From contig JBBQNJ010000012.1 in NCBI GenBank assembly GCA_038329845.1, positions 1 through 64,000 on the forward strand: a stretch of 64,000 nucleotides of DNA, written 5' to 3'. The stretch's first letter is position 1, and the number at the start of each line of letters is the position of its first letter. The translations under genes were made by a program, and so were the position numbers. Below, piece by piece: positions 1 to 64,000 of the stretch. Under the pieces are notes generated by a model, which was not told where the DNA came from, ran no database searches, and saw only the letters and a list, made by a program, of their open reading frames with translations. The DNA is from Tepidisphaerales bacterium. GTDB lineage: Bacteria > Planctomycetota > Phycisphaerae > Tepidisphaerales > Tepidisphaeraceae.

Positions 1-227
1 ATTCGCCGCCTGCGTTCGCTTTTCACGGCCCCTGCCCGGCGAGGTCCGATACGGTTGGTAGTGAACCCATCACGACCAGGGCGATACTGCCCGCGCGTGA
101 AGAAGAAACGAATGAAGGAGTACGACCTGATGACCAAGCCCCGTGTGGCATATCGACAACCGCACTATTCGGAAGAGGTTATAGCTTAACCGAATGGCAT
201 TCGCACCCGTCCCCAAATAAGCCTCTC

Positions 228-335
228 GCCACGGCGTAACGACGCAACTTAAGACAAACGGTAGGTCTTTTCCGTATTTCGTGGCGTCGTTGCGGCGTTG
301 CGAGAGAATTTGCTTTTCGGGCCTTCTCCGCCGCC
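228..335. repeat. Copy 1 (inverted orientation) of a ~100-bp hairpin-forming repeat family; the second copy is at 21162-21262.
   Basis: Reverse complement of 228-335 aligns to 21162-21262 (ggcggagaRgRcccgaaaagcaaattctctcgcaacgccgcMacgacgccacgaaatacggaaaa...ttgtcttaMgttgcgtcgt). A 12-bp stem shows a compensatory pair: cacgacgc/gcgtcgtg versus aacgacgc/gcgtcgtt. Confidence 0.6.
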
Positions 336-454
336 ATCGCCTCGGTCTTCATCGGCGTTCATCCGCGTCGATCGGCGGTTCTGTTCGTCCACCATGAACC
401 AGGATGAACAGGATGGTCAGGATAAACAGGATAAACAGGATGGACCGCCGCTTT

Positions 455-968
455 ACGGGGGGAATGTGACATAATTGCGATGTAAGAGTCTGCTATAGAT
501 GGAGTTGCAAGCCACGTCCCCAAATCCCAAATCGTGGTCGCGAAGGGATCGTCCGGTTCGCCCGAAGCGCCCGTTCGCCCGAAGCGCAAGCGAAGGGATC
601 ATCTTGGCGAAGCATCCAAGATAGGCTCCATACCTCGCCTCTGCGTGTCCGCGACACAATAAAGTTGGCCGTTATGAACCCCACCATGCAGATAAATGTG
701 ACAAAATTGTGACACAATAGTCTATAAAACATAGAGTTACACATCACGTCCCCTATTGCCGACCCAAATAGTGGTGCGAAGGGTGTGGGTTAAGGGGATC
801 GGTGGAGGACGCTCGGGGATGATTACAGTAGCCAACTGGGGGAATGTGACATAATTGTGATGTAAACATCTGTGGGAGATAAAGTTGCAAGCCACGTCCC
901 TAAATAGTGGTGTGAAGGGTGTGGATTAAGGGGATCGGTGGAGGAGGATCGGGGAATGATTACAGCAG
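455..968. repeat. Three diverged tandem copies of a ~130-bp unit downstream of sufT. Each carries a TGTGACA-N5/6-TGTGA direct-repeat core and ends with a copy of the last sufT codons (…gattacag).
   Basis: Direct alignment of 455-545, 690-830 and 838-968. Shared blocks: aatgtgacataattgYgatgtaa, gttgcaagccacgtccc, aatagtggtgYgaagggtgtggRttaaggggatcggtggagga, gatgattacag. Confidence 0.7.
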
Positions 969-1595
969 CCCGAGTTGGAGTTGGGCGGCTTCGGACATCA
1001 TGCTGCGGTCCCAGGGGGGGTCCCAGACGAGTTCGACATGGGCGCTGGTCACTTCGGGGATAGCCTGGATGCGCATCTCGACTTCGCCGGGCAGGGTGCC
1101 GGCGACGGGGCAGGCGGGGGCGGTGAGGGTCATCCGCACTTTCACGCTGTTGTCGGGACAGGCCTCGACGCTGTAGATCAGGCCCAGTTCGTAGATATTC
1201 ACTGGGATTTCCGGGTCGTAGACGCTGTGCAGGACCTGGATCACTTTGCCCTCGAGAAGCTTTCGCTCGGGTGAGATCGGTTCGGCGGGCACGCCGATCG
1301 CGGGCGGGGTGCCGGGCGCGGTGGCCGCGTCGGACCCGAGAGGAGCGGCGGACGCGCTGGGCACGCCGGGAGTCGGGGATGCGGCGGGAGTCGGGGATGC
1401 GGCGGGAGCGGGGGGCGCGGGGAGGCGGGGGGAGGGATTCTTTGCCGCGGCGGAGGACATCGCGCTGGCCTCGGCGGCTTTGGCGAGTTGATGGGCTTCG
1501 GCTCGTTCCAAGATTTTCTCCATCCGCTCGGGATGCGGGACGACGGGCAGGGACAGTTTTCGTTGCGACGACGCCGGCGGGGTTGAATCACTCAT
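960..1595 (-). CDS. sufT: DUF59/MIP18-family Fe-S cluster assembly protein (SufT-like) with an Ala/Pro-rich N-terminal extension.
   Basis: C-terminal domain KVIQVLHSVYDPEIPVNIYELGLIY…TLTAPACP is typical of DUF59. ATG overlaps the sufS stop (ATGA) and the gene lies immediately downstream of sufS. Confidence 0.75.
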   Translation of the reverse strand: MSDSTPPASSQRKLSLPVVPHPERMEKILERAEAHQLAKAAEASAMSSAAAKNPSPRLPAPPAPAASPTPAASPTPGVPSASAAPLGSDAATAPGTPPAIGVPAEPISPERKLLEGKVIQVLHSVYDPEIPVNIYELGLIYSVEACPDNSVKVRMTLTAPACPVAGTLPGEVEMRIQAIPEVTSAHVELVWDPPWDRSMMSEAAQLQLGLL

Positions 1596-3436
1596 GGGGT
1601 CGCATCCCCCCGGGCCACTTCGCCGGCCAAGGCGCGGATCCGCTTGACCATGCCCGCCAGGCCGTTGCGGCGCTGGGAGCTGATAAAGGTTTCCAGCCCG
1701 ATCCGCCGGAAGAAGGCCTCGACATCGAACGCCAGCACCTCTCGAGCACTTTGGCCGCTAAACAGTTGCTGCAGGACCGCGATCAGCCCGCGGACGATAT
1801 GGGCATCGGAGTCGGCGATGAACTCGATGGCATCGTCGGTTCCCGGGCGATGCCGGCCGTACATGTGGACGATGCTCATGCAGCCGTGGACGAGGTTGTG
1901 TTCGACCTTCAGGACGCCCGGCATCGCCGGGAGCTTTTCGCCGAGTTCGAGGAGGAACTGATTGCGCTCATCGCGGTCGCCGAGGAATTCGAGGGTATCG
2001 GCGATTTCGTCGGCGGCCTGCCGTACGGTGTCAGCGCTGGGCGCGGGATAGGGGATCGGTTGAACGGAGGAACGATTGGGGTTGCCGGCGGCGGTGGCGG
2101 CGTTGTCGGCCGGCGCGGCGGCGGCGGGGGGTACCGGCCGGGGCCTGGCGGCGGATCGCACGATTCGCTTGAGCGAATCGATCAGGGCATCGACTTCGGC
2201 GGCGGTGTTGTACATCGCCAGCGACGCGCGGATCGTTCCGGACACACCCATCCGCCGCATGACGGGCATGCAGCAGTGATGGCCGGTGCGGACGGCGATG
2301 CCATCGGCGCTGAGCCCCATCCCCGCATCCAGCGATGCAACCGGGGGGTTTTCCAGAACAAACGAAAGGATCCCGCTTTTGTGGGCCGCAGTTCCGATCA
2401 GGCGAAGGCCGGGGATATGGCGCAGCGCCGGGGTGGCGTATTCGAGCAGTTGCTCTTCATGGCGTGCGGCGCGATCGAGGCCGACGGCGCTGACATACTC
2501 GATCGCCGCGGCCAGGCCGACAGCGCCGGCAATGTTGGGGGTGCCGGCCTCGAACTTCGCGGGCAATTCGGCATAGGTGGTCGCGTCGAACGCGACGGTG
2601 GCGATCATGTCCCCGCCGCCCTGCCAGGGGGGCATCGCCTCGAGCAGCTCGCGGCGGCCGTAGAGGACGCCGATGCCGGTCGGGCCGAACAGTTTGTGCC
2701 CGCTGAAGGCGTAGAAATCGCATCCCAGGGCGCGCACGTCGGTGCGATAATGGCCGACCCACTGGGCGCCGTCGATCAGCGTCTTGGCGCCGACATTGTG
2801 AGCCAGGCGAATGATCGTCGCGGCGTCGTTGATGGTTCCGAGGGAGTTGGAGACGTGATTGACCGCCACGAGTTTGACTCGGCCGCTGGCGAGCAACTGG
2901 CGATAGGCATCGAGCAGCAATTCGCCGGCGTCGTTGATCGGAATCACTCGGAGAATCGCGCCGGTTTGCTGGCAGAGCATCTGCCAGGGGACGATGTTGG
3001 AGTGGTGTTCCATCGCCGAGATGACGATTTCGTCACCGGCGCCGAGGTTGGCGCGGCCGAAGGTCTGGGCGAGGAGATTGATCGACTCGGTGGTTCCGCG
3101 GGTAAAGATGATCTCGGCGTCTTCGGCGGCGTTGATGAATCGTCGGACGGCGGCGCGGGCGTGTTCGTAGCGATCGGTGGCGATCTGGCTGAGGGCGTAG
3201 ACGCCGCGATGGATATTGGCGTTTTCGTCGGTGTAGAAGCGGGAGATCGCGTCGATGACGGCGCGCGGTTTTTGCGTGGTGGCGCCGTTGTCGAGGTAGA
3301 CAAGTGGATGGCCGTTCATCCGGGTGGCAAGGATGGGGAAATCGGCGCGGATGGCCGAGACATCGAGCGGCGGCGGCTCGATGGGCGCGGAGATGGATGC
3401 CGGACGATCAAGCGTAATAGTGGGCGTTGCGTTCAC
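1592..3436 (-). CDS. sufS: Cysteine desulfurase SufS fused to a C-terminal SufE sulfur-acceptor domain.
   Basis: Class V aminotransferase/SufS motifs (HHSNIVPWQ, SGHKLFGPTGIGVLYG, RTGHHCC active-site Cys). The C-terminal ~200 aa contain the SufE signature (DRDERNQFLLELGEKLP…VHGCMSIVH). Confidence 0.85.
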   Translation of the reverse strand: MNATPTITLDRPASISAPIEPPPLDVSAIRADFPILATRMNGHPLVYLDNGATTQKPRAVIDAISRFYTDENANIHRGVYALSQIATDRYEHARAAVRRFINAAEDAEIIFTRGTTESINLLAQTFGRANLGAGDEIVISAMEHHSNIVPWQMLCQQTGAILRVIPINDAGELLLDAYRQLLASGRVKLVAVNHVSNSLGTINDAATIIRLAHNVGAKTLIDGAQWVGHYRTDVRALGCDFYAFSGHKLFGPTGIGVLYGRRELLEAMPPWQGGGDMIATVAFDATTYAELPAKFEAGTPNIAGAVGLAAAIEYVSAVGLDRAARHEEQLLEYATPALRHIPGLRLIGTAAHKSGILSFVLENPPVASLDAGMGLSADGIAVRTGHHCCMPVMRRMGVSGTIRASLAMYNTAAEVDALIDSLKRIVRSAARPRPVPPAAAAPADNAATAAGNPNRSSVQPIPYPAPSADTVRQAADEIADTLEFLGDRDERNQFLLELGEKLPAMPGVLKVEHNLVHGCMSIVHMYGRHRPGTDDAIEFIADSDAHIVRGLIAVLQQLFSGQSAREVLAFDVEAFFRRIGLETFISSQRRNGLAGMVKRIRALAGEVARGDATP

Positions 3437-3690
3437 AATGTCACAGTGTAGGGATGTCGGTGCCGAAAAGACGACAGGGGGAGAAGCAGAATATTCCCGG
3501 TGGCGGCGGTGAGCCTGTCGATTCAGGCCAAATTTCGATCGCCGATCGGTCTTGGCGCTTTAAGAACCGGATTTGAAATCTGAAATTGAGATCGATCGGA
3601 CGAGCGCTTCTGGAGGTAAATAGAGCGGCTACCGGAGGAGTGTTTCGGGGGGGGGGCGTGGGTGCGGTTCGAGGGAATATTCTGGATGTC

Positions 3691-3792
3691 TCGAACGCCA
3701 CTCACTTAAGGGCCGAAGTTGGCGAACTCAACTGTATTCTCGGCCGATAAGGCGGCTTTCCCCAGCCTTTTCACGTTAAGTGAATGGCATTC
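3691..3792. mobile_element. MITE-like 102-bp element, copy 1. It has 17-bp terminal inverted repeats GAATGCCATTCACTTAA and is flanked by direct repeats of CTGGATGTC.
   Basis: Reverse complement aligns nearly base-for-base with 18751-18852. Termini gaacgccactcacttaag…cttaagtgaatggcattc. CTGGATGTC is present on both sides. Confidence 0.7.
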
Positions 3793-3883
3793 TGGATGTC
3801 CCCTTTGCCCAAGCGGGCAAAAAAAATCCCCAGCCAGAATGGTTGGGGGTTTGGGGTTACGTCCCATGTTTACAGGGGCGAGG

Positions 3884-4798
3884 TTAATGGCGACGGCAGG
3901 CGACCAGGGCTAGGGCGGCGAGGCCCAGAACGCCAAGCGAGGCCGGTTCGGGGATCACTTCAATGGTGCCGGTGGTGCCGGTGAAGGTGCCGGTGCCGTA
4001 GGTGTTGAGCTGGGCGACGGTGTAGGTGCCGTTGGAGAGGTTGTTGGCGCCGATGCTCAGGGCATCGACGATCCAGTTGTAGGTGTCGACGGCGATGGTC
4101 CCGCCAGCGACATTGAGGGAGGCCGGGGCGTTCCAGTTGCCCTGAATTTGCAGGGTTCCGCCGGTGATCCAGACATCGCCGTTGCCGACGGCACCGGCGT
4201 TGGAGAAGACCAACTTCCCTTTGACCATTTTCCAAGTGCCGGAAAAGGTGTTGGCGGAATTAGCGATGGTGGCGATGGAAGTGTTGTTGCTGGAGTTGAT
4301 AATAAGTTGGGCCGACCCGGTGACCTGGGCGCCAAAATTGAAGTGGCGGTCCTCGCTGGCGTTTCCGGGACTCAGCGTCGAGTCGCTCAGGACGGTGATC
4401 TTGCCGTTGAGGGTCTGGGTTCTTCCAGCCCCGCTGGTAAAGGCGGAGATCATCGCTCCGTCGAGCCGAAGATCGTTCACGGTATTCGTGTACGACTTGT
4501 CATTCGATGACTTCAGCGCCAGCGTGCCCCGGATGGTGAGCGAATCCCCGGCGAAGGTCGAGTTGCCGGCCTCAGGGGTTCGGATGACGTAGGTTGCGGG
4601 GTTGATGTAGTCATTGCCAGACGAAGCGGCCCCGTTGGGATTCCATATGGAAGTCGCGGTCCATCCGGCGGAAACGGCGCTGCCTTGCGACTCATCCTGG
4701 TAGATGGTCGCGGCCGGGGAGGATGGCGCAGTGCCAATAACGAGGGTCGCGCCCAAGGCGCAGGCCAACAGCGAATGCAATCGGCTAAAACGGTCCAT
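3884..4798 (-). CDS. Secreted PEP-CTERM sorting-domain protein with an Asn/Thr/Gly-rich beta-strand repeat body.
   Basis: N-terminal signal peptide. C-terminus VIPEPASLGVLGLAALALVACRRH is PEP motif + TM helix + basic tail. Confidence 0.75.
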   Translation of the reverse strand: MDRFSRLHSLLACALGATLVIGTAPSSPAATIYQDESQGSAVSAGWTATSIWNPNGAASSGNDYINPATYVIRTPEAGNSTFAGDSLTIRGTLALKSSNDKSYTNTVNDLRLDGAMISAFTSGAGRTQTLNGKITVLSDSTLSPGNASEDRHFNFGAQVTGSAQLIINSSNNTSIATIANSANTFSGTWKMVKGKLVFSNAGAVGNGDVWITGGTLQIQGNWNAPASLNVAGGTIAVDTYNWIVDALSIGANNLSNGTYTVAQLNTYGTGTFTGTTGTIEVIPEPASLGVLGLAALALVACRRH

Positions 4799-4997
4799 GA
4801 AAGTCTCCCTGCCCCGGCAAAAATTACAGAACCCTTCGTTTATACCTGAATCTCAGGGATAGTCAACCCAAATTTCGAATATTTTTGGGCAAGAAACCGA
4901 GGGCGGCTCTAGATATGGAAAAATCGCAGTGGTTCACTCGCTTATCGCCGGCGCACCTGCAGGCCCTGCGGTATTTCACATCTCCGTAAATCGCCGT

Positions 4998-5010
4998 TGC
5001 TTATTTCACT
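4998..5010. repeat. 13-bp perfect direct repeat CTTATTTCACTTT, left flank of the fic gene.
   Basis: Identical 13-mer at 6270-6282. Both lie in locally AT-rich DNA bracketing fic. Confidence 0.6.
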
Positions 5011-5073
5011 TTGTGGCTCTTTATCATAATAAGATTCGTGTCCTCCGAAAGATGGGGGGCGGGGGGCGGCGAC

Positions 5074-6225
5074 TTACTCCCCTTCGCGTTGGATGGTTTG
5101 GAGGATTTCCTGCGCCAGGTAAATGCGATTGCGCTTTTGGCCGGTCAATTCGTTGAGAATGCCGGCGGTGAGAAGTTTGTCGATGGCCTTCTGAGCCGAA
5201 CTGAACTGCACATTAAGGATCTGGGCGGCGTGGCTGGTCGTGATGGCCGGATCGATGAAGAGCTGATCCACCAGCGTTGGAAGCAAGGCGGAGGCTCGGG
5301 CGGTGCGCACCCGGCGCTGATATTCGGTTCGCAACAGGTCCAGCTTCTGCACTCGGTCCATCGCATCGGTGGCTTCATGCGCCACGCCGCGGGCGAAGAA
5401 GGTCACCCATTGATTCCACGTCCCGCGCTGGCTGACGTTTAGGAGATGGCGGTAGTATTCGGCACGGTGTCGTTCCAAAAAGGCGCTGGGATTCAGCAGG
5501 GGCACGGGCAACACTTTCTGGGTACCCAGCAGCAGCAGGATGAGTACGCGCCCGATGCGCCCATTGCCATCGGCGAACGGGTGAATGGTTTCAAACTGAT
5601 AGTGGATCATTGCCACGCGGGCCAGAGGCGGCAGAGGGCTGGGTGAACGAATGAATTGTTCCAACTGCTCCATCGCCGGGCCAACTTCGTGCGGCGGGGC
5701 GGGGACAAACGTGGCGTCGGCGATATTGTTCGTGCGTCCGATGTGGGCTTGAACCGAGCGAAAGCGCCCGGGTGTTTTATCTTCCCCGCGTGCATCCTGC
5801 ATCAGAAGCTGGTGCATTTCGCGGATCAGGTCCAGACTGATGGGCCGATGCTGGACCTGTGCCAGGCCCCACTCCAAGGCGCGGAAGTTGTTGTCCACCT
5901 CTCGCACATCGGGGGCACGCTGTTCGGCCGACCGCGTCTGATCGAACAGCACCAGGTCTTTTAGACCGGCGTGGGTTCCCTCGATGCGACTGGACAATTC
6001 CGCTTCGCGGCGCAGGAATGACCGGACCAGCAGCGCGGGATTGGGAAGGCGTTGGCCGACGCCGGCGAGCTGCCCGATCGCCCGATCCGCCGTCGACAGA
6101 GCCGAGACCAGTTCGTCCGACCAGGAAAGCTTGCCCGGCAGCGGAGAGGGGACGAAGCACCAATCGCCGCTGAGATTGCGGACCAGCTCGCCGGACTTGT
6201 CGTCGGTGAAATCAGTGATTTGCAC
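5074..6225 (-). CDS. Fic-family protein (class II, with an intramolecular inhibitory helix) and a C-terminal wHTH-like tail. GTG start.
   Basis: Fic motif HPFADGNGRIGR. Upstream SSRIEG matches the (S/T)xxxE(G/N) inhibitory motif. Confidence 0.85.
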   Translation of the reverse strand: MQITDFTDDKSGELVRNLSGDWCFVPSPLPGKLSWSDELVSALSTADRAIGQLAGVGQRLPNPALLVRSFLRREAELSSRIEGTHAGLKDLVLFDQTRSAEQRAPDVREVDNNFRALEWGLAQVQHRPISLDLIREMHQLLMQDARGEDKTPGRFRSVQAHIGRTNNIADATFVPAPPHEVGPAMEQLEQFIRSPSPLPPLARVAMIHYQFETIHPFADGNGRIGRVLILLLLGTQKVLPVPLLNPSAFLERHRAEYYRHLLNVSQRGTWNQWVTFFARGVAHEATDAMDRVQKLDLLRTEYQRRVRTARASALLPTLVDQLFIDPAITTSHAAQILNVQFSSAQKAIDKLLTAGILNELTGQKRNRIYLAQEILQTIQREGE

Positions 6226-6269
6226 GCGTGGACCTCAGCCCAATTGCACTTGACCGAAATAACGATCTT

Positions 6270-6282
6270 CTTATTTCACTTT
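6270..6282. repeat. 13-bp perfect direct repeat CTTATTTCACTTT, right flank of the fic gene.
   Basis: See 4998-5010. Confidence 0.6.
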
Positions 6283-6383
6283 ATAGCATTTGAGTGTAGT
6301 AAAAGTTTTCTGGGCTGCAAGCGTCACGTCGCAAGTTCGGCCCGTGACATGGCTTGGGAAGTTGCTCGGGTCGTCGCGACGGG

Positions 6384-6965
6384 CTATCGGGAGATTTGAG
6401 GGAAAGCGCCGTCGGGGCGGGCGAGGACTTTCATGATCAGGGGGTCGCCGGGGGTTTGGGGTTCGTAGGCGGCGATGGCCCATCGCATGCCGGCGTGGGC
6501 GGGGGTGGGATCGTAGACGATGTAGCGGACGCTGGGATCGGTGACGCGAAGGCCGACGGGGTCGTAGATGTAGGGCAATCCCGACACCGGACAGGTCAAT
6601 TCGGGCAGAACGGTCTCGCCCGGTTGGGTTGTGGGCAGGGTGGGCAGGTCCGACAGATGCTCGGGCAGTTCGTGTCGCATGGCGTAGTAGAGGAGCAGGC
6701 CGCCGCAGATATCGTGCAGTCGCATGGCGCAGGGGTCGGTATTGGAGAGCTCGGTCGGGGGGGTGGATTTAGCGGGTCGGGGCGGCGTTTTGGGGGCGCA
6801 TCCGGCGGCGATCGACGCCGCGAGCGTCGCCGCGATGATCGTAAGGGCGATTCCTCCCGATCGGCGAGGCGGCTGAGGATCGAGGCATCCCGATCCGCGG
6901 GGCGGGTGAGGATCGAGGCCGCGGGAGCGATGATATTCGGGGCGTTGGGCCACGATGTGAATCAT
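6384..6965 (-). CDS. Hypothetical lipoprotein, last gene of the pseudopilus operon.
   Basis: Hydrophobic stretch followed by lipobox …LAASIAAGC. ATG overlaps the hydrolase stop (ATGA). The longer track ORF 6384..7355 has a Pro/Arg-rich N-terminus judged artefactual. Confidence 0.55.
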   Translation of the reverse strand: MIHIVAQRPEYHRSRGLDPHPPRGSGCLDPQPPRRSGGIALTIIAATLAASIAAGCAPKTPPRPAKSTPPTELSNTDPCAMRLHDICGGLLLYYAMRHELPEHLSDLPTLPTTQPGETVLPELTCPVSGLPYIYDPVGLRVTDPSVRYIVYDPTPAHAGMRWAIAAYEPQTPGDPLIMKVLARPDGAFPQISR

Positions 6966-8050
6966 ACGCGAGGATCGGGGTCGGGGGGAATGAGGGATCG
7001 AATAAAGTCTTCGACGCGGCGGGCGTAGCCCTGGGGGTCGATGGCCAGGCCCATGACGTGGCGAGCGTCCGGGACGGTCCAGGAGATGGCCTGGGCGCAG
7101 TCGGGCGGGCGGGATTGGGCCGCGTCGATCAGGCGCTGGCGGTCGCGGGGGGGAACGAAAGTGTCGAGTTCGGCATGGATCATCAGCAGAGGGCAGGGGA
7201 CGGTGCGCAGCAGGTCTACGGGGCGGACCTGATTGAATCGAACTGCCCAGAGGGACTTGGCCAGGGCCAGGGCGGGTCGAAGAAAGAGCATCCCCGGGGC
7301 TCCGATGGCGTTGGCGTGGGAGATCGCGGCGCTGGGGAAGTCGGGGTAGGGGCATTCGAGGATCAGGGCGGCGATGTCGCGGCGGATGGCGGCGGTCGCC
7401 AGGGCGACGGCAGCGCCGAGGCTCACGCCGAACAGCAGCAGGGTTCGGGTGGATTGCGGGCGCTGGGCGTGAAGCTGGTCGATGACCTGCATGAGGTCCC
7501 AGCGCTCGCAGTCGCCGGCGGTGCAGATCGAGCCGTCGCTTTGGCCGTGGGCTCGCAGGTCGATCGCCAGGACGTTGAATCCCAGGCGATGCATGAGCGG
7601 GGCCCAGGCGATGGCGCCGACTTTGGCGTCGGAGAACCCGTGCAGGAGGATCGCGGTGCGATCGCTCGAGGGCGGTCCAGGTGAGGCGGGGGCCTCAGCC
7701 ACAGTGGCGTGCGGCAGGATCGCGGTGGGATCGCTCGAGGGCGCGGCGGCATGTTCGGGCGCTGAGGCGGGGATCCACCACCCCGCGATATGCAGATAGC
7801 CTCGGGCGGGGGGCGGGATGGCGTGGTCGGGGCAAGGGCCGCGACGATTTTCGATGCGGTATTCGACGGGTTGATAGTCCAGGTCCAGGTCCGCCGGGGA
7901 GAGCCGGCCCAGCAGGGCCAGAGCGCGGCCGTCGCTCATTCGCGGTGGGCGGAGCAGCAGGCGCATTATTCCCGCGACCGCCGCGATCCATGCCAGTGCG
8001 GCGACCGCGAGCAGCACCGCCCCGAGCGAGAGGATTGTCGCGCCGTTCAC
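6962..8050 (-). CDS. Alpha/beta-hydrolase fold protein (esterase/lipase-like) with an N-terminal TM anchor and Pro-rich linker. Contains an internal ~60-bp tandem duplication.
   Basis: HG motif LLHGFSD, nucleophile elbow GVSLG. N-terminal hydrophobic helix. Duplicated peptide SSDPTAILPH / SSDRTAILLH. Confidence 0.75.
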   Translation of the reverse strand: MNGATILSLGAVLLAVAALAWIAAVAGIMRLLLRPPRMSDGRALALLGRLSPADLDLDYQPVEYRIENRRGPCPDHAIPPPARGYLHIAGWWIPASAPEHAAAPSSDPTAILPHATVAEAPASPGPPSSDRTAILLHGFSDAKVGAIAWAPLMHRLGFNVLAIDLRAHGQSDGSICTAGDCERWDLMQVIDQLHAQRPQSTRTLLLFGVSLGAAVALATAAIRRDIAALILECPYPDFPSAAISHANAIGAPGMLFLRPALALAKSLWAVRFNQVRPVDLLRTVPCPLLMIHAELDTFVPPRDRQRLIDAAQSRPPDCAQAISWTVPDARHVMGLAIDPQGYARRVEDFIRSLIPPDPDPRV

Positions 8051-8196
8051 GGTGCGGAGAGTACCGTAAAACGCGGGGCAGCGCCAGGCAGGTCAGTCGA
8101 GGCGAACATCGTCGCGCAGGCGGACATCGTCGCGCAGGCGGGCGTCGTCGGGAAGGAAGTTCAGGGTCGAGTCCGCGCGGGGCAGCGCCAGGTGGG

Positions 8197-8654
8197 TCAG
8201 TCGAGGCGGACATCGAGCAGTCGCCAGCGGTCGCCGTCACGGGTGAAGGTGAGGGTCTGACTGGCTCGGCGGCCGGTGAGTCGGGCATCGAGGAAGACGA
8301 CCCGCGGGTTGGAGGCGGCGGAGAAATCGGCGGTGAGGGTCGCGCCTTCGTCGGCGAGGATCGCCGGCAGAGGCAGGGAAACTCGACCGATGGCGTGGGC
8401 GGCGGGGGGGCTTGGATGTGGCGGGCACCTGCGAGCAGAAGCTGGCGGAGCTGGGCATCGGCCTGGGCCGTGAGGGTTCGGCGGACGTCGGTGGCGATCA
8501 GCGACGCGATCGCGGCGGCGGCGACGGCGATGAACAGGAGGATCGCGAGGGCGGTAAGCATGGCGAAGCCGCGCGGTCGAAGGGGCGCCGCGGGCCGCTT
8601 GGGCGCGGCGGGCCACTTGGGCGCGGGGATCGAGTCAGCGCGTCTTGCCGTCAT
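8197..8654 (-). pseudogene. Third small pseudopilin-like or T2SS accessory gene. A -1/+1 frameshift at a G7 (C7 on the coding strand) tract near 8404-8410 joins two ORF-track frames.
   Basis: N-terminal frame (from ATG 8654, ATGA overlap with the upstream stop) encodes RGFAMLTALAILLFIAVAAAAIASLIAT…. A plausible C-terminal domain (…ILADEGATLTADFSAASNPRVVFLDARLTGRR…RLLDVRLD*) is in the other frame. The switch point coincides with the homopolymer. Confidence 0.5.
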
Positions 8655-9124
8655 GGGCGGTCTCCTTCCAGAAGTCGGCGTTGGCTGATCAGCAGAATGT
8701 CCGCGGCGGGCGAGGTGGTTGGATTCGCCAGTCGCAATGTCATCCCTGCTTTCGAGACAGCGAATGACCAGTGATGATGCTCATCGGGCCAGCGATAATC
8801 CTGTTCGCCGGGTCTCGTCGCGGCGCGGGAAAGTTCGCCGGGGGCGCTATGCCATCGGACGATCCCGGACGGAGTTGCCAATCGGAGGGTCTGGCCGGTT
8901 TCGAGAGTGAGGGCGGTCGCCGACCAGACATCTCGCCGCAGCATCGCCAACGCCGAGTCGCCCGCGGCGAGGGTCGCCTGTTCGCTGTCAGCCTGGCGCA
9001 TGAGGCGCACGGCGGCGGTGAAAAGCCTGCCGCAGATGCCCAGAAAAATCATAATCAAAGCGAGGGTCATGATCATGTCGAGTAGAATCAAGGCGCGGTT
9101 GGATCGGTGCGGGCGAGGGATCAT
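8651..9124 (-). CDS. Small pseudopilin-like protein (prepilin-type N-terminal hydrophobic segment with an atypical leader).
   Basis: MIPRPHRSNRA|LILLDMIMTLALIMIF with an acidic residue at +5. ATG overlaps the upstream stop (ATGA). Confidence 0.55.
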   Translation of the reverse strand: MIPRPHRSNRALILLDMIMTLALIMIFLGICGRLFTAAVRLMRQADSEQATLAAGDSALAMLRRDVWSATALTLETGQTLRLATPSGIVRWHSAPGELSRAATRPGEQDYRWPDEHHHWSFAVSKAGMTLRLANPTTSPAADILLISQRRLLEGDRP

Positions 9125-9543
9125 GGGCGGGCCTCCTGTTTGGCCGGACGACGGCGTGGGTCGCCGCGACCGGTTTCGAGGGGCACACCGCCCAGCGCCG
9201 TCGCCGGTGCCAGCCCCACCAAAGGCGGCGAACCCGGGCTGGTGGGAACCGTCACGCGGACCCAGGTGTATCCCGGCGGCGCGGGATCGACCAGGCGACG
9301 GACATCGATCGAGGCGTCGAGGTCCGCAGCGGCTTCGCCGGCGACCAGGCGCGTCATGGCCGACTCGACAGCGCGGGTTGCCTGTTGGGAAACGTCGAGA
9401 GCGGCGGCGGCCTTTCGATGCCATCGGGCGGCGTTGGCCAGCAGCAATGCCATTAACGCCACGAGGGACAGGGCGATGATCACATCGACGAGGAACAAGC
9501 CTTTGCGGCAGCGACACTGGGGGCGATGGAGTTTTGAGTTCAT
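9121..9543 (-). CDS. Small pseudopilin-like protein (prepilin-type cleavage/methylation-like N-terminus).
   Basis: MNSKLHRPQCRCRKG|LFLVDVIIALSLVALMALLLA: Gly then hydrophobic segment with Asp at +5. Immediately downstream of gspF. Confidence 0.6.
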   Translation of the reverse strand: MNSKLHRPQCRCRKGLFLVDVIIALSLVALMALLLANAARWHRKAAAALDVSQQATRAVESAMTRLVAGEAAADLDASIDVRRLVDPAPPGYTWVRVTVPTSPGSPPLVGLAPATALGGVPLETGRGDPRRRPAKQEARP

Positions 9544-10790
9544 CGGAGTGCTCCCATGTCCAGACTCAGGGCGTCGATCATTTTGATCAACGGCAGAAAA
9601 AGTGCCAGCGCGACGGCGGCGACGAGGGCTGCGAAGAACAGGATCGTCAGCGGGGCGATCATGGCCGCGAGGACTTCGCGAGCGCGGTTGAATCGCAGCG
9701 CGTAATAGCTTGAGAGATAGCGGAGGGTTTGGGGGACGGTGGCGGTGGCCTGGGCGCTGGCGAGCAACCCGACGGCCAGGGCCGGCAGGCGTGCGGCGCG
9801 GGCGGCGTCGGCGATGGCCGCGCCGTCGGAGAGCGCGCCGGACCAGCGGGCGATGCGCCGGCGGAGCATCAGGTTCACCGGAAGCTGCTCGGCTTCATAG
9901 AGCGCCTGGTCGAGGGGTCGATGAGCCTCGAGGGCGTCGGCCATGACGCCGAAAACATCGCCGAGTCCGCGATCACGTTCGACGACGCGAGTGGGCGTGA
10001 GTGCCCAGAGCAGGCGGTCGGTGAGGGATCGTCCGTAGCGTGCCGCGGGCCAGCCGGGGAGAAAGACTTCCCACAGTCGCACGCCGACGAATCCCATGAT
10101 GATCAGGGCGATGAGGCCAATGAGTGCCGCCGGGGCCCAGTCGGGAAGGGACATGATGGCCTGGGTGGGCGCGGGGATCGGCAATTCGAAGTCGTCAAGA
10201 AGCCGGTGGTATTTGGGCATCACGAAGATGCTGATCATCCCCACGATCGATGCGACGGAGAGGATCATCGCCAGCGCATAGGCGCGGTAGAAAGCGCCGC
10301 GCTGCTGCGAGGGCTGGTCCGGTTCGAGATTTTCTTGAACGATTCTGGCTAGTGCCGCGGGAAGTTGCCCGGAGGCCTCGGCGCTGCCGATCAGGGCCAC
10401 GGTCCGCGGAGAGGCTTCGGGGACGGACATTTCCAGCGCCTGCTGGACCGGGCGGCCTGCGGTCAGGCGCGCGGCCAGGCGGAACAGGCGCTTGCGGGTG
10501 GTTCCCGATTCACCGTTGGCCGCCGCCGACAGCATCGTCGGCAACGGGAGGTTCAAGTTGACCGCCTGCTCGAGGTATCCCAGTACCGCCGCGGCTCGGC
10601 GGCGGCGCAGGCTTCGCGTCGAGACCACCAATAGGCCGATCAGCAGGAGCAAGCCCAGAGGGAACAGATAACCGGCGAGGATGGGCGGGGCCGGACCGAA
10701 GACCGCGACGATCCAGGTCAACACGAGCGTGATGGCGCCGAGTCCGACCCACACGCCCACCGCGAAGAAGCGTACCAGCCAGGCGGGCAT
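9540..10790 (-). CDS. gspF: GspF/PilC-family inner-membrane platform protein, paralog 2.
   Basis: ~416 aa with three hydrophobic blocks and the duplicated GspF-domain architecture. Adjacent to a second GspF paralog and gspE. Confidence 0.75.
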   Translation of the reverse strand: MPAWLVRFFAVGVWVGLGAITLVLTWIVAVFGPAPPILAGYLFPLGLLLLIGLLVVSTRSLRRRRAAAVLGYLEQAVNLNLPLPTMLSAAANGESGTTRKRLFRLAARLTAGRPVQQALEMSVPEASPRTVALIGSAEASGQLPAALARIVQENLEPDQPSQQRGAFYRAYALAMILSVASIVGMISIFVMPKYHRLLDDFELPIPAPTQAIMSLPDWAPAALIGLIALIIMGFVGVRLWEVFLPGWPAARYGRSLTDRLLWALTPTRVVERDRGLGDVFGVMADALEAHRPLDQALYEAEQLPVNLMLRRRIARWSGALSDGAAIADAARAARLPALAVGLLASAQATATVPQTLRYLSSYYALRFNRAREVLAAMIAPLTILFFAALVAAVALALFLPLIKMIDALSLDMGALR

Positions 10791-10791
10791 T

Positions 10792-12030
10792 TTAGAAACC
10801 GCCTCCGCTGACGCTGCGTAGCAGCCACAGAAGCGGCGCGAACATCGCCAGGATCACCGCCACGATGATCAAGCCGATCACGATCAGCAGCAGCGGGGAG
10901 AGAATCGCCGGGATGGTGGCGATGCGATGCTGGGCCTGCTGCTGGTACATCCGCGAGAGGGTGGCGAGGGTTTGCGAGAGGCTGTTGCGTACGGCGGCGA
11001 TGGACATCGCGGCGATGACGGTGGGTGGGATTGCGCGCAGGTGAGTGGCGGCCGCGGCGAGCGATTCACCGCGCATCATCGCCTCGTGTAGCACTATCGC
11101 GTCGCGGCGCAGCACCGGGGTGGCGACGGCGTCGGCGGCGAGGTCAAGCGATCCGGGCAGGTCGATCCCGGCGTCGATGCCGAGGCGCATCGCATCGCAC
11201 CAGCGGGCGAGTCTCGCCTTCTGGACGATGCGCCCGATGAGCGGAAGATGAACGAGCAGTTGATCGCCCAGATTGATCCCCATCATCGCGAGAATCCACA
11301 CGCCGAGGATGCATACGACCAGGGCCGCGGCGACCACGGCGCTGATCAGGGGCAGGCGATGGGCAAGGTAGAAGAGGGTCCCGGTGAAGGCGGGCACCTG
11401 CGTTCGGAACCCCTGGAAGATCTCTTCGAAGCGCGGGACGACGTAGAGCAATAGAATGGCCATGACTCCGATCAACGTCGCCAGCACCGCGACGGGATAG
11501 GCCATCGCCCGCCATAGGGCTTGGCGAAGGCGAGCGATCATTTCCAGGTGGGCGCCGAGATTCAGCAGCATTTCCGGCAGTCGGCCGGAGCGGACGCCGG
11601 CATCGACCAGGCGGGCATACAGTCGCGGGAACTGGGCGCGGTGATGCTCGATCGCTTGGGGCAATGACACACCGCGATCCAGCTCATCGCAGACCTGCGC
11701 CACCGAGCGGGCCAGGCGGCCGCTGCGCATGTCCTGGGCGATGAGGCGCAGGCCCTGCTCCAGCGGCATCCCGGCCTGGGCCAGGCTCGCCAGTTGCTGA
11801 TTGAATGCAGCGAAATCGGCGCCGCGGATCGGCCGGGGTCGCGGCGGCGGGTCGGCGGGGATCATCTCGATCACGCGAAGGCCGAGGGACTCGAGGCGAA
11901 GGCGCGCCGTGTCCATGTCGGCGGACTCGATCGTGCCGGATAGCGGCGCGCCGTCACGCGATTGGGCGTGGTAGGAGAAGTTCAGCGGCGCGGGTGGGGG
12001 GTCGGGAGTATCGTCAAGCATGGGGATCAC
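10792..12030 (-). CDS. gspF: GspF/PilC-family inner-membrane platform protein, paralog 1.
   Basis: 412 aa, cytoplasmic N-domain + TM helices typical of T2SS/T4P platform proteins. Directly downstream of gspE. Confidence 0.8.
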   Translation of the reverse strand: MIPMLDDTPDPPPAPLNFSYHAQSRDGAPLSGTIESADMDTARLRLESLGLRVIEMIPADPPPRPRPIRGADFAAFNQQLASLAQAGMPLEQGLRLIAQDMRSGRLARSVAQVCDELDRGVSLPQAIEHHRAQFPRLYARLVDAGVRSGRLPEMLLNLGAHLEMIARLRQALWRAMAYPVAVLATLIGVMAILLLYVVPRFEEIFQGFRTQVPAFTGTLFYLAHRLPLISAVVAAALVVCILGVWILAMMGINLGDQLLVHLPLIGRIVQKARLARWCDAMRLGIDAGIDLPGSLDLAADAVATPVLRRDAIVLHEAMMRGESLAAAATHLRAIPPTVIAAMSIAAVRNSLSQTLATLSRMYQQQAQHRIATIPAILSPLLLIVIGLIIVAVILAMFAPLLWLLRSVSGGGF

Positions 12031-12075
12031 CTTGGGTCATCTGGGATTCCTCGCGCGGCGTCGGCGATGGCATCG

Positions 12076-13245
12076 TCAGGCATGGACGTGACCTCGGGTC
12101 ATTTGGGATTCTTCGCTCGGCGTCGGCGCTGCGGGGTTTGTTTCGGGCGGGCCGAGGACGCGAGAAACTTCGGCGTGATCGGTGATCCCTCGGGCGACCA
12201 GGTCATCGGCGGCTTGACGCAATGGAACATAGCCGGTCAGGCGCTGCGCCGTGCGGCGCATCGCATCGGCATCGGCGCGGTCCAGGATCAGTTGTCGCCA
12301 GGCCGGGTCCATCGCCGCGAGTTCGGCCAGGGGGGTTCGCCCGGCGTATCGTGCTGTGCCATCGGCGCTGGCGAGGCGACGGATCAGCCGCAGCGCCAGC
12401 ACGCCGTGGACGGCGCTGGTGAGCTGATAGGGCGCGATGCCCATGTCGAGCAGGCGCCCGACGGCGCCGGCGGGGTCGGAGGCGTGCAAGGTGCAGAGCA
12501 GGCGATGGCCCGACAGTGCGGCCTGGATCGCCAGGGCGGCGGTCGCGGCGTCACGGATTTCGCCGAGCATCAAGACCTGCGGGTCCTGGCGAAGAATACT
12601 GCGCAGAGCCCGCTCGTACGTCAGTTCGCCGAAGGGGGAAACTTCGATCTGTGTTATGCCGTCGAGCCGGCGCTCGACGGGGTCTTCGAGGGTGATGATG
12701 CTCAGTCCGGGATGCGTGTCGGCGATCAACTTGAGGAGGGCGTAGAGGGTGGTGGTTTTGCCCGAGCCGGCCGGGCCGGTGACGATGAGCATCCCGGCGT
12801 CGGCGGCGGCGTATCGGCGCAGCGCCGCGACGATGGGGGAGGGCAATCCCAACGCATCGAGAGATCGCGGTGCGGTCAGCTCGGCGGGCAATCGCACCAC
12901 CGCCCGAAGGCCGTGGGCGGTGGGGATCACCGCGAGGCGCGCCTCGGCGGGCTGGGTCGATCCCGGCGGGGCGGGGATGGCGAGGCGTCCTTCCTGGGGG
13001 ATGTCCTGGCGGTAGGTGAGCAACTGGGCCATGACCATCAGTCGGTTGACCATGGCCCGCCCGGCGGCGGCGGAATGGCGCTGGGCGGTCTCGACCAGCC
13101 CATCGACGCGAAGGCGCAGCTCGTATCCTTGCGCCGTCGGCTCGACGTGGATGTCGGAGGCCCGGCGGCGCATCGCCTCGATCAGCAAGCTCTGGAGAAT
13201 CTCCGGAGCCTGCGTGTCGCTCGCCGAGGATGCTGACGATCGCAT
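12076..13245 (-). CDS. gspE: Short GspE/PilB-family secretion ATPase (N2 + C-terminal ATPase domains only, no N1 domain, no tetracysteine motif), ComGA-like.
   Basis: Walker A GPAGSGKTTT. N2 motifs ASDIHVEP…RLRVDG. Asp box and His box context (ILRQDPQVLMLGEIRD). Confidence 0.85.
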   Translation of the reverse strand: MRSSASSASDTQAPEILQSLLIEAMRRRASDIHVEPTAQGYELRLRVDGLVETAQRHSAAAGRAMVNRLMVMAQLLTYRQDIPQEGRLAIPAPPGSTQPAEARLAVIPTAHGLRAVVRLPAELTAPRSLDALGLPSPIVAALRRYAAADAGMLIVTGPAGSGKTTTLYALLKLIADTHPGLSIITLEDPVERRLDGITQIEVSPFGELTYERALRSILRQDPQVLMLGEIRDAATAALAIQAALSGHRLLCTLHASDPAGAVGRLLDMGIAPYQLTSAVHGVLALRLIRRLASADGTARYAGRTPLAELAAMDPAWRQLILDRADADAMRRTAQRLTGYVPLRQAADDLVARGITDHAEVSRVLGPPETNPAAPTPSEESQMTRGHVHA

Positions 13246-13330
13246 CGAGACATTGTACCACAGTCCGCGGCACGCGCCCCGACTCGGCGAACGGGGGCAC
13301 CCGAGCGTAAATTTGCTGTCTTTTCTGTTG

Positions 13331-13378
13331 TTGCACTGGACCCCGCATCGCCGTGGCGGGTATCGGCGCCAAAAGGCG
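13331..13378. promoter_or_regulatory. ~47-bp conserved motif (TGCAsTGGmCCyyGCATCGCCGTGGCGGGTATCGGCsCyArAAGGC) upstream of the gspE operon. A second copy is at 15314-15360.
   Basis: ~85% identical copies lie in two different promoter regions. Adjacent TCTTTTCTRTTGT motif also at 15365 and 15430. Confidence 0.4.
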
Positions 13379-13406
13379 AAGCGACTCGACGAAACGTTAT
13401 GAAGAG

Positions 13407-14873
13407 CTACGTCCTGCTCAGTCTCGTCATCGAATCGCTGGCGGCGAGCGTCGCATCATCGCCCGCGTCTTTCTGCCACGCCTGCAGTTGCCGATGCAGA
13501 TCGGCCAGGCGCGCGCGCTGCTCCGGCTGCGCCGCGAGGTTGTGTCGCTCGCCGGGATCGGTGTTCAGGTTGAACAGTTCCAGTTCGCCAGTGTTGGTAT
13601 AGTTGCTATATCGCCAGCCATCGGTGCTGATGATGGTGCGGCTGGCCACTGTGGGCATGTCCTGTACGATAACGCACGGTGAGGCATCCGCTCGCACATC
13701 AATCGCGCGGCCGGTGTTGCTGGCTTCGCGCAGCAGCGGTGCCAATGACCGCCCATGCAGCCCTTCGGGCACATCGGCGCCAAGAAGGTCGAGCAGCGTC
13801 GGCATCAGGTCTATCTGGCTGATCGGCCCGCCGAGTCGGGCTGCGCGGCGCTGGCCCGGCAGCCGGATCAGCAGGGGTACCATCGTCGCCTCGCGATACA
13901 GCGTGCTCTTTTCCAGCAGGTGATGGCTGCCCATCATCTCGCCATGGTCGCTGCTGAACACGACGATCGTGTTCTCCGACAGGCCCTGTTGCGCAACCGT
14001 GTCGAGAATGCGCCCGATGTGCGTATCGACCAGCGAGCACAGGCCCAGATATCGCGCGGTCAACTCGCGCCAACCCGCTTCGGTGTTCAGGTCGTGGTCT
14101 TGGTAGCCGTCACGGCGGTACCGCTCGAGCCGATCGCGCGTCACCTGGGGAAGTAGCGCCGTTTCGTGTGGAACGGCATCGGGCACGTGATTGAAGTTGC
14201 TGAACATCGGCACCGCCGCCTCGTCGTACTGCCCGTCGCGGCAACTGTGGAATGGCATGTGTGGTTCGAGGATGCTTACCGTCAACATCCACGGCCGGTC
14301 GCGGTGCTGGCGGATGAACTGGCACGCATGATCGGCCAGGAACCGCGGCTTGCAGTAGTGTTCGGGCAGTTGGCTGGCGAACGCCCGCGGGAACACATCG
14401 CGCACGCCCAGCCGGAAGCCTTCGCTGAGCAGGTAGTGGTGGTAGTCGCTACGATCGCGCCTGTCACGCTTGCTGCTGAAGTGGTTCCAATAGATATCCT
14501 CGACGGACACGAACCGTTCATAGCCGTGCTGGGCATACAACTCATCGCCGAGGTGCCACTTCCCGTGATACTCGACGCGGTAGTCGCGGCGCACATCCGG
14601 CGGAAGACACTCGGGCAGACAGCGCGCGTCTTGGCGCAAGGGAATGTTGTTGTCTGTCGCCCCGTGAGCGTGCGGGTACAGCCCGGTCATTATCGACCCG
14701 CGCGACGGCGTGCATACCGGGTTCGTGCAGTATGCCTCATCGAACACGCACGACGAGTCAGCCAGCCGATTCAGATTCGGCATCGCAGCGTAGTCATTGC
14801 CGTAACACGCCAGCGTGTCGCGGCGTTGCTCGTCGGTAAACACGAACAATAAATTCGGCCGGTCGCTTTTCAT
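13407..14873 (-). CDS. Sulfatase (arylsulfatase family, Cys-type) with no obvious signal peptide.
   Basis: N-terminal LLFVFTDEQRRD and the CTPSRGS (C-x-P-x-R) formylglycine motif. Starts MKSDRPN with no hydrophobic leader. Confidence 0.85.
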   Translation of the reverse strand: MKSDRPNLLFVFTDEQRRDTLACYGNDYAAMPNLNRLADSSCVFDEAYCTNPVCTPSRGSIMTGLYPHAHGATDNNIPLRQDARCLPECLPPDVRRDYRVEYHGKWHLGDELYAQHGYERFVSVEDIYWNHFSSKRDRRDRSDYHHYLLSEGFRLGVRDVFPRAFASQLPEHYCKPRFLADHACQFIRQHRDRPWMLTVSILEPHMPFHSCRDGQYDEAAVPMFSNFNHVPDAVPHETALLPQVTRDRLERYRRDGYQDHDLNTEAGWRELTARYLGLCSLVDTHIGRILDTVAQQGLSENTIVVFSSDHGEMMGSHHLLEKSTLYREATMVPLLIRLPGQRRAARLGGPISQIDLMPTLLDLLGADVPEGLHGRSLAPLLREASNTGRAIDVRADASPCVIVQDMPTVASRTIISTDGWRYSNYTNTGELELFNLNTDPGERHNLAAQPEQRARLADLHRQLQAWQKDAGDDATLAASDSMTRLSRT

Positions 14874-15313
14874 GGTAAACTGATAGGAACTTTAATTCCG
14901 CGGGGGTTTATGGAATGGTTTGAGGGAGCGGGGGGTTCGGGGGAGCGGGGGGAGTTTTCGGGACTCATTTCGCCCTCCAAGAGGCCCAATCCCATCGCTG
15001 AGACACGCCGTGAAGCCTACTTCGCGGTTTCCTTGACGCCCGGAGACCGTCCTCGAGCAACTCGAATCCAGAGTACCACCGGTCTCGATGCAAGCAAGAA
15101 CGAATGAAGGGGACGTCGCTCTTCACGCCGGAGATGGGGCGCAACTGCTGACCGTGCTGAGCGACTGGCCGGTGGAGCGGCCGCGCGACCGGACTTCCTG
15201 GGTAAGCCAGCCGCAGACGGCGGCGGAACTGGCTTCACCGCGCGAACACGTGCGCCGCGGCCGGCCATACGGCGACGAGGCGTGGACCGCCAGACGGCGT
15301 GGCAACTGGATCT

Positions 15314-15360
15314 GCAGTGGCCCTTGCATCGCCGTGGCGGGTATCGGCCTCAGAAGGCAC
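15314..15360. promoter_or_regulatory. Second copy of the 47-bp conserved motif, inside an 865-bp non-coding region between the sulfatase and nfeD.
   Basis: See 13331-13378. Followed by two TCTTTTCTATTGT repeats and GCAAGATGsCTGC repeats. Confidence 0.4.
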
Positions 15361-15740
15361 CGGAATGGTGGATGTTATCTTTTCTATTGTCGACAAAAAC
15401 CGAAACCTCTCTTTACACCACAGAGAACATCTTTTCTATTGTGTGCCGGGCGTCCATGCAGGCAAGATGCCTGCCCCCCAAGCGGGGTGGCCATGCGGGC
15501 AAGATGGCTGCACCCCGAGGGGGCTGGGCTGCGATGCTATTGCGGTGATGTGGCGTAGCCGGATGAAAAGGACTTGGGGAGTGCGACTATAAGAAGCAAA
15601 GGGGATTGGAACGCGGTTTTGATTGACATCGCCGGATGGGCGTTCGATGATCTTGGGCGTCGAGTCGCGGCACGGGGCTGACGCGGCGCTGCGGCGGCTG
15701 CGGCGGCTGCGGCGGTGGGGGCGGGTCGGCGGAGAAAGTC

Positions 15741-16352
15741 ATGGAACGCATCTATGTCATTTCGGCGGTGGTCGGCGGGACGCTGTTCGTCTGCCAGTTC
15801 ATCCTGGGGTTGATCGGGGTTTCGCATGTCGGAGGGGACGTGGGGATGGATCATGACCTGGGGGCCGATCATGACTTGGGCGGCGATCACGACGCCGGTC
15901 ATGCCGCCCAGTCGCATGGTGATTCGTGGTTTCTGGGGATCTTCAGTCTCCGTGCCATCGTGGCGGCGATCACCGCCTTCGGACTGGGCGGGATGGTTGC
16001 GACGCGATCGGGATATGGCGGCGGCGTCTCGGCCGCGGCGGCGCTGCTGGTGGGGTTGATCGCCATGGGGGTCGTCGCCGCGGCGATGCGGGCGATGCTG
16101 AAGCTGCGCGACGATGGCACCATCCGGGTGGCCAACGCCGTCGGGCTGACCGGGACCGTCTATCTGACCATCCCCGGGGAAAAAGCGGGTTTTGGGAAAG
16201 TCACGCTCGATCTTCAAAACCGTTCGAGCGAGTTTTCCGCGGCCACGTTCCATCACGAACTAGCGACGGGGACGAAGGTCGTCGTCGTCGATGTCATCGC
16301 GCCCGACACCCTGGAGGTGATCGCGGCGCCGGAAAGCCCAAGGAGTGCATGA
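15741..16352 (+). CDS. NfeD-like membrane protein (YqiJ/YuaF type, C-terminal OB-fold), partner of flotillin.
   Basis: N-terminal TM helices, Asp/His-rich loop, C-terminal beta-rich domain. TGA overlaps the flotillin ATG. Confidence 0.75.
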   Translation: MERIYVISAVVGGTLFVCQFILGLIGVSHVGGDVGMDHDLGADHDLGGDHDAGHAAQSHGDSWFLGIFSLRAIVAAITAFGLGGMVATRSGYGGGVSAAAALLVGLIAMGVVAAAMRAMLKLRDDGTIRVANAVGLTGTVYLTIPGEKAGFGKVTLDLQNRSSEFSAATFHHELATGTKVVVVDVIAPDTLEVIAAPESPRSA

Positions 16353-18016
16353 TGTCCAGCGCGATTGTCCCGGCTTCGTGGTTGCCTTTGTTGGCTGAGC
16401 GTTCGTCGGCCAGCAGCGATTCGACGTTCTGGCTGCTGGCGCTGGTCCTGTTCGTCGCGGCGCTGTTCGTCACCTTCTTTCTGCTGCTGTTCAATCGCTA
16501 CAAGCGCTGCCCGAGCAATCGGGTGCTGGTGATCTTCGGCAAGATCGGCGGGGGCAACACGGCCCGCTGTATCCACGGCGGGGCGGCGTTCATCTGGCCG
16601 TTGATCCAGGACCACGCCTACCTCAGCCTCGAGCCGATCCAGATCGACATCGAGCTGCATGATGCGCTGTCCAACGAGAACATTCGCGTGAACATCCCCA
16701 GCGTCTTCACCGTCGCCATCGGGACCGACCCGGCGATTATGCAGAACGCGGCAATCCGGCTGCTGGGGCTGAATACCATGCAGATCAAGCAGCAGGCGTC
16801 GGACATCATCTTCGGCCAGCTTCGCCAGGTGATCGCGTCGATGCGCATCGAAGACATCAACCGCGACCGCGAGGCGTTTTTGCACAATATCCAGACGTCG
16901 CTGGAGCCGGAACTGCGCAAGGTCGGGCTGGTGTTAATCAACGTGAACCTGCGCGACATCACCGACGCCAGCGGGTACATCGAGGCGATCGGGCAGAAGG
17001 CCGCCAGCCAGGCGATCCAGCAGGCTCGCGGCGATGTGGCCGACCAGGAAAAGCTCGGCGAGGTGCGCGTGGCCGAAGCGCGGCGGGAGAAGGACATCCA
17101 GGTGGCCAACGCGTTGAAGACCCGCGAGATTGGCATGCGCGAGGCGCAGCGAGAGCAGCTTGTGCGGGTGGCCCAGCTCGAGAAGGAACAGAAGGTCGGC
17201 GAGCAGACCGCCGGTTACGAGCGGGATGTGCAGGTGAAGGCGGCCGAGCGTGAGATGCGCATCAGCGTCGCCGATGCCAACGCCAAGGCGATCGCCGGTG
17301 AGGCCAAGGCGCAGGCCGAGGTCGTCGCCACCCAGGCGCAGTTGCAGGTCAAGCAGGCCGAGGCGTATCAATTGGGCGAGACCCGCAAGCGCGAGAGCGA
17401 GGCGGCGGTGCAGGAAGCGCAGAACCGTGCGATGGCGAAGGCGGCTTTGGCCCAGGCCGAGCGCGTCGAGGCCGAGCGGCGGGCGGCGGTGGAGGCACCG
17501 GCCAAGGCCGAAAAAGCGAAGATGATCGTGGATGCCGAGGCGTCGGCGGAAAAGCGTCGGATCGAGGCTCAGGGCGAGGCATCGGCGATCTTCGCCAAGC
17601 TCGAGGCCGAGGCCCGCGGGCAGTTCGAGATTCTCGCCCGCAAGGGAGAGGGTCTCAAGCAGATCATCGACGCCGCGGGCGGGGCCAAGGAGGCGTTTCA
17701 GTTGCTCATGCTCGAACACCTCGATCATCTGGCATTGACCGCGGCGCAGGCGATCAGCAACATCAAGTTCGACAAGGTGGTGGTCTGGGAAAACGGCTCG
17801 GGGGGCAGCGGCAACGGCAACGGCAACGGATCAAGCGCCACCGGCAACTTCCTGCAAAGCATGTCGCGCACGCTGCCTCCGATGATGCAGGTGATGCGTG
17901 ACATCGGCGGGGTTGAGCTGCCGGACTACCTGGTCAAGCTCAAGGACGACGTCGTGGCGGCCAACGTCGATGTCCCGCCGGGGCCGACTCCCAAGCGGGA
18001 AGCCGGGGAAACCTGA
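16349..18016 (+). CDS. Flotillin-like SPFH/band-7 protein (YqiK/FloT type).
   Basis: N-terminal TM, SPFH domain, long Ala/Glu/Lys-rich coiled-coil. RBS aaggag upstream. The track ORF 15926.. has an artefactual N-terminal extension. Confidence 0.85.
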   Translation: MMSSAIVPASWLPLLAERSSASSDSTFWLLALVLFVAALFVTFFLLLFNRYKRCPSNRVLVIFGKIGGGNTARCIHGGAAFIWPLIQDHAYLSLEPIQIDIELHDALSNENIRVNIPSVFTVAIGTDPAIMQNAAIRLLGLNTMQIKQQASDIIFGQLRQVIASMRIEDINRDREAFLHNIQTSLEPELRKVGLVLINVNLRDITDASGYIEAIGQKAASQAIQQARGDVADQEKLGEVRVAEARREKDIQVANALKTREIGMREAQREQLVRVAQLEKEQKVGEQTAGYERDVQVKAAEREMRISVADANAKAIAGEAKAQAEVVATQAQLQVKQAEAYQLGETRKRESEAAVQEAQNRAMAKAALAQAERVEAERRAAVEAPAKAEKAKMIVDAEASAEKRRIEAQGEASAIFAKLEAEARGQFEILARKGEGLKQIIDAAGGAKEAFQLLMLEHLDHLALTAAQAISNIKFDKVVVWENGSGGSGNGNGNGSSATGNFLQSMSRTLPPMMQVMRDIGGVELPDYLVKLKDDVVAANVDVPPGPTPKREAGET

Positions 18017-18078
18017 GGCGGGCGGTTGCCGGCGCGGCGGAAACGGTGGATGTCACCTTTTCCCATGTCAGTGGCCGA
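17975..18078. repeat. Native flotillin 3' end plus downstream ~60 bp. A diverged copy of this ~100-bp segment lies at 18672-18880, beyond hicBA.
   Basis: ccgccggggccgactcccaagcgggaagccggggaaacc…ggaaacggtggatgtcaccttttcccatgtc versus gcgccgccgactcccaagcaggaagccgaggaaatt…ggaaacggtggatgtcac[MITE]gtggatgtcaccttttcccaagtc. Confidence 0.65.
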
Positions 18079-18189
18079 ACCCACGTTATGAAGTCGGGGG
18101 GGTCTGGTAGGCCGTCGGGCCCGGGCCGTTGTGCCCAGGCCGAACGCCCCGCCCGGCTTTCTTCAGGCTTGAGTGGTTCATGCGGAGAA

Positions 18190-18225
18190 GATGGATTGCC
18201 CTTGCTCCGCCAGAAGAGCTAGAAT
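18190..18225 (+). promoter_or_regulatory. Candidate sigma70-like promoter for hicBA (TTGCCC/TTGCTC … TAGAAT), giving a near-leaderless hicB mRNA.
   Basis: TAGAAT lies ~10 nt upstream of the hicB ATG with TTGC-type hexamers 13-18 nt further upstream. Confidence 0.3.
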
Positions 18226-18231
18226 GCGGAT

Positions 18232-18450
18232 ATGCGAAGACTCACTGCCTTTGTTCATCATGGGGAGCCCGACGAAGGCGGATTCTGGGCGACATGTCTG
18301 GAGGTTCCTGGTGCCAATGGCCAGGGCCAGACCAGGGACGAGTGTCTGGACGACCTTAAGCAAGCCATTGAACTGCTGCTTGACACCGAACGCGAGGAAG
18401 TGTTCCGACTCGACCCCCGGGTCGAGGCCACGGAACTGGTGCTGGCATGA
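18232..18450 (+). CDS. hicB: HicB-family antitoxin (UPF0150-type).
   Basis: 72 aa, FVHHGEPDEGGFWATCLEVPGANGQGQTRDECLDDLKQAIELLL matches the HicB N-domain. 4-nt ATGA overlap with hicA. Confidence 0.75.
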   Translation: MRRLTAFVHHGEPDEGGFWATCLEVPGANGQGQTRDECLDDLKQAIELLLDTEREEVFRLDPRVEATELVLA

Positions 18451-18641
18451 AGCGGAAGGCATTGCTGGGCCACCTTCAGCAACATGGCTGCGTGCCGGTT
18501 CGCGAAGGTGCCAGTCACTCCATCTGGACTAATCCGCAGACTCACCGCAAGGAAGCCATTCCCAGACACCATGAGATCAAGAAATACCTGGCGCGGTTCA
18601 TCTGCCGCAACCTGTCAGTGCCAGTCCCGGCTGGGGAGTGA
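18447..18641 (+). CDS. hicA: HicA-family mRNA-interferase toxin.
   Basis: 64 aa, KRKALLGHLQQHGCVPVREGASHSIWTNP…IPRHHEIK matches the HicA/YcfA family. Confidence 0.8.
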   Translation: MKRKALLGHLQQHGCVPVREGASHSIWTNPQTHRKEAIPRHHEIKKYLARFICRNLSVPVPAGE

Positions 18642-18671
18642 GCAGTCATACAGAAATAGTGGATGGCGGCC

Positions 18672-18880
18672 GCGCCGCCGACTCCCAAGCAGGAAGCCGA
18701 GGAAATTTGGGGCCGGCGATCGCCGGTGCGGGGGAAACGGTGGATGTCACGAATGCCATTCACTTAACGTGAAAACGGTCGGGAAAAGCCGCCTTAGCGG
18801 CGCGAGACTGCAGTTGAGTTTGCCGACTTTGACCCTTAAGTGAATGGCATTCGTGGATGTCACCTTTTCCCAAGTCGGGC
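18672..18880. repeat. Displaced, diverged copy of the flotillin 3' end (stop codon lost), interrupted by the MITE at 18751-18852.
   Basis: See 17975-18078. Confidence 0.6.
18751..18852. mobile_element. MITE-like 102-bp element, copy 2. 17-bp TIR GAATGCCATTCACTTAA and an 11-bp target-site duplication GTGGATGTCAC.
   Basis: Perfect TIRs gaatgccattcacttaa / ttaagtgaatggcattc. Flanking gtggatgtcac on both sides. An uninterrupted site (ggaaacggtggatgtcaccttttccc) exists at 18040-18066. Confidence 0.8.
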
Positions 18881-18951
18881 AGGGTCGCGAGGGTGCGGGT
18901 ATGCGAAAAAGAAGGGCGTTGGATGGGCGAGATCGTGCGATTGATGGAGGG

Positions 18952-19824
18952 TTAATCGGGGGGGAGGTCGCGGAGTTTTTGGCGGACGAGGGCTTCGCGG
19001 CGGAGGGAGGCGGCGTCGAGCCAGTGGCGCAGGGCGTCGGGGTGCTGGGGGTCGTCGAGCATTTGCAGGAATTCGTCGATTTGATGGCGCAGGCGGAGAA
19101 AACCGGTGCGGAGGTTGTCGGCGTTGTCGTAGAAGATGTCGCGCCACAGGCCGCCGTCGCCGGAGGCGATTCGGGTGGTGTCGAGAAAACCCTTGCCGGA
19201 CAGGGGCAACGCCTCGTCGGATTGCATGGCCACCAGTGCCGCGGCGAGGGCGTGGGGCAGATGGCTGATGTCGGCGAGGCGGCGATCATGATCCTCGGGG
19301 GACAATTCCACGCAGCGCATCCGAAGGGTCTGCCAGAACTCGCGTACTTGGCGCAGGGCGTGCGGGTCGGTTTGCTCGGTGGGGGTGAGGATGCAGGTGG
19401 CGCCGACGAACAGGTCGGCGCGGGCGTACTCGACGCCTCGTTTTTCGCTGCCGGCCATGGGGTGGCTGCCGACGAAATGGGCTTTGCCGGCCAGGATTTC
19501 CTCGCCGAGCTGGACGATGGATCGCTTGGTCGATCCGACATCGGTGACGATGGCGCCGGGCCGGACCGCCTGGGCAATTTTTTTCAGCAGGGGGCCGAAC
19601 GTGCCGACCGGGGTGCAGAGAATGATCAGATCGGCCTCGGTCACCGCCGTGACGGGGTCGGATTCGGCGTGATCGATGGCGGCGGATTCGATGGCCGCAT
19701 CTAAACTTTGTCGTCGATGTCCATAACCTATGATTTTACAGTCCATTGCGGCGGCGCGGATCGCCAGTCCGATGCTTCCGCCCAGCAGTCCCACGCCCAG
19801 CAGGCTAACGGTCGAAAAGCCCAT
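18952..19824 (-). CDS. tyrA: Prephenate/arogenate dehydrogenase.
   Basis: N-terminal Rossmann GxGxxG (LLGVGLLGGSIGLA) and a conserved TyrA core (HPMAGSEKRGVEYA). Confidence 0.85.
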   Translation of the reverse strand: MGFSTVSLLGVGLLGGSIGLAIRAAAMDCKIIGYGHRRQSLDAAIESAAIDHAESDPVTAVTEADLIILCTPVGTFGPLLKKIAQAVRPGAIVTDVGSTKRSIVQLGEEILAGKAHFVGSHPMAGSEKRGVEYARADLFVGATCILTPTEQTDPHALRQVREFWQTLRMRCVELSPEDHDRRLADISHLPHALAAALVAMQSDEALPLSGKGFLDTTRIASGDGGLWRDIFYDNADNLRTGFLRLRHQIDEFLQMLDDPQHPDALRHWLDAASLRREALVRQKLRDLPPD

Positions 19825-20001
19825 GGTCCGATAATACCACGACGACGGGAGAGGCGGTATAATCGCCCCCGTTCAATGCGGATTTGTTGGTGGGTTGCAA
19901 TCTTGCGGTGGTCTTCATCGTCGCCTAACCTATTGGGTGCGCCCGATTTCACCGGGCGATGAAGCGGGGCTGGCGGGAAAGCGCCCGCGCGAGGAGTTGA
20001 T

Positions 20002-21063
20002 ATGTCCGATGTCATGAATGTCGCCGATGCCGGGAGTAAGGGTTCCTCGAATGGTGCGCGCAACGGGGGTGCGACGCTGCGGCACACGCTGGAGTTCGAG
20101 AAACCGCTGGCGAAGCTCGAGCAGCAGATTCTCGAGCTCGAGGCGATGCAGGCGTCCAAGCAGATCGACTATTCGCGGGAGCTTCGGCAACTCCGCTCGA
20201 ACTACACCAGCTTGGTGCGCAAGACCTACGAGAATCTGAGCGCCTGGGAGACGGTGCAGGTGGCGCGGCATCCGCAGCGTCCGTTGTTCAAGGATTACGT
20301 CGAGATGATCTGCCGCGAGTTCCGCGAATTGCATGGCGATCGTCATTTCGGGGACGATGCGGCGATCAAGTGCGGGCTGGCGCGGCTGGCCGGTCACAAG
20401 GTGATGCTGATCGGGCATCACAAGGGCAAGGACACCAAGGAAAAGGTGCAATGCTACTTCGGGTGCGGTCATCCCGAGGGATATCGCAAGGCGCTGCGGT
20501 GCATGAAGCTGGCCGAGAAATATGGCTTGCCGGTGGTGACGTTGGTGGACACCGCCGGGGCCTATCCGGGCATGGGGGCAGAGGAGCGCGGGCAGGCCGA
20601 ATCGATCGCCCGGAACATGATGGAGATGAGTCGGCTGCGCACGCCGATCGTGACGATCGTGACGGGGGAAGGCGGTTCCGGCGGCGCGCTGGGGATCGCG
20701 GTGGCCGACAAGGTGGCGATGATGGAGTTCGCGTGGTATTCGGTGATAAGTCCGGAAGGATGCAGCGCGATTCTGTGGAAAGGCGCTGAGAACGCGGCGC
20801 AGGCGGCCGAATCGCTGAAACTGACGAGCAAGCATCTGAAGCAGCACGGGGTGGTGGACATGGTGGTACCCGAGCCGCTGGGCGGGGCGCATCGGGATCC
20901 GCGCACGGCGGGGCACAACCTTGAGCAGTACATCGCCAAGACGCTGCGGGATCTGAAGCGGTGCAAGATCGAGAATCTTCTTGAGCGCCGGTACGAGCGA
21001 TTCCGCAACCTCGGTTCGGTGGTCGAGCCGGGGAAGAAGTCGTCGGCCCGGGCGGCGAGCTGA
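20002..21063 (+). CDS. accA: Acetyl-CoA carboxylase carboxyltransferase alpha subunit.
   Basis: LEFEKPLAKLEQQI…, HPQRP, GEGGSGGALG are hallmark AccA motifs. Confidence 0.9.
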   Translation: MSDVMNVADAGSKGSSNGARNGGATLRHTLEFEKPLAKLEQQILELEAMQASKQIDYSRELRQLRSNYTSLVRKTYENLSAWETVQVARHPQRPLFKDYVEMICREFRELHGDRHFGDDAAIKCGLARLAGHKVMLIGHHKGKDTKEKVQCYFGCGHPEGYRKALRCMKLAEKYGLPVVTLVDTAGAYPGMGAEERGQAESIARNMMEMSRLRTPIVTIVTGEGGSGGALGIAVADKVAMMEFAWYSVISPEGCSAILWKGAENAAQAAESLKLTSKHLKQHGVVDMVVPEPLGGAHRDPRTAGHNLEQYIAKTLRDLKRCKIENLLERRYERFRNLGSVVEPGKKSSARAAS

Positions 21064-21161
21064 GGGGGGAGTTATAACGCTGGCGGCTTTGAGCGAGACC
21101 TCCACAATGACTCGGAGGGCGCGGTGAAAATCTGACTGCGGTTCGGTGAGAACTCGACTCA

Positions 21162-21262
21162 CGCGGCGGAGAGGACCCGAAAAGCAAATTCTCTCGCAAC
21201 GCCGCCACGACGCCACGAAATACGGAAAAACTTTAACCTTTTGTCTTACGTTGCGTCGTGCC
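21162..21262. repeat. Copy 2 of the hairpin repeat family (see 228-335), between the convergent accA and purQ genes.
   Basis: Alignment to the reverse complement of 228-335. 12-bp stem cacgacgccacg/cgttgcgtcgtg with a ~30-nt loop. Confidence 0.6.
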
Positions 21263-21360
21263 GGGGTCGGGGGGTCGGGGGGCGCGGGGCGGCACAGGGG
21301 GGAGGCGGGCGGGGCGTTTCGGGTCGGTTCCTTGAAGAATTCGTGACTTTTTCGGGATTG

Positions 21361-22248
21361 TCACACGCCGGTGCCGACGGCCTCGCGGGCGTGAGCGACG
21401 GCGTTGCGGAAGATCGCCAGGCCGGCGCCTTCTTCGGGCAGCCGCCCGTCGTGGCGCATCCGGGTCCAGGCCGGGTGCTGGGTGGGATCGACATGGCGTT
21501 CGGGGTGCGGCATCAGCCCCAGCACCAGGCCGGTGGAGTCGCAGACTCCGGCGATGTCGTCGGCGCTGCCGTTGGGATTCCAGGGCGCTGCGCCCTCGGC
21601 TGGCGAGCCGTCGGGTCGAATGTAGACCAGCGCCACCTGGTTGGCTTGCTCGAGGGCTTCTGCGACGTTGCGAGCCACCGCGACGAACTTGCCTTCGCCG
21701 TGGGCGATGGGCAGTTCCAGCCCCATCTTTATCCCGCGAGTCCAGATGCATTTGCTCGATCGGGCGGCGAGATGAATCCAGCGGTCGATGAATCGTCCAT
21801 TGTCGTTATGGGTCAGCGTGGCAGTCTGTCCCGATTGGCCAGCCAGGGCGCCGGGCAGCAGGTCGGTCTTGACGAGCACTTGGAAGCCGTTGCAGATGCC
21901 GATGACCGGCTTGCCCGCCTCGACGAATCGGCGCAGGGGCTCGGCGAGATGGTGGACGATCTGATTGGCGAAGATCCTGCCGGCGGCGATGTCGTCGCCG
22001 TAGCTGAACCCGCCGGGGATCGCCAGCAGTTGATAGCGCTGGAGCAGGCGCGGATCGGCGAGAAGCTGGTTAAGGTGGATGCGCTGGGCGCGGGCGCCGG
22101 CGAGCTCGAAAGCGTGGGCGGTCTCGGCGTCGCAGTTGGTTCCGGCGGTGCGAAGAATGAGCGTGGAAGGGGCCATGGGCTTACCGGATTCGGATGGGTC
22201 ATGGGGCGGGCATCCGCAGGCTGGCGCTGCCGATGCACCGCCGGTCAC
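21361..22248 (-). CDS. purQ: Phosphoribosylformylglycinamidine synthase glutaminase subunit PurQ. GTG start overlapping the upstream stop; an alternative ATG lies at 22176.
   Basis: Class I glutamine amidotransferase motifs ([25 protein letters not shown]). Confidence 0.85.
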
Positions 22249-22733
22249 TTCTCCTCGATGGTCACTTTCTTGATCTGATCGCCCTGCTGAATCTGGTTCA
22301 CTATCTCCTGGGAGGCTTTGTCGCGCACCTGTCCGAAGACGGTGTGGTTGCCATCGAGCCAGTCGGTGGCGATGTGGGTTATGAAGAACTGGCTGCCGTT
22401 GGTATTGGGTCCGGAGTTGGCCATGGAGAGGCTGCCGACCTTGTGTCGCGGCTTTCCCGCACCGGTCTCATCGGCGAACTTGTAACCCGGCCCGCCGCGT
22501 CCGGTGCCGGTGGGGTCGCCGCCCTGGACCATGAAGTCCTTGATCACGCGATGGAAGAGCGTCCCGTCGTAAAAGCCCTCGCGGGCGAGAAAGACGAAGT
22601 TGTTGACGGTGTTGGGCGCCTCGGCCGCCATCAAGTTGCAGACGATGGTTCCTTTTGAGGTGTCGAAGGTGACGGCATATGCCTTGGACGCATCGATGCT
22701 CATCGCGGGGGGAGTCGAGTATTGTTTGCTCAT
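22245..22733 (-). CDS. Cyclophilin-type peptidyl-prolyl cis-trans isomerase.
   Basis: [15 protein letters not shown]…GSQFFIT is the cyclophilin signature. Start taken at MSKQYST; the track ORF extends to 22808. Confidence 0.85.
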
Positions 22734-23021
22734 CGGATTCCTTTGCGGGGTTGGAGTTTGGGGGGATTGAAGAAGCCCCCAGCGTCGCTTTTCAACGCGG
22801 CTTGTCAACCGGCGTGTGATTGCCCAATTGAAATGTCACGGGTAATTGTCCCATTAGAACTATCAGGGGTCCAGCCCTCGCGGGGGCCTTCTGCGCTTCG
22901 CCCCCGGCCCCCACCGGCCCCCCGGCCCCCTGGCCCGCCCCCGCTTACCCGCAATCATGCCCGCCCAAGGGATCATGGACCCGGGATTCCCATCGTAGAC
23001 GCGGGACTATAGTCTACCGGC

Positions 23022-24377
23022 ATGGCTGAAACTCGTTCGTTGCGGGAACCGGCACGGGACTTAGGATTGCTTGCCGATGTGGATGTGTGCGTGCTGGGGG
23101 GAAGCTGCACCGGGGTTTTTGCCGCGATTCGGGCGGCGCGGCTGGGATGCCGGGTGGCCCTGATCGAGCGGGCCGGAGCGTTGGGGGGCGTGGCGACGCT
23201 GTCGCTGGTGAATGTGTGGCATTCGCTGCTGGACACGGCGTTCGAGCGGCCGATCATCGCGGGGCTGACGACCGAGACGATCGATCGTTTGCGCCGGCGG
23301 GACGCGGTGCGCGAACGGTGCAGGAGCCACAGCGTCGGGTTCACGTTCAACCCGTTCGAGCTTCAGATCGAACTCGACGAGATGGTCGCCGAGAGCAAGA
23401 CGATCGACCTGCATCTGCACACCCACTTCAGTGCCCCTCTGGTGGAGGACGGGGCGTTGGTGGGGGTGGCGGTGGAGAACAAATGCGGTCGGCAGGCGAT
23501 CCGGGCGGGGGCGTTCATCGACGCGACCGGCGACGGCGATCTCTGCGCCCGCCTGGGCCTGGAGACGTATCGCTCGGCGCATCTTCAGCCATCGACGACC
23601 TGCGCGACGTTTTCCGGGTGGGAATCGCTGGGGAAAATCGATCTGAACGTGTTGCTTAACGCTCACCGGGACGAAGAACGACTTCCCGAGGGATTCGCCT
23701 GGGGCGCTGATCTGCCGGGATCGTCGATTCACATGCTGGCGGCGACGCGCGTTTACCAGGCCGACTGTTCTGATGGCCGTGCGCTGACCGGTGCCGAAGT
23801 CGAGGGCCGCCGGCAGGTTCGCGCGATCATGGACATCGTGCGGCGGCATGTTCCGGATCAGCAACTGGCGCTGCAATCGCTGCCGGCCCGAATCGGCATC
23901 CGTGAGACCCGGCACGTGCGCTGCCGGCGGCAACTCAGCGGCGCGGAGGTGCTGGGCGGGCGGCGATTCGACGATGCGATCGCCAACGGCAGCTATCGAG
24001 TGGATATTCATCACCAGGAGAAGCCGGGGATCACGTTCCGTTATCTCGACGGGGTGGAGCAATACGCCCGGCCGGGATATCCGATGGTTCAGGGCCGCTG
24101 GCGCGATCCGGTCGAGGTCGATCCGACGTTTTATCAGATTCCGTACAGCGCCATGGTTCCCGCCGGGGCGTTCGGCAACGTGATCTGTGCCGGTCGGATG
24201 ATCGATGCCGATTCGCAGGCCCACGCGGCGATTCGGGTGATGGTGAACATGAACCAGACGGGCGAAGCGGCGGGCGTGGCGGCCTGGCACAGTCTCGATG
24301 AGTCCAAGCCGTTCGGCGATCTCGACGCTGGCGTTGTCCGTCGAACACTCGCCGCGGGGGGGTCGATCATCATTTGA
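23022..24377 (+). CDS. FAD-dependent oxidoreductase.
   Basis: N-terminal dinucleotide-binding motif VCVLGGSCTGVFAAIRAARLG. ~450 aa. Confidence 0.65.
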   Translation: MAETRSLREPARDLGLLADVDVCVLGGSCTGVFAAIRAARLGCRVALIERAGALGGVATLSLVNVWHSLLDTAFERPIIAGLTTETIDRLRRRDAVRERCRSHSVGFTFNPFELQIELDEMVAESKTIDLHLHTHFSAPLVEDGALVGVAVENKCGRQAIRAGAFIDATGDGDLCARLGLETYRSAHLQPSTTCATFSGWESLGKIDLNVLLNAHRDEERLPEGFAWGADLPGSSIHMLAATRVYQADCSDGRALTGAEVEGRRQVRAIMDIVRRHVPDQQLALQSLPARIGIRETRHVRCRRQLSGAEVLGGRRFDDAIANGSYRVDIHHQEKPGITFRYLDGVEQYARPGYPMVQGRWRDPVEVDPTFYQIPYSAMVPAGAFGNVICAGRMIDADSQAHAAIRVMVNMNQTGEAAGVAAWHSLDESKPFGDLDAGVVRRTLAAGGSIII

Positions 24378-24548
24378 GCGCGGGGGGGCACAGGCGGCGG
24401 GGTGGTGCGGGCCTCGGGGCTGCGTGGCTTTGGCAGGATGCAGGCTGGACGCCTGCACCACAGGCAAGATTCGGGTACGTCCGTCGGGATTCTCGGGCGT
24501 GGGCGGTTTGATGGGGTCGATCCGGGGTGCTAGATTTCACGGCTGCGC

Positions 24549-26021
24549 GTGACAGTCGCCCAAGCGAATCCGATTGGAGTCCAGGCGCGGGAGGATTCCG
24601 CCGCCGGGGAGTATGCGCGCGGGCGCAGGGCGCACTGGGATGCGGTGGCGCGGAGGTCGGATGGGTGGCGCGGGGCGGGCGGGTATTATCATCGGCGGCT
24701 GGAGGCGGTGCATCGGTTTGTGATCCCGGCGGGACTGCGGGTGCTGGAGGTGGGGTGCGGGCGCGGGGATTTGCTGGCATCGCTGGGGGCGCGGCGGGCG
24801 GTGGGGGTCGATTTTTCGGCCGAGATGATCGAGCGGGCGAGGGCGGCGCATCGGGATGTCACGTTCATCGAGGCCGACGCCCACGCGTTGGAGCTGGACG
24901 AATCGTTCGACGCGATCATTCTTTCGGATCTGGTGAATGATTTGTGGGATGTGCAAGGCGTGTTCGAGCGGGTTCGGGCGCACTGTCTGCCGCATACACG
25001 CGTGATTCTCAATTTTTACAGCCGGCTGTGGGAGTTGCCGTTGAGCATCGCCCCGCGGATGAAGCTGGCGCTGGCGAAGCCGAAGATTCAGAACTGGCTG
25101 ACGGTGCCTGATGTGTCGAATCTGCTCCGGTTGGCGGGGTTGGAGCCGCTGCGGCACTGGGAAGAGGTGCTGATGCCGCTGGGGATTCCGATCATGGCGC
25201 CGCTGTGCAACCGGGTGCTGGTGCGGACCTGGCCGCTGAAGCATCTGGCATTGACGAATCTGATGGTGGCGCGTCCGGCGCCGATGCGCGAATGCGACCC
25301 GCCGCCGGTGGTGTCGGTGATCGTGCCGGCGCGGAACGAGTCGGGGAACATCGAGTCGATCTTCCAGCGCACGCCGTCGATGGGGGCGGGGACGGAGCTG
25401 GTTTTCGTCGAGGGTCACTCGACCGATGACACATTCGCGGCGATCGAGCGGGCGGCCTCGGCGCGGGCGCAAGATCGGGTGCAGGTTCTCAAGCAGCCGG
25501 GGCGTGGCAAGGGGGATGCGGTCCGGGCTGGATTCGCCGCGGCGCGGGGGGAGGTGCTGATGATCCTCGACGCCGATCTGACGGTGCCGCCGGAGGATCT
25601 GCCGCGATTTTATCACGCCTGGCGAAGCGGGCAGGGGGAGTTCATCAACGGCGTGCGGCTGGTGTACCCGATGGAGAAGCAGGCGATGCGGCCGCTGAAT
25701 TTGCTGGGCAACAAGTTTTTCAGTTGGGCGTTTTCGTGGCTGCTGGGCCAGCCGATCAAGGACACGCTGTGCGGGACGAAGGTACTTAGCCGCTCGGATT
25801 ATCAGCGTCTGATCGCCGGTCGCGCGTATTTCGGCGAGTTCGATCCGTTCGGCGATTTCGACCTGGTGTTCGGGGCCGCGAAGTTGAACCTGAAGATCGT
25901 GGACTTGCCGGTGCGCTATCGCGCCCGCACTTACGGGTCCACGAACATCCATCGCTGGCGACATGGGTGGCTGCTGTTGAAAATGGTGGCGTTCGCCGCG
26001 CGGCGGATCAAGTTCATCTAG
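24549..26021 (+). CDS. Bifunctional class I SAM-dependent methyltransferase / family-2 glycosyltransferase (polyprenyl-phosphate sugar synthase-like, DPM1/GtrB-like). GTG start.
   Basis: Methyltransferase motif I VLEVGCGRGDL. GT2 region VSVIVPARNESGNI … DADLTVPPEDL (DxD) with a C-terminal membrane-associated segment. Confidence 0.75.
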   Translation: MTVAQANPIGVQAREDSAAGEYARGRRAHWDAVARRSDGWRGAGGYYHRRLEAVHRFVIPAGLRVLEVGCGRGDLLASLGARRAVGVDFSAEMIERARAAHRDVTFIEADAHALELDESFDAIILSDLVNDLWDVQGVFERVRAHCLPHTRVILNFYSRLWELPLSIAPRMKLALAKPKIQNWLTVPDVSNLLRLAGLEPLRHWEEVLMPLGIPIMAPLCNRVLVRTWPLKHLALTNLMVARPAPMRECDPPPVVSVIVPARNESGNIESIFQRTPSMGAGTELVFVEGHSTDDTFAAIERAASARAQDRVQVLKQPGRGKGDAVRAGFAAARGEVLMILDADLTVPPEDLPRFYHAWRSGQGEFINGVRLVYPMEKQAMRPLNLLGNKFFSWAFSWLLGQPIKDTLCGTKVLSRSDYQRLIAGRAYFGEFDPFGDFDLVFGAAKLNLKIVDLPVRYRARTYGSTNIHRWRHGWLLLKMVAFAARRIKFI

Positions 26022-26159
26022 TGTGGTGGCTCATAAATAGTGCGTCTCAGGCTCGACTGGGAATCCTTTGTTATGTACCTTTCAGGTTGCTTTGGCGACT
26101 GAACATGAGATGCCATCAGGCCGAGACACTACACTCGTATTGGCGACGGGGTTCTGACC

Positions 26160-26927
26160 ATGCTTCGACGGCTGCTGTCGCATCCTCTGACCCGCGGACT
26201 GGATATCGATCATCCGGGGACGACGGCGCTGCGGCGATGGATCATTCGTGAAAAATCGCTGCTGCATCGCGTCTATCGGCGTTGGTACGCGCAGATCGCC
26301 GAGTGGGTGCCCGATTCACCGGCACCGGCGCTGGAGTTGGGTTCGGGGCCGGGGTTTCTCGATCAGTTCGTTCCGCGGCTGATCACGTCGGAGATTTTTC
26401 ACTGCCCCGGGGTGCGGGCGCAGTTGGACGCCCATCGGCTTTGCTTCGCCGACGCGACCTTGCGGGCGGTGGCGATGGTGGATGTGCTGCATCACCTGCC
26501 GCGCCCGCGACGGTTTTTCGCCGAGGCGATGCGCTGCGTCGAGATCGGCGGGACGCTGGTGATGATCGAACCGTGGGTGAACCGCTGGTCCACGCGGATC
26601 TACGCCGGTCTTCACCATGAGCCGTTTTGTCCCGATTCGCCGGAATGGGATTTCCCATCGTCGGGGCCGCTGTCGGGAGCCAACGGCGCATTGCCGTGGA
26701 TCATCTTCCAGCGCGACCGCGAGCGTTTCGAGCGGGAGTTTCCCGGTTGGCGGATCGAGACGATTCGACCGATGATGCCGCTGATGTACCTCTGGTCGGG
26801 CGGCGTTTCTCTACGAGCGGTGGTCCCAGGCTGGGCCTGGCGCCCGCTGGACGCGGTGGACCGGATGCTGGGTCCTTCGCGGGGCATGTTCGCGCTGATC
26901 GTATTGCGCCGAGTGGAATTGCCATGA
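26160..26927 (+). CDS. Class I SAM-dependent methyltransferase.
   Basis: Motif I LELGSGPGFL, motif post-I/II context. TGA overlaps the next ATG. Confidence 0.7.
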   Translation: MLRRLLSHPLTRGLDIDHPGTTALRRWIIREKSLLHRVYRRWYAQIAEWVPDSPAPALELGSGPGFLDQFVPRLITSEIFHCPGVRAQLDAHRLCFADATLRAVAMVDVLHHLPRPRRFFAEAMRCVEIGGTLVMIEPWVNRWSTRIYAGLHHEPFCPDSPEWDFPSSGPLSGANGALPWIIFQRDRERFEREFPGWRIETIRPMMPLMYLWSGGVSLRAVVPGWAWRPLDAVDRMLGPSRGMFALIVLRRVELP

Positions 26928-27568
26928 GTCAGACCCTGCGACTGTTGCGGCGTGATGAGTACGCCGGTGTGAACGAGGTCGATCCGATCCGCTTTTATTA
27001 CTGGCCGATTTTCGGGCGGATGTACCGGCGTCGAGTTGAGCTGTGCCTGGGCGAATTGACCGGCGGTGGGCGCATCCTCGAGATCGGGTTTGGCACCGGG
27101 CTGACATTTCTTAATCTACATGGGCAATACGAAGAAATTCATGGCCTGGATCTCACGGCGGACGTGCGCGCGGTGCATGAGGTGTTCGCCGGTCATGGGA
27201 TCAAAACCGATTTGCGCAATGGCGACGTGCTGGCATTGCCGTACGAGGATGCGACGTTCGACAGCGTGTTGCTGATCAGCATTCTTGAGCATATTCGTCC
27301 CGAGCAGCAGGCTCGGGCGTTTGCGGAGATTCGCCGGGTTCTCAAGCCGGGCGGGCAGGTGGTGTACGGCGTTCCGATCGAGCGGCGGCTGATGGTGATG
27401 ATGTTCCATCTGCTCGGATACGACATCCGCGAGCACCATTTTGCGACCGAGCATGATGTGCGATCCGCCGCCGAAAAAGTCATGGCGCCGGTGGCGATCC
27501 GGCGGATGTACGCGACGCCGGCGATATTCGGCGCGGTGTACGAAGTGGGGCATTTCGTCAAAGCATGA
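26924..27568 (+). CDS. Class I SAM-dependent methyltransferase (second paralog).
   Basis: Motif I ILEIGFGTGL, motif III-like VLKPGGQVV. ATGA overlaps on both sides. Confidence 0.75.
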   Translation: MSQTLRLLRRDEYAGVNEVDPIRFYYWPIFGRMYRRRVELCLGELTGGGRILEIGFGTGLTFLNLHGQYEEIHGLDLTADVRAVHEVFAGHGIKTDLRNGDVLALPYEDATFDSVLLISILEHIRPEQQARAFAEIRRVLKPGGQVVYGVPIERRLMVMMFHLLGYDIREHHFATEHDVRSAAEKVMAPVAIRRMYATPAIFGAVYEVGHFVKA

Positions 27569-29022
27569 CCGAGAACGGCGCTCAACCCGGCTCGCTGGCG
27601 GCCGCACCGCGGCGGGCGATGAGTTGGACGGCGCTGTGTGCCCTGGCGGTCGCCGCGGCGGGGCTGGGTCAGGCGATGCAGGTGCGTGACGGGCTGTACG
27701 ATCCGAGTGCGGTGGCGTGGCTGGCGGTGGCGGTGATGGCCGGGGGATGGGCGATTCTCGGGCGTGCGGCGGCTTGGGTGGAGCGGCGGGGACCGCGGGT
27801 TCTGCTCGATTTGCTCACGGTTTTGGTCGTGGCGCAACTGGCGACGATGGCTCGTCGGCCCCCGATCGACGGATTTCCCGCAGCGCTCGAAGCCCGCGCG
27901 ATGATGCTGCTGGGCGCGGGGATGATCGTGGCAGTGCGCCTGGCGCCGCTACGGCATCTGCGCTGGATCGCGCCGGCGATGATCGGCGTTTATCTGCTGC
28001 TGGGGATCATAGCGGTGGGGATGAACCCCAAGCCGATCATCGATGTGTATACCGTTCATGTCGAGGCGGTCGAAGAACTGATGAGCGGTCGCAATCCCTA
28101 CGCGATGACGTTCAGCGACCCGTATCGCGGCACGTCGTTCACGTATCCGCCGGGCATGGCGCACGATGGGCGGCTGTGGTTCGGGTGGATGTATCCGCCG
28201 TTGAGCCTGGTGCTGTCGGGGATCGGACAGATCGCGGTGGGGGATTTTCGCTACGCGCATCTTCTGGCGATGGCGTCGGCGGGTGCGATGATCGCCATGA
28301 TGGGTTGGCGATCGGGGCGGTGTGCTGGCCGCGTGGGTGTGCTGGCCGCGGGGTTGCTGCTGTTTAGCCCGCGGGCGTTGTATTTCATCCAGATGGGATG
28401 GACCGAGGCCCTGGTGACGATGCTGCTGGCGGGGACGGTGCTGGCGGCGATGTCGGGTCGCGCCGGTGCCGGTCGGCTCGATCGCGGAGGCGTGTCGTGG
28501 AAGCTGATCGCGGCGCTGGGGCTGCTTCTGGCGATCAAGCAGCACATGGTTCTGCTGATCCCGGCGGTTTTTCTGCTCACGGGCGAGAACTGGCGGGCGG
28601 CGATTCGGCTGCTGATTGCCGCGATTGCACTCGCGGCCCTCGTCACGCTGCCGCTGGCGCTGTGGGATCCGGCGGCGTTCGTGCGGGGCGTTGTTCTGCT
28701 GCAATTGTGGCTTCCTTTTCGCCACGATGCGTTGAGTTTTCCGGCGATGGTGAACGCCTGGTGGGGCGTTGCCCCATCGCCGATCTGGGGGTTTGTCGCG
28801 TATGCCGCGGCGATGGGCGTGTGCCTTCGGCGATGCCCGCGCAGCGCTGGGGGATTTGCGATGGCCACCGGCATTTCGCTGCTGGCGTTTTTCGCGTTCG
28901 GCAAGCAGGCATTTTGTAATTATTACATGCTGGTGTCGGCGGCGTTCGCCTGCGCGATCGCCGCCACCGCCGCCGCCGCCGCCGCTTCCCCCGAGCGCCC
29001 GGGCGGCGAGGCTCAGTCGTAG
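27565..29022 (+). CDS. Polytopic membrane glycosyltransferase of the GT-C superfamily (DUF2029 / GT87-like mannosyltransferase family).
   Basis: ~12 predicted TM helices. Conserved early periplasmic-loop Asp/Glu cluster (IIDVYTVHVEAVEEL) and aromatic-rich loops typical of DUF2029 proteins. Confidence 0.6.
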   Translation: MTENGAQPGSLAAAPRRAMSWTALCALAVAAAGLGQAMQVRDGLYDPSAVAWLAVAVMAGGWAILGRAAAWVERRGPRVLLDLLTVLVVAQLATMARRPPIDGFPAALEARAMMLLGAGMIVAVRLAPLRHLRWIAPAMIGVYLLLGIIAVGMNPKPIIDVYTVHVEAVEELMSGRNPYAMTFSDPYRGTSFTYPPGMAHDGRLWFGWMYPPLSLVLSGIGQIAVGDFRYAHLLAMASAGAMIAMMGWRSGRCAGRVGVLAAGLLLFSPRALYFIQMGWTEALVTMLLAGTVLAAMSGRAGAGRLDRGGVSWKLIAALGLLLAIKQHMVLLIPAVFLLTGENWRAAIRLLIAAIALAALVTLPLALWDPAAFVRGVVLLQLWLPFRHDALSFPAMVNAWWGVAPSPIWGFVAYAAAMGVCLRRCPRSAGGFAMATGISLLAFFAFGKQAFCNYYMLVSAAFACAIAATAAAAAASPERPGGEAQS

Positions 29023-29262
29023 CAGGCCGCGATTTCATCCAGCCGGCGATAGAGTTCGACGACGACCTTGCGGTACAAGTCGAACTCGCTGCGGGTGGAG
29101 AGTCCCAGTTCCGCAGAGCGCGGAGGTGTTCGTCGGCATGACTCGGGACGCCGACATCCTCGTGGGCATGATGAAGAACCGCGACAATCGCCAGGAGTGT
29201 GGAGGTTCAGCCGAGGCTTGTCTTGACGAGCCGTCGGAGCACGCCGACGATGCGGTGCTTCA

Positions 29263-30534
29263 TTGATGACTCGCTTATCACCCCCACCTCCGGGCGCGTC
29301 CCAAGCGGCGAGCGGCGGCACGTCGCTGGTTGCGGTCTATGCCGTCGAGGCGATCAGCTCAATCTGCTCGACGTCGCTGACGATCGGGATATTTTTCTTC
29401 ATGCAGGACCAGTATGGGTGGGGGCTGAAGCGCAACTTCGCACTGGCGGTGGGGCAGGGCGCAACCTACATGCTGGGGGCGCTGCTGGCCGGGCGGATCG
29501 AGCGAAGGCTGGGTCGTCGGGCGATGCTGGCAATGCTCTACGCGATCCTCGCCGGGCTGTGCGCGGCGGCGGCGTGGTGGGGCGGGGCGATTCTTATCGT
29601 GTCGATCCTGGTCGCCTATACGATGGTTATCTCCGCGACCTGGCCGGTCTTGGAGAGCCTGGTATCGGTCGGGGTCGATGCGCATGTGATGTCCCGCCGG
29701 ATCGGCGTGTACAACCTGGTCTGGTCGGGGGTCAGCGCCGCGACGGTGGCGCTGACGGGGACGATCATCCAACACTGGCCGGTCGGGGTGTTGATGGCAC
29801 CGGCGGCGCTGCATGGGATTGCGGCGCTGGTGATGCTGGCGGCGAGGCTGCCGCTGGAGCCGGGGGCTGAGCGTGGCGTCCATCTCGACGCCGAGCCGGA
29901 GCTGCTGCGCAAGCGGACGCTGGCGATGTGGCTGTCACGGATCGCCATGCCCTCGACTTACGTGGTGATCTACGCAATGGCCGCGATGATGCCGTTATTG
30001 CCGGTGCTGGCGCTGTACGACACCGGGACGCGCACCGTGATCGGCAGCGCCTGGCTGGTGGGGCGGTGGCTGGCCTTCGCGGGGCTGGCGATGACCGCGT
30101 GGTGGCACACCCGCCCGCTGCTGCTGCTGTTCAGCACCGCCGCGATGCTCGTGACGTTCATCGGCGTCGGTATCCGCGCATCGGACCTGCCGGGATTGCA
30201 CGGGCTGCCGGCGTCGGCGGACCTGGGCGTGATGATCGGCTCGCAGATGTTGTTGGGCGTGACGCTGGGCGTAATCTATGCCGGGAGTCTATACTTCGGG
30301 ATGGCGCTTAGCAGCGGCAGCACCGAGCATGGCGGCTATCATGAGGCGCTGATCGGACTGGGCTGCGTGCTGGGTCCGGGCGTGGGCGCGCTGACGCAAG
30401 TGATCTGGCCGGGGAATCTGACGGCCGGCGTGTGGGCGGTGTCGGGCGTGGTCGGGGTAAGCCTGGTCTCGGCGATAGTGGCCGCGGCCGAAGCCCGCCG
30501 GCGTCGCCGGTGCCGGGGCGCGGGAAGGACCTGA
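29263..30534 (+). CDS. MFS-family transporter.
   Basis: 12 hydrophobic segments, MFS-like loop motifs (GRIERRLGRR). Confidence 0.7.
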   Translation: MMTRLSPPPPGASQAASGGTSLVAVYAVEAISSICSTSLTIGIFFFMQDQYGWGLKRNFALAVGQGATYMLGALLAGRIERRLGRRAMLAMLYAILAGLCAAAAWWGGAILIVSILVAYTMVISATWPVLESLVSVGVDAHVMSRRIGVYNLVWSGVSAATVALTGTIIQHWPVGVLMAPAALHGIAALVMLAARLPLEPGAERGVHLDAEPELLRKRTLAMWLSRIAMPSTYVVIYAMAAMMPLLPVLALYDTGTRTVIGSAWLVGRWLAFAGLAMTAWWHTRPLLLLFSTAAMLVTFIGVGIRASDLPGLHGLPASADLGVMIGSQMLLGVTLGVIYAGSLYFGMALSSGSTEHGGYHEALIGLGCVLGPGVGALTQVIWPGNLTAGVWAVSGVVGVSLVSAIVAAAEARRRRRCRGAGRT

Positions 30535-30588
30535 GTTTTCGCGCCCCTGAAAGCCGCGGCGTCGGGGGCGGATAAAAAAAAGATCGGA

Positions 30589-31647
30589 ATGACTATGAAG
30601 CACCCAATTTTTCGGACGATTATCGCGGTTTTGCCGGCCCTGTTCATGGCGGGGGGATGCAACCTCTTTACGCCGTCGGATTCGACGATTCGCGGGCAGG
30701 CGACGAACTTCCATTCATCGCTCGAACCGGCGGTGATGGAGGACAAGGCATCGGATCCGGTGCTGGAGCGGTACATGCAGGCGATCGGGTCGCGCATCAT
30801 CGAGGCGGCGCGGGCGATGGATGTGGCGGGCGAGGGTCCCAAGGCGCACACCCGGGGCAAGGACAACTCGTGGATGTTCAACGTGCAGTTCCACCTGGTC
30901 AACAGCAAAACGCTCAACGCCTTCACGACGGGCGGGGATCACATTTACATCTACAACGAGCTGCTCCAGGACTGCAAGAACGAGAACGAGCTGGCGGCGG
31001 TGATGTCGCATGAATATGCCCATATTTACTGCCGCCATGTGCAGTCGGGGACGGATCGGCAGTACAAGGTTCTAGCCGGGGCGCTGGCGCTGGGTGGGGC
31101 GGGGTATCTGGTCGGCGGTAAGGAAAAGGGGGCCGAGTATGCCCAGCTCGCCAGCCAGGGGGCGACGGTGGCGGGCTCGCTGATCAACATGGGATTCACG
31201 CGGGACGACGAGGCGCAGGCCGATGAATGGGGCTGGTATTTCTACACGCGTGCGGGGTGGGATCCGGCCCAGTTCGGGGGATTTTTCCAGACCATGATCG
31301 ACAAGGGTCTGGACACCGCCCCGGAGATGCTCAGCGATCATCCGAGTTTGAAGAACCGCGTGGCGTGGGCGAAGAAGATGTACGATCAGGGGAAGTATGA
31401 CGCCTCGTGGCGAAAACCGCCTGTGGCATCGCCGGCGGAGTTCGAGGCGATCAAGAAGAAGGCCGCGGCGCTGGGTCAGCGGATGCCGGACGACAAGAGC
31501 CTGGCGAACAGCCAGCAGCTTTTGCAGGCATTGCCGCGAAGCTGCATCGCCCCGGTGGATCCGGCGGATCGTAAATCGGCGGCGGATCGCTTAGCGGCGT
31601 CGCTGCGGGCCCAAGCCGCCAAGCCGCGCGATGCCCGCCGCTTATAG
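30589..31647 (+). CDS. M48-family zinc metallopeptidase lipoprotein.
   Basis: Signal + lipobox (LFMAGGC). HEYAH zinc-binding motif with downstream Glu. RBS ggaatgactATG. Confidence 0.8.
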   Translation: MTMKHPIFRTIIAVLPALFMAGGCNLFTPSDSTIRGQATNFHSSLEPAVMEDKASDPVLERYMQAIGSRIIEAARAMDVAGEGPKAHTRGKDNSWMFNVQFHLVNSKTLNAFTTGGDHIYIYNELLQDCKNENELAAVMSHEYAHIYCRHVQSGTDRQYKVLAGALALGGAGYLVGGKEKGAEYAQLASQGATVAGSLINMGFTRDDEAQADEWGWYFYTRAGWDPAQFGGFFQTMIDKGLDTAPEMLSDHPSLKNRVAWAKKMYDQGKYDASWRKPPVASPAEFEAIKKKAAALGQRMPDDKSLANSQQLLQALPRSCIAPVDPADRKSAADRLAASLRAQAAKPRDARRL

Positions 31648-31670
31648 GCGACGGTTCGGCCGCCGGAAAG

Positions 31671-31872
31671 TTTTGTAGGGTGGGGCTTGCCCCACCATTT
31701 CCGAATGGCAACGAAATGGGTAACACTTCAGCCGTCTGCCGCGATTCCCGTTTTTGCGGCCTCAGTCAAGTTGGGTCTGTCTGCTGACCCGCGATATCAG
31801 CCTCAGAATCAACGTGCCGGCATTTGGCTGAAATGTGACCGAAATGGTGGGGCAAGCCCCACCCTACAGAAA
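31671..31872. mobile_element. ~120-bp repeat element (core 31724-31840, 8-13-bp imperfect TIRs cacTTCAGCCG) embedded between two 30-bp perfect inverted repeats, each containing a GGTGGGGC-nn-GCCCCACC hairpin. Second core copy at 50965-51080.
   Basis: Core aligns ~92% to 50965-51080. Flanked here by direct CGAAATGG. Outer palindrome ttttgtagggtggggcttgccccaccatttc … gaaatggtggggcaagccccaccctacagaaa. Confidence 0.65.
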
Positions 31873-32074
31873 CTGGATCGATAGCATCAACCGATGCCCC
31901 GGAACGCCGGCGGCCCGGATCACCTTCGGCGAACGCTTGATTGCGCGGTGATCCGGGGCGGTGGAGCGATTCGCAGAGTCGTTGCGAGCGCAGGCAGGGC
32001 GATCGTGGCAGATGCAGGACGTAATTTGCCGCCGACGTCCTCAGCAACGGGATCATCGCTTATCGGCGTGGCGG

Positions 32075-33727
32075 TCAACCGCCGGGGGGGACACCGGCGG
32101 CACTCAAGTCAACGGATGGTTGCAGCTCGAGGACGACTCGCCGGGGCGAAAGGCGTTGCTCGGCGATCAGGAGCCAGCTCTCCAGACGACCGGGGCCGGC
32201 CTTGAGCGTGATCGGCGCGAGTTCGATTCGGGTCTGGCCGGCTTGTACGGGCGCTGAGCGACCGATCCCGTCGATCGCCACCATCGCGTGGCCATCGGCC
32301 GAAATGCCGGGCAGGTGCAGCTCGATGCGATACTCACCCGGGCGGGTGATGAGCAATTCCCAATGCCCGGCGTGCTGATCCGACCAGCCGTCGTCTCCGT
32401 GCCCGCGCCAATCCTGGCGGGTGAGGATCACCCGCGGCTCATGGTCGTCGCCGACATGGATCAAGATCGGGGCGTAGTTGTCCGGCCGGGTATTCGAGAC
32501 GTCCGCGAACCATTGTTCATACCGATCGCGCAACGTGGCGACGACCTCGACGTGGCGATCGGACACGTCCTGGCGCTCGAGAGGGTCGGCGATCAGATCG
32601 TAAAGTTCGCGTCCATCGACGAGTTTCCATCTCGAAGTAATGACCGCGCAGTTGGTGTAGAGGCGTGGGACATCGCCGCGATGCCATTGCATGATGATCG
32701 TCCGTTCGTGGGGCGGTTGCGGTTGATCCGGTCGCATCGCCGGCAGGAGGTTGATGCCGTCGATCGTGCGGTCGCTGGGCAGTGGCACTCGGCACAAGTT
32801 GGCCAAAGTCGGCAGCACGTCGATCGGGTTGGCGGGGATTGCCACATCGCGCGCGGCGGGGAAATGGTCCGGCCACCGCCAGAAGCAAGGGGTTCTGATG
32901 CCCCCTTCGTAGAGGCTGCCCTTAAGCCCGCGCAGCTCCGCGTTGAAGCGTGACTGTCCCTCGTGGCGAGCCGCGGGGCAGGGGCCATGATCGCTGGTGA
33001 AGATCACGACCGTCCGCTGATCGATTTTCATGTCGCCGAGCTGATCGAAAATCCGGCCGAGGTTCATGTCCAGGTTCTCGATCATTGCGTAGAGCCGGGC
33101 GTGTTTTTCATTCAGGCCGCGTTCAAGGTGATGGGCGAACCACTCCTGGGGGACGTGCAGCGGGACATGCGGCACATTGGGCGCCAGGCAGCAGAGGAAG
33201 GGCGTTGTGGCTTTTGCGATAAAGTCCATGGCGGCGTCGGTGAACACATCGGTGCAATATCCGTTGCTCGGTTCGATCCGGCCGTTGTGCTGCAGATCCG
33301 GGTCCATGTAGCCGTCGCGGTCGGTGAAGGATCCCGGTTGGCGAAGCCCGCCGCCTTGATGCACCAGGGTTTGCTGGAACCCTTTATCACAAGCTCGCGT
33401 GGGATAGTGGTCTCCCAGATGCCACTTGCCAAACAGGCCGGTGGCATATCCGGCCTCCTGAAAGATTTCGCCCAGGGTGATTTCGCGCGGGTCCATGATG
33501 GATCGGCCGAGGTAGGTGTCGATGGCGCCGGTGCGGTAGGGATAGCGCCCGGTGAAGAGGCTGGCCCGGGCCGGGGTGCAAAGCGGCCCGGAGCAATAGC
33601 GGGTGAAGCGGGTGCTTTGGGCGTGAAGCTGATCCAGCCGGGGGGTGCGAACGTGGGGATTGCCGTGGCAGGCCAAGTCGCCCCAGCACAGGTCATCGGT
33701 GATGATGAGCAGGATATTGGGTTGCAT
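32075..33727 (-). CDS. Sulfatase (Cys-type) with no obvious signal peptide.
   Basis: LLIITDDLCWGDL, CTPARAS formylglycine motif, GKWHLG. C-terminal ~150 aa extra domain. Confidence 0.85.
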   Translation of the reverse strand: MQPNILLIITDDLCWGDLACHGNPHVRTPRLDQLHAQSTRFTRYCSGPLCTPARASLFTGRYPYRTGAIDTYLGRSIMDPREITLGEIFQEAGYATGLFGKWHLGDHYPTRACDKGFQQTLVHQGGGLRQPGSFTDRDGYMDPDLQHNGRIEPSNGYCTDVFTDAAMDFIAKATTPFLCCLAPNVPHVPLHVPQEWFAHHLERGLNEKHARLYAMIENLDMNLGRIFDQLGDMKIDQRTVVIFTSDHGPCPAARHEGQSRFNAELRGLKGSLYEGGIRTPCFWRWPDHFPAARDVAIPANPIDVLPTLANLCRVPLPSDRTIDGINLLPAMRPDQPQPPHERTIIMQWHRGDVPRLYTNCAVITSRWKLVDGRELYDLIADPLERQDVSDRHVEVVATLRDRYEQWFADVSNTRPDNYAPILIHVGDDHEPRVILTRQDWRGHGDDGWSDQHAGHWELLITRPGEYRIELHLPGISADGHAMVAIDGIGRSAPVQAGQTRIELAPITLKAGPGRLESWLLIAEQRLSPRRVVLELQPSVDLSAAGVPPGG

Positions 33728-33825
33728 GAGCCGGATGATACCCGAGTCCGGGCCGTTGCGGGGGATGAGGGCTCTGGGCCGGATTGGCCCCGCGGGACGA
33801 TCTACGATCGCGATCCGATGGCGGT

Positions 33826-33980
33826 GGAGGTCGAGCGGATGATCTTGGGAATCACGTGCTGGGTGGTGAGGGTATCGGCGCGATCGAGCATTTGCGCGAA
33901 GATTTTTCTCCAGCGGCTCGGTTCGGCGGTCACCCCAGTAGCGGCGAAGGCTCAGGTAGACGTTGATACGCCCGAAAGAG
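33826..33980 (-). pseudogene. Diverged ~155-bp fragment copying the 3' end (last ~45 codons, stop retained) of the hypothetical gene at 34407-35156.
   Basis: ~85% nucleotide identity to 34407-34572 with one 1-bp indel. Translated tail …PKIIRSTSTAIGSRS* versus …MPKIVKSISSAIASRS*. Confidence 0.6.
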
Positions 33981-34037
33981 TCAAGACGCCCGAAAGAGTC
34001 AAGACGCCCGAAAGGGTCAAGACGCCCGAAAGGGTCA
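33963..34037. repeat. Tandem repeat of 4-5 copies of an 18-bp unit (ACGCCCGAAAGRGTCAAG).
   Basis: gagtcaagacgcccgaaagagtcaagacgcccgaaagagtcaagacgcccgaaagggtcaagacgcccgaaagggtcagg. Confidence 0.85.
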
Positions 34038-34118
34038 GGTGCATCGGATCAGGCGTGAGGCTCCGAAAGCCGAGGTGCTGCACTTGGAGTGGGCTTTCCG
34101 CCAACGCGGTGAGCGCAT

Positions 34119-34370
34119 GTGAGCGACTGGCACCAGAGGGACCTGACCCTTTCGGCCTTCCTTGATGACCACGACTTTTCAAACCCTTGGAAATGTCTCA
34201 ATGCTGCCCGGGTGAAGTATATGAAGGCCTCCGAGGGGGTCCGCCGGAGGATTCGAGAGGATCCGGAAGTCGCTGAGTCGGTTCTATTGAAAGCAGGAAT
34301 CGTTGTCGAGGAGAAGTCCGGTTCATCTCGATTTGGCGTGAAGTTGGCCAAGCGGTTCCGAACTGCTTGA
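34119..34370 (+). CDS. Hypothetical small protein (83 aa) in a lower-GC pocket between the 3'-end duplicate and its parent gene. Coding status uncertain.
   Basis: Open frame with moderate, non-repetitive composition (…VKYMKASEGVRRRIREDPEVAESVLLKAGIVVEEK…). No recognisable family. Confidence 0.3.
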   Translation: MSDWHQRDLTLSAFLDDHDFSNPWKCLNAARVKYMKASEGVRRRIREDPEVAESVLLKAGIVVEEKSGSSRFGVKLAKRFRTA

Positions 34371-34406
34371 CCTCGAGCTTGGGTGTTGCCGTTGCCGCGT
34401 CGCGGG

Positions 34407-35156
34407 CTAGGAGCGCGAGGCGATGGCGCTGGAGATGGACTTGACGATCTTCGGCATGACGTGATGGTTGGCCAGGGTATCGGCGCGATCGAGCATTTGC
34501 GCGAAGATTTTCTCCAGCGGCTCGGTTGGGCGGTCGCCCCAGTAGCGGCGAAGGATCAGGTAGACGCTGATGGCGTCCTCGGAATAGTCGCCGGTGCGGA
34601 CTTGGTAGCTGTTGGTGCGGGTGACCACGTCGATGCGGGCTTGCAGCCGGCAGTCGTCGCTGAGGGCGACGATGACGCTGGGCTGGAAATCGACGGGTCT
34701 GGCGCCGGGCTCTTCGGCCAGGCAAGACAGGGGGCTGTCGGCGAAGAGGCTGTCGGCGACGATCTCATCGTGATTGCCGGTGCAGTTCAGGTCGAACCCG
34801 AAGAGCAGATCGAGGTAGTCGATCTCGAGGGGGCTGACGCCGAGGTGGAACGGGGCCAGTTCGAGCAGCAGGCCATGCAGTTTCAGGGTTTCATCCAGGC
34901 TCTGGGGATTGACGTGGCCGCTGTAGAGTCGGCGCGCCTCGAGCGACGCCCAGCGATATGACGGGTTGCGCCGGTCTTCCTCGAGGGTGACTTCGCCACC
35001 CTCGCCTTTTCGCAGCCGCCCCATCGCCGGGAAAGCCTTTTGCACGCGCTCGAAGAAATGCAGCACGGTCTCCCGGCTGTTGGGCAGGGCAAGCTGCGAT
35101 CCGAGTCGCATGTTGACGTAGAAATCGTCGCAAAAGGGGCAATACGGATTCGACAT
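34407..35156 (-). CDS. Hypothetical protein (249 aa, N-terminal CPFC motif).
   Basis: Long ORF with balanced composition. Its 3' end is duplicated at 33826-33980. Confidence 0.6.
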   Translation of the reverse strand: MSNPYCPFCDDFYVNMRLGSQLALPNSRETVLHFFERVQKAFPAMGRLRKGEGGEVTLEEDRRNPSYRWASLEARRLYSGHVNPQSLDETLKLHGLLLELAPFHLGVSPLEIDYLDLLFGFDLNCTGNHDEIVADSLFADSPLSCLAEEPGARPVDFQPSVIVALSDDCRLQARIDVVTRTNSYQVRTGDYSEDAISVYLILRRYWGDRPTEPLEKIFAQMLDRADTLANHHVMPKIVKSISSAIASRS

Positions 35157-35373
35157 AGGGCATTTCTCCCGCGCCGCCGGTTCCGGCGTCGGCGTGCGGC
35201 GGACACGATGGGATTCGAATCAGCGGTCCGGCGATTCGACCGGGGGAATTCCATCGGCATCGACGCCTGATACAGTGTACCCGATTTGTACTAGAACGTC
35301 CCGGCGGGTCAATCGGTTCGTTTGAAGCGTTCGATGCCGTGAACCGCCTGGTCGCCAACGAGGTTGTTTCGTC

Positions 35374-36333
35374 ATGGCCAAAGCATCCGTCGCCGCGATG
35401 TGCGCCCTGATCGGGCAAGACCCATTCTTGCAGTTGCAGGCGCTGGAAGAGATTGAGTCCCGGCTGGCCGATGGCGTGCAGCGCTTCGATCTGGACGGGG
35501 CGAAGGCCGAGCTGGCCGACGTGCTGGACGAGGTGCGCAGCGTCGCCATGTTCGGCTCGGGCAAGCTGGTGGTGGTGCGCGATGCCGATGAGTTCGTGTC
35601 GCGCTACCGCGAGCCGCTGGAGCGATATGCGCAGGCGGCGCCGCCGGACGGGGTGCTGGTCTTGCGGCTGTCGAGCCTGCCGTCCAATCAGCGGATTTAC
35701 AAGGCGATCGACAAGCTCGGCGGCATCCAGAAATGCGATCCGCCGCGTGACTTGCCCAAGTGGATCGTGTCGCACGGGGCCAAGGCGCACAAGGTCGTCG
35801 TTGAGTTGGACGCGGCGAAATTGCTGGCGGACCTGATCGGCAGTTCGATGGGCCGGCTGGATACCGAACTGGCCAAGCTGGCGATCGGCGCTGAGGGAGG
35901 ACGGATCACGAGCGGCGATGTTGCCGGCGGGGTGACTTTCGGGCGCGAGCAGGAGCTGAAGGAGATGACCGGGTTGCTGTCGGCGAGGAAGGCGTCGGAA
36001 GCGGTCCGGAAATGGCGTCAGATCATGGGCACCGACCCGACGGCCGAGTTTCGCGCGGTGACCTGGCTGACGATCTGGCTGGAGAACGTGCGAAAGGCCC
36101 AGCCGCTGTTTCGCCGCGGGCTAAGCCCCGATGCGATTTGCCAGCAGCTTCGCATTTTTCCCTTCGAGGCCCGGGCCGGCTTCATCAAGACCGCCAAGGC
36201 GATGGGGCCGGCGGGGGTCGCCGAGGCGCTGACCCTGCTGGCCGAGACCGATCGCCGCAGCAAATCGGGGTTGGGGGACTTCGCCGAAAATGTCGAGCGG
36301 TTTTTGCTGACGATGAGCGATCGCATGGCATGA
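35374..36333 (+). CDS. holA: DNA polymerase III delta subunit.
   Basis: 319 aa with HolA-like N-terminal clamp-loader domain (LVVVRDADEF…) and helical C-domain. Confidence 0.7.
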   Translation: MAKASVAAMCALIGQDPFLQLQALEEIESRLADGVQRFDLDGAKAELADVLDEVRSVAMFGSGKLVVVRDADEFVSRYREPLERYAQAAPPDGVLVLRLSSLPSNQRIYKAIDKLGGIQKCDPPRDLPKWIVSHGAKAHKVVVELDAAKLLADLIGSSMGRLDTELAKLAIGAEGGRITSGDVAGGVTFGREQELKEMTGLLSARKASEAVRKWRQIMGTDPTAEFRAVTWLTIWLENVRKAQPLFRRGLSPDAICQQLRIFPFEARAGFIKTAKAMGPAGVAEALTLLAETDRRSKSGLGDFAENVERFLLTMSDRMA

Positions 36334-37502
36334 ACGTGGCGCGGCCTTGGACTACAATCGACGCGATGAACGATCCGCGATTGAAGAAACTGGCCGAGGT
36401 CCTGGTGAATTACAGCGTGCAGGTTCGCCCGGGGGACCTGGTTCGGCTGAGCGCTCCGATGGACGCCGAGCCGCTGGTGATCGAGCTGTACGGCGCGATT
36501 CTCCGCGCCGGTGGGCATCCGAGCGTGCGGCTGAGCAGCGAGCGACTGCAGGAAATCCTGCTGAAGCACGGCAGCGATGCGCAACTGAAGTTCGTCGATC
36601 CGATGGCGTTGTTCGAGGTGGAGAAGATCGACTGTTCGATCGGGGTGTGGGCCGAGCGCAACACGCGGGCGCTGAGCAATGTCGATCCGGGGCGGATCGG
36701 CTTGGCCGAGGCCGCCCGCCGCCCGGTGCTCAAGATGTTTCTCGCGCGGGCGGCGGAGAAAAAGCTCCGCTGGTGCGGGACGCAGTTCCCCACCGAGGCT
36801 AGCGCCCAGGATGCGGAAATGAGCCTCGCGGAGTACGAGGATTTTGTGTTTACCGCCGGGCAGTTGGACAAAGCCGATCCGGTCGGTGAGTGGAAGCGGA
36901 TGAGTGAGCGTCAGGCACGGCTGGTCGAATTGCTTGCGGGCAAGAGCGATTATCGTGTGGTGGCGGGCAACGGCACCGACGTGCGCATGAGCCTCGCCGG
37001 GCGCACCTGGATTAACTGCGACGGGCACGAAAACTTCCCCGATGGTGAAGTTTTCACCGGGCCGGTGATCGAGAGCGTCAACGGGCGCATTAGTTTCAGT
37101 TTTCCTGCGGTGTACAACGGTCGCGAGGTGACGGACGTGGTCTTGACGTTCCGGGATGGCAAGGTCGTCGATGCCCAGGCGTCCAAGGGCTTGGATTTCT
37201 TGATCTCGATGCTCGACACCGATGGCGGCAGCCGATCGCTCGGCGAATGCGCCATCGGGACCAACTTCGGGATCACGCGATTCACACGAAATACGCTGTT
37301 CGACGAGAAGATCGGCGGGACGGTGCATTTCGCGCTGGGGGCCGGCTACCCCGAGACCGGCAATTCCAACGACAGCGGCCTGCATTGGGACATGGTGGTG
37401 GACCTTCGCCGCGGCGGGTTCATCGAGATCGACGGGGAGAAGATCAACATCGACGGGCGGTTCACGCGCGAGCAGCTTCCCGCTCCCGATGCCAATGCGT
37501 AG
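36330..37502 (+). CDS. M29-family aminopeptidase (AmpS/PepS-like).
   Basis: Length and conserved blocks (DFVFTAGQLD, GECAIGTNFGI, GGTVHFALGAGYPETG) typical of peptidase M29. ATGA overlap with holA. Confidence 0.75.
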   Translation: MNVARPWTTIDAMNDPRLKKLAEVLVNYSVQVRPGDLVRLSAPMDAEPLVIELYGAILRAGGHPSVRLSSERLQEILLKHGSDAQLKFVDPMALFEVEKIDCSIGVWAERNTRALSNVDPGRIGLAEAARRPVLKMFLARAAEKKLRWCGTQFPTEASAQDAEMSLAEYEDFVFTAGQLDKADPVGEWKRMSERQARLVELLAGKSDYRVVAGNGTDVRMSLAGRTWINCDGHENFPDGEVFTGPVIESVNGRISFSFPAVYNGREVTDVVLTFRDGKVVDAQASKGLDFLISMLDTDGGSRSLGECAIGTNFGITRFTRNTLFDEKIGGTVHFALGAGYPETGNSNDSGLHWDMVVDLRRGGFIEIDGEKINIDGRFTREQLPAPDANA

Positions 37503-37512
37503 GCGAGGAAGA

Positions 37513-37875
37513 ATGATGCCCTGGATTTACCTCATCCTCGCGGGAATCACCGAAGTGGTCTGGTCGGCGGCGCTGAAACAGTCGGCGGGATTTACCCGGC
37601 CCGTCGCCGGCGCTGTGGCCGTGATCACCATGATTCTCAGCTTCATCCTGCTGGCGATGGCGATGCGAAGTCTGCCGCTGGGGACCAGCTACGGGGTGTG
37701 GACGGGGATCGGGGCTGTCGGGGCGGCGATCATCGGGATCGTGTGGTTCGGCGAATCGCGGGCTGGGGTGCGGCTGGGGTGCATCGCGTTGATCATCGTG
37801 GGGATCATCGGACTGAAGCTCACGAACCGTTCAGCGCCCGCCGGGCAGCGGAGCGCCGATTCGCGGGTCGATTGA
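37513..37875 (+). CDS. SMR-family small multidrug resistance transporter (EmrE/SugE-like).
   Basis: MMPWIYLILAGITEVVWSAALK with the conserved membrane-embedded Glu in TM1. Four TM helices, ~120 aa. RBS gaggaag. Confidence 0.8.
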   Translation: MMPWIYLILAGITEVVWSAALKQSAGFTRPVAGAVAVITMILSFILLAMAMRSLPLGTSYGVWTGIGAVGAAIIGIVWFGESRAGVRLGCIALIIVGIIGLKLTNRSAPAGQRSADSRVD

Positions 37876-37979
37876 TCGACGTGGTCTACTACGGATTCCA
37901 CCTGCTTCTCGCGCGCCCTCGCGGGCAGTTGCCGCGAGCTTGCTCGCGATGTCGGCGCGCGTTTCATGTAGAATCCGAA

Positions 37980-38918
37980 TCACAGATCGCGCAGCACCGG
38001 CGCCGCCGGCTCGACGCGGCGGCGCAGGGCCAACAGCGAATCGACGCTGTAAAGGATCAGTCCCGCCCAGATCAGCGAGAACGTCGCCGCGTGGGCCGAA
38101 GTGAACGGTTCGCCATAGAGAAAAACGGCCAGCAGGAACTGTCCGGTGGGGGCGATGTATTGCAGAAATCCCAGCGTCGCCAGCCGCAATCGGCGGGCGG
38201 CGCTGGCAAACCACAACAGCGGCAAGGCGGTGATGATCCCCGACAGCGCCAGCAGACCGATCATGGGCGTTCCCAGCGATCCATAGACCCCGACGGCGAC
38301 GGCGCGTCCCATGAGGATGCTCGCGAACGGCAGCAGCAACAGCGTCTCGATCAGCAGTCCGATCATCGGCGCCACGACCACCAACTTGCGAACGAGTCCA
38401 TAGAAACCGAAGGAAAACGCAAGGGTCAGGGCGACCCACGGCAGTTCACCGATCCGCCAGATCAGCGCCGCGACGGCGGTGAACGCAAGGATAACCGCCG
38501 CGATTTGCGCGCGGCGCAGCCGCTCGCGCAGAAAGATCACCCCCAGCAGCACCGCGACCAGGGGATTGATGAAGTAACCCAGCGATGCCTGGAGAATCTC
38601 GCCGTGGGCCACGGCCAGGATGAACACGAACCAGTTCACGCCGATCATCAGCGTGGACACGACCAGCGCCAGGACCGTTCGCCGGTTTTTGATCGTCGCC
38701 CGCAGCTCGCTCCAGCGGCCTTGGACGGAGATGATGATCAGCAGGAATCCCGCCGACCAAATCACTCGGTTCACCAGCACCTGAATCGGCGCCACCGTCG
38801 CCACAAGTTTGAAATAGATCGGGAAAAGCCCCCAGGCGGCGTAGGCGGCCATGCCGTAGAGGACCCCCGCTCGCGCCGGATGCCCGGCGCGCGGCAGCGC
38901 CGATGCCCCGGCGCTCAA
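37980..38918 (-). CDS. EamA/RarD-family (DMT superfamily) transporter. TTG start.
   Basis: Ten TM helices, two EamA repeats. N-terminal GVLYGMAAYAAWGLFPIYFKL resembles RarD. Confidence 0.75.
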   Translation of the reverse strand: MSAGASALPRAGHPARAGVLYGMAAYAAWGLFPIYFKLVATVAPIQVLVNRVIWSAGFLLIIISVQGRWSELRATIKNRRTVLALVVSTLMIGVNWFVFILAVAHGEILQASLGYFINPLVAVLLGVIFLRERLRRAQIAAVILAFTAVAALIWRIGELPWVALTLAFSFGFYGLVRKLVVVAPMIGLLIETLLLLPFASILMGRAVAVGVYGSLGTPMIGLLALSGIITALPLLWFASAARRLRLATLGFLQYIAPTGQFLLAVFLYGEPFTSAHAATFSLIWAGLILYSVDSLLALRRRVEPAAPVLRDL

Positions 38919-40327
38919 GCCCCCAGCCCCAGGTCGGTGTACAACCCCGCCAGCACCTGGCGCAGGCGGGCATCGTGGCGGGCCTCACCGGGAGTGCCGT
39001 TGAAGATCAGCACGACGACCAGGGCGCAGTCCGGATCGACGAACGCTGTGGCGAGTTGCCGGCCCCCGTGGCCGAAGGTTCGCGGCGAAGCGTAGGGTCC
39101 GAAGCCGTAGGGGATGTTGTCGCCGTACTGCACCGAGTTCACGCCGAACCCCAGCCCCCAGTCCAGCACCGCCCCGAAAGCCTGGTCGAACAGGCCGGCC
39201 CGATGCCGCGCCGTGATCGCCTCGACGGTCTGCGGTGCCAGCAGCGACCGCTCGGTGTTCGCCAGTCTTCCCCGGCGCAGCAGCATTTCGTAGAACCGGG
39301 CAAGCTGTCTCGCCGGGCCGCGGGCGCTGGATCCCGGACGGCAGACCCCGGCGGATTTGACGCCCTGGCCGGGGATCAGCACCGGGCTGCCTTCTTGTTC
39401 GGTGTTGTACAGCACGCCCATGCGCTCGCCGTACACTTCGTAAAATTGCGACGACATGCAGATCCAGCAATCGTCCATCCCCAGCGCCGAGAAAATCTCG
39501 TCGCGGGCGAACTGCTCGAACGGCCGGCCGTCCAGGCGGCGCACGATTTCGGCGAGGATGATCCACGATGAATCGATGTCGTACCCGGCCTCGCGCCCGA
39601 GATCCCACTGGGCATCGGCGGGCGCTGCGCACAGGCGCTGGACGATCGACGTCCAGTCGGTGGAGTCCCAGGGGACGAATCGGCGGAACCCCGAGGTGTG
39701 GGTGAGCAATTGCCGCAGCGTGATCCGGGTCTTGTTGCTCTGGGCGAAATCGGGCAGATGGATCGCCACCGGATCGTCCAAATCCAGCAGCCCCTTCTGC
39801 CAGAGCATGGCGATCGCCACGGCGGCGATCGGCTTACCCGCGGAGCGCCAGGGCATGATCGTTTCGGGCGTCATCTCGACGCCTGGCGAGGCAAGCCCCA
39901 GTCCCAGGTCGGCCACCACATCGCCCGCGAACGAGACATACAACTGTGCCCCGACGTGCAACTGCTCGCCCACGCCTTGGTGCAGCGCCAACAGCGTTCT
40001 GGGGATCGGCGTATCCAGCGGGATGGGCCTAAGCGGAATCCTCGGCAGCGGCCCGAGCGTCGGCCCCGCCGCCGCCCCGGCGGGCGCCAGCAGCGACGGT
40101 TGTGTTCGCGCGTTGCCCGCCGGGGACGCGGCCGCGGGCGGGAGGGCGGGTGGGGAGGCAGTCGCGAGGGAGGGCGCAGCGCTGGGGATGGGCGCAGCGC
40201 TGGGGGTGGGCGCCCCGAGGGCGGCGGGCATCGCCGATCCGGCCGGCGATGGCTCGGCGCCCGGAATGTCAAACGTGATCCGCGCCTTGACCCGCGGCGG
40301 ACGATCCGACTCCGACATACCCGCCAT
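38915..40327 (-). CDS. Serine hydrolase of the beta-lactamase/PBP4 class C-like family with a Pro/Ala-rich N-terminal region (start uncertain).
   Basis: S-x-x-K active-site motif (WRSAGKPIAA), YxN-like and HGG motifs (FGHGGRQ). Confidence 0.7.
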   Translation of the reverse strand: MAGMSESDRPPRVKARITFDIPGAEPSPAGSAMPAALGAPTPSAAPIPSAAPSLATASPPALPPAAASPAGNARTQPSLLAPAGAAAGPTLGPLPRIPLRPIPLDTPIPRTLLALHQGVGEQLHVGAQLYVSFAGDVVADLGLGLASPGVEMTPETIMPWRSAGKPIAAVAIAMLWQKGLLDLDDPVAIHLPDFAQSNKTRITLRQLLTHTSGFRRFVPWDSTDWTSIVQRLCAAPADAQWDLGREAGYDIDSSWIILAEIVRRLDGRPFEQFARDEIFSALGMDDCWICMSSQFYEVYGERMGVLYNTEQEGSPVLIPGQGVKSAGVCRPGSSARGPARQLARFYEMLLRRGRLANTERSLLAPQTVEAITARHRAGLFDQAFGAVLDWGLGFGVNSVQYGDNIPYGFGPYASPRTFGHGGRQLATAFVDPDCALVVVLIFNGTPGEARHDARLRQVLAGLYTDLGLGA

Positions 40328-40498
40328 TGTCCGCCCCCCGCCCCATCCCGCAAGCGTCGCAGGCCCGCGATTACGGGTTTATCGCGCAATCTGAGATTCC
40401 CATCCGGTTTGCAGAACGCCCCGGTGGATCGGAATGCGACTTCCGCGGCAAATCGACAGCCCTTGGCCCGGCAAATCAGTTGAAGACCGCGTTGGCTT

Positions 40499-41629
40499 CT
40501 ATGTTTGCGCCGATTCGATCCATCCGCCGGCGAGGAGCACGTCGCCGTTGTACAGCACGACGGCTTGGCCGGGGGTGATGGCGGATTGGGGGGTGTCGAA
40601 GCGGACGGTGAAACGATCTTTGCCGTCGGCGGTGAAACGAGCCGGTGCCGGGGCGTGGTTATAGCGAATCTTCGCTTGGCAGGGCATGTCGCGGGCACCG
40701 GCGGCGCGGGTCGAGAGGAAGTTGGCGTCGGCGGCGGTCAACCCGCCGGCTTCGAGTTCGTCTCGCCCGCCGACGGTGATGCGATTGCCCGCCGCGTCGA
40801 TGTTCAGCACGTAGAGCGGGCGACCGCCGGACAGGCCCGTGCCCTTGCGCTGGCCGATGGTGAAATGTTGATGGCCGGGATGCTGCCCGGCGACGCGGCC
40901 ATCGGACGTGACGATTTCGCCGGGACGGACCGTTCCCGGGGTTCGGCGCTGGACCAGCGCGGCGTAATCCTGGTCGGGGACGAAGCAGATTTCCTGCGAA
41001 TCGGGCTTGTCGAAGACCGCCAGCCCGAACTCCCGGGCCAGCTCGCGGACTCGCGGCTTTTCGTATTCGCCAATGGGCAGCAGCGTATGTTCGAGGGTGG
41101 GGCGGCTCATTCCGAACAGTACATAGGATTGATCCTTTCGCCGGTCCACGCCGCGCAGCAGTGATGGCTCGGCGGTGATCGGATCGGGGCCGATCCGCGC
41201 GTAATGTCCGGAAGCCACGTAATCAGCGCCGACTGCCTGGGCATACTGGCTCAGTCGTCCGAACTTCAGCCAGTCGTTGCAGCGGACGCAGGGGTTGGGG
41301 GTTCGGCCGCGATTGTATTCTTCGACGAAATAATCGATCACCCGCCCGAAGTCGTCCTGGAAGTTCAGAACATAAAACGGAATTTCGAGCTGTTGTGCGA
41401 CCCGTCGGGCGTCGGTGGCATCCGACACCGAGCAGCACCCCTGCTTGCGGGCCACGCCCGGCGACTGGCACGCATCGCCTTGATCGGCGTCGGCCACCCC
41501 ATCGGGCGTCCCGAGGCGCATGAACACCCCGACCACCTCGTACCCTCGGCGCAGCAGCACCGCCGCGGCCACCGAACTATCGACGCCGCCGCTCATCGCC
41601 ACGACAACTTTTCCGCGTTGTAAGGGCAT
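40499..41629 (-). CDS. mnmA: tRNA 2-thiouridine(34) synthase MnmA.
   Basis: PP-loop SGGVDSS, catalytic cysteines (NPCVRCN…) and C-terminal beta-barrel. Start chosen at MPLQRGKVVVAMSGG. Confidence 0.9.
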   Translation of the reverse strand: MPLQRGKVVVAMSGGVDSSVAAAVLLRRGYEVVGVFMRLGTPDGVADADQGDACQSPGVARKQGCCSVSDATDARRVAQQLEIPFYVLNFQDDFGRVIDYFVEEYNRGRTPNPCVRCNDWLKFGRLSQYAQAVGADYVASGHYARIGPDPITAEPSLLRGVDRRKDQSYVLFGMSRPTLEHTLLPIGEYEKPRVRELAREFGLAVFDKPDSQEICFVPDQDYAALVQRRTPGTVRPGEIVTSDGRVAGQHPGHQHFTIGQRKGTGLSGGRPLYVLNIDAAGNRITVGGRDELEAGGLTAADANFLSTRAAGARDMPCQAKIRYNHAPAPARFTADGKDRFTVRFDTPQSAITPGQAVVLYNGDVLLAGGWIESAQT

Positions 41630-41711
41630 AGCGAACTTCAGTCCGGCTCTCACTCGGGATCAAACTCAGCAGCGACCCCAATGGGCAAACTGTGCCGGTC
41701 ACGCATGTGGA

Positions 41712-42089
41712 CTAATAGGCGCGTAACATTGAAAGCCTCTCAAAGGTGGCAAAGTGCTTCACGTTGAGGGTATGCACCGCCAACTCGGGCCGCAACGCGG
41801 TGGCCGCGATCTGACAGTCCGGCCAATCTACCCCATGTGAAAGTCGCCTTTTCTTCAAAAGATCGAGCGCCGCCAAGGCATCGGCTTCGCTCGGGGAGAT
41901 GATCTCGCATAATCCTAAAAACGACTCCATGCGATCTTGCTCTTCTCGATTGCGATCGCCGACCAAAATCTCCGTGGCAGCCATGACGGGTGTCGCCAGT
42001 AGCGCTTGCGATCCGACGTGTCTGACCGCCGCTTCCCTGCCGCGCAAGCAATCGATCAGGATGGAACTGTCCAAAATGGCGCTACTCAT
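41712..42089 (-). CDS. vapC: PIN-domain ribonuclease toxin (VapC-like).
   Basis: 125 aa. Conserved acidic residues (ILDSSILID…, E in TEILVGD, D in HGVDWPD). Overlaps the upstream antitoxin gene by 8 nt. Confidence 0.75.
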   Translation of the reverse strand: MSSAILDSSILIDCLRGREAAVRHVGSQALLATPVMAATEILVGDRNREEQDRMESFLGLCEIISPSEADALAALDLLKKRRLSHGVDWPDCQIAATALRPELAVHTLNVKHFATFERLSMLRAY

Positions 42090-42312
42090 CGTCCCGTCGC
42101 ATCAGCGTTTGTCGCAATAGCTTCACCGCATCAGCCGAATCCTCTGGCAGATCGGCTCGATCCTTCCATATCCCCACCGCCGGATGGTGACGCAAACGAT
42201 CAATCCCTGCGTTGGCGGACGCGACCGGTGTCACGTCAACGATTGTTCCGTCACCTAGCTTTTCTCCGTCGATCACCACCACCCCATTGTTCACGATTCC
42301 GCGGTACGTCAT
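42082..42312 (-). CDS. Putative antitoxin partner of VapC (76 aa, swapped-hairpin/AbrB-like N-terminus).
   Basis: MTYRGIVNNGVVVIDGEKLGDGTIVDVTPV… resembles small DNA-binding antitoxins paired with PIN toxins. Gene order and overlap are typical for type II TA. The track ORF has an artefactual N-terminal extension. Confidence 0.55.
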   Translation of the reverse strand: MTYRGIVNNGVVVIDGEKLGDGTIVDVTPVASANAGIDRLRHHPAVGIWKDRADLPEDSADAVKLLRQTLMRRDDE

Positions 42313-42554
42313 GGCGGTCCTCCTGTTCGATGTTGATTTTAGTCGCTCGAATCCCCCCGGTCTCCCGGCCCCCCAGTCCCCCCGCGGCGAGGAATCGGCA
42401 ACCGCACTGCTCAGCCCAGAAACGCAACACAACGCCGATTCAGGACGGTGGCAGCTTGGGCGGAGAATCAGCGGCGAGAAGGCGATACGGTCAAGGTGAC
42501 AGGAGTTTTACCATGTCACCGCCTCATCTCCCGCGCGGACTGTCCATCTCGACG

Positions 42555-44798
42555 TCATTGCGCCGATGCGGCGGCGGCGGGTTTGGGGCCGCCGAGAATC
42601 TTCGACTGGTCCACGATCAGACGTTTGGCCTCATCGGCCGGGAGGCTCAAGGCGCCGTGGGCCTCGGCGGCGGCCGAGCGAAGCTCGACGCTCAGCCCGC
42701 CCTGGATCGCCTTCTGAAGCGCCTGCACCTGCTCGGCGTCGAGCTGATTGCCGTGCAGCTTGGCGCTGGTGGCCACGCTCTTGTACAGCGAGATTCGCGC
42801 GTCCTCGGGGGTCTTTTCATCGCCGGCCTTGGCCAGCAGGGCCTGCTGCGCGGGCTTGCTGGGCAGGCGGGCGACGACCTTTCCGGCGGCCTTGACGTTT
42901 TCCGGTCGGATGTCGTTGCTCAACACCGCCAGCAGGGTCGGCTCGGCCATGGACACATCCAGCACCGGATTGTTGTTGATCTCGAGGTTCAGCAGGTAAT
43001 CCGAGGCCCTCAGTGCATATTGGGTGGCCAGCGCCTCGTCCATGGGGATCGAGCCGGTCTTCTTGCGAGCCTCTTCGATCACCGGTGCCAGGGCGGCACC
43101 TTCCTTGACCTTGGTGACGGCCATCAGCGAATTGTTGGCGGTGCGGGCCTGCCACATCGCGTCCTGACTGACGATCAGGCGGACAGCGCCTTCCAGCCGC
43201 GGATTCGCCGCGATCAGCCCTAGCATCCGCTCGACCTCGTCGCCCTTGAACCCATCGGCGTTGATCACCACCACGTCCACCGACGGCAGGGCCAGGGCCT
43301 CGGCAATGGCGGCTTCGGCGGTGTCGGCACCGGCGACGAGCATCTGCGGCCCGCGCAGGGCCTCGATGATCCCCGCGACGGCGTCGGTGGGATAGATCAC
43401 CAGTGCCGACGTGCGCCCGGTCTGGGCCACGGCTTCGGCGAGGATCGGCACCACCCGCTCCTTGCCCGCGAACTCCTGCTGCGGCAACGCCGCGGCCAGC
43501 GCGAACGCGGCCTCGAATCGCACCAGCCGGTCGGGGAACCGCAAGGCATCGACCACCGGATTGGTTCCGCTCTGATCGGTGATCGCCGAGCGACCGATGA
43601 TCTCCTGCATGCTCTTGGTGGCCCGAAGCGCCACCGGGCTGGAGCGGTCGCGGATCGCCCGCGTGATCACGCCGTTCAGATAGGGCACGCCGCTGCTGAC
43701 GGCATAGAAGTGGGCGCTGGGCGTGCCGATGGGCTTGAGCGGATCGTTCGCGCCCTCGGGCAGCTCAGCCTCTCGCTTGTAGTCCGAAGCCAGCCACAGG
43801 CTCACCGCTTCGGGCTTATCCAAGTTCAGTTTCAAGGCGTATTCGCACGAGCGCATCGCCATAATCTCGTTGAATATCTCCGGGGGAACCTGAGTGCGGG
43901 TCAGCCCCTTGTCTTCCTGCCACAACCAGATGTTGGCCGTGGGAGAGCGCGGGTCGGCCTTAATGGCGGCGTGGTCGTAGTAGAATTTCTCACCCAGCTC
44001 GTAGAAGAGATTGGCCGCGTTCAAGCCGGAAGGGTCCCCCGCGCCCATCTGGCGCAAGGCCCGCGTCGCGGCGCTCTTGACCGAGGCCGGGGCATCGCTG
44101 GAATTGGCAAGCCGGGCCAGGTAGGGCACCGCCGCGTCGTAGCCGATGTCTCCCAGGATCAGCGACACGTCGATTAGGGTGTCGTGGTCCTTCATTACCG
44201 TCGCCGCCACCAGGGGGTTCAATGCCAGCCGGCCCAGCTCGCGAAGGGCGTTTCGCACCGCTCCCTGCAACTCGCGTTGATTGGGATCGCGCAGCACGTC
44301 GATCATCTGGGGGACGGCGAGTTCGCCGCTGTAGCGCAGGTTCTGCATGGCCAGGGCGAACGCGCGGCTGTTGACCCCGAGGCGCTTGATTTGCGACTGG
44401 ATCCAGGCCGGATCGCTAACGCGGGTGCGCCGGCCTTGTTCGAGGATGGAGATCAACTGGACGGTCGGGTCCTTCATCGCGTCGATGCGGCTCCAGCGCA
44501 GCAGCCATTCATCGAGGTTGTCGTTGCGCTCGGCGGCCACGGCCTCGAGCGTCTGCAAGACCTCGGCGGGGCGGCCTTTCTGGGCCAGCACCTTCTGCAA
44601 TTCGGTGGTCGCTAAGTCATAGCGGGCGATCTTGGCATAGTGCCAGAAGCTGTCGGCGGCGGCCCGCAGTTCCGGATCGACCGACGCCGCGGGGGCGTCT
44701 TGCCCCGGGCAGGGCGCCGGACTCAGGATCATCGTCGCGGCGGCGACAAAAAGGGTGAACAAAACAAGCGTGGATGCCGTGCGGGGCGATCGAGTCAT
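42555..44798 (-). CDS. Secreted HEAT/PBS-lyase-repeat protein (747 aa).
   Basis: Signal peptide (MTRSPRTASTLVLFTLFVAAATMIL). Ala/Leu-rich alpha-solenoid repeats throughout. Start reassigned from the track ORF 42555..45455. Confidence 0.65.
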   Translation of the reverse strand: MTRSPRTASTLVLFTLFVAAATMILSPAPCPGQDAPAASVDPELRAAADSFWHYAKIARYDLATTELQKVLAQKGRPAEVLQTLEAVAAERNDNLDEWLLRWSRIDAMKDPTVQLISILEQGRRTRVSDPAWIQSQIKRLGVNSRAFALAMQNLRYSGELAVPQMIDVLRDPNQRELQGAVRNALRELGRLALNPLVAATVMKDHDTLIDVSLILGDIGYDAAVPYLARLANSSDAPASVKSAATRALRQMGAGDPSGLNAANLFYELGEKFYYDHAAIKADPRSPTANIWLWQEDKGLTRTQVPPEIFNEIMAMRSCEYALKLNLDKPEAVSLWLASDYKREAELPEGANDPLKPIGTPSAHFYAVSSGVPYLNGVITRAIRDRSSPVALRATKSMQEIIGRSAITDQSGTNPVVDALRFPDRLVRFEAAFALAAALPQQEFAGKERVVPILAEAVAQTGRTSALVIYPTDAVAGIIEALRGPQMLVAGADTAEAAIAEALALPSVDVVVINADGFKGDEVERMLGLIAANPRLEGAVRLIVSQDAMWQARTANNSLMAVTKVKEGAALAPVIEEARKKTGSIPMDEALATQYALRASDYLLNLEINNNPVLDVSMAEPTLLAVLSNDIRPENVKAAGKVVARLPSKPAQQALLAKAGDEKTPEDARISLYKSVATSAKLHGNQLDAEQVQALQKAIQGGLSVELRSAAAEAHGALSLPADEAKRLIVDQSKILGGPKPAAAASAQ

Positions 44799-45140
44799 GG
44801 TGCGAGGTCTCCAGGTTGATAGAGAGACGTTGGGACCGGGGATCAGAAACCGCCCGCCCCCAGCGTGTTTCACGCCGTTTCGCGGATGCGTTGATCGGGG
44901 TGCGGTGAGTGACATCGTCAAGAGCGAAGGCAGCGCGGGTTGAACAAAACCTCCGCAACAAATCGCGGGCTTCGGCGCAACCGCCCCGCGTGGCGAGCTA
45001 CTGTGTCGAAAGATAAGAGTGCGGTCTTGCGGTGTCAAGAAACGCCACGGCCACCGCCAGGCGCCGCAGGCCGCCGGCGGTGGGCGCGGGGTAGGGGACA
45101 ACCAGAATGTTCCCGTCGCGGCGCTCGGCGGGGAGGGATC

Positions 45141-45212
45141 GCTCGGGGAATAATCTGGATGTCGCCGTGTCGCCGTGTCGCCGTGTGCCCGTGTCGCCGT
45201 GTGCCCGTGTCG
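45141..45212. repeat. Heptanucleotide simple-sequence repeat (CCGTGTCG/CCGTGTGC, ~9-10 units).
   Basis: gtcgccgtgtcgccgtgtcgccgtgtgcccgtgtcgccgtgtgcccgtgtcgccgtgtaccggtgtcgg, directly after an AATAATCTGGATGTC motif. Confidence 0.85.
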
Positions 45213-45348
45213 CCGTGTACCGGTGTCGGTGGCGAGTTTTCGCCTTGGCGCTCGCTTTTGCCGGCGATGCGAGAGGAGATTCGGGTCAGACGCGCACGGG
45301 GACGCGCTGCTGATGTGGGTCCGTCGGACGGCGACCCGCTCTTCGGGC

Positions 45349-46365
45349 TCACACGCGCACGGGGACGCGCTTGCCGGCGCGGGCGGATTCCATGGCGGCG
45401 AAGACCATGGCCAGGCTCTTGATGTTGTCGTGGCACTCGCCGTTGGGCGTGGCACCGGTTTTCAGGGCGTTGAGGAAATCACGGATCGACCCGGCGATTC
45501 CCGACGGGGCATTGGCCGGCTCACGGGTCAGGCGCTCGGTCTTGGGCATGAAACCGCCCGGCTCGATCACTCGGTCGGCGATGGGATCCGCAGCGCCATC
45601 CCAGGTCGCGGTGCCGTTGGGGCCGACGGCACGCCATTCCGATTCCCAACTGGTGTGCAGTCCATCGCTGCACCAGCTTCCGCGATAGGTGTAGCGCAGG
45701 CCGCCGGTCATCTCGAAAATGGCCGTGGCGCAGGCGTCGCCCTTGTACCAGCTCCAGGAGGGGTTGAACTCCTCGCAGTAGACGTTGATCGGATCGGCAC
45801 CGCAGAGGTAGCGGGCGGCATCGAGGGTATGGATGGCCATGTCGAGCATGAGAGGGCTGGGCATTTCATCGCGGAACCCGCCGAAATGAGCGCCGATGTA
45901 GAAGTCGCTGTTGAGGATTCCCAGCGGTCCGACATGATCGATGATCAGTTGTCGCAAGGCATGGAGTTTGGTGTTATAGCGCCGGCTCTGGCTGACGATG
46001 TAGAGTTTTCCAGAGCGCTCGGCGGCCTGGACCATGGCGCGGGCGTGTTCCATCGAGTCGGCCATTGGCTTTTCGCCGATCACCGGGACGCCCGCGGCCA
46101 GTGCCGCCAGCGTCACGTCGTGATGGGCCTCGGGGATCGTCACATCCACGACGAAATCGGGACGAAGCTCGGTGAGCATTTTCGGGTAGTCGGTGCCGGT
46201 GGCCACGCCGGTTATTTCCAGCTTGGCCGCGGCCTGTTCGGCCTGGCCGGGTTTGATGTCCACCCAGCCGGCGAGCTGTACCTGGTCAAAGTCGCGCAGG
46301 TTCTTGGCCCACGACTGTCCCATGCCGCCCGCGCCTACCAGTAACGCCCGAAGTTGTTGAGCCAT
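45349..46365 (-). CDS. Gfo/Idh/MocA-family NAD(P)-dependent oxidoreductase.
   Basis: N-terminal Rossmann LRALLVGAGGMGQSWA, conserved EKP motif (VIGEKPMA), C-terminal alpha/beta domain. Confidence 0.8.
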   Translation of the reverse strand: MAQQLRALLVGAGGMGQSWAKNLRDFDQVQLAGWVDIKPGQAEQAAAKLEITGVATGTDYPKMLTELRPDFVVDVTIPEAHHDVTLAALAAGVPVIGEKPMADSMEHARAMVQAAERSGKLYIVSQSRRYNTKLHALRQLIIDHVGPLGILNSDFYIGAHFGGFRDEMPSPLMLDMAIHTLDAARYLCGADPINVYCEEFNPSWSWYKGDACATAIFEMTGGLRYTYRGSWCSDGLHTSWESEWRAVGPNGTATWDGAADPIADRVIEPGGFMPKTERLTREPANAPSGIAGSIRDFLNALKTGATPNGECHDNIKSLAMVFAAMESARAGKRVPVRV

Positions 46366-46410
46366 TGTCGAACCTTTCAATCGTTTTGGAAAATCGAGTC
46401 TCGCCGGCGT

Positions 46411-46884
46411 TCACAAGCCCGGATCAACCCGCGCTGCGGCATGAAGATCGGTGCCCGGGGGATAGCTCGCCTTGATCCCGGTGCTGGCCGCGGATCGCAC
46501 CCAATCGAGGTATCCGAATCGCCACAGGTAGGCGAATCCGACCATCAGCACGCCGAAAAAGAAGAGCATGTCGATAATCGCCACCTGGCGCAGTTGCCAG
46601 GCCCCGAGGATCGATCCCACTTCGCCGGCCGATCCGTAGGCGACGGCCCAGGGATAGAACAGCGCGACTTCGACATCGAAGATCAGGTAGACCAGGGCCA
46701 CGATGTAAAAGCGCAGGTCGAACTGGACCCAGCTCGAGCCGATGGCGGGCTCGCCGCATTCGTAGACGCTGAGTTTCTCGGCATGGGGCAATCGCGGTCG
46801 CAGCAGGCTGCCGGCGACCATGTTCAGCAGGACGAACCCCGCGCCCAGCGCGACGAAGAGGGTGATTGACAAAAGCAGTTCCAT
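46411..46884 (-). CDS. nuoA: NADH-quinone oxidoreductase subunit A, encoded alone here without nuoB-N.
   Basis: Three TM helices. Conserved ECGEP and FDVEVALFYPWA blocks of NuoA/ND3. Confidence 0.8.
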   Translation of the reverse strand: MELLLSITLFVALGAGFVLLNMVAGSLLRPRLPHAEKLSVYECGEPAIGSSWVQFDLRFYIVALVYLIFDVEVALFYPWAVAYGSAGEVGSILGAWQLRQVAIIDMLFFFGVLMVGFAYLWRFGYLDWVRSAASTGIKASYPPGTDLHAAARVDPGL

Positions 46885-47054
46885 GGCGTGCTAGAGCCTA
46901 CGCCAAGGTGGGCGGGGCGACAAGGGCAACGGGCCTCGGGCCAACGTGAGGCCCAGGGCTAATGCATGTAGATTTTCACCCTTTCTTGGGCGTTTCAGGC
47001 ATAGCGGGCTTTTCGGGCTTTAGGCCGCGAACCAGGGTTTCCAAGGCGTACTCG

Positions 47055-47185
47055 GTGGGAAAGAAAACAGGACATGGTTGAAGTAAGAACACACGTTCAA
47101 ACCCCCGCTTACTTCGTGCGCGGCTCATTCACGCGCCGTGGAGAAAGAAAAAGGGACATTTCAAACCCTCCGCCCCCGCGGTCGG
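47055..47185. promoter_or_regulatory. Two ~45-bp direct repeats (GAAAGAAAAnAGGGACAT…TTCAAACCC) in the divergent nuoA / nucleotidyltransferase promoter region.
   Basis: gggaaagaaaacaggacatggttgaagtaagaacacacgttcaaaccc versus ggagaaagaaaaagggacatttcaaaccc. Confidence 0.4.
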
Positions 47186-47314
47186 CCACGCAAGGAGTCA
47201 AAATGAGAAATGTCCCCGTTCTTCAAGCCCTGCGGTCGGGTGGCCGGCGCGTCCGTCGGGGGGGGCGGGGAATTTCTCTTCTTGACCGAGGGGCATTGGC
47301 AGTACAATGGGGCG

Positions 47315-48553
47315 ATGCATGTCGTGATCTTCGAGGGTTCGCATTGGAAAACGTTCGCGCCGCTGGCGCTGGGGCGGCCGGTGTTCATGCTCGCCAGCGG
47401 GATGTCCACGCTGCTGGACAAGGCGCTGCGGGCGCTGAATCCATCTCGGGTTTCGCTGTGGGTGCGGCCGCAGCTCGAGGAGTTCACCCGGCAGCGGATC
47501 GCGCCGCATTTGAAGGTGCCGGTGACGGTCAATCAGCCGCTGGATGACGAACCGGCGATCGTCACCAGCGGGCGGGTTTTGCATTTTCGCAAGGCGAATC
47601 TCCCGGATGAGCCGTGGGCCATTATCGAGGATGAGCGGCTGGTCCGCATGGCCTGGGTGAAAAGCCCGGGCCTGTCCCCGGCGGATGTGCTGGAGCGCAG
47701 TGAGGCGTGGCTGAAGATCATCGAACAGCCGCGGATCGAGCCGCAGGCGCGGATGGTCGATTCGATCTGGGACCTGGTTCACTGGAACGAAGAGTCGTTG
47801 ATCCAGGACATCACCACCACGCTGAAAGGCAAGCCGTCGGACAAGCCGGCGGGGGCCTATCACCTTCTCAACGCCGATGAGGTCTGGCTGGGCGAACGGG
47901 TGAAGCTCGAGCCGGGCGTGGTGCTGGATGCGTCCAAGGGCGCGGTGGTCATCTCGAATGATGTGTCGATCGGCGCTAATTCGGTGATCCAGGGGCCGTG
48001 TTTCCTGGGCCCGGCATGCCAGATCACTCCGCTGACGCTGCTGCGCCCGGGGGTGAGCGCGGGCAACCTCTGCAAGCTCGGGGGAGAGATCTCCAACTCG
48101 ATTTTCTTCGGGTATTCCAACAAGGCTCACGCGGGATTCGTCGGCGACAGCTATATCGGCAAATGGGTCAACCTGGGTGCCGGCACCACGACCAGCAATC
48201 TAAAGAACACCTACGGCGAGATTTCCGTGCAGATCGGGTCGCGCACGATTCCGACGGGAAGGCGGTTCCTCGGATCGCTGATCGGCGACCATTCCAAGAC
48301 GGCGATCGGAACACGGCTGATGGCCGGAAGCTATGTGGGATTCGGCTCGATGATCTCGACCAGCGCTCCGTCGCCAAAATTCGTGCCAAGCATGAGTTTC
48401 CTCACCGACAAGGGGATCGAGCCGTACCTGCTCGATAAGGCCGTCGAGGTGGCCAAGTACGTTTTTTCGCGCCGAGGCCGGCAATGGAACCCGATGGATG
48501 AGCAGATTCTGCGGCATGTGATGAACAGCGCCCCGGGGGTGGAAAATGCCTGA
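47315..48553 (+). CDS. Putative sugar-phosphate nucleotidyltransferase with a C-terminal left-handed beta-helix (GlmU/RmlA-like).
   Basis: N-terminal MHVVIFEGSHWKTFAPL. C-terminal hexapeptide repeats (VISNDVSIGANSVIQGPCFLG…). Start chosen at the internal ATG of the track ORF. Confidence 0.6.
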   Translation: MHVVIFEGSHWKTFAPLALGRPVFMLASGMSTLLDKALRALNPSRVSLWVRPQLEEFTRQRIAPHLKVPVTVNQPLDDEPAIVTSGRVLHFRKANLPDEPWAIIEDERLVRMAWVKSPGLSPADVLERSEAWLKIIEQPRIEPQARMVDSIWDLVHWNEESLIQDITTTLKGKPSDKPAGAYHLLNADEVWLGERVKLEPGVVLDASKGAVVISNDVSIGANSVIQGPCFLGPACQITPLTLLRPGVSAGNLCKLGGEISNSIFFGYSNKAHAGFVGDSYIGKWVNLGAGTTTSNLKNTYGEISVQIGSRTIPTGRRFLGSLIGDHSKTAIGTRLMAGSYVGFGSMISTSAPSPKFVPSMSFLTDKGIEPYLLDKAVEVAKYVFSRRGRQWNPMDEQILRHVMNSAPGVENA

Positions 48554-49331
48554 ATCCGCGGGGGATGCCCCTGCCGCGCCGGGCCGGCCGGCCGGGTCTG
48601 GCGGGTCGAGCCGATCGGCCGGCTCCGGGGGCTTGGCGGTGGCGTTGATCAGCGGCGCCGGGCGCGGGATCGGGCGGGCGACGGCGATCGAGCTGGCCGG
48701 CCACGGGTATCGCCTGGGGCTGGTGTCGCGCAGCCGGGCGGAGCTGGACAAGACGGCCGAGCGGTGCCGCGGTGAATGCCTGGCGATCGCGGCCGATGTG
48801 TCCGATCCGCGCGGCGCTGAGTCGGCGGTCGAGGCGGTGGTCGAGCGATTCGGACGGCTCGATGCGATCATCAATTGCGCCGGGATGGCCCCGCAGGCAT
48901 CGATCGAGCAAACGACGCCGCAATTGTGGCGCGACGTGATCGACGTGAACCTGTCGAGCGTCTTTTACACGGCTCATTATGGGTGGAAGTCGCTCCTGGC
49001 CGCGGGTGGGGGGGTGATCGTCAATCTTTCTTCCGAAGCGGCGCGGGATCCGTTCCCCGGGTTTGCGGCCTACGCCGCGGCCAAGGCGGGGATGCACCTG
49101 CTGGCCAAGGTGATGGCCCGCGAGGGCGCGGCGGTGAATATCCGCGTCCACACGCTGGCACCCGCGGCGGTCGAGACGGCGATGCTGCGCAAGATTCTCA
49201 CCGCCGAGCAACTTCCGGTGGACCAAACCCTCGATCCTCGCGAAATCGCCGCCGTGATCGTCCAGTGCTTGGACGGCAGCCTGTCGCCCACCAGCGGCGA
49301 AGTGATCTACCTGCACAAGACTGCTTTGTGA
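48546..49331 (+). CDS. SDR-family short-chain dehydrogenase/reductase.
   Basis: TGxxxGIG (ISGAGRGIGRA), NCAG, and catalytic YxxxK (YAAAK). Confidence 0.8.
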   Translation: MPESAGDAPAAPGRPAGSGGSSRSAGSGGLAVALISGAGRGIGRATAIELAGHGYRLGLVSRSRAELDKTAERCRGECLAIAADVSDPRGAESAVEAVVERFGRLDAIINCAGMAPQASIEQTTPQLWRDVIDVNLSSVFYTAHYGWKSLLAAGGGVIVNLSSEAARDPFPGFAAYAAAKAGMHLLAKVMAREGAAVNIRVHTLAPAAVETAMLRKILTAEQLPVDQTLDPREIAAVIVQCLDGSLSPTSGEVIYLHKTAL

Positions 49332-49569
49332 TCTGTCGGATGCTGAGTCAACGGGTTGAGCAAAGCGGGATTGCGGTGGACGGTCTTCTGGCTCCGGGTG
49401 CACCGTTCGGGGCAAGTCGCAGCTCGCTGAGCGGCTGGGCCAGCGACGATCATCATCCCATCATCTTCGTCGAGTACCCTTGTCGCTTTCCGCGTGCCCG
49501 ACTGGAAAGGTCGCGGTGCGGCGGATTGGCGGGTCGCGGGTTCTTGTGATGCCGGTGAGGAGTTAGCTT

Positions 49570-50448
49570 ATGTCTGATGCGAAGGGTGGTGAAGGGTCGG
49601 GAGACATTGATGCGCCGTTGCCCGGCACGTCGAAGACTCCCGACCCCTTCGTGGACGGCGAGCCGTTTGTGGGCGCGGCGAAGCATGTGCTGACCAAGGT
49701 TCCGGAGGTGACTCTCACCTTCTGGATCATCAAGATCCTGGCCACGACCCTGGGCGAGACCGGGGGCGATTCGGTGACGATGACGCTCGACTGGGGCTAT
49801 CTCGCGGGCACGGCGCTGTTCCTCTCGACGCTGGTTGCGCTGGTCGTGTGGCAGATCGGGGCGAAGAAGTTTCATCCTTTCTTGTATTGGGCCACGATCG
49901 TGGCCTCGACCACAGCCGGCACCACGATGGCCGACTTCTTCGATCGTTCGCTGGGCATCGGGTATCTCGGCGGCTCGCTGACGCTGCTGGCGATGCTGAT
50001 GGCAACGCTGGCGGCGTGGTATTTCACGATGGGCTCGGTCTCGGTGCGGACCGTGGTGCGGCCGGGGACCGAGGCATTCTACTGGGCCACGATCACGGTC
50101 TCGCAAACGCTGGGCACCGCACTGGGGGACTGGATCGCCGATGATACGCCTCTGGGCTTTGGGGGAGGCGCGCTGGTGTTCCTGGGCCTGATCGCCGTTG
50201 TCGCCGCACTCTACTACCGGACGCGCATCTCGCGAGTGGCGTTGTTCTGGGCCGCTTTCATCCTGACCCGTCCGCTGGGCGCGACCGTGGGCGATTTACT
50301 CGACAAGCCGGTGGCCGAAGGGGGGCTGAACTTCAGCCGGCCACTGGCCAGCGCCGTGATCGCCGTGGCGATCCTGATCTGCCTTCTGCTACTCCCGCAG
50401 CGCGCCGGCCGGCACCCCGGCCATGGGCCCGAGCAGCAGCCGGCCTGA
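49570..50448 (+). CDS. COG4705-type membrane-anchored protein with repeated LGxxxGD motifs.
   Basis: Four repeats of a TM + (T/P)LG(E/T)xxGD motif (TLGETGGD, TLGTALGD, PLGATVGD). Confidence 0.55.
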   Translation: MSDAKGGEGSGDIDAPLPGTSKTPDPFVDGEPFVGAAKHVLTKVPEVTLTFWIIKILATTLGETGGDSVTMTLDWGYLAGTALFLSTLVALVVWQIGAKKFHPFLYWATIVASTTAGTTMADFFDRSLGIGYLGGSLTLLAMLMATLAAWYFTMGSVSVRTVVRPGTEAFYWATITVSQTLGTALGDWIADDTPLGFGGGALVFLGLIAVVAALYYRTRISRVALFWAAFILTRPLGATVGDLLDKPVAEGGLNFSRPLASAVIAVAILICLLLLPQRAGRHPGHGPEQQPA

Positions 50449-50525
50449 ACGAAGAGAAACAGTCGCATGGCGGAGCAGTCGAATGTTTCGACTCCCACCC
50501 TGCGGAACATGAAAGGAGTTCCGAT

Positions 50526-50891
50526 ATGTCGAAGCGATGGATTCTGATGGCGCTGATGGCGCTGGGATTGGCCGGCACGGCGGCGTTGAGCGTGCGCGGC
50601 GCCGATGCGGCCAAGAACGATGCGCAGGAGCAGAAGAAGGAAGCCGACGAGGTGAAGGTCACGCTGGACCAACTGCCCGCCGCGGTCAAGGACACTCTGC
50701 TAAAGGAAGTCGGCAAGGGCACGATCAGCGACATCGACAAAGAAACGGAGGACGGCAAGACGATCTACGAGGCCGACGCCACCATCGACGGCAAGAATTG
50801 GGAAATCAAGATCGCCGAGGATGGCAAACTCATCAGTAAAAAGCTGGATGATGAGAAAGACGAGCATAACCAGCACGAGGACAAGAACTGA
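50526..50891 (+). CDS. Secreted PepSY-like domain protein. Lys/Glu/Asp-rich, with GC content markedly below that of neighbouring genes.
   Basis: Signal peptide. LPAAVKDTLLKEVGKGTISDIDKETEDGKTIYEADATIDGKNWEIKIAEDGKLI matches the PepSY beta-fold repeat pattern. Confidence 0.6.
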   Translation: MSKRWILMALMALGLAGTAALSVRGADAAKNDAQEQKKEADEVKVTLDQLPAAVKDTLLKEVGKGTISDIDKETEDGKTIYEADATIDGKNWEIKIAEDGKLISKKLDDEKDEHNQHEDKN

Positions 50892-50964
50892 ACGTTCGGT
50901 ATAAGTCTTTGCTAGACGGTCAGGGCCGGCGAGGCAACCGGCCTTGACCTTTCATATACTGCAA

Positions 50965-51080
50965 CACTTCAGCCGTCTGCCGCGATTCCCGTTTTGCGGC
51001 CTCAGTCAAGTTGAGTCTGTCTGCTGCCCCGCGATATCAGCCTCAGAATCAGCGTGGCGGCATTCGGCTGAAATGTTACC
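50965..51080. mobile_element. Copy 2 of the ~120-bp repeat element, immediately upstream of the response-regulator start codon.
   Basis: ~92% identity to 31724-31840. Flanking tatact / tatactct. Confidence 0.65.
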
Positions 51081-51094
51081 CCTATACTCTGTCC

Positions 51095-51769
51095 ATGCGC
51101 GTGCTTCTGATCGAGGATTCCGAGCGCTTGCAACGGTCGGTTGCGGCGGGACTTCGCGACGCCGGTTATGCCGTGGACATCGCCGGCAACGGAACACAGG
51201 GCCTGTGGAATGCTCAATCCCACGACTATGACGTGATCGTACTCGACTTGATGCTGCCGGGAATGCACGGGCTGGACGTTCTAAGGCGCTTGCGGGAGGG
51301 GGGGGCTCAGTCGCATGTGCTTGTTCTGACCGCCAAGGATACCGTCGAGGATCGCGTTCGCGGGCTGCGGTCTGGAGCCGACGACTATCTGATCAAGCCG
51401 TTTGCCTTCGATGAACTGCTGGCCCGGATTCAGGCCCTGGTCCGGCGCCGCCATGGCGAAAAGAACCCGCGGATGACCCTCGGGGCGCTGGAGATCAACG
51501 TGGCGAGCCGCGCCGTTGTCTGGCATGGAGATCCGGTCAACCTCACGTCGCGGGAGTACGCCCTGTTGGAATACCTGGCGGCGCGGCGCGGGCAGGTTGT
51601 TTCCCGCACCGAGATCGAAGCCCATATTTACGACGAACAGGCCGAACCGATGAGCAATGTCGTGGACGCAGCGATCTATGCGCTGCGGCGCAAGCTGGAA
51701 CACGCAGGCGAGCCGTCGATCATCAAGACGCGGCGGGGAATGGGCTACATACTGGACTGCGAAACGTGA
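51095..51769 (+). CDS. OmpR-family two-component response regulator.
   Basis: Receiver domain (DVIVLDLMLPGMHG, KPF) + winged-helix output (…RTEIEAHIYD…). Confidence 0.9.
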   Translation: MRVLLIEDSERLQRSVAAGLRDAGYAVDIAGNGTQGLWNAQSHDYDVIVLDLMLPGMHGLDVLRRLREGGAQSHVLVLTAKDTVEDRVRGLRSGADDYLIKPFAFDELLARIQALVRRRHGEKNPRMTLGALEINVASRAVVWHGDPVNLTSREYALLEYLAARRGQVVSRTEIEAHIYDEQAEPMSNVVDAAIYALRRKLEHAGEPSIIKTRRGMGYILDCET

Positions 51770-53211
51770 GCCGCTCGCTTCATCGTCAACTGTTCTGGCC
51801 GTTGCTGCTGGGGGTGTTGGGGGTCGGCATGGCCGCGGGACTGTTGCTGTACCTCGGGGTTCGGTCTGAATTCCTGGAGCAATTTGACGCCTCGCTCGCC
51901 GAGCAGGGGCGCTCGCTGGGTTCGTTCGTCAAGCTCACCGACGGCGGGCGCGTCGAAATGGACGTGGACGACGACCCCCTGTCGCAGTTTGCTCCCGGCC
52001 GTCATGCTGAATATTTCGAGATCTGGCTACCAGACGGGTCGGTTCTTGCGCGGTCGCCGTCGCTGGCATCTGATCACCTGCCCAGGCAAATGGCGGCACC
52101 GCAACGGCCATTGTTCAGGGACGTGCGCCTGCCGGATGGCCGACCGGGCCGGGCCATCATCATGTCGGTAGCTCCGCGGTGGGATGAGGATGATTCTCAC
52201 GGCAACGCCGCCGCCTCGGCCACGGCCCGGGCCGCCGAGGTTTCGGCCGTGCAGCTGGCGCTGGCCAGGGATCGAGAGGAATTGGACGAGGCGCTCGCCA
52301 CCTTGTTGACGGCGCTGATGCTCACGGCCGTCTTGATGTCGCTGATTGTGCCCCTGATCGTTTCGATCGTTGTCAGACGGGGACTTCGCCCGTTAAACGC
52401 CCTCGCCAGCCATGCCGCCGCGATTGATGCGGCCAGCCTGGGGTCGCGATTTGCGACGCGGGACCTGCCGGCGGAACTGACGCCGATCTGCGCGAAACTC
52501 AACGAATTGCTGCACCGCCTGGATGAGGCGTTTCAGCGCGAAAGGCGCTTCACCGCTGATGCCGCCCATGAGCTGCGCACGCCGATCGCCGAACTGCGCT
52601 CGCTTGCCGAAGTCGCCCTGCGAACAAACCCTGAGCCAGCGGCGGCGGCGGCCTACTTCCAGGATGCGCTGAATATTGCCGTGCAGATGGAGCGACTGGT
52701 GATCATGCTGCTGGGGCTGGCTCGCGGACAGGCAAAGCAACAGCAGGTCGCGCGCGAATCGTGCGATCTGGCCCAGTTGGTCAACGCAACCTGGAAGACT
52801 CTGCGGGAGCCCGCCGAGAAGCGGAGACTGCGCTTGGACATCCTCCTTCCGGAAACGGCGGAAGTGATATCCGACCGGGGCTTACTCTCGGCGGTGCTGC
52901 GGAACGTGATGTCCAACGCCGTCGATCATTCTCCGGCCGGGGGAGAAGTCGTGTGCCGATTGGAGAAGGAGGATGTCGCCTGGACTTTGGAACTGCGGAA
53001 TAGCAACGACTCGCTAACATCGGCGGACCTGGCCCATCTCGGCGAGCCGTTCTGGCGGCATTCGGCGGCCCGCGGCGACCAGGCTCACGCCGGGCTGGGG
53101 CTGGCGCTAGTCCGAAGATATTGCGATATCCTCGGGATTATTCTCCGAGTTGACCTGCCCTCACCCACGTGCTTCCGCATCGCCCTGACCGTGGGGGACG
53201 ACAAGTCGTGA
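51766..53211 (+). CDS. Sensor histidine kinase. GTG start overlapping the regulator stop.
   Basis: Two TM helices with a periplasmic domain. H-box ADAAHELRTPIAEL. HATPase_c G-boxes (GLGLALV). Confidence 0.85.
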   Translation: MSRSLHRQLFWPLLLGVLGVGMAAGLLLYLGVRSEFLEQFDASLAEQGRSLGSFVKLTDGGRVEMDVDDDPLSQFAPGRHAEYFEIWLPDGSVLARSPSLASDHLPRQMAAPQRPLFRDVRLPDGRPGRAIIMSVAPRWDEDDSHGNAAASATARAAEVSAVQLALARDREELDEALATLLTALMLTAVLMSLIVPLIVSIVVRRGLRPLNALASHAAAIDAASLGSRFATRDLPAELTPICAKLNELLHRLDEAFQRERRFTADAAHELRTPIAELRSLAEVALRTNPEPAAAAAYFQDALNIAVQMERLVIMLLGLARGQAKQQQVARESCDLAQLVNATWKTLREPAEKRRLRLDILLPETAEVISDRGLLSAVLRNVMSNAVDHSPAGGEVVCRLEKEDVAWTLELRNSNDSLTSADLAHLGEPFWRHSAARGDQAHAGLGLALVRRYCDILGIILRVDLPSPTCFRIALTVGDDKS

Positions 53212-53529
53212 CAACCCGCATCGTCGCTCAGTAGAATTGCCGGGAAGCAAAACCGGACGCGGTGAATTTCAGGCACCGTCGCCACGGTGTTCGATTGTTC
53301 CGCGGTCTTTCGCGGGAGGAAGGCCGGCGTGCCCGCGGTGTTAACAGCCGTTCCATGGCTCATCTCCATAAAAACCCCGGGTTCCAGGCCGATCAGTCCC
53401 CCCGATTATCCAATTCTTGATGCTCCCCCAAAATTCGGGCACCCCTTGGAGGAGCAACCGCGGAGTCAGCCCTACGCGCTGGGCGGGTTGGCGGCTACAC
53501 TGGGGGTTTCAACGAGCCCAGGAGACTTT

Positions 53530-54474
53530 ATGCCCGTGGACCGATCGGCACCGATCCTGCGAACCGAGAACCTGACCAAGAAGTTCGGCGATCATGTCGC
53601 GCTGGACAATCTGACCCTCACCGTGCATCGCGGGGAGGTGTTCGGCTACATCGGACCCAACGGATCGGGAAAGACCACCACGTTTCGAATCCTCTGCGGA
53701 TTGCTCGATGCCACCAGCGGCAAGGCGATCGTCGCCGACCAGCTCGTCACCGGCAATAAGGACATGATCAAGCGCAAGGTCGGTTATCTGCCCGACAACT
53801 TCGGGGTCTATCCCACCTTGCGGGTCTGGGAATACCTCGACTTCTTCGCCGCCGCCTATCGAATTCCTTCCAAGCAGCGCACGGGTCGGATCGATGAGTG
53901 TCTGAACATCGCCAACGCGATGGAATTCCGCGACAAGCTGATGGGCGCGCTCAGCCGCGGGATGAAGCAGCGCGTCGGCATCGCCAAGACGCTGCTGCAC
54001 GATCCGGCGGTGCTGATCCTGGATGAACCGGCGGCCACGATCGACCCGCGAGCCCGCATCCAGATGCGCCGGCTGCTGCGCGATCTGGCCGACTTGGGCA
54101 AGGCGGTGCTGGTCTCGTCGCACATCCTGCCGGAATTGGCCGATGTGTGCGACACGGTGGGGATTCTCCAGGCCGGTAAGCTGGTCGCGTGCGGGCAGGT
54201 GCAGGAGATTCTTCGGACGGTTCAGCAGCGTCGGGTGATGGAGATCGGGGTGCTGGGCCTCGCCGCCGAGGCCCGCGCGGCGCTGGCCGCGGCACCGGGG
54301 GAGTGGCAGGCGGTGAGCGGCGCCGACGACAATGCCCTGCGCTATGAAGTGCAGGCCGACGAGCAACAGCTCGCCCAGACGCTGCAACTGCTGCTGAAGC
54401 GCGGGATTCCCGTGGTCAGTTTCCACGAGGCCCCGGCGGATCTTGAGGATGTGTTCATGACCCTGACCCAGTAG
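53530..54474 (+). CDS. ABC transporter ATP-binding protein.
   Basis: Walker A GPNGSGKTTT, signature LSRGMKQRV, Walker B ILDEP. Confidence 0.9.
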   Translation: MPVDRSAPILRTENLTKKFGDHVALDNLTLTVHRGEVFGYIGPNGSGKTTTFRILCGLLDATSGKAIVADQLVTGNKDMIKRKVGYLPDNFGVYPTLRVWEYLDFFAAAYRIPSKQRTGRIDECLNIANAMEFRDKLMGALSRGMKQRVGIAKTLLHDPAVLILDEPAATIDPRARIQMRRLLRDLADLGKAVLVSSHILPELADVCDTVGILQAGKLVACGQVQEILRTVQQRRVMEIGVLGLAAEARAALAAAPGEWQAVSGADDNALRYEVQADEQQLAQTLQLLLKRGIPVVSFHEAPADLEDVFMTLTQ

Positions 54475-54493
54475 GTTTTCTTGCCCCGATGCC

Positions 54494-56209
54494 ATGATCA
54501 ACCCCGTGCTGCGCAAAGACATCCTCGGCCTGCTGCGACTCAAGCGCGTCGCCGCCATCCAGGTCTTTTTCATCCTCGTTTTGTCGGTCATGGTCCTGGC
54601 GACATGGCCGCAATCCGGCGTGATCGGCGGAAGCGTCGAGGTCGCCCAGGCAAACTCGTCCATCAACGCCGGCACCGGCGACTCCGACGGCCTGGTGCGA
54701 CGCCAGGACCAACTGCTGCTGGGGCTGGTGGTGGGGCAGATCGTCCTGCTGGTGTTGTTCGTCCCCGGCATCGCCGCCACGGCGCTGACGGGCGAAAAAG
54801 AGGCCAACACGCTCGAGATGCTCTACGCCTCGCGCCTCACGCCCGGACAAATCATTTGGGGCAAAGTCGCGCTGTCGATCGCCTATCCCCTGCTGCTGTT
54901 GATCAGCGGGTTGCCGTTCGTGGCGCTGCTCAACTATCGCGGCGATGTGCAGAGCGGCGACTTACTCTGGTCGTATGTGATCCTGGTGGTGACGGCGATT
55001 TTCCTGGGCATGCTTTCGCTGGTGATCTCGGCGGTCTGCCGGCAATCCAGCACCGCGCTGGTCGCGGGGTACGTCGTGACCCTGACGGTCTGCGGCGGGG
55101 TGCTCGTGCCGGCGGCGATCATGCTCGATCAGCAGGGCGGCCCGCTGGCCGGCGTGTTGCACGGGGTGCGGGCGATCTCGCCCATCGCCGCGGCGTTGTC
55201 GCTGCTTCGGCCCCACCTCAACAGCCTGGGCGGTAGCGATCTGAAGCAGCTTCCGGCGCTGCATCCGATCTTCATCGTGGTGGCGGTGGTGGCGTCGGCG
55301 GGGTGTTTCATGGTGCTGGTGTCGCGGTTGCGGCGCCCGCCGCAGGAAGCCCTGCCCACGACGCCGCAAAGCCCGGCGCAGCGCTCGCTGGGTCGTCGTC
55401 TGATGTACCTGATCGATCCAAAAAAGCGCCGAAAGCCGTTCGGAACGTTTAATCCCATCCTGGGCAAGGAGCGGCGCACGAGCAATCTCGGCTCAGGGTC
55501 GTGGTTGATCCGGCTGACCTACGCAGCGCTGTTTTTGTCGCTGGCGCTGGCGGCGATGGCGTTGTACGGGGGCAGCGAATACAGCGATTTGCTTCGCTAC
55601 GTGGTGGCGATCCTGGTGTCGTTTCAGATGGGGATCATCGCGTTGGTGGTGCCCAGTCTCACCAGTTCGACGATCAGCAACGAACTGGAGAACGGCACGT
55701 TCGAGATTTTGCGTCTAGCGCCACTGCGGGGCTCGACGATCTTCTGGGGAAAGTTCATCCCGTCGTTTCTTCCGGCCCTGCTGCCCAACTTGGCGCTGCT
55801 GCCCGCCTATGGTGCCATCACCTTCATCGATCACGGCTATATTCCGCGGCTGGTGCTGCTGGTTCCCGTGATCGCCATGGCGGTGTTGTTCTGCTGCACG
55901 CTGGGGCTTACCTGCTCGACCTGGTTCAACAACACCGCCCGGGCCACGGTGACGGCGTACGTGATCACCGCCGCGGTGTTCGTCTTGCCGATGCTCGTGT
56001 GGTGGGCCTCGCCCGAGCCGATTCCCTTGCACACCGGCAAATGGATCGCGGCGATAAGCCCGCTGGTGATCGGGCTGAATCTGCTTCCGGCTTCCAGCTC
56101 CGAAGTGCAAGGCCTTTATGGCTATCACCTGTGGATTATGGGCGGCGCGTGCGTCGGGATGCTGCTGGCGGCGCGGATTCGCCTGGCGATGTTGCTGCGA
56201 CACGGTTAG
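54494..56209 (+). CDS. ABC-2 family transporter permease (large, >10 TM).
   Basis: Multiple hydrophobic helices, ABC-2 type topology. Immediately downstream of the ATPase. Confidence 0.7.
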   Translation: MINPVLRKDILGLLRLKRVAAIQVFFILVLSVMVLATWPQSGVIGGSVEVAQANSSINAGTGDSDGLVRRQDQLLLGLVVGQIVLLVLFVPGIAATALTGEKEANTLEMLYASRLTPGQIIWGKVALSIAYPLLLLISGLPFVALLNYRGDVQSGDLLWSYVILVVTAIFLGMLSLVISAVCRQSSTALVAGYVVTLTVCGGVLVPAAIMLDQQGGPLAGVLHGVRAISPIAAALSLLRPHLNSLGGSDLKQLPALHPIFIVVAVVASAGCFMVLVSRLRRPPQEALPTTPQSPAQRSLGRRLMYLIDPKKRRKPFGTFNPILGKERRTSNLGSGSWLIRLTYAALFLSLALAAMALYGGSEYSDLLRYVVAILVSFQMGIIALVVPSLTSSTISNELENGTFEILRLAPLRGSTIFWGKFIPSFLPALLPNLALLPAYGAITFIDHGYIPRLVLLVPVIAMAVLFCCTLGLTCSTWFNNTARATVTAYVITAAVFVLPMLVWWASPEPIPLHTGKWIAAISPLVIGLNLLPASSSEVQGLYGYHLWIMGGACVGMLLAARIRLAMLLRHG

Positions 56210-56225
56210 CAAGGAACGCACACTC

Positions 56226-57956
56226 ATGCACACCCTTCAACGGATTCTGTTGGCGCTGGGAATGGCGATTCTCGCGGTCGCCGTGCAACCCTCGCCGGCG
56301 CAGACGCACCCGGCGGATGACAAGCTGGGCTACGGCGATGAAGGATTGAACATTGCCCCGGCGATCGTGGTCAACACCACCTCGCCGCGCACGGTCAAGC
56401 TGCTGGGCGAGGCGCAGAAGGCGGCCGGGGGCAGCGCCAAGCTCGGGCTCACCGCCGAACTGGGCGCTACCAAGCGCCCCGAGGCGGGGCCCTGGCTTCG
56501 CGTGGCGATGATGGATGCCGATGCGGCGATTCGCGCCGAGGCGGCGCGGTCGGCGGGGTGGGCGCAGCTGAAAGACCTGGCACCGGACGTGGCGCGGCTG
56601 ATGAAAGATGCCCAGCCGCTGGTTCGGCGCGAGGCCGTGATCGCGTTGTCTCGCCTGAGTGAATCCGCCAGCGCCGATGAGCCGATCACCGCGCCGGCGC
56701 TGAACGATCCCGACGGCGAGGTGGTCGAGGCGGCGATCGCCCATGCCCGGACGGCCGCCGACGCGCGGGCGCTGCTGGCGGCGCTGCCGAAGCTGTCGCC
56801 GACTCGCCAGGTCAAGGCGATGGTTTCCCTGGGCCGGCTGCTCAAGCTCGAGCGGGCACCGGCGGTGGCGCAGCTCGCGGGATCGGAGGATGTGGCGCTG
56901 CGGACACAGGCCCTGATCACCCTGGGCCAGCTCGGCGCCTCGGCCCACGCGGCGCAGGTGAGTTCGGCGTTGAGTGATCGGCATCCGACCGTCCGCCGCG
57001 CGGCGATTACCGCGCTCGGACGCCTTGTCGAGCCGGCCACCGCCCAGGCGCGAGCCATCGCCATGCTCACGGATTCCGACCCTTCGGTCGCGGCGGCCGC
57101 CGCCGGCGTGCTGGCCGATCATCCCACCGCCGATGCCGTCACGCCGCTGGTCGCCCGGCTCGACAGCGATTACTCGCCGTTGCACGATGCGGCCCGCGCC
57201 GCCCTGGCGGCGGGCGCTCGGGATCCCACCCGGTCGGCCGTGATCGCCGCGGCGGCGGCGATGCTGGATTCGGCCAATCCGCGCCGGCGCGAGGATGGGT
57301 CATACCTGCTCGGGCATTTGCGCAGCGATGCCCGGCTGGACCGGCACATTGAGCTGCTGAACGTGCCGGACATTCTCCAGGAGGTGGACTGGTCGCTGGT
57401 GCGCCAGGCCGCCGAGTCACTGGGGCAAATCGGCGATTCCAAGGCCGGCGCGGCGCTGTACGTGCAGGTGCTGCGGGCGCCGACGGGCGAGAAGGATATA
57501 CAGCCGTCGAAGGACCCGACGGGGATGGCGCGGACATCGGCCGCGGCGATCGTCGCGGTGGGGCAACTGCGCTACGCCCCGGCGCTGCCGCATGTGCGCC
57601 AGCTGGCGTTCGCCAACGCCAAGACCGCCGATCCGACGGTGCATGTACCGGGGATATGGGCGCTGGGGGTGCTTTCGCCGGACGCCTCGAGCCAGACGGC
57701 AGGCAAGTTGCTGGGCGTGTACAAAAGTGAATTCGAAGGCGAGGATGCGATCTTCGAGGCGATGAAGGCGCTGGGGAACCTGCGTGCCAAGGGGGCGCTG
57801 GATCGCGTGCGGAAAATCGAGGAGGAGTCATCGATCGCGAAGATCAAGTGGGCCGCCCACTGGGCCGCCGATCGCATCGCCGGTGTCACCACCGCCTACA
57901 CCCCCCCGATCGAATCCTGGACCGCCGACACCTCGATCCGCGATCTGTCGCAATAG
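56226..57956 (+). CDS. Secreted HEAT-repeat protein (577 aa).
   Basis: Signal peptide MHTLQRILLALGMAILAVAV. Repeated …VRRAAITALGRL / …VAAAAAGVLAD HEAT/PBS-like units. Confidence 0.65.
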   Translation: MHTLQRILLALGMAILAVAVQPSPAQTHPADDKLGYGDEGLNIAPAIVVNTTSPRTVKLLGEAQKAAGGSAKLGLTAELGATKRPEAGPWLRVAMMDADAAIRAEAARSAGWAQLKDLAPDVARLMKDAQPLVRREAVIALSRLSESASADEPITAPALNDPDGEVVEAAIAHARTAADARALLAALPKLSPTRQVKAMVSLGRLLKLERAPAVAQLAGSEDVALRTQALITLGQLGASAHAAQVSSALSDRHPTVRRAAITALGRLVEPATAQARAIAMLTDSDPSVAAAAAGVLADHPTADAVTPLVARLDSDYSPLHDAARAALAAGARDPTRSAVIAAAAAMLDSANPRRREDGSYLLGHLRSDARLDRHIELLNVPDILQEVDWSLVRQAAESLGQIGDSKAGAALYVQVLRAPTGEKDIQPSKDPTGMARTSAAAIVAVGQLRYAPALPHVRQLAFANAKTADPTVHVPGIWALGVLSPDASSQTAGKLLGVYKSEFEGEDAIFEAMKALGNLRAKGALDRVRKIEEESSIAKIKWAAHWAADRIAGVTTAYTPPIESWTADTSIRDLSQ

Positions 57957-58277
57957 CCGATCGACGATTCAGCACCCTTCGCTCCGCGCCGCGCATCAGG
58001 CGAGAATGCGTGACCGTGTTCGCGGGCTGGATGTTCGGCCTCCCCGGCCTCGAATCCATAGATTTATCTCCAATCTCATCCGGTTGCTGAGAGCGCCGAG
58101 GGATGACCGACTGTGGGACCGCGAGAAAGACCGGGATGCACAGGATGGGCAGGATAAGGCTCGTTGGTCGGTCCGGCGCGCCCACCCTTCGTGGGCAAGC
58201 CCCCGGATCCTGCCCCGCGCATCACGCGTTGCTTCCCGCGACTGTCACGCCGGGCGGCGGTACAATGATGCTGGCCC

Positions 58278-60401
58278 ATGGACGTTTCGATTCCCGCCAA
58301 CCCGCGCCCGATCGATGTCGCCGCGATGGCGGATTTTCCCGGTTCGACCGAGACGATGATCGAATCGCTCAACGGCATCGGTCCGGCGCGGGCCAAGGAA
58401 CTGCGTCGGCTGGGGGTGGGGACGCTCACCGAGCTGCTGGATTATTTCCCCCGGCGCTACCAGTTCGAGGCCGCCGAGTGCCCGATCGCCCATCTTAAAC
58501 CCAACTGCGTGCAGGTGATTCGCGGCACGGTGACGGCGGTGGATTACATCGTGGGCCGGCGTCCGCGCTTCGAGGCGACGATCGACGACTCCAGCGCCGT
58601 CTGCTCGCTGGTCTGGTTCAACGGTGCCTACCTGCGCCCGCGCATCCACCCCGGCCTGCTGCTGCGCTGCAAGGCCCGGGTGCGGTTCTTCAAGGGGATC
58701 GCGCAGATGTCCCAGCCGAAATGGGAGATCATCGCCGAGGAGGCCGAGCCAATCGCCGACAGCAAGTTCCGCCCGATCTACCCGGCCAGCGAGCGACTCT
58801 CGAGCGAAGCGATCGCGCGGATCATCGAGCAGAATATCGACCAGGCCCTCGAGCAGATCGACGAATGGTTCGAGGCGGCGCTGTTGCGCCAGCGCCGGCT
58901 GATCGGCCGGCGCGAGGCCTACCGGCGAATCCATCTGCCGCTGAACTGGGACGAGGCAGCGCAGGCGCGGCGGCGGATCGTCTACGACGAGCTGATGCTC
59001 ATGCAACTGGGGCTGATCCTGTCCAAGCGGCTGCGCGACGGCCGGCTGAGCGCGCCGATCCTGCGAATCGACAAAACGCTCGACGAGCGCATCTGCCGGC
59101 GATTTGGGTTCGCCCTGACCGCCGCCCAGCGCCGAGCGACGTTCGACATCGTGTCCGATGTGCGCAGCGGTGAGCCGATGAACCGCCTGCTGCAAGGCGA
59201 TGTCGGTTCGGGAAAAACCGTCGTGGCCCTCTACGCGATGCTGGCGGCGGTGGCCAACCGGATGCAGGCGGCGCTGCTGGTGCCGACCGAGGTGCTGGCC
59301 GAGCAGCATTACCTGACCCTCAGTAGCCTGCTGCGCGGCTCGGCGGTCAACCTCGAGCTGTTCACCGGGCGCACTCGCCGTCAATCCGGCGGAAAACTTC
59401 TCGAAGGGCTTAGCGAGGGCCGGACGCACATCGTCGTGGGAACGCAGGCGCTGCTCCAGCCCGACATCGAGTTCGCCAATCTCGGGCTGGTGGTGGCCGA
59501 TGAGCAGCATCGCCTGGGCGTGCGCCAGCGTGCGACGCTCAAGGACAAAGGCCAGGCGCCGCATTATCTGATCATGACCGCCACCCCCATCCCGCGCACG
59601 CTGGCGCTGAGCTATTTCGCGGATTTCGACGTGACGGTCATCGACGAGTTGCCCCCGGGCCGCCAGCCGATCCATACCCGCTGGCTGCGCACGGATCAGG
59701 CGCTGCAGGCCTATGAGCTGATCCGCGCCGAGGCCGCCGCCGGACGACAGGCGTACATCGTGCTTCCCCAGATCGAGGATGACGGGCTGGATGAATCGCG
59801 CGGCGTGCTGCGCGAGTTCGATCGACTGGGCAAGGGACCGCTCAGCGGTCTGCGCCTTCGGATGCTGCACGGGCAGATGTCCACCGAGGACAAGCAGCGG
59901 GCCATGACCGAGTTCCGCGATGGTGGTGCCGATGTGCTGGTGGCGACCACGGTCATCGAGGTCGGGATCGATGTGCCCAATGCGACGGTCATGCTGATCG
60001 ACCAGGCCGACCGCTTCGGGCTTTCGCAGCTTCACCAGTTGCGCGGCCGCGTCGGCCGCGGCAAACGACCGAGCCATTGCCTGCTGATCTCCGACGCTGC
60101 CACCGCCGATGCCGAGGCCCGCCTCCAGGCGATGATGAAAACCCCGGATGGATTCGCCATCGCCGAGATGGATTTGCAGCTTCGCGGCCCGGGCGAGTTT
60201 TTCGGAACCCGCCAGCATGGGCTGCCGGAATTCAAGCTCGCCGACTTAAGCCAGGAGATGGCCCTGCTGCAGCAGGCCCGGGAGGATGCCGCGGCGATTC
60301 TCCTGCGCGACCCGGACCTAGTGGCCCCGACGCATCGCCATCTGCGCGGGGCCTTGGCGCGGCAGTTCGCCGGCGTCCTGCCGCTCGGGCAGATCGGGTG
60401 A
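58278..60401 (+). CDS. recG: ATP-dependent DNA helicase RecG.
   Basis: Wedge domain + SF2 helicase motifs (GDVGSGKT, DEQHRLGV, TATPIPRT, QLRGRVGRG). Confidence 0.9.
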   Translation: MDVSIPANPRPIDVAAMADFPGSTETMIESLNGIGPARAKELRRLGVGTLTELLDYFPRRYQFEAAECPIAHLKPNCVQVIRGTVTAVDYIVGRRPRFEATIDDSSAVCSLVWFNGAYLRPRIHPGLLLRCKARVRFFKGIAQMSQPKWEIIAEEAEPIADSKFRPIYPASERLSSEAIARIIEQNIDQALEQIDEWFEAALLRQRRLIGRREAYRRIHLPLNWDEAAQARRRIVYDELMLMQLGLILSKRLRDGRLSAPILRIDKTLDERICRRFGFALTAAQRRATFDIVSDVRSGEPMNRLLQGDVGSGKTVVALYAMLAAVANRMQAALLVPTEVLAEQHYLTLSSLLRGSAVNLELFTGRTRRQSGGKLLEGLSEGRTHIVVGTQALLQPDIEFANLGLVVADEQHRLGVRQRATLKDKGQAPHYLIMTATPIPRTLALSYFADFDVTVIDELPPGRQPIHTRWLRTDQALQAYELIRAEAAAGRQAYIVLPQIEDDGLDESRGVLREFDRLGKGPLSGLRLRMLHGQMSTEDKQRAMTEFRDGGADVLVATTVIEVGIDVPNATVMLIDQADRFGLSQLHQLRGRVGRGKRPSHCLLISDAATADAEARLQAMMKTPDGFAIAEMDLQLRGPGEFFGTRQHGLPEFKLADLSQEMALLQQAREDAAAILLRDPDLVAPTHRHLRGALARQFAGVLPLGQIG

Positions 60402-60410
60402 TCGCTCCAT

Positions 60411-60600
60411 CGCCGTTTTCAGCCGCCGCCGTTTTTTGCCGTCGCAGTTTTTTTTTGCTGCCGTTTTTCTTGTCCGTTATTTTTTCCGTCGCCGTTTTCT
60501 GTCCGTCGGTTTTCTTGTCCGTCGTTCTCCTGTCCGTCGTTTTTTTGTCCGGTCGGTTTTCTTGTCTGTCGTTCTTTTTCGTAGTCGGCTTTTTTCGACC
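60411..60600. repeat. T-rich degenerate tandem repeat (~12 units of TGTCCGTCGTTTTCT-like 13-15 bp) between recG and dus.
   Basis: ccgttttcagccgccgccgttttttgccgtcgcagtttttttttgctgccgtttttcttgtccgttattttttccgtcgccgttttctgtccgtcggttttcttgtccgtcgttctcctgtccgtcgtttttttgtccgg…. Confidence 0.75.
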
Positions 60601-60612
60601 GTCGCCGCAACC

Positions 60613-61653
60613 ATGCCCAACATCGGATCCATTCAACTCGCGACCCCGTTCTGCCAAGCCGGACTGGCCGGCTATTCCGACCGCGCCATGCGTCTAGTGG
60701 CCCGACGCCGCGGCTGCGGGTACGCCGTCACCGAATCGCTGCTCGACATCATCATGCTCAGCGGCGGGCTGGGTCTGCAAAAAAGCATCGACATCAACGA
60801 TGAGGATCATCCCATCGCCGGTCAGGTGATCGGCGCCGAGCCGCATCAACTCGCGGCGGCGGGGCGCATCCTCTGCGACCGTGGCTACGACGTGGTGGAC
60901 CTGAACTTCGCCTGCCCGGTCAAGAAGATCAAGAACAAATCGCGCGGCGGGCAGTTGCTCCAGGATGTTCCCCGCGCCATCGACTGCCTTAAGGCGCTGC
61001 GCGACGCAGCGCCGGCGAACGTGCCGACGACGGTGTCGCTGCGCCGCGGGTACGATGATTCGCCGCGCTCGGCCGAGGCGTTCGAGCGGATCGTCGAGTC
61101 GGCATGGGAAAACGGCTACGCGGCGATCCGCGTCCACGCCCGCACGGTCGAGCAGAAGTACCAGGGACAAAGCCACTGGCCCTTTTTGACCCGCCTCAAG
61201 CAGCGCTATCCCAATCGCACGATTCTCGGTAGCGGCGACGTGTTCACCGCCGAAGACGCCGTGCGAATGCTGAGCGAAACCGGCGTGGACATCGTATGGA
61301 TCGCCCGCGGCGCCATCGGCAATCCGTGGATTTTCGCCCAGGCGCAGGCGCTGCTCGAGGGTCGCGGCGACGCGATTCAGCCGCCGACCCTTCATCAGCA
61401 GCGCGATGCCTTGGCCGAGCATTTTGCGTTAGCGATGCAACTGCACGGCGAGCCGCTGGCGGGGCGGCGAATGCGGAAAATGGGGATCAAATACGCCCGT
61501 TTTCACCCGGAAAGCGCCCGGGTGAAATTCGAGTTCATCGCGGTTCATTCGCTGCGCGACTTCTCGGCGGCGCTGGATCGCTGGTACCGCCACGACGGCA
61601 CCGGCGTCTGGCCCGACGGGCGCATCGTCGATGAAGTGAACGCGACGGAGTAA
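60613..61653 (+). CDS. tRNA-dihydrouridine synthase.
   Basis: Dus family blocks (LAGYSDRAMRLV, DLNFACP, RVHART, GNP). Confidence 0.85.
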   Translation: MPNIGSIQLATPFCQAGLAGYSDRAMRLVARRRGCGYAVTESLLDIIMLSGGLGLQKSIDINDEDHPIAGQVIGAEPHQLAAAGRILCDRGYDVVDLNFACPVKKIKNKSRGGQLLQDVPRAIDCLKALRDAAPANVPTTVSLRRGYDDSPRSAEAFERIVESAWENGYAAIRVHARTVEQKYQGQSHWPFLTRLKQRYPNRTILGSGDVFTAEDAVRMLSETGVDIVWIARGAIGNPWIFAQAQALLEGRGDAIQPPTLHQQRDALAEHFALAMQLHGEPLAGRRMRKMGIKYARFHPESARVKFEFIAVHSLRDFSAALDRWYRHDGTGVWPDGRIVDEVNATE

Positions 61654-61755
61654 CCCGCGCGAAAAAAAAATTCGCTGGCGCGCCGACAAAAAAACATTGA
61701 CTGGCGTTTCAATCAAGACTACATTTGCGTTCAGAAAGGAGGTGACTTAATCGCC

Positions 61756-61824
61756 ATGGCTAAGAAGGCAGCAAAGAAGTCGTCCAAGAAGACGACCAAG
61801 AAGACGACCAAGAAGAGCAAGTAA
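61756..61824 (+). CDS. Candidate 22-aa lysine-rich micro-protein MAKKAAKKSSKKTTKKTTKKSK with a strong Shine-Dalgarno site.
   Basis: aaaggagg is 8 nt upstream of the ATG. TTGACT-like -35 further upstream. A structured 3' region and an intrinsic terminator lie downstream. Confidence 0.4.
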   Translation: MAKKAAKKSSKKTTKKTTKKSK

Positions 61825-61945
61825 TTTGCTCGCATTCGCCGGCCCCGTGGCTCGCCTTGGGTGAGACCGGCGAGATTGGTCAAACGCCTCGAAGTCACTC
61901 TTACCGTTTTGGGCCTTGGCTCCACTTAGGCCTCGAAACAAAAAG

Positions 61946-61981
61946 GAACCTTCTACCGCCACGGCAGAAGGTTCTTTTTTT
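61946..61981 (+). terminator. Rho-independent terminator (GAACCTTCTaCCGcca CGGcAGAAGGTTC + T8).
   Basis: 13-bp stem with one mismatch, 3-nt loop, followed by tttttttt. Confidence 0.75.
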
Positions 61982-62029
61982 GCGCGAGGGAAGGAGTGAG
62001 TGAGAGGGTGAGGGGGCGGCACGGCGGTA

Positions 62030-62260
62030 AGGCGACGCCCGCCCCGTTAGCCCGACGCGCCAGCGAGGGAATCCGGGGGTGCCGAAGCGATGCCCGCATC
62101 GCGTCCCCGTTAGCCCGACGCGCCAGCGAGGGAATGTGGCGAAGCGCCAGCGAGGGAACCCGAGCCGACACGGAATGCTACGACTACGACGCGGCCCGCG
62201 CGAAAACTACGACGCAGCCCGCGCGAAAACTACGACGCAGCCCGCGCGAAAACGCGGCGA
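62030..62260. repeat. Complex tandem-repeat region (2 units of CCCCGTTAGCCCGACGCGCCAGCGAGGGAAT, 3 of GCGCCAGCGAGGGAA, 3 of CTACGACGCAGCCCGCGCGAAAA).
   Basis: Direct reading of 62040-62255. Confidence 0.8.
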
Positions 62261-62348
62261 CTGCGGCCCGCGACGGTCGCCAACGCGTCCCCAACAAACC
62301 CCGTCCCTCTACCCACCCCCTGGCTCCTCCACCCCTGCCACACTCCCC

Positions 62349-63116
62349 TTACGGCTTCCGGTCCCCGTAGGTATATCGCGCCCACGTCCAGAAGCCGGAA
62401 TAGGGGTTGCGATTGCTATAAATGCTATACGACGAAGTGTATCCCGGATACACCTTCACCTCCGACCACGGGATCCACATCGCCGAGCCGTCCTGGAAAC
62501 CGGCGCAGATACCGCCGCGATGACCGAACTCCGAATTCGCCAAGTTGTTCGGGTCGGTGATGTAGTCGGCCACGAGGATCGGCGAAACGTTTCGGGCCGA
62601 CTGGGCGCCGACGAGATACAGGTTGGCCCGCGTGCGCTGGGCGGGGTTCGGGTTATTCAGGTCGTTCCACCCGATAGCCGTGCAGAACTTGCCGCAGTAG
62701 GTGGTGTACGTTTCGTTCTTGCTGGTCGGGTTCTTGATGATCTCGTTCAGGACGTGGCCGGGTTGCCGCCAGTTCCAGGTGGGCGTGGACGCCGGGCAGA
62801 ACGGGACGCGCGGGTCGGCGGACATATACTTCCAGTACATCAGCGCCCCGATCCCCTCGATAATCGGGGTGTTGCTCTTGATACGGTCGAGCCAGGAACC
62901 ATCGGTATTCGGGTAGATTTTGACCTCCTGGGCATACATGGTCGCGGCCAGAACGATCTGGCGCTCGTTGCTCAGGCAGGAGATTCGCATCGCCGTTTCG
63001 CGGGCCTTCATCAAGGCCGGTAACAAAATAGAGATAAGAACGGCGATAATGCCGATCACCACAAGCAATTCGACAAGGGTAAACCCGCGAATCCGGTCCA
63101 GTTTCGATGTCTGCAT
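62349..63116 (-). CDS. Prepilin-type N-terminal cleavage/methylation domain protein of the planctomycete DUF1559 family.
   Basis: Canonical [27 protein letters not shown]-terminal H-x9-DG-like region ([15 protein letters not shown]). Confidence 0.85.
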
Positions 63117-63350
63117 GGCCGCGCTCCCGACTAAATTATACCCGACCGAGATGATCCTGGAACTTACTTGCGATGAATCATATCACCCGCCCGCGTTCCT
63201 GTCAAGAAATATTTGCATACGGGGAATTCCCCACGATTATCCAAAAAAATTAATCTGATTTTTCCCTTGCATTCCGTCCACGCCGGGGTAGAATAGGACA
63301 ACTAGTTGCAATTCTGCCCGTTTTCCTGAACGCGCATCGAGGTCTTGGCT

Positions 63351-64000
63351 ATGGTCGGTCGCAGCGTCGTCAATCTGAAGCGCATCGCCACCGAGGCGAA
63401 TCTCTCGATTCCCACGGTCTCGCGGATTCTCAGCGGAAAAGACCGCTGTACCCCCGAAACCCGCGATCGCGTCTCCGAAATCGCCAAGCGGCTGCGTTAT
63501 CGGCCCAATCTGCTTGTCCGGGGCATCCAAAGCGGCAAAACCGGCAGCATCGGGGTGCTGGTCCACATCAGCGACGAGTTTTTCGCCCGCATGGCCGAGG
63601 GAATCCACGATGGCCTGGTCGCCGCCGACCGGGTTCCCATTTTTCTCTGGTCCAAGGGCAACTCCGAGGCCGCCCCGACCGAATTGCAGCAGCTTCACCG
63701 CCTGGTTGACCGCCGCGTGGATGGGATCATCTTGCATCCCCGCCAAGATTCGGTGGATGAGGCGTATTTGCGCGAGGTCTGGGATCGCAATCTGCCCCTG
63801 GTGACGATCGACCGGGAATTGGCCGCCACCCACGCCGATTTTGTCGGCACCGACGACGCCGCCGGGGCCCGGCTCGCCGCCGAACACCTGCTGTCGCTGG
63901 GTCATCGTCGCCTGGGCCATTTGTCCGGCCCGCGAACGGTGACGACGGCCTATTGGCGTGCCAACGGGTTCGAGAAAGGTGCCGCCGAGGCCGGGCTGAG
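63351..64000 (+). CDS. LacI-family transcriptional regulator (3' partial, runs off the window).
   Basis: N-terminal HTH (NLKRIATEANLSIPTVSRIL) then periplasmic-binding-like sugar-sensing domain. No stop before 64000, so it is absent from the ORF track. Confidence 0.7.
   Translation, partial: MVGRSVVNLKRIATEANLSIPTVSRILSGKDRCTPETRDRVSEIAKRLRYRPNLLVRGIQSGKTGSIGVLVHISDEFFARMAEGIHDGLVAADRVPIFLWSKGNSEAAPTELQQLHRLVDRRVDGIILHPRQDSVDEAYLREVWDRNLPLVTIDRELAATHADFVGTDDAAGARLAAEHLLSLGHRRLGHLSGPRTVTTAYWRANGFEKGAAEAGL

Follow-up and report, generated by a model that had tools for sequence, protein, structure and literature searches.

In the 64-kb stretch of Planctomycetota DNA analysed here (the window), a toxin–antitoxin pair, hicBA, lies between a flotillin gene and the convergent gene tyrA, and the 3' end of flotillin stands on both sides of it (Table 1). 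The flotillin protein recurs with 100% identity on an NCBI contig of 78,943 bp; the next relative in a search covering 5.8 billion proteins is at most 81% identical. Past ...YLVKL its tail measures 27 aa, compared with mostly 40–50 aa in relatives, among which the tail comparison found this part of the protein to be unconstrained. A Pfam search of the NfeD-like protein encoded upstream returned no match. We compared downstream synteny in 80 genome loci: that of the flotillin locus is common to 0/80 (nearest flotillin 81% identical), and no empty site, that is, flotillin without the insert, was found among them because public data hold no close relative.

Table 1. Features of the flotillin locus, of the second duplicated gene end and of the second MITE copy
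Feature	Position	Strand	Evidence or remark
Second MITE copy, 86% identical, opposite orientation	3693..3792		Repeat search of window
NfeD-like membrane protein, flotillin partner gene	15741..16352	+	tblastn relative directly 5' of flotillin in 78/80 related genome loci
Flotillin (SPFH/Band_7), 554 aa	16352..18016	+	Pfam Band_7 E 1e-26
Proximal copy A1: last 11 flotillin codons, TGA stop, 22-nt spacer, hairpin H1	17983..18071	+	Repeat search, blastn, alignment
Hairpin motif H1 (GGAAACGGTGGATGTCACCTTTTCCCA)	18039..18065	+	27-nt block identical in both repeat copies
Promoter-like site TTGCCC-18-TAGAAT	18196..18225	+	Ends 6 nt before hicB ATG
hicB-like antitoxin, 72 aa, UPF0150-like fold	18232..18450	+	Pfam UPF0150 E 0.0014, below cut-off
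hicA toxin, 64 aa	18447..18641	+	Pfam HicA_toxin (PF07927) 35.8 bits, cut-off 27
Half copy of hairpin left arm (GAAATAGTGGATG, 11/13 to GAAACGGTGGATG), immediately before distal repeat	18653..18665	+	Repeat search
Distal copy A2, left part: flotillin-tail homologue, TGA to TGG, four amino-acid changes	18677..18750	+	Repeat search, alignment
MITE, 102 bp, terminal inverted repeats GAATGCCATTCACTTAA	18751..18852		Repeat search
Distal copy A2, right part (remainder of hairpin H2); homology to A1 stops here	18853..18878	+	Repeat search, alignment
Prephenate dehydrogenase (tyrA), convergent with flotillin	18952..19824	-	Pfam PDH_N 8.8e-43, PDH_C 7.8e-16
Distal pseudo-copy G2, ends at same TAG as G1	33802..33967	-	Repeat search, alignment
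Insert, 439 bp, GC 0.588	33968..34406		Between G1 and G2
Proximal copy G1: last 55 codons of 249-aa hypothetical protein	34407..34571	-	Repeat search, alignment

The duplicated flotillin end and its cargo

Two direct copies of the flotillin 3' end, 694 bp apart, bracket hicBA. Repeat search paired 17983–18056 with 18677–18750 (74 nt, 86%) and 18046–18069 with 18853–18876 (24 nt, 96%), and we delimit copy A1 as 17983–18071 and copy A2 as 18677–18750 plus 18864–18878. Once the MITE and a single unit of its target duplication are taken out, the two form an ungapped alignment of 89 nt with 86.5% identity (77/89; 87.9% over the first 83 nt) and a blastn E-value of 1.5e-19. By sequence, homology in A1 may extend as far upstream as 17955 (GTG GCG GCC) if an in-frame 15-bp gap is allowed, for a total of 20 codons, and a matching extension of A2 to 18663 (ATG GCG GCC) is possible. 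The A1 stop codon lies at 18014–18016 and is followed by 53 bp of downstream sequence within the repeat.

A preliminary description, made from the letters alone, had reported this duplication around hicBA, and both the arrangement and its coordinates hold. Its figure of about 80% identity was slightly low; a coding part is indeed included in the repeat, with 11 codons in the ungapped alignment or 20 in the gapped one in place of the 15 proposed. The distal stop codon is lost as claimed, and the 102-bp MITE placed in the distal copy is borne out by its repeats, its target duplication and its further copies, described below. Following up its proposal to look for more copies of the roughly 100-bp segment, we searched the 64-kb window and recovered the full segment only as A1 and A2; the 27-bp hairpin part is dispersed.

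The distal copy has accumulated only degenerative changes: a lost stop, non-synonymous substitutions and the MITE insertion. Coding differences between A1 and A2 are non-synonymous throughout, mismatches are mostly transitions (8/10), and heterogeneity of identity along the repeat is not significant (Fisher p about 0.1). Two blocks are identical, one of 14 nt in the coding part (17983–17996) and one of 27 nt past the stop (18039–18065), which coincides with the dispersed hairpin; the 14-nt block is the sole candidate core upstream of the diverged coding part. Predicted folding of the repeat gives no notable signal (z -1.5 to +0.6). The half hairpin at 18653–18665 is possibly the truncated terminator of an incoming cassette, or else a product of chance, for which a rough estimate gives a probability of about 0.03.

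The cargo is a HicAB-like pair that differs from type II HicAB systems in having the antitoxin gene first. It shares with them the HicA domain, the conserved His24, a 4-bp overlap of the two genes, a predicted promoter of its own and a patchy, horizontally transferred distribution. HicA has 52 relatives at 53–84% identity, His24 is nearly invariant in the 18 relatives compared, and the protein carries the toxin domain with the conserved catalytic histidine. Studied HicB proteins carry a C-terminal DNA-binding domain, for which the 72 aa of the present antitoxin leave no room; it matches the UPF0150/TTHA1756 fold weakly (PDB 2yzt, TTHA1756, E 0.006) and HicB chains more weakly still (E 0.6–1.3). 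The pair is conserved in other genomes: at loci L081 and L087–L090, hicA again follows this 72-aa gene and overlaps it by 4 bp. Within 17800–19100 the promoter-like site is the single match of its kind, where shuffled sequences give 0.2, and a -10-like box 6–8 nt before the ATG recurs in three unrelated hicBA loci. Since the predicted promoter ends so close to the hicB start, a leaderless transcript is implied.

By its composition and the contexts of its relatives, hicBA looks horizontally acquired. Its GC3 is 0.63/0.69 (hicA 0.69) against 0.78–0.88 in neighbouring genes, and in other phyla its closest relatives (75–84% aa) are flanked by unrelated housekeeping genes. At the nucleotide level, similarity to relatives is confined to the ORFs and stops at their ends, and no flanking repeats were seen around hicBA relatives elsewhere.

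A second duplicated gene end

A second gene in the window, 16 kb from the flotillin locus, has its 3' end independently duplicated around a small insert of low GC. The gene encodes a conserved 249-aa hypothetical protein (34407–35156, minus strand). Its 439-bp insert contains an 18-bp tandem repeat present 3.9 times (33968–34037), a pair of 15-bp inverted repeats and an orphan 83-aa ORF (34119–34370, plus strand) with one weak relative among 1.84 billion representatives. Identity between the two copies is sharply mosaic: the first 99 nt are 96% identical with a 1-nt frameshift, and the last 67 nt are 72% identical (Fisher p 1.3e-5). The diverged block keeps the frame and the stop position, with roughly 9 synonymous and 10 non-synonymous changes. 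This pattern fits a shared identity block joined to a homeologous replacement 3' end, not the uniform decay of an in-situ duplicate. No core sequence common to this insert and the one at the flotillin locus was found.

Family searches with the 46 main ORFs of the window gave no match to a recombinase or transposase, and the insert between A1 and A2 holds only hicBA. A transposition target-site duplication is excluded at the flotillin locus by the length of the repeat (about 89 bp) and by its divergence (86.5% identity); the insert, moreover, has neither terminal inverted repeats nor a transposase. An integron gene cassette is rejected as well: neither repeat copy has RYYYAAC ... GTTRRRY core sites, the fold is unremarkable and no integrase is present. 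We also discarded a diversity-generating retroelement, as the distal copy has A at only 3 of the 12 mismatched positions of the flotillin repeat, the mismatches of the second case are of all kinds, and the window encodes no reverse transcriptase.

Origin of the duplicated ends

The layout of the flotillin locus is already known from Escherichia coli K-12, where an integrase produced it when the cryptic prophage e14 entered icd. PMC13626634, citing Hill, Gray and Brody (1989), describes the icd/e14/icdC architecture. As at flotillin, the end of the gene is doubled as direct repeats, with one copy contiguous with the gene and the other left as a pseudo-fragment beyond the insert. We measured the icd/icdC repeat at 218 bp and 87% identity; it extends past the stop codon and includes the terminator hairpin, and the flotillin repeat, of 89 bp and 86.5%, likewise spans stop and hairpin. 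Phage 21 uses the same icd site as e14. The two also differ: e14 has 15.2 kb with integrase and excisionase, whereas the flotillin insert has 0.6 kb and only hicBA; icd and icdC differ mostly at synonymous positions, the flotillin tails only at non-synonymous ones; and excision has been demonstrated for e14. Sharing the footprint of e14 in icd, the locus would therefore be a genuine, though rather unexceptional, remnant of integrated foreign DNA.

Genomic islands and prophages at the 3' ends of tRNA and tmRNA genes, together with cis-mobilisable remnants (CIMEs), which retain attL and attR but no recombination genes, offer a broader parallel, in that their direct repeats restore the 3' end of the target as at flotillin. 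Their repeats are near-identical, however, whereas here the target is protein-coding and the repeats are 13.5% diverged. Remnants that retain both att sites and have no integrase are documented; we know of no trans-acting integrase for the flotillin site. At Rhs and CdiA toxin loci, with their orphan C-terminal tips and immunity genes, an incoming module reportedly brings a new 3' end together with a small cargo gene, recombines in the conserved upstream part and displaces the old end downstream as a fragment. The flotillin locus would resemble these in all of this. Rhs and CdiA tips, though, are polymorphic toxins under diversifying selection whose cargo is the cognate immunity gene, whereas the flotillin C-terminus is short and unconstrained and the cargo is an unrelated toxin–antitoxin pair.

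Our leading interpretation, which we hold tentatively, is that hicBA is the remainder of foreign DNA that integrated Campbell-style into the flotillin 3' end, as e14 did in icd. The incoming DNA would have brought along a divergent flotillin end of its own, made up of the final codons, the stop codon and the terminator hairpin. Recombination by a site-specific recombinase near the left edge of the repeat, at the identical 14-mer GCCGACTCCCAAGC or just upstream, would have joined the incoming end in frame as A1 and displaced the resident flotillin end 694 bp downstream as A2. No longer translated, A2 would have decayed, losing its stop, acquiring a 15-bp gap and receiving the MITE in its hairpin. 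The rest of the element, any recombinase included, would later have been deleted or would never have been present on it; rightward deletions would have been limited by tyrA, whose stop codon lies 75 bp past A2. Under this proposal hicBA owes its survival to its own leaderless promoter and its self-stabilising (addictive) nature, and A1 to its incorporation into flotillin.

Several observations favour such an integration, among them direct repeats that bracket the cassette and have no third copy in the window, the low GC3 of hicBA and the unrelated settings of its relatives, and the purely degenerative changes in A2. The repeat spans coding end, stop and terminator-like hairpin, the same content as in icd/e14/icdC, and the second locus (33802–34571) has the same layout, both of its copies ending at the same stop codon. 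Bacterial genomes show a deletion bias, given which unselected pseudo-fragments 17–28% diverged are unlikely to have survived long enough to diverge in place. Other observations weigh against it. Two relics in 64 kb, each below 0.7 kb, are many for decayed integrative elements. The all-non-synonymous differences between A1 and A2 give no sign that both tails stayed functional, the tail being unconstrained in relatives anyway. The longest identical block (27 nt) lies past the stop in a dispersed motif, so that no crossover core can be demonstrated. The preliminary description had likened the arrangement to an attL/attR footprint, not a replicative target-site duplication, from which the integrase was gone. 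The last two points stand on the repeat length and identity and on the family searches given above; the footprint itself is partly supported by the icd-like layout, the foreign-looking hicBA and the second case, while no integrase, attP-bearing relative of the element, empty site or shared core was found. In viral contigs, neither hicBA nor anything mimicking the 3' end of the second gene turned up.

The same footprint could have arisen by displacement of the 3' end through host recombination, which we judge rather doubtful, though the strongest of the rivals. Here DNA from a related lineage, already carrying hicBA behind the flotillin terminator, would have been inserted with no att site or integrase ever involved. 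Either a circularised fragment underwent a single RecA crossover within the homeologous flotillin end, or flotillin served as the homologous anchor and an illegitimate joint formed at 18665/18666 (homology-facilitated illegitimate recombination). If RecA inserted a fragment that was circular or homeologous, the footprint would be identical, and the window without a recombinase, the very small inserts (0.6 and 0.44 kb) and two events in different genes with no common core all agree with it. The half hairpin, cut exactly at the joint, resembles the truncated terminator of an incoming cassette, and the repeat stops just past the terminator, where homology between donor and recipient would end. 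Homology-facilitated illegitimate recombination is reportedly an established route for foreign DNA in natural transformation. The known outcome of illegitimate-joint events, however, is mostly the loss or replacement of recipient DNA rather than its duplication. RecA needs near identity, and the diverged part of the second case is 72% identical, so its crossover must have used the 99-nt identity block; displacement does not explain how a foreign fragment came to contain that block. No donor-like sequence was found in public data.

Duplication in situ is unlikely, and we rank it below both integrase-mediated integration and RecA-driven insertion. About 100 bp of the flotillin end would have been duplicated locally at or just before the insertion of hicBA, by tandem slippage, fill-in of widely staggered breaks or template switching, and would have diverged in place while selection or gene conversion kept the hairpin identical. 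The joint GTGGATG/GCGGCC (18665/18666) fits slippage between the middle of the hairpin (GGTGGATG/TCAC) and flotillin GTCGTG/GCGGCC; transitions make up 8/10 mismatches, exclusively non-synonymous coding changes are expected under neutral decay, and the hairpin is an insertion hot spot. Against this, unselected DNA would have had to escape deletion while diverging neutrally by 17% at flotillin and by 28% in the second case. The strong mosaicism of the second case (p 1.3e-5) also speaks against it, as does the diverged block there, which retains its frame and stop position and in which many changes are synonymous or conservative. The two loci would moreover call for a pair of coordinated events or for some unusual mechanism.

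A bolder reading, which we consider quite improbable, treats both inserts as members of a family of tiny integrase-less cassettes in this planctomycete genome. Each would combine small selfish or orphan cargo with a mimic of its target's 3' end and terminator and would insert by replacing that end, mobilised in trans by a recombinase or by host recombination. If so, two instances per 64 kb would imply dozens to hundreds of such cassettes per genome and a general route by which toxin–antitoxin pairs spread as "islets" without mobility genes. An assembly artefact, in which the assembler placed the flotillin ends of two strains or species one after the other in this metagenome-assembled contig, would suit the record of these proteins on a single NCBI contig of 78,943 bp only, but is very improbable, as the distal copies have relic features foreign to a co-assembled allele (lost stop, frameshift, MITE with intact target duplication), insert ends and gene interior share no k-mer path, and finished genomes are well known to show this layout too.

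Toxin–antitoxin pairs are scattered in bacterial chromosomes as isolated two-gene islets whose route of arrival is usually invisible. At this locus the entry scar is preserved: the 3' end of the adjacent gene, terminator included, persists as a displaced and decaying duplicate. Given close relatives or the reads of the source sample, the locus could distinguish arrival by site-specific integration and decay from arrival by host recombination with homeologous DNA.

A MITE specific for a terminator-like hairpin

The 102-bp element in A2 has the features of a genuine MITE: it is short and non-coding, has perfect 17-nt terminal inverted repeats and a target duplication, and occurs in multiple copies. 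An 11-bp target duplication, GTGGATGTCAC, flanks it at 18740–18750 and 18853–18863. Hairpin H1 belongs to a dispersed family of terminator-like motifs that is the insertion target of the MITE, and the second copy in the window (3693–3792) lies inside a third copy of this motif, flanked by TGGATGTCTC and TGGATGTCCC. Public metagenome contigs hold nine further copies, each with a 10–11-bp target duplication. To our knowledge, the mobile-element biology of Planctomycetota is poorly known. Like hairpin- and REP-targeting insertion sequences and MITEs, the present element strictly targets a hairpin-forming sequence, and the locus provides a record, in this phylum, of a MITE strictly specific for a hairpin of terminator-like form. 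All copies (11/11) occupy the same 10–11-nt target (GGGACATCAC, GTGATGTCCC or GTGGATGTCAC), duplicated on insertion, and this target is often one arm of a hairpin with an A-run on one side and a T-run on the other.

Two copies of a flotillin gene end

The 3' end of a flotillin gene occurs twice, once contiguous with the gene (A1, the proximal copy) and once beyond a hicBA cassette (A2, the distal copy). The underlying matches pair 17983-18056 with 18677-18750 (74 nt, 86%) and 18046-18069 with 18853-18876 (24 nt, 96%). With the 102-bp insertion in A2 and one copy of its 11-bp duplication taken out first, A1 and A2 aligned gaplessly over 89 nt at 86.5% identity (blastn E 1.5e-19). A1 takes in flotillin's final 11 codons with their TGA stop and extends 53 nt beyond it; if an in-frame 15-nt gap is allowed, homology may extend 20 codons back (GTG GCG GCC / ATG GCG GCC). 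In A2 the TGA has become TGG, and the remaining four coding differences all alter the amino acid. The preliminary description had this two-copy layout, the lost distal stop and the 102-bp MITE right, and was also right that the repeat is not a replicative target-site duplication; its extent of ~15 codons plus ~60 bp is replaced by the measured one.

Features of the two duplicated gene ends
Feature	Coordinates	Strand or orientation	Remarks
Flotillin gene	16352-18016		Band_7; directly behind NfeD-like partner
A1, proximal repeat copy	17983-18071		
hicB-like gene	18232-18450		
hicA	18447-18641		
A2, distal repeat copy	18677-18750 + 18864-18878		split by MITE
MITE	18751-18852		102 bp; perfect 17-nt terminal inverted repeats; 11-bp duplication GTGGATGTCAC
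MITE, second copy	3693-3792	opposite	86% identical
Prephenate dehydrogenase gene	18952-19824	minus	convergent with flotillin
Gene for conserved 249-aa hypothetical protein	34407-35156	minus	last 55 codons are the 34407-34571 copy

The flotillin repeat as a whole is not a dispersed element. It has two copies only in the window and none in ~0.9 Mb of related loci. Only its last ~30 nt, the terminator-like hairpin H, recur elsewhere in the window, at 3670-3821 and 15356-15397. The longest identical block between A1 and A2 (27 nt, after the stop codon) is part of this dispersed motif and not obviously a crossover core. The left part of the repeat is 82% identical and the hairpin fully so, a contrast that is not significant (p about 0.1). 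An integron attC, a Xer/dif-like site, a DGR template/variable repeat and a long target-site duplication were considered and found unsupported; TTATGAAGT resembles a XerD arm but lacks a partner arm. Flotillin tails from 120 relatives were too variable to decide which copy is native.

The MITE is real and target-specific. A two-repeat pattern search found nine further copies in public metagenome contigs, and each sits between duplicated 10-11-nt copies of GGGACATCAC, GTGATGTCCC or ATGGATGCCAC. Across the family (both window copies and L107-L115, the metagenome loci), insertion is in either orientation and only into the 10-11-nt target GGGACATCAC / GTGATGTCCC / GTGGATGTCAC, often one arm of a hairpin that has an A run on one side and a T run on the other. 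The second window copy is flanked by TGGATGTC(T/C)C then CTTTGCCCAAG, in the same orientation as at 18.7 kb and with near-identical sequence. The MITE targets a terminator-like motif family of which the flotillin repeat's right-hand ~30 nt (GGAAACGGTGGATGTCACCTTTTCCCA) are a member; a motif profile found four members in the window, at 18034-18072, at 18727-18881 and at the two dispersed sites, of which the one at 15356-15397 is decayed.

The window has other short repeats. A 98-nt inverted repeat (91%) links 239-334, near the window start, to 21163-21259, just downstream of accA, and a solo MITE terminal repeat with 2 mismatches (186-202) lies ahead of the former. Another MITE-like element has perfect 28-nt inverted repeats (31674-31701 / 31841-31868) around a 119-nt core, of which 50963-51080 is a second copy (94%). 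A REP-associated transposase remnant was dropped as a candidate after tblastn against the loci gave nothing.

A second duplicated gene end

Window self-comparison revealed a second 3'-end duplication, a 166-nt direct repeat (86%) between 33802-33967 and 34407-34571. The latter copy ends the gene for a hypothetical protein whose relatives share 69-74% identity with it and are uniformly about 249 aa long; the distal pseudo-copy of its last 55 codons lies 605 bp downstream. The 439-bp insert between the copies is lower in G+C (0.588) and contains an 18-bp tandem repeat, a 15-nt inverted pair and an orphan 83-aa ORF. The tandem repeat (ACGCCCGAAAGAGTCAAG x3.9, 33968-34037) abuts the distal pseudo-copy, and the perfect inverted pair (CCGAAAGGGTCAGGT / ACCTGACCCTTTCGG, 34021-34155) encloses ~105 nt; together they could be recombinase-binding repeats or mark another small mobile element. 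Among 1.84 billion representatives the ORF had a single weak relative (E 8.7e-4), and it matched no Pfam or NCBIfam family. Relatives of the 249-aa gene showed neither the duplication nor nearby integrases. A phage mimic of the protein's C-terminus was sought in IMG/VR and not found, the three matches to a back-translated RRYWGDRP pattern being chance. No sequence is common to the two inserts; the best match sought as a core was a 12-mer (E 0.04).

Identity along this second repeat is mosaic. The first 99 nt are 96% identical and the last 67 nt 72%, a significant heterogeneity (Fisher p 1.3e-5). In the distal copy the first 99 nt include a frameshift of 1 nt, and three of the changes there fall on residues that are invariant or nearly so (95-98%) in the family. 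The last 67 nt, for all their divergence, stay in frame to the same TAG end; by our own count, their differences number about nine synonymous and ten non-synonymous, the latter mostly conservative. Such a mosaic would be expected if a homeologous 3' end had replaced the original one beyond a block of shared identity; a local duplicate that decayed uniformly would not be expected to look like this.

Origin of the duplicated ends

An insert with direct repeats on both sides points to a Campbell-type event, and the coexistence of two diverged 3' ends is more readily explained if one of them had diverged before it arrived; both considerations favour integration of foreign DNA. The incoming DNA would have brought its own 3' end and terminator, making the proximal copy the incoming version and the distal copy the displaced resident. 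This reading matches a known paradigm and is plausible but unproven. The finding adds one more case to a known class of integration scars and is not a new kind of system.

The textbook counterpart is the cryptic prophage e14 of E. coli K-12. There, the 218-nt alignment (87%) between the icd 3' end and icdC, a pseudo-fragment at e14's far boundary, takes in the stop codon and the terminator hairpin; PMC13626634 describes the icd/e14/icdC architecture, citing Hill et al. 1989. The flotillin repeat likewise unites coding end, stop and hairpin at the same identity, so the attL/attR footprint proposed in the preliminary description closely matches a documented mechanism. A recombinase that has since been lost, or that acted in trans, may have integrated the DNA site-specifically; this reading has the documented footprint on its side and is the likeliest of those weighed, though we hold it only tentatively.

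As the preliminary description had stated, no integrase is left: none of the 46 main window ORFs matches a family of integrases, recombinases or transposases. Neither related hicBA loci nor viral contigs yielded a relative with an attP. The empty site that the description proposed to look for in related genomes was found at none of 80 flotillin loci in genome contigs (best 76% identical), none of which has hicBA or tyrA nearby; the two closest flotillin relatives have different downstream genes. Exact look-ups of the window's flotillin and HicA returned no record.

Recombination by the host with a homeologous fragment, either circularised or anchored, is possible but rather unlikely. In its favour are the missing recombinase, the tiny inserts, the occurrence of two events with unrelated sequences within 64 kb, and a half hairpin (18653-18665) severed exactly at the right-hand joint. 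In-situ duplication followed by divergence is improbable, since unselected DNA would have had to persist while diverging 17-28%, and the mosaic second case is unlike uniform decay. An assembly artefact is very improbable; the structure is real and was correctly described.

The hicBA cassette and its surroundings

The cassette consists of a 72-aa and a 64-aa gene overlapping by 4 bp. The 64-aa product is HicA (PF07927, 35.8 bits against a cut-off of 27), with a His24 nearly invariant in relatives. The 72-aa product is a short HicB-like protein (UPF0150 E 0.0014; PDB TTHA1756 E 0.006; HicB chains weak) whose length leaves no room for a DNA-binding domain. Within 18196-18232, a promoter-like TTGCCC-18-TAGAAT precedes the hicB ATG, its end 6 nt away; three unrelated hicBA loci (L081, L082, L087) also place a -10-like hexamer 6-8 nt ahead of the ATG, and none of the four cassettes leaves space for a ribosome-binding site. 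Given these boxes, the cassette probably has its own promoter for a leaderless transcript, and their presence in four unrelated cassettes suggests that leaderless expression is a conserved trait of this hicBA subfamily.

The cassette looks acquired. GC3 is 0.63/0.69 in hicBA against 0.78-0.88 in its neighbours. The closest HicA proteins (75-84%) are, in every case with a clean call, paired with the same 72-aa protein. Their genes lie between aspS and unrelated genes (in a Verrucomicrobiae MAG), behind the gene for a BlaR-like peptidase, or between purL and an oxidoreductase gene. Nucleotide similarity to the closest-relative loci is confined to 18236-18637, the ORFs themselves. A mobile unit with conserved flanks was rejected, as similarity to 11 related loci ends at the ORF ends; none of the 11 has flanking repeats. 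We found no hicA relatives in IMG/VR and nothing specific in the literature on toxin-antitoxin cassettes bracketed by gene-end duplications.

The surrounding DNA (G+C 64%) is of housekeeping content (suf, type II/IV secretion, sulfatases, accA, purQ-like, mnmA, recG), with planctomycete hallmarks such as DUF1559 with an N-terminal methylation motif. The NfeD-like partner adjoins flotillin in 78/80 related loci. Besides the source itself, the closest flotillin in a 5.8-billion-protein search is 81% identical, so public data contain no close relative of this lineage. The window had no Rfam matches. Further toxin-type genes lie amid the housekeeping genes, a PIN-domain (VapC-like) gene behind mnmA (41712-42089, minus) and a Fic/DOC gene (5074-6225, minus), with no flanking duplications detected around either at blastn sensitivity.

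Further repeats occur elsewhere in the window. At 12010-12128 a 57-nt segment in tandem duplicate (84%) straddles the T2SSE (secretion ATPase) stop and T2SSF start, so that the T2SSF start region is repeated within the T2SSE end. Upstream of nfeD, an 840-bp non-coding stretch (14900-15740) has internal repeats (ATCTTTTCTATTGT x2) and shares a 46-nt segment (85%) with the spacer 3' of a sulfatase gene (13332-13377). Downstream of an Fe-S assembly (PF01883) gene, an AT-rich array (455-970) of ~137-bp units holds repeated GGGAATGTGACATAATTG... and AAATAGTGGTGCGAAGGGTGTGG... modules, its final unit overlapping the gene's last 10 nt.

Follow-up and report, generated by a model that had tools for sequence, protein, structure and literature searches.

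A probable MITE with IS66/ISBst12-type ends in two unrelated intergenic regions of a 64-kb window

Two copies of a short repeat and their surroundings

Two unrelated intergenic regions of the 64-kb window, by which we mean the whole stretch of DNA that was analysed, carry the same short repeat in one orientation. Copy A (120 bp; 31720..31839, + strand) is located between two convergent genes, an M48 peptidase gene on the forward strand (30589-31647) and a sulfatase gene on the reverse strand (32075-33727). Copy B (119 bp; 50961..51079, + strand) is located between a small PepSY-like gene (50526-50891), labelled on the basis of its similarity to the orthologous upstream gene, and an intact gene for a 224-aa OmpR-family response regulator (51095..51769, + strand), which is followed by an intact histidine kinase gene (51766-53211). 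The translation of the regulator ORF from the ATG at 51095 is 100% identical to database protein P0001, which is likewise 224 aa long, and orthologues of the regulator are similar in length. Copy B ends at 51079, in agreement with the 15-nt gap to the regulator start codon given in the first-pass annotation. Downstream of the PepSY-like gene, a terminator scan called a 12-pair terminator-like hairpin (50918..50949, + strand), which lies outside the element and is separated from copy B by 11 nt. The PepSY-like gene of the window encodes 121 aa with one repeat while its orthologues encode 163 aa, and both internal repeats of the orthologues align to the single repeat of the window gene.

The boundaries of both copies were set by direct reading, alignment and BLASTN. 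The first-pass annotation had proposed an element of ~120 bp at these two loci with ~92% identity between the copies, and BLASTN, alignment and the repeat finder, whose direct-repeat pair D7 corresponds to the same two copies, all recovered it. The identity proved slightly higher than proposed, at 94.8% over 115 nt when copy A was searched against the window (31722-31836 versus 50963-51076, E = 1e-45) and ~94-95% over the refined boundaries. When the copies are aligned, similarity ends sharply at their terminal repeats. No third copy of the repeat was found in the 64-kb window by BLASTN or by a search with the terminus motif, leaving a census of two copies within the window. Neither copy has coding capacity, both being too short for a transposase, and tblastn detected no similarity to an IS66 transposase anywhere in the 64 kb. 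Searches beyond the window, with the genome of origin being in neither the genome nor the metagenome collection scanned, did not recover the repeat as a whole: it was absent from all loci returned by a genome scan with an 18-mer from its left end, a BLAST search of a plasmid collection with the element gave no match, and an 18-mer from its interior had 34 matches in a metagenome scan, with which the elements aligned over no more than 32 nt by BLAST.

Copy A is flanked by the two arms of a palindrome that appears to have been present before the element arrived. The arms (31671..31701 and 31841..31871), identified by the repeat finder as inverted pair I5 and by reconstruction of the empty site, are 31 nt long and 97% complementary, and hold the hairpins GGTGGGGCTTGCCCCACC and GGTGGGGCAAGCCCCACC, respectively. 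The hairpin motif GGTGGGGCnnGCCCCACC occurs in the window only in these two arms, versus 0.08 occurrences expected, and no other palindrome of the TGTAGGG...CCCTACA type was found elsewhere in the window. In silico deletion of copy A together with one copy of the 8-bp sequence CGAAATGG gives TTTTGTAGGGTGGGGCTTGCCCCACCATTTC-CGAATGGCAAC-GAAATGGTGGGGCAAGCCCCACCCTACAGAA, a reconstructed empty site in which a stem of 31 bp closes a loop of 11 nt (-66 kcal/mol over the 98 nt folded) and which comprises two intact GGTGGGGC..GCCCCACC hairpins spaced 25 nt apart. The insertion point of copy A falls at the junction of the loop with the right arm. As both small hairpins are left whole by the insertion, no hairpin is split by copy A, contrary to what had first been proposed. 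The further proposal that the element had inserted into a terminator palindrome between convergent genes held for the palindrome and for the gene arrangement, but the palindrome was not called by the terminator consensus scan and a clear T-tract is missing; the palindrome follows the peptidase stop codon by 24 nt and could nevertheless act as a terminator. A double-hairpin palindrome is also found in a Planctomycetaceae MAG (L024 3339-3415; CTGTAGGG-hairpin-9 nt-hairpin-CCCTACA), which shares its architecture and its outer TGTAGGG/CCCTACA bases with the window palindrome at 31671-31871. The two may represent a recurrent type of planctomycete intergenic palindrome.

Terminal repeats, target-site duplications and insertion sequences with the same ends

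The ends of the element are imperfect inverted repeats of ~23 nt that start with GTAAC, and are thus longer than the short imperfect repeats initially noted. In copy A, the left terminal inverted repeat is GTAACACTTCAGCCGTCTGCCGC (31720..31742, + strand) and the right terminal inverted repeat reads GTCACATTTCAGCCAAATGCCGG as its reverse complement (31817..31839, - strand), while the reverse complement of the right end of copy B is GTAACATTTCAGCCGAATGCCGC. By direct count, the left and right repeats match at 17/23 positions in copy A and at 19/23 in copy B. The terminus motif has four matches in the window, versus 0.8 expected by chance.

Both copies are bordered by short direct repeats, as the first-pass annotation had also suggested. 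At copy A, direct reading and reconstruction of the empty site identified a target-site duplication, CGAAATGG, on the left (31712..31719) and on the right (31840..31847), the latter sharing 7 nt with the start of the right palindrome arm. This duplication is perfect (8/8 bp), and the probability of such a match arising by chance is ~1.5e-5. At copy B, direct reading gave a decayed duplication, CATATACT on the left (50953..50960) and CCTATACT on the right (51081..51088), which match at seven of eight positions and are offset by an extra C at 51080.

The genome scan mentioned above, which covered one genome per species and used the left-end 18-mer CACTTCAGCCGTCTGCCG as the query, gave 24 stretches, of which 10 belong to one Tepidisphaeraceae MAG chromosome, OY969783.1. 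Three of these 10 contain the 18-mer twice in inverted orientation at a spacing of 1,539 nt, and these pairs delimit a 1,565-bp IS with perfect 22-nt termini, GTAACACTTCAGCCGTCTGCCG, at both ends. The IS contains a single ORF of 452 aa with DDE_Tnp_IS66 (E = 1.4e-41) and zf-IS66 domains, and five of its six full-length copies are flanked by perfect 8-bp duplications (GAGAGATC, GGGCACGA, GATTCATC, CAATCATG and TTCGGATG). The left end of the window element is identical to the termini of this IS over their full length (22/22), and over 25 nt from its tip it agrees with the right terminus at 24/25 positions. Transposases with 65-70% identity to that of OY969783.1 abound in metagenomes, and the metagenome IS copies for three of them (66-69% identical) share the terminal motif, for example as GTAACACATCAGCCGCTTGC and GTAGCACTTCACCCATCTGC. 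The left and right flanks of the metagenome IS contigs (L061-L066) differ, which we attribute to collapsed repeat assemblies, and duplications from these contigs were not used.

These features correspond to what has been described for the IS66 family, whose members have terminal repeats of 20-30 bp starting with GTAA and generate 8-bp direct repeats (PMC11946415), and in particular for the ISBst12 group of single-ORF elements, of which ISDge4 has a 449-aa transposase, termini of GTAACTGCTCAGCA and an 8-bp repeat (PMC12898284). Like ISBst12 and ISDge4, the window element has a GTAAC start, terminal repeats of ~22-23 nt and an 8-bp duplication, and the ISDge4 termini, GTAACTGCTCAGCA, resemble GTAACACTTCAGCC (PMC12898284). 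The OY969783.1 IS also resembles the ISBst12 group in having a single transposase ORF and lacking tnpA/tnpB. Unlike IS66-family insertion sequences, the window element is only 120 bp long and non-coding, and the termini alone are shared, with an IS from a different genome. Beyond ~25 nt from the end, the similarity of the element interior to the sampled IS is near chance level (best, 11/20), and no parent IS was found by subterminal match among the four IS species compared (OY969783.1, L061-66, L067 and L068).

Two of the OY969783.1 IS copies hold the same insert of ~3.1 kb (L006 4828-7935 and L017 448-3582) at IS position 1234/1235, with the same TA junction and a TA duplication. The inserts are 99% identical and disrupt the transposase gene, and one of the disrupted copies retains a perfect 8-bp duplication, TTCGGATG. 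This defective derivative is most simply read as having been moved by transposase from another copy. As a MITE requires the same mechanism, a disrupted IS with a perfect duplication fits mobilisation in trans. The ~3.1-kb insert could itself be a nested element that then moved with the IS as a composite, or a site-specific second element.

Given its small size, terminal repeats, 8-bp duplication and ends identical to those of an IS66-family IS, we consider it highly probable that the element is a MITE, a 120-bp non-autonomous element with IS66/ISBst12-type ends. This agrees with the original reading of the repeat as a small mobile element, which the GTAAC terminus and the 8-bp duplications common to the full-length IS now assign to the IS66 type. 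An origin that requires no transposase, either by segmental duplication or recombination or as a palindromic repeat of the REP/BIME type, could be entertained given that just two copies are seen and that other small repeats and palindromes abound in the window. However, such an origin is at odds with the sharp end of similarity at the terminal repeats, with the perfect 8-bp target duplication at copy A, and with the presence of identical termini on a bona fide IS that generates duplications of 8 bp, and we consider it extremely unlikely.

We infer that the source genome contains a cognate transposase and that the element is mobilised in trans. Under this model, an IS66-family DDE transposase encoded elsewhere would bind both GTAACAYTTCAGCCG... 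ends, and staggered cuts made 8 bp apart at the target would give rise to 8-bp direct repeats around the inserted element. Copy A would have inserted into a CGAAATGG site where the loop and stem of the pre-existing long palindrome between the convergent genes meet, and copy B between the PepSY-like gene and the regulator/kinase pair, 11 nt past the terminator-like hairpin. The element attests to the activity of an ISBst12-like IS66-family transposase in this lineage, and annotators should mask the repeat as a mobile element instead of entering it as an sRNA, leader or terminator feature.

Folding potential and the response-regulator locus

The internal complementarity of the repeat had led the first-pass annotation to suggest that it might specify a small structured RNA, and a duplicated structured RNA gene or a riboswitch-like cis-regulatory leader has in its favour that the whole element folds better than shuffled sequence, with z-scores between -2.2 and -4.5. 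When the terminal repeats were removed, however, the interior folded no better than shuffles (z = -0.93, -0.55, -0.91 and +0.54), which places the excess folding signal in the terminal repeats. None of the 37 pairs predicted in a consensus fold of the two copies showed compensatory changes, although two sequences afford this comparison little power. Rfam gave no match at the gathering score anywhere in the window, and when E values up to 1 were admitted, the matches at both loci were at chance level (E of 0.5-0.8). An RNA gene would also leave the 8-bp flanking duplications unexplained, and the relatives of the element in other genomes, which are described below, keep the ends alone and have unrelated interiors. 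With the interior at shuffle level, no compensatory change and no Rfam family, the small structured RNA was not borne out.

The orthologous loci bear on the possibility of a leader. The closest orthologues of the regulator, on contigs L059 and L060, are 80% and 77% identical at the amino acid level, and the order of PepSY-like gene, regulator and kinase is kept in both. The element is absent from the corresponding intergenic regions, which are 85 and 180 nt long, respectively. The window intergenic region without the element and one duplication would be ~75 nt long, which agrees with the 85 nt of the spacer of the closest orthologue; the intergenic DNA of L059 and L060 is too diverged from the window to be aligned as a true empty site. 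As the element is missing at orthologous PepSY-like/regulator/kinase loci, it is not a conserved leader, and the outcome favours mobility over a conserved 5'UTR, the two possibilities between which such loci had been expected to discriminate. A structured RNA or cis-regulatory leader was rejected as a candidate, having shown neither structure beyond chance nor conservation upstream of orthologues, and we regard it as very unlikely. On the metagenome contig from JGI that holds the closest orthologue (L059), a different IS66-family IS, with termini GTAACTGTTTACCGTC and a 470-aa transposase, is found directly after the regulator and kinase genes (5195-6831).

The position of copy B had also raised the idea that the element supplies or alters the promoter or 5'UTR of the regulator. 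A promoter scan that included outward and hybrid promoters detected no sigma-70-like site in 50700-51300 on either strand, and this idea is therefore unsupported. A MITE could still have been co-opted at copy B as a promoter, a stable 5'UTR or an intercistronic hairpin that alters expression of the two-component operon. Any regulator transcript that originates upstream must contain copy B, which lies between the hairpin at 50918-50949 and the ATG at 51095, and pairing between the terminal repeats can give a strong stem (-42 to -51 kcal/mol). In addition to the missing promoter, however, the same sequence is present at copy A, where the genes converge and there is no gene to drive, the orthologous loci function without the element, and transposition alone accounts for its position. 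We thus consider co-option of copy B unlikely, and any regulatory consequence for the two-component operon speculative.

Related miniature elements and other repeats in the window

Short elements with the same ends are present in other genomes: two of the genome-scan matches from outside the Tepidisphaeraceae proved to be miniature elements as well, as opposed to complete IS copies. A Planctomycetaceae MAG contains a 121-bp element (L024 5680-5800) with a perfect 8/8 duplication, GAAAATTG, and an FCB-group MAG contains an element of ~110 bp with degenerate tips (L023 ~1351-1461). The ends of both are asymmetric in the same way as those of the window element, with ...GCCGTCTGCCG at one end and ...GCCGAATGSC at the other. 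An alignment of four elements, the two window copies and those of L024 and L023, revealed ~20 invariant positions at one end, AACACTTCAGCCGTCTGCCG, and a conserved ATTYGGCTGRARTGT at the opposite end of all four. The L024 and L023 elements thus resemble the window element in both asymmetric ends, in their size range (110-121 bp) and in their A/T-rich, GAAAT-type 8-bp duplications. They differ from it in that the interiors are unrelated, that the L024 element is an almost perfect long palindrome, and that the tips of the L023 element have degenerated. As judged from these sequences, conserved ends with a free interior are the pattern expected from selection for transposase binding, and the opposite of that expected for a structured RNA.

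The target duplications of this terminus type are A/T-rich although the genomes have ~64% G+C, and GAAAT-like duplications are found at copy A (CGAAATGG), in L024 (GAAAATTG) and in L023 (CAAAATCG/CGAAATCC). In this small sample, a sequence preference may explain the landing site of copy A. An identical 10-nt left flank, TTGAAAATTG, borders a metagenome IS copy (L064 3-12) and the L024 MITE (5670-5679), a coincidence that hints at a favoured motif, or at a repeated sequence, as the target.

The window element is comparable to bacterial MITEs such as the IS982-related MITE of Cardinium (PMC9769881) and MITEPsy1/2 of Pseudomonas syringae (PMC3189936), being short, non-coding and intergenic, with terminal repeats that resemble those of an IS family and with flanking target duplications. 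It differs from them in its IS66/ISBst12-like termini, in its host, which is probably a planctomycete of the class Phycisphaerae, and in that two copies are visible. The papers searched described no IS66-derived MITE, a result of a limited search that is no proof of absence. If IS66-type MITEs are indeed little described, the conserved pair of ends, GTAACACTTCAGCCGN{70,110}CGGCTGAARTGTTAC, provides a key with which planctomycete genomes can be searched. A broader proposal would combine two statements: that a single MITE family of ~110-120 bp with ISBst12-type ends, preferring GAAAT-type A/T-rich sites beside hairpins, is spread across Planctomycetota, in Phycisphaerae as well as Planctomycetia, and is present in at least one FCB-group genome, and that co-option of copy B insulates or retunes the PepSY-like/regulator/kinase operon through a strong hairpin 15 nt before the start codon. 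We consider this combination improbable.

Several other repeats were noted in the window. An intergenic block of diverged repeats at 450-960 contains three units of ~71 nt (455-525, 687-757 and 835-905; 65-83% identity) with the core AATGTGACAnAATTGYGAYR...CACGTCCC, as well as a 57-nt pair (763-819 and 899-955; 91%). Two copies of a 67-nt sequence in inverted orientation, at 268-334 and 21163-21229, are separated by 20.8 kb and 96% identical, and may constitute a further small dispersed repeat. A further family of repeats, both direct and inverted, has TTAAGTGAATGGCATTC cores and is found at 3743-3801, 17983-18056 and 18677-18871 (I2, I4, I7, D8 and D18). Tandem arrays are located at 45152-45231, 33950-34055 and 62183-62253, and consist of ~10 copies of the 8-nt unit TGTCGCCG, ~5 copies of the 18-nt unit ACGCCCGAAAGAGTCAAG and three copies of a 23-nt unit, respectively.
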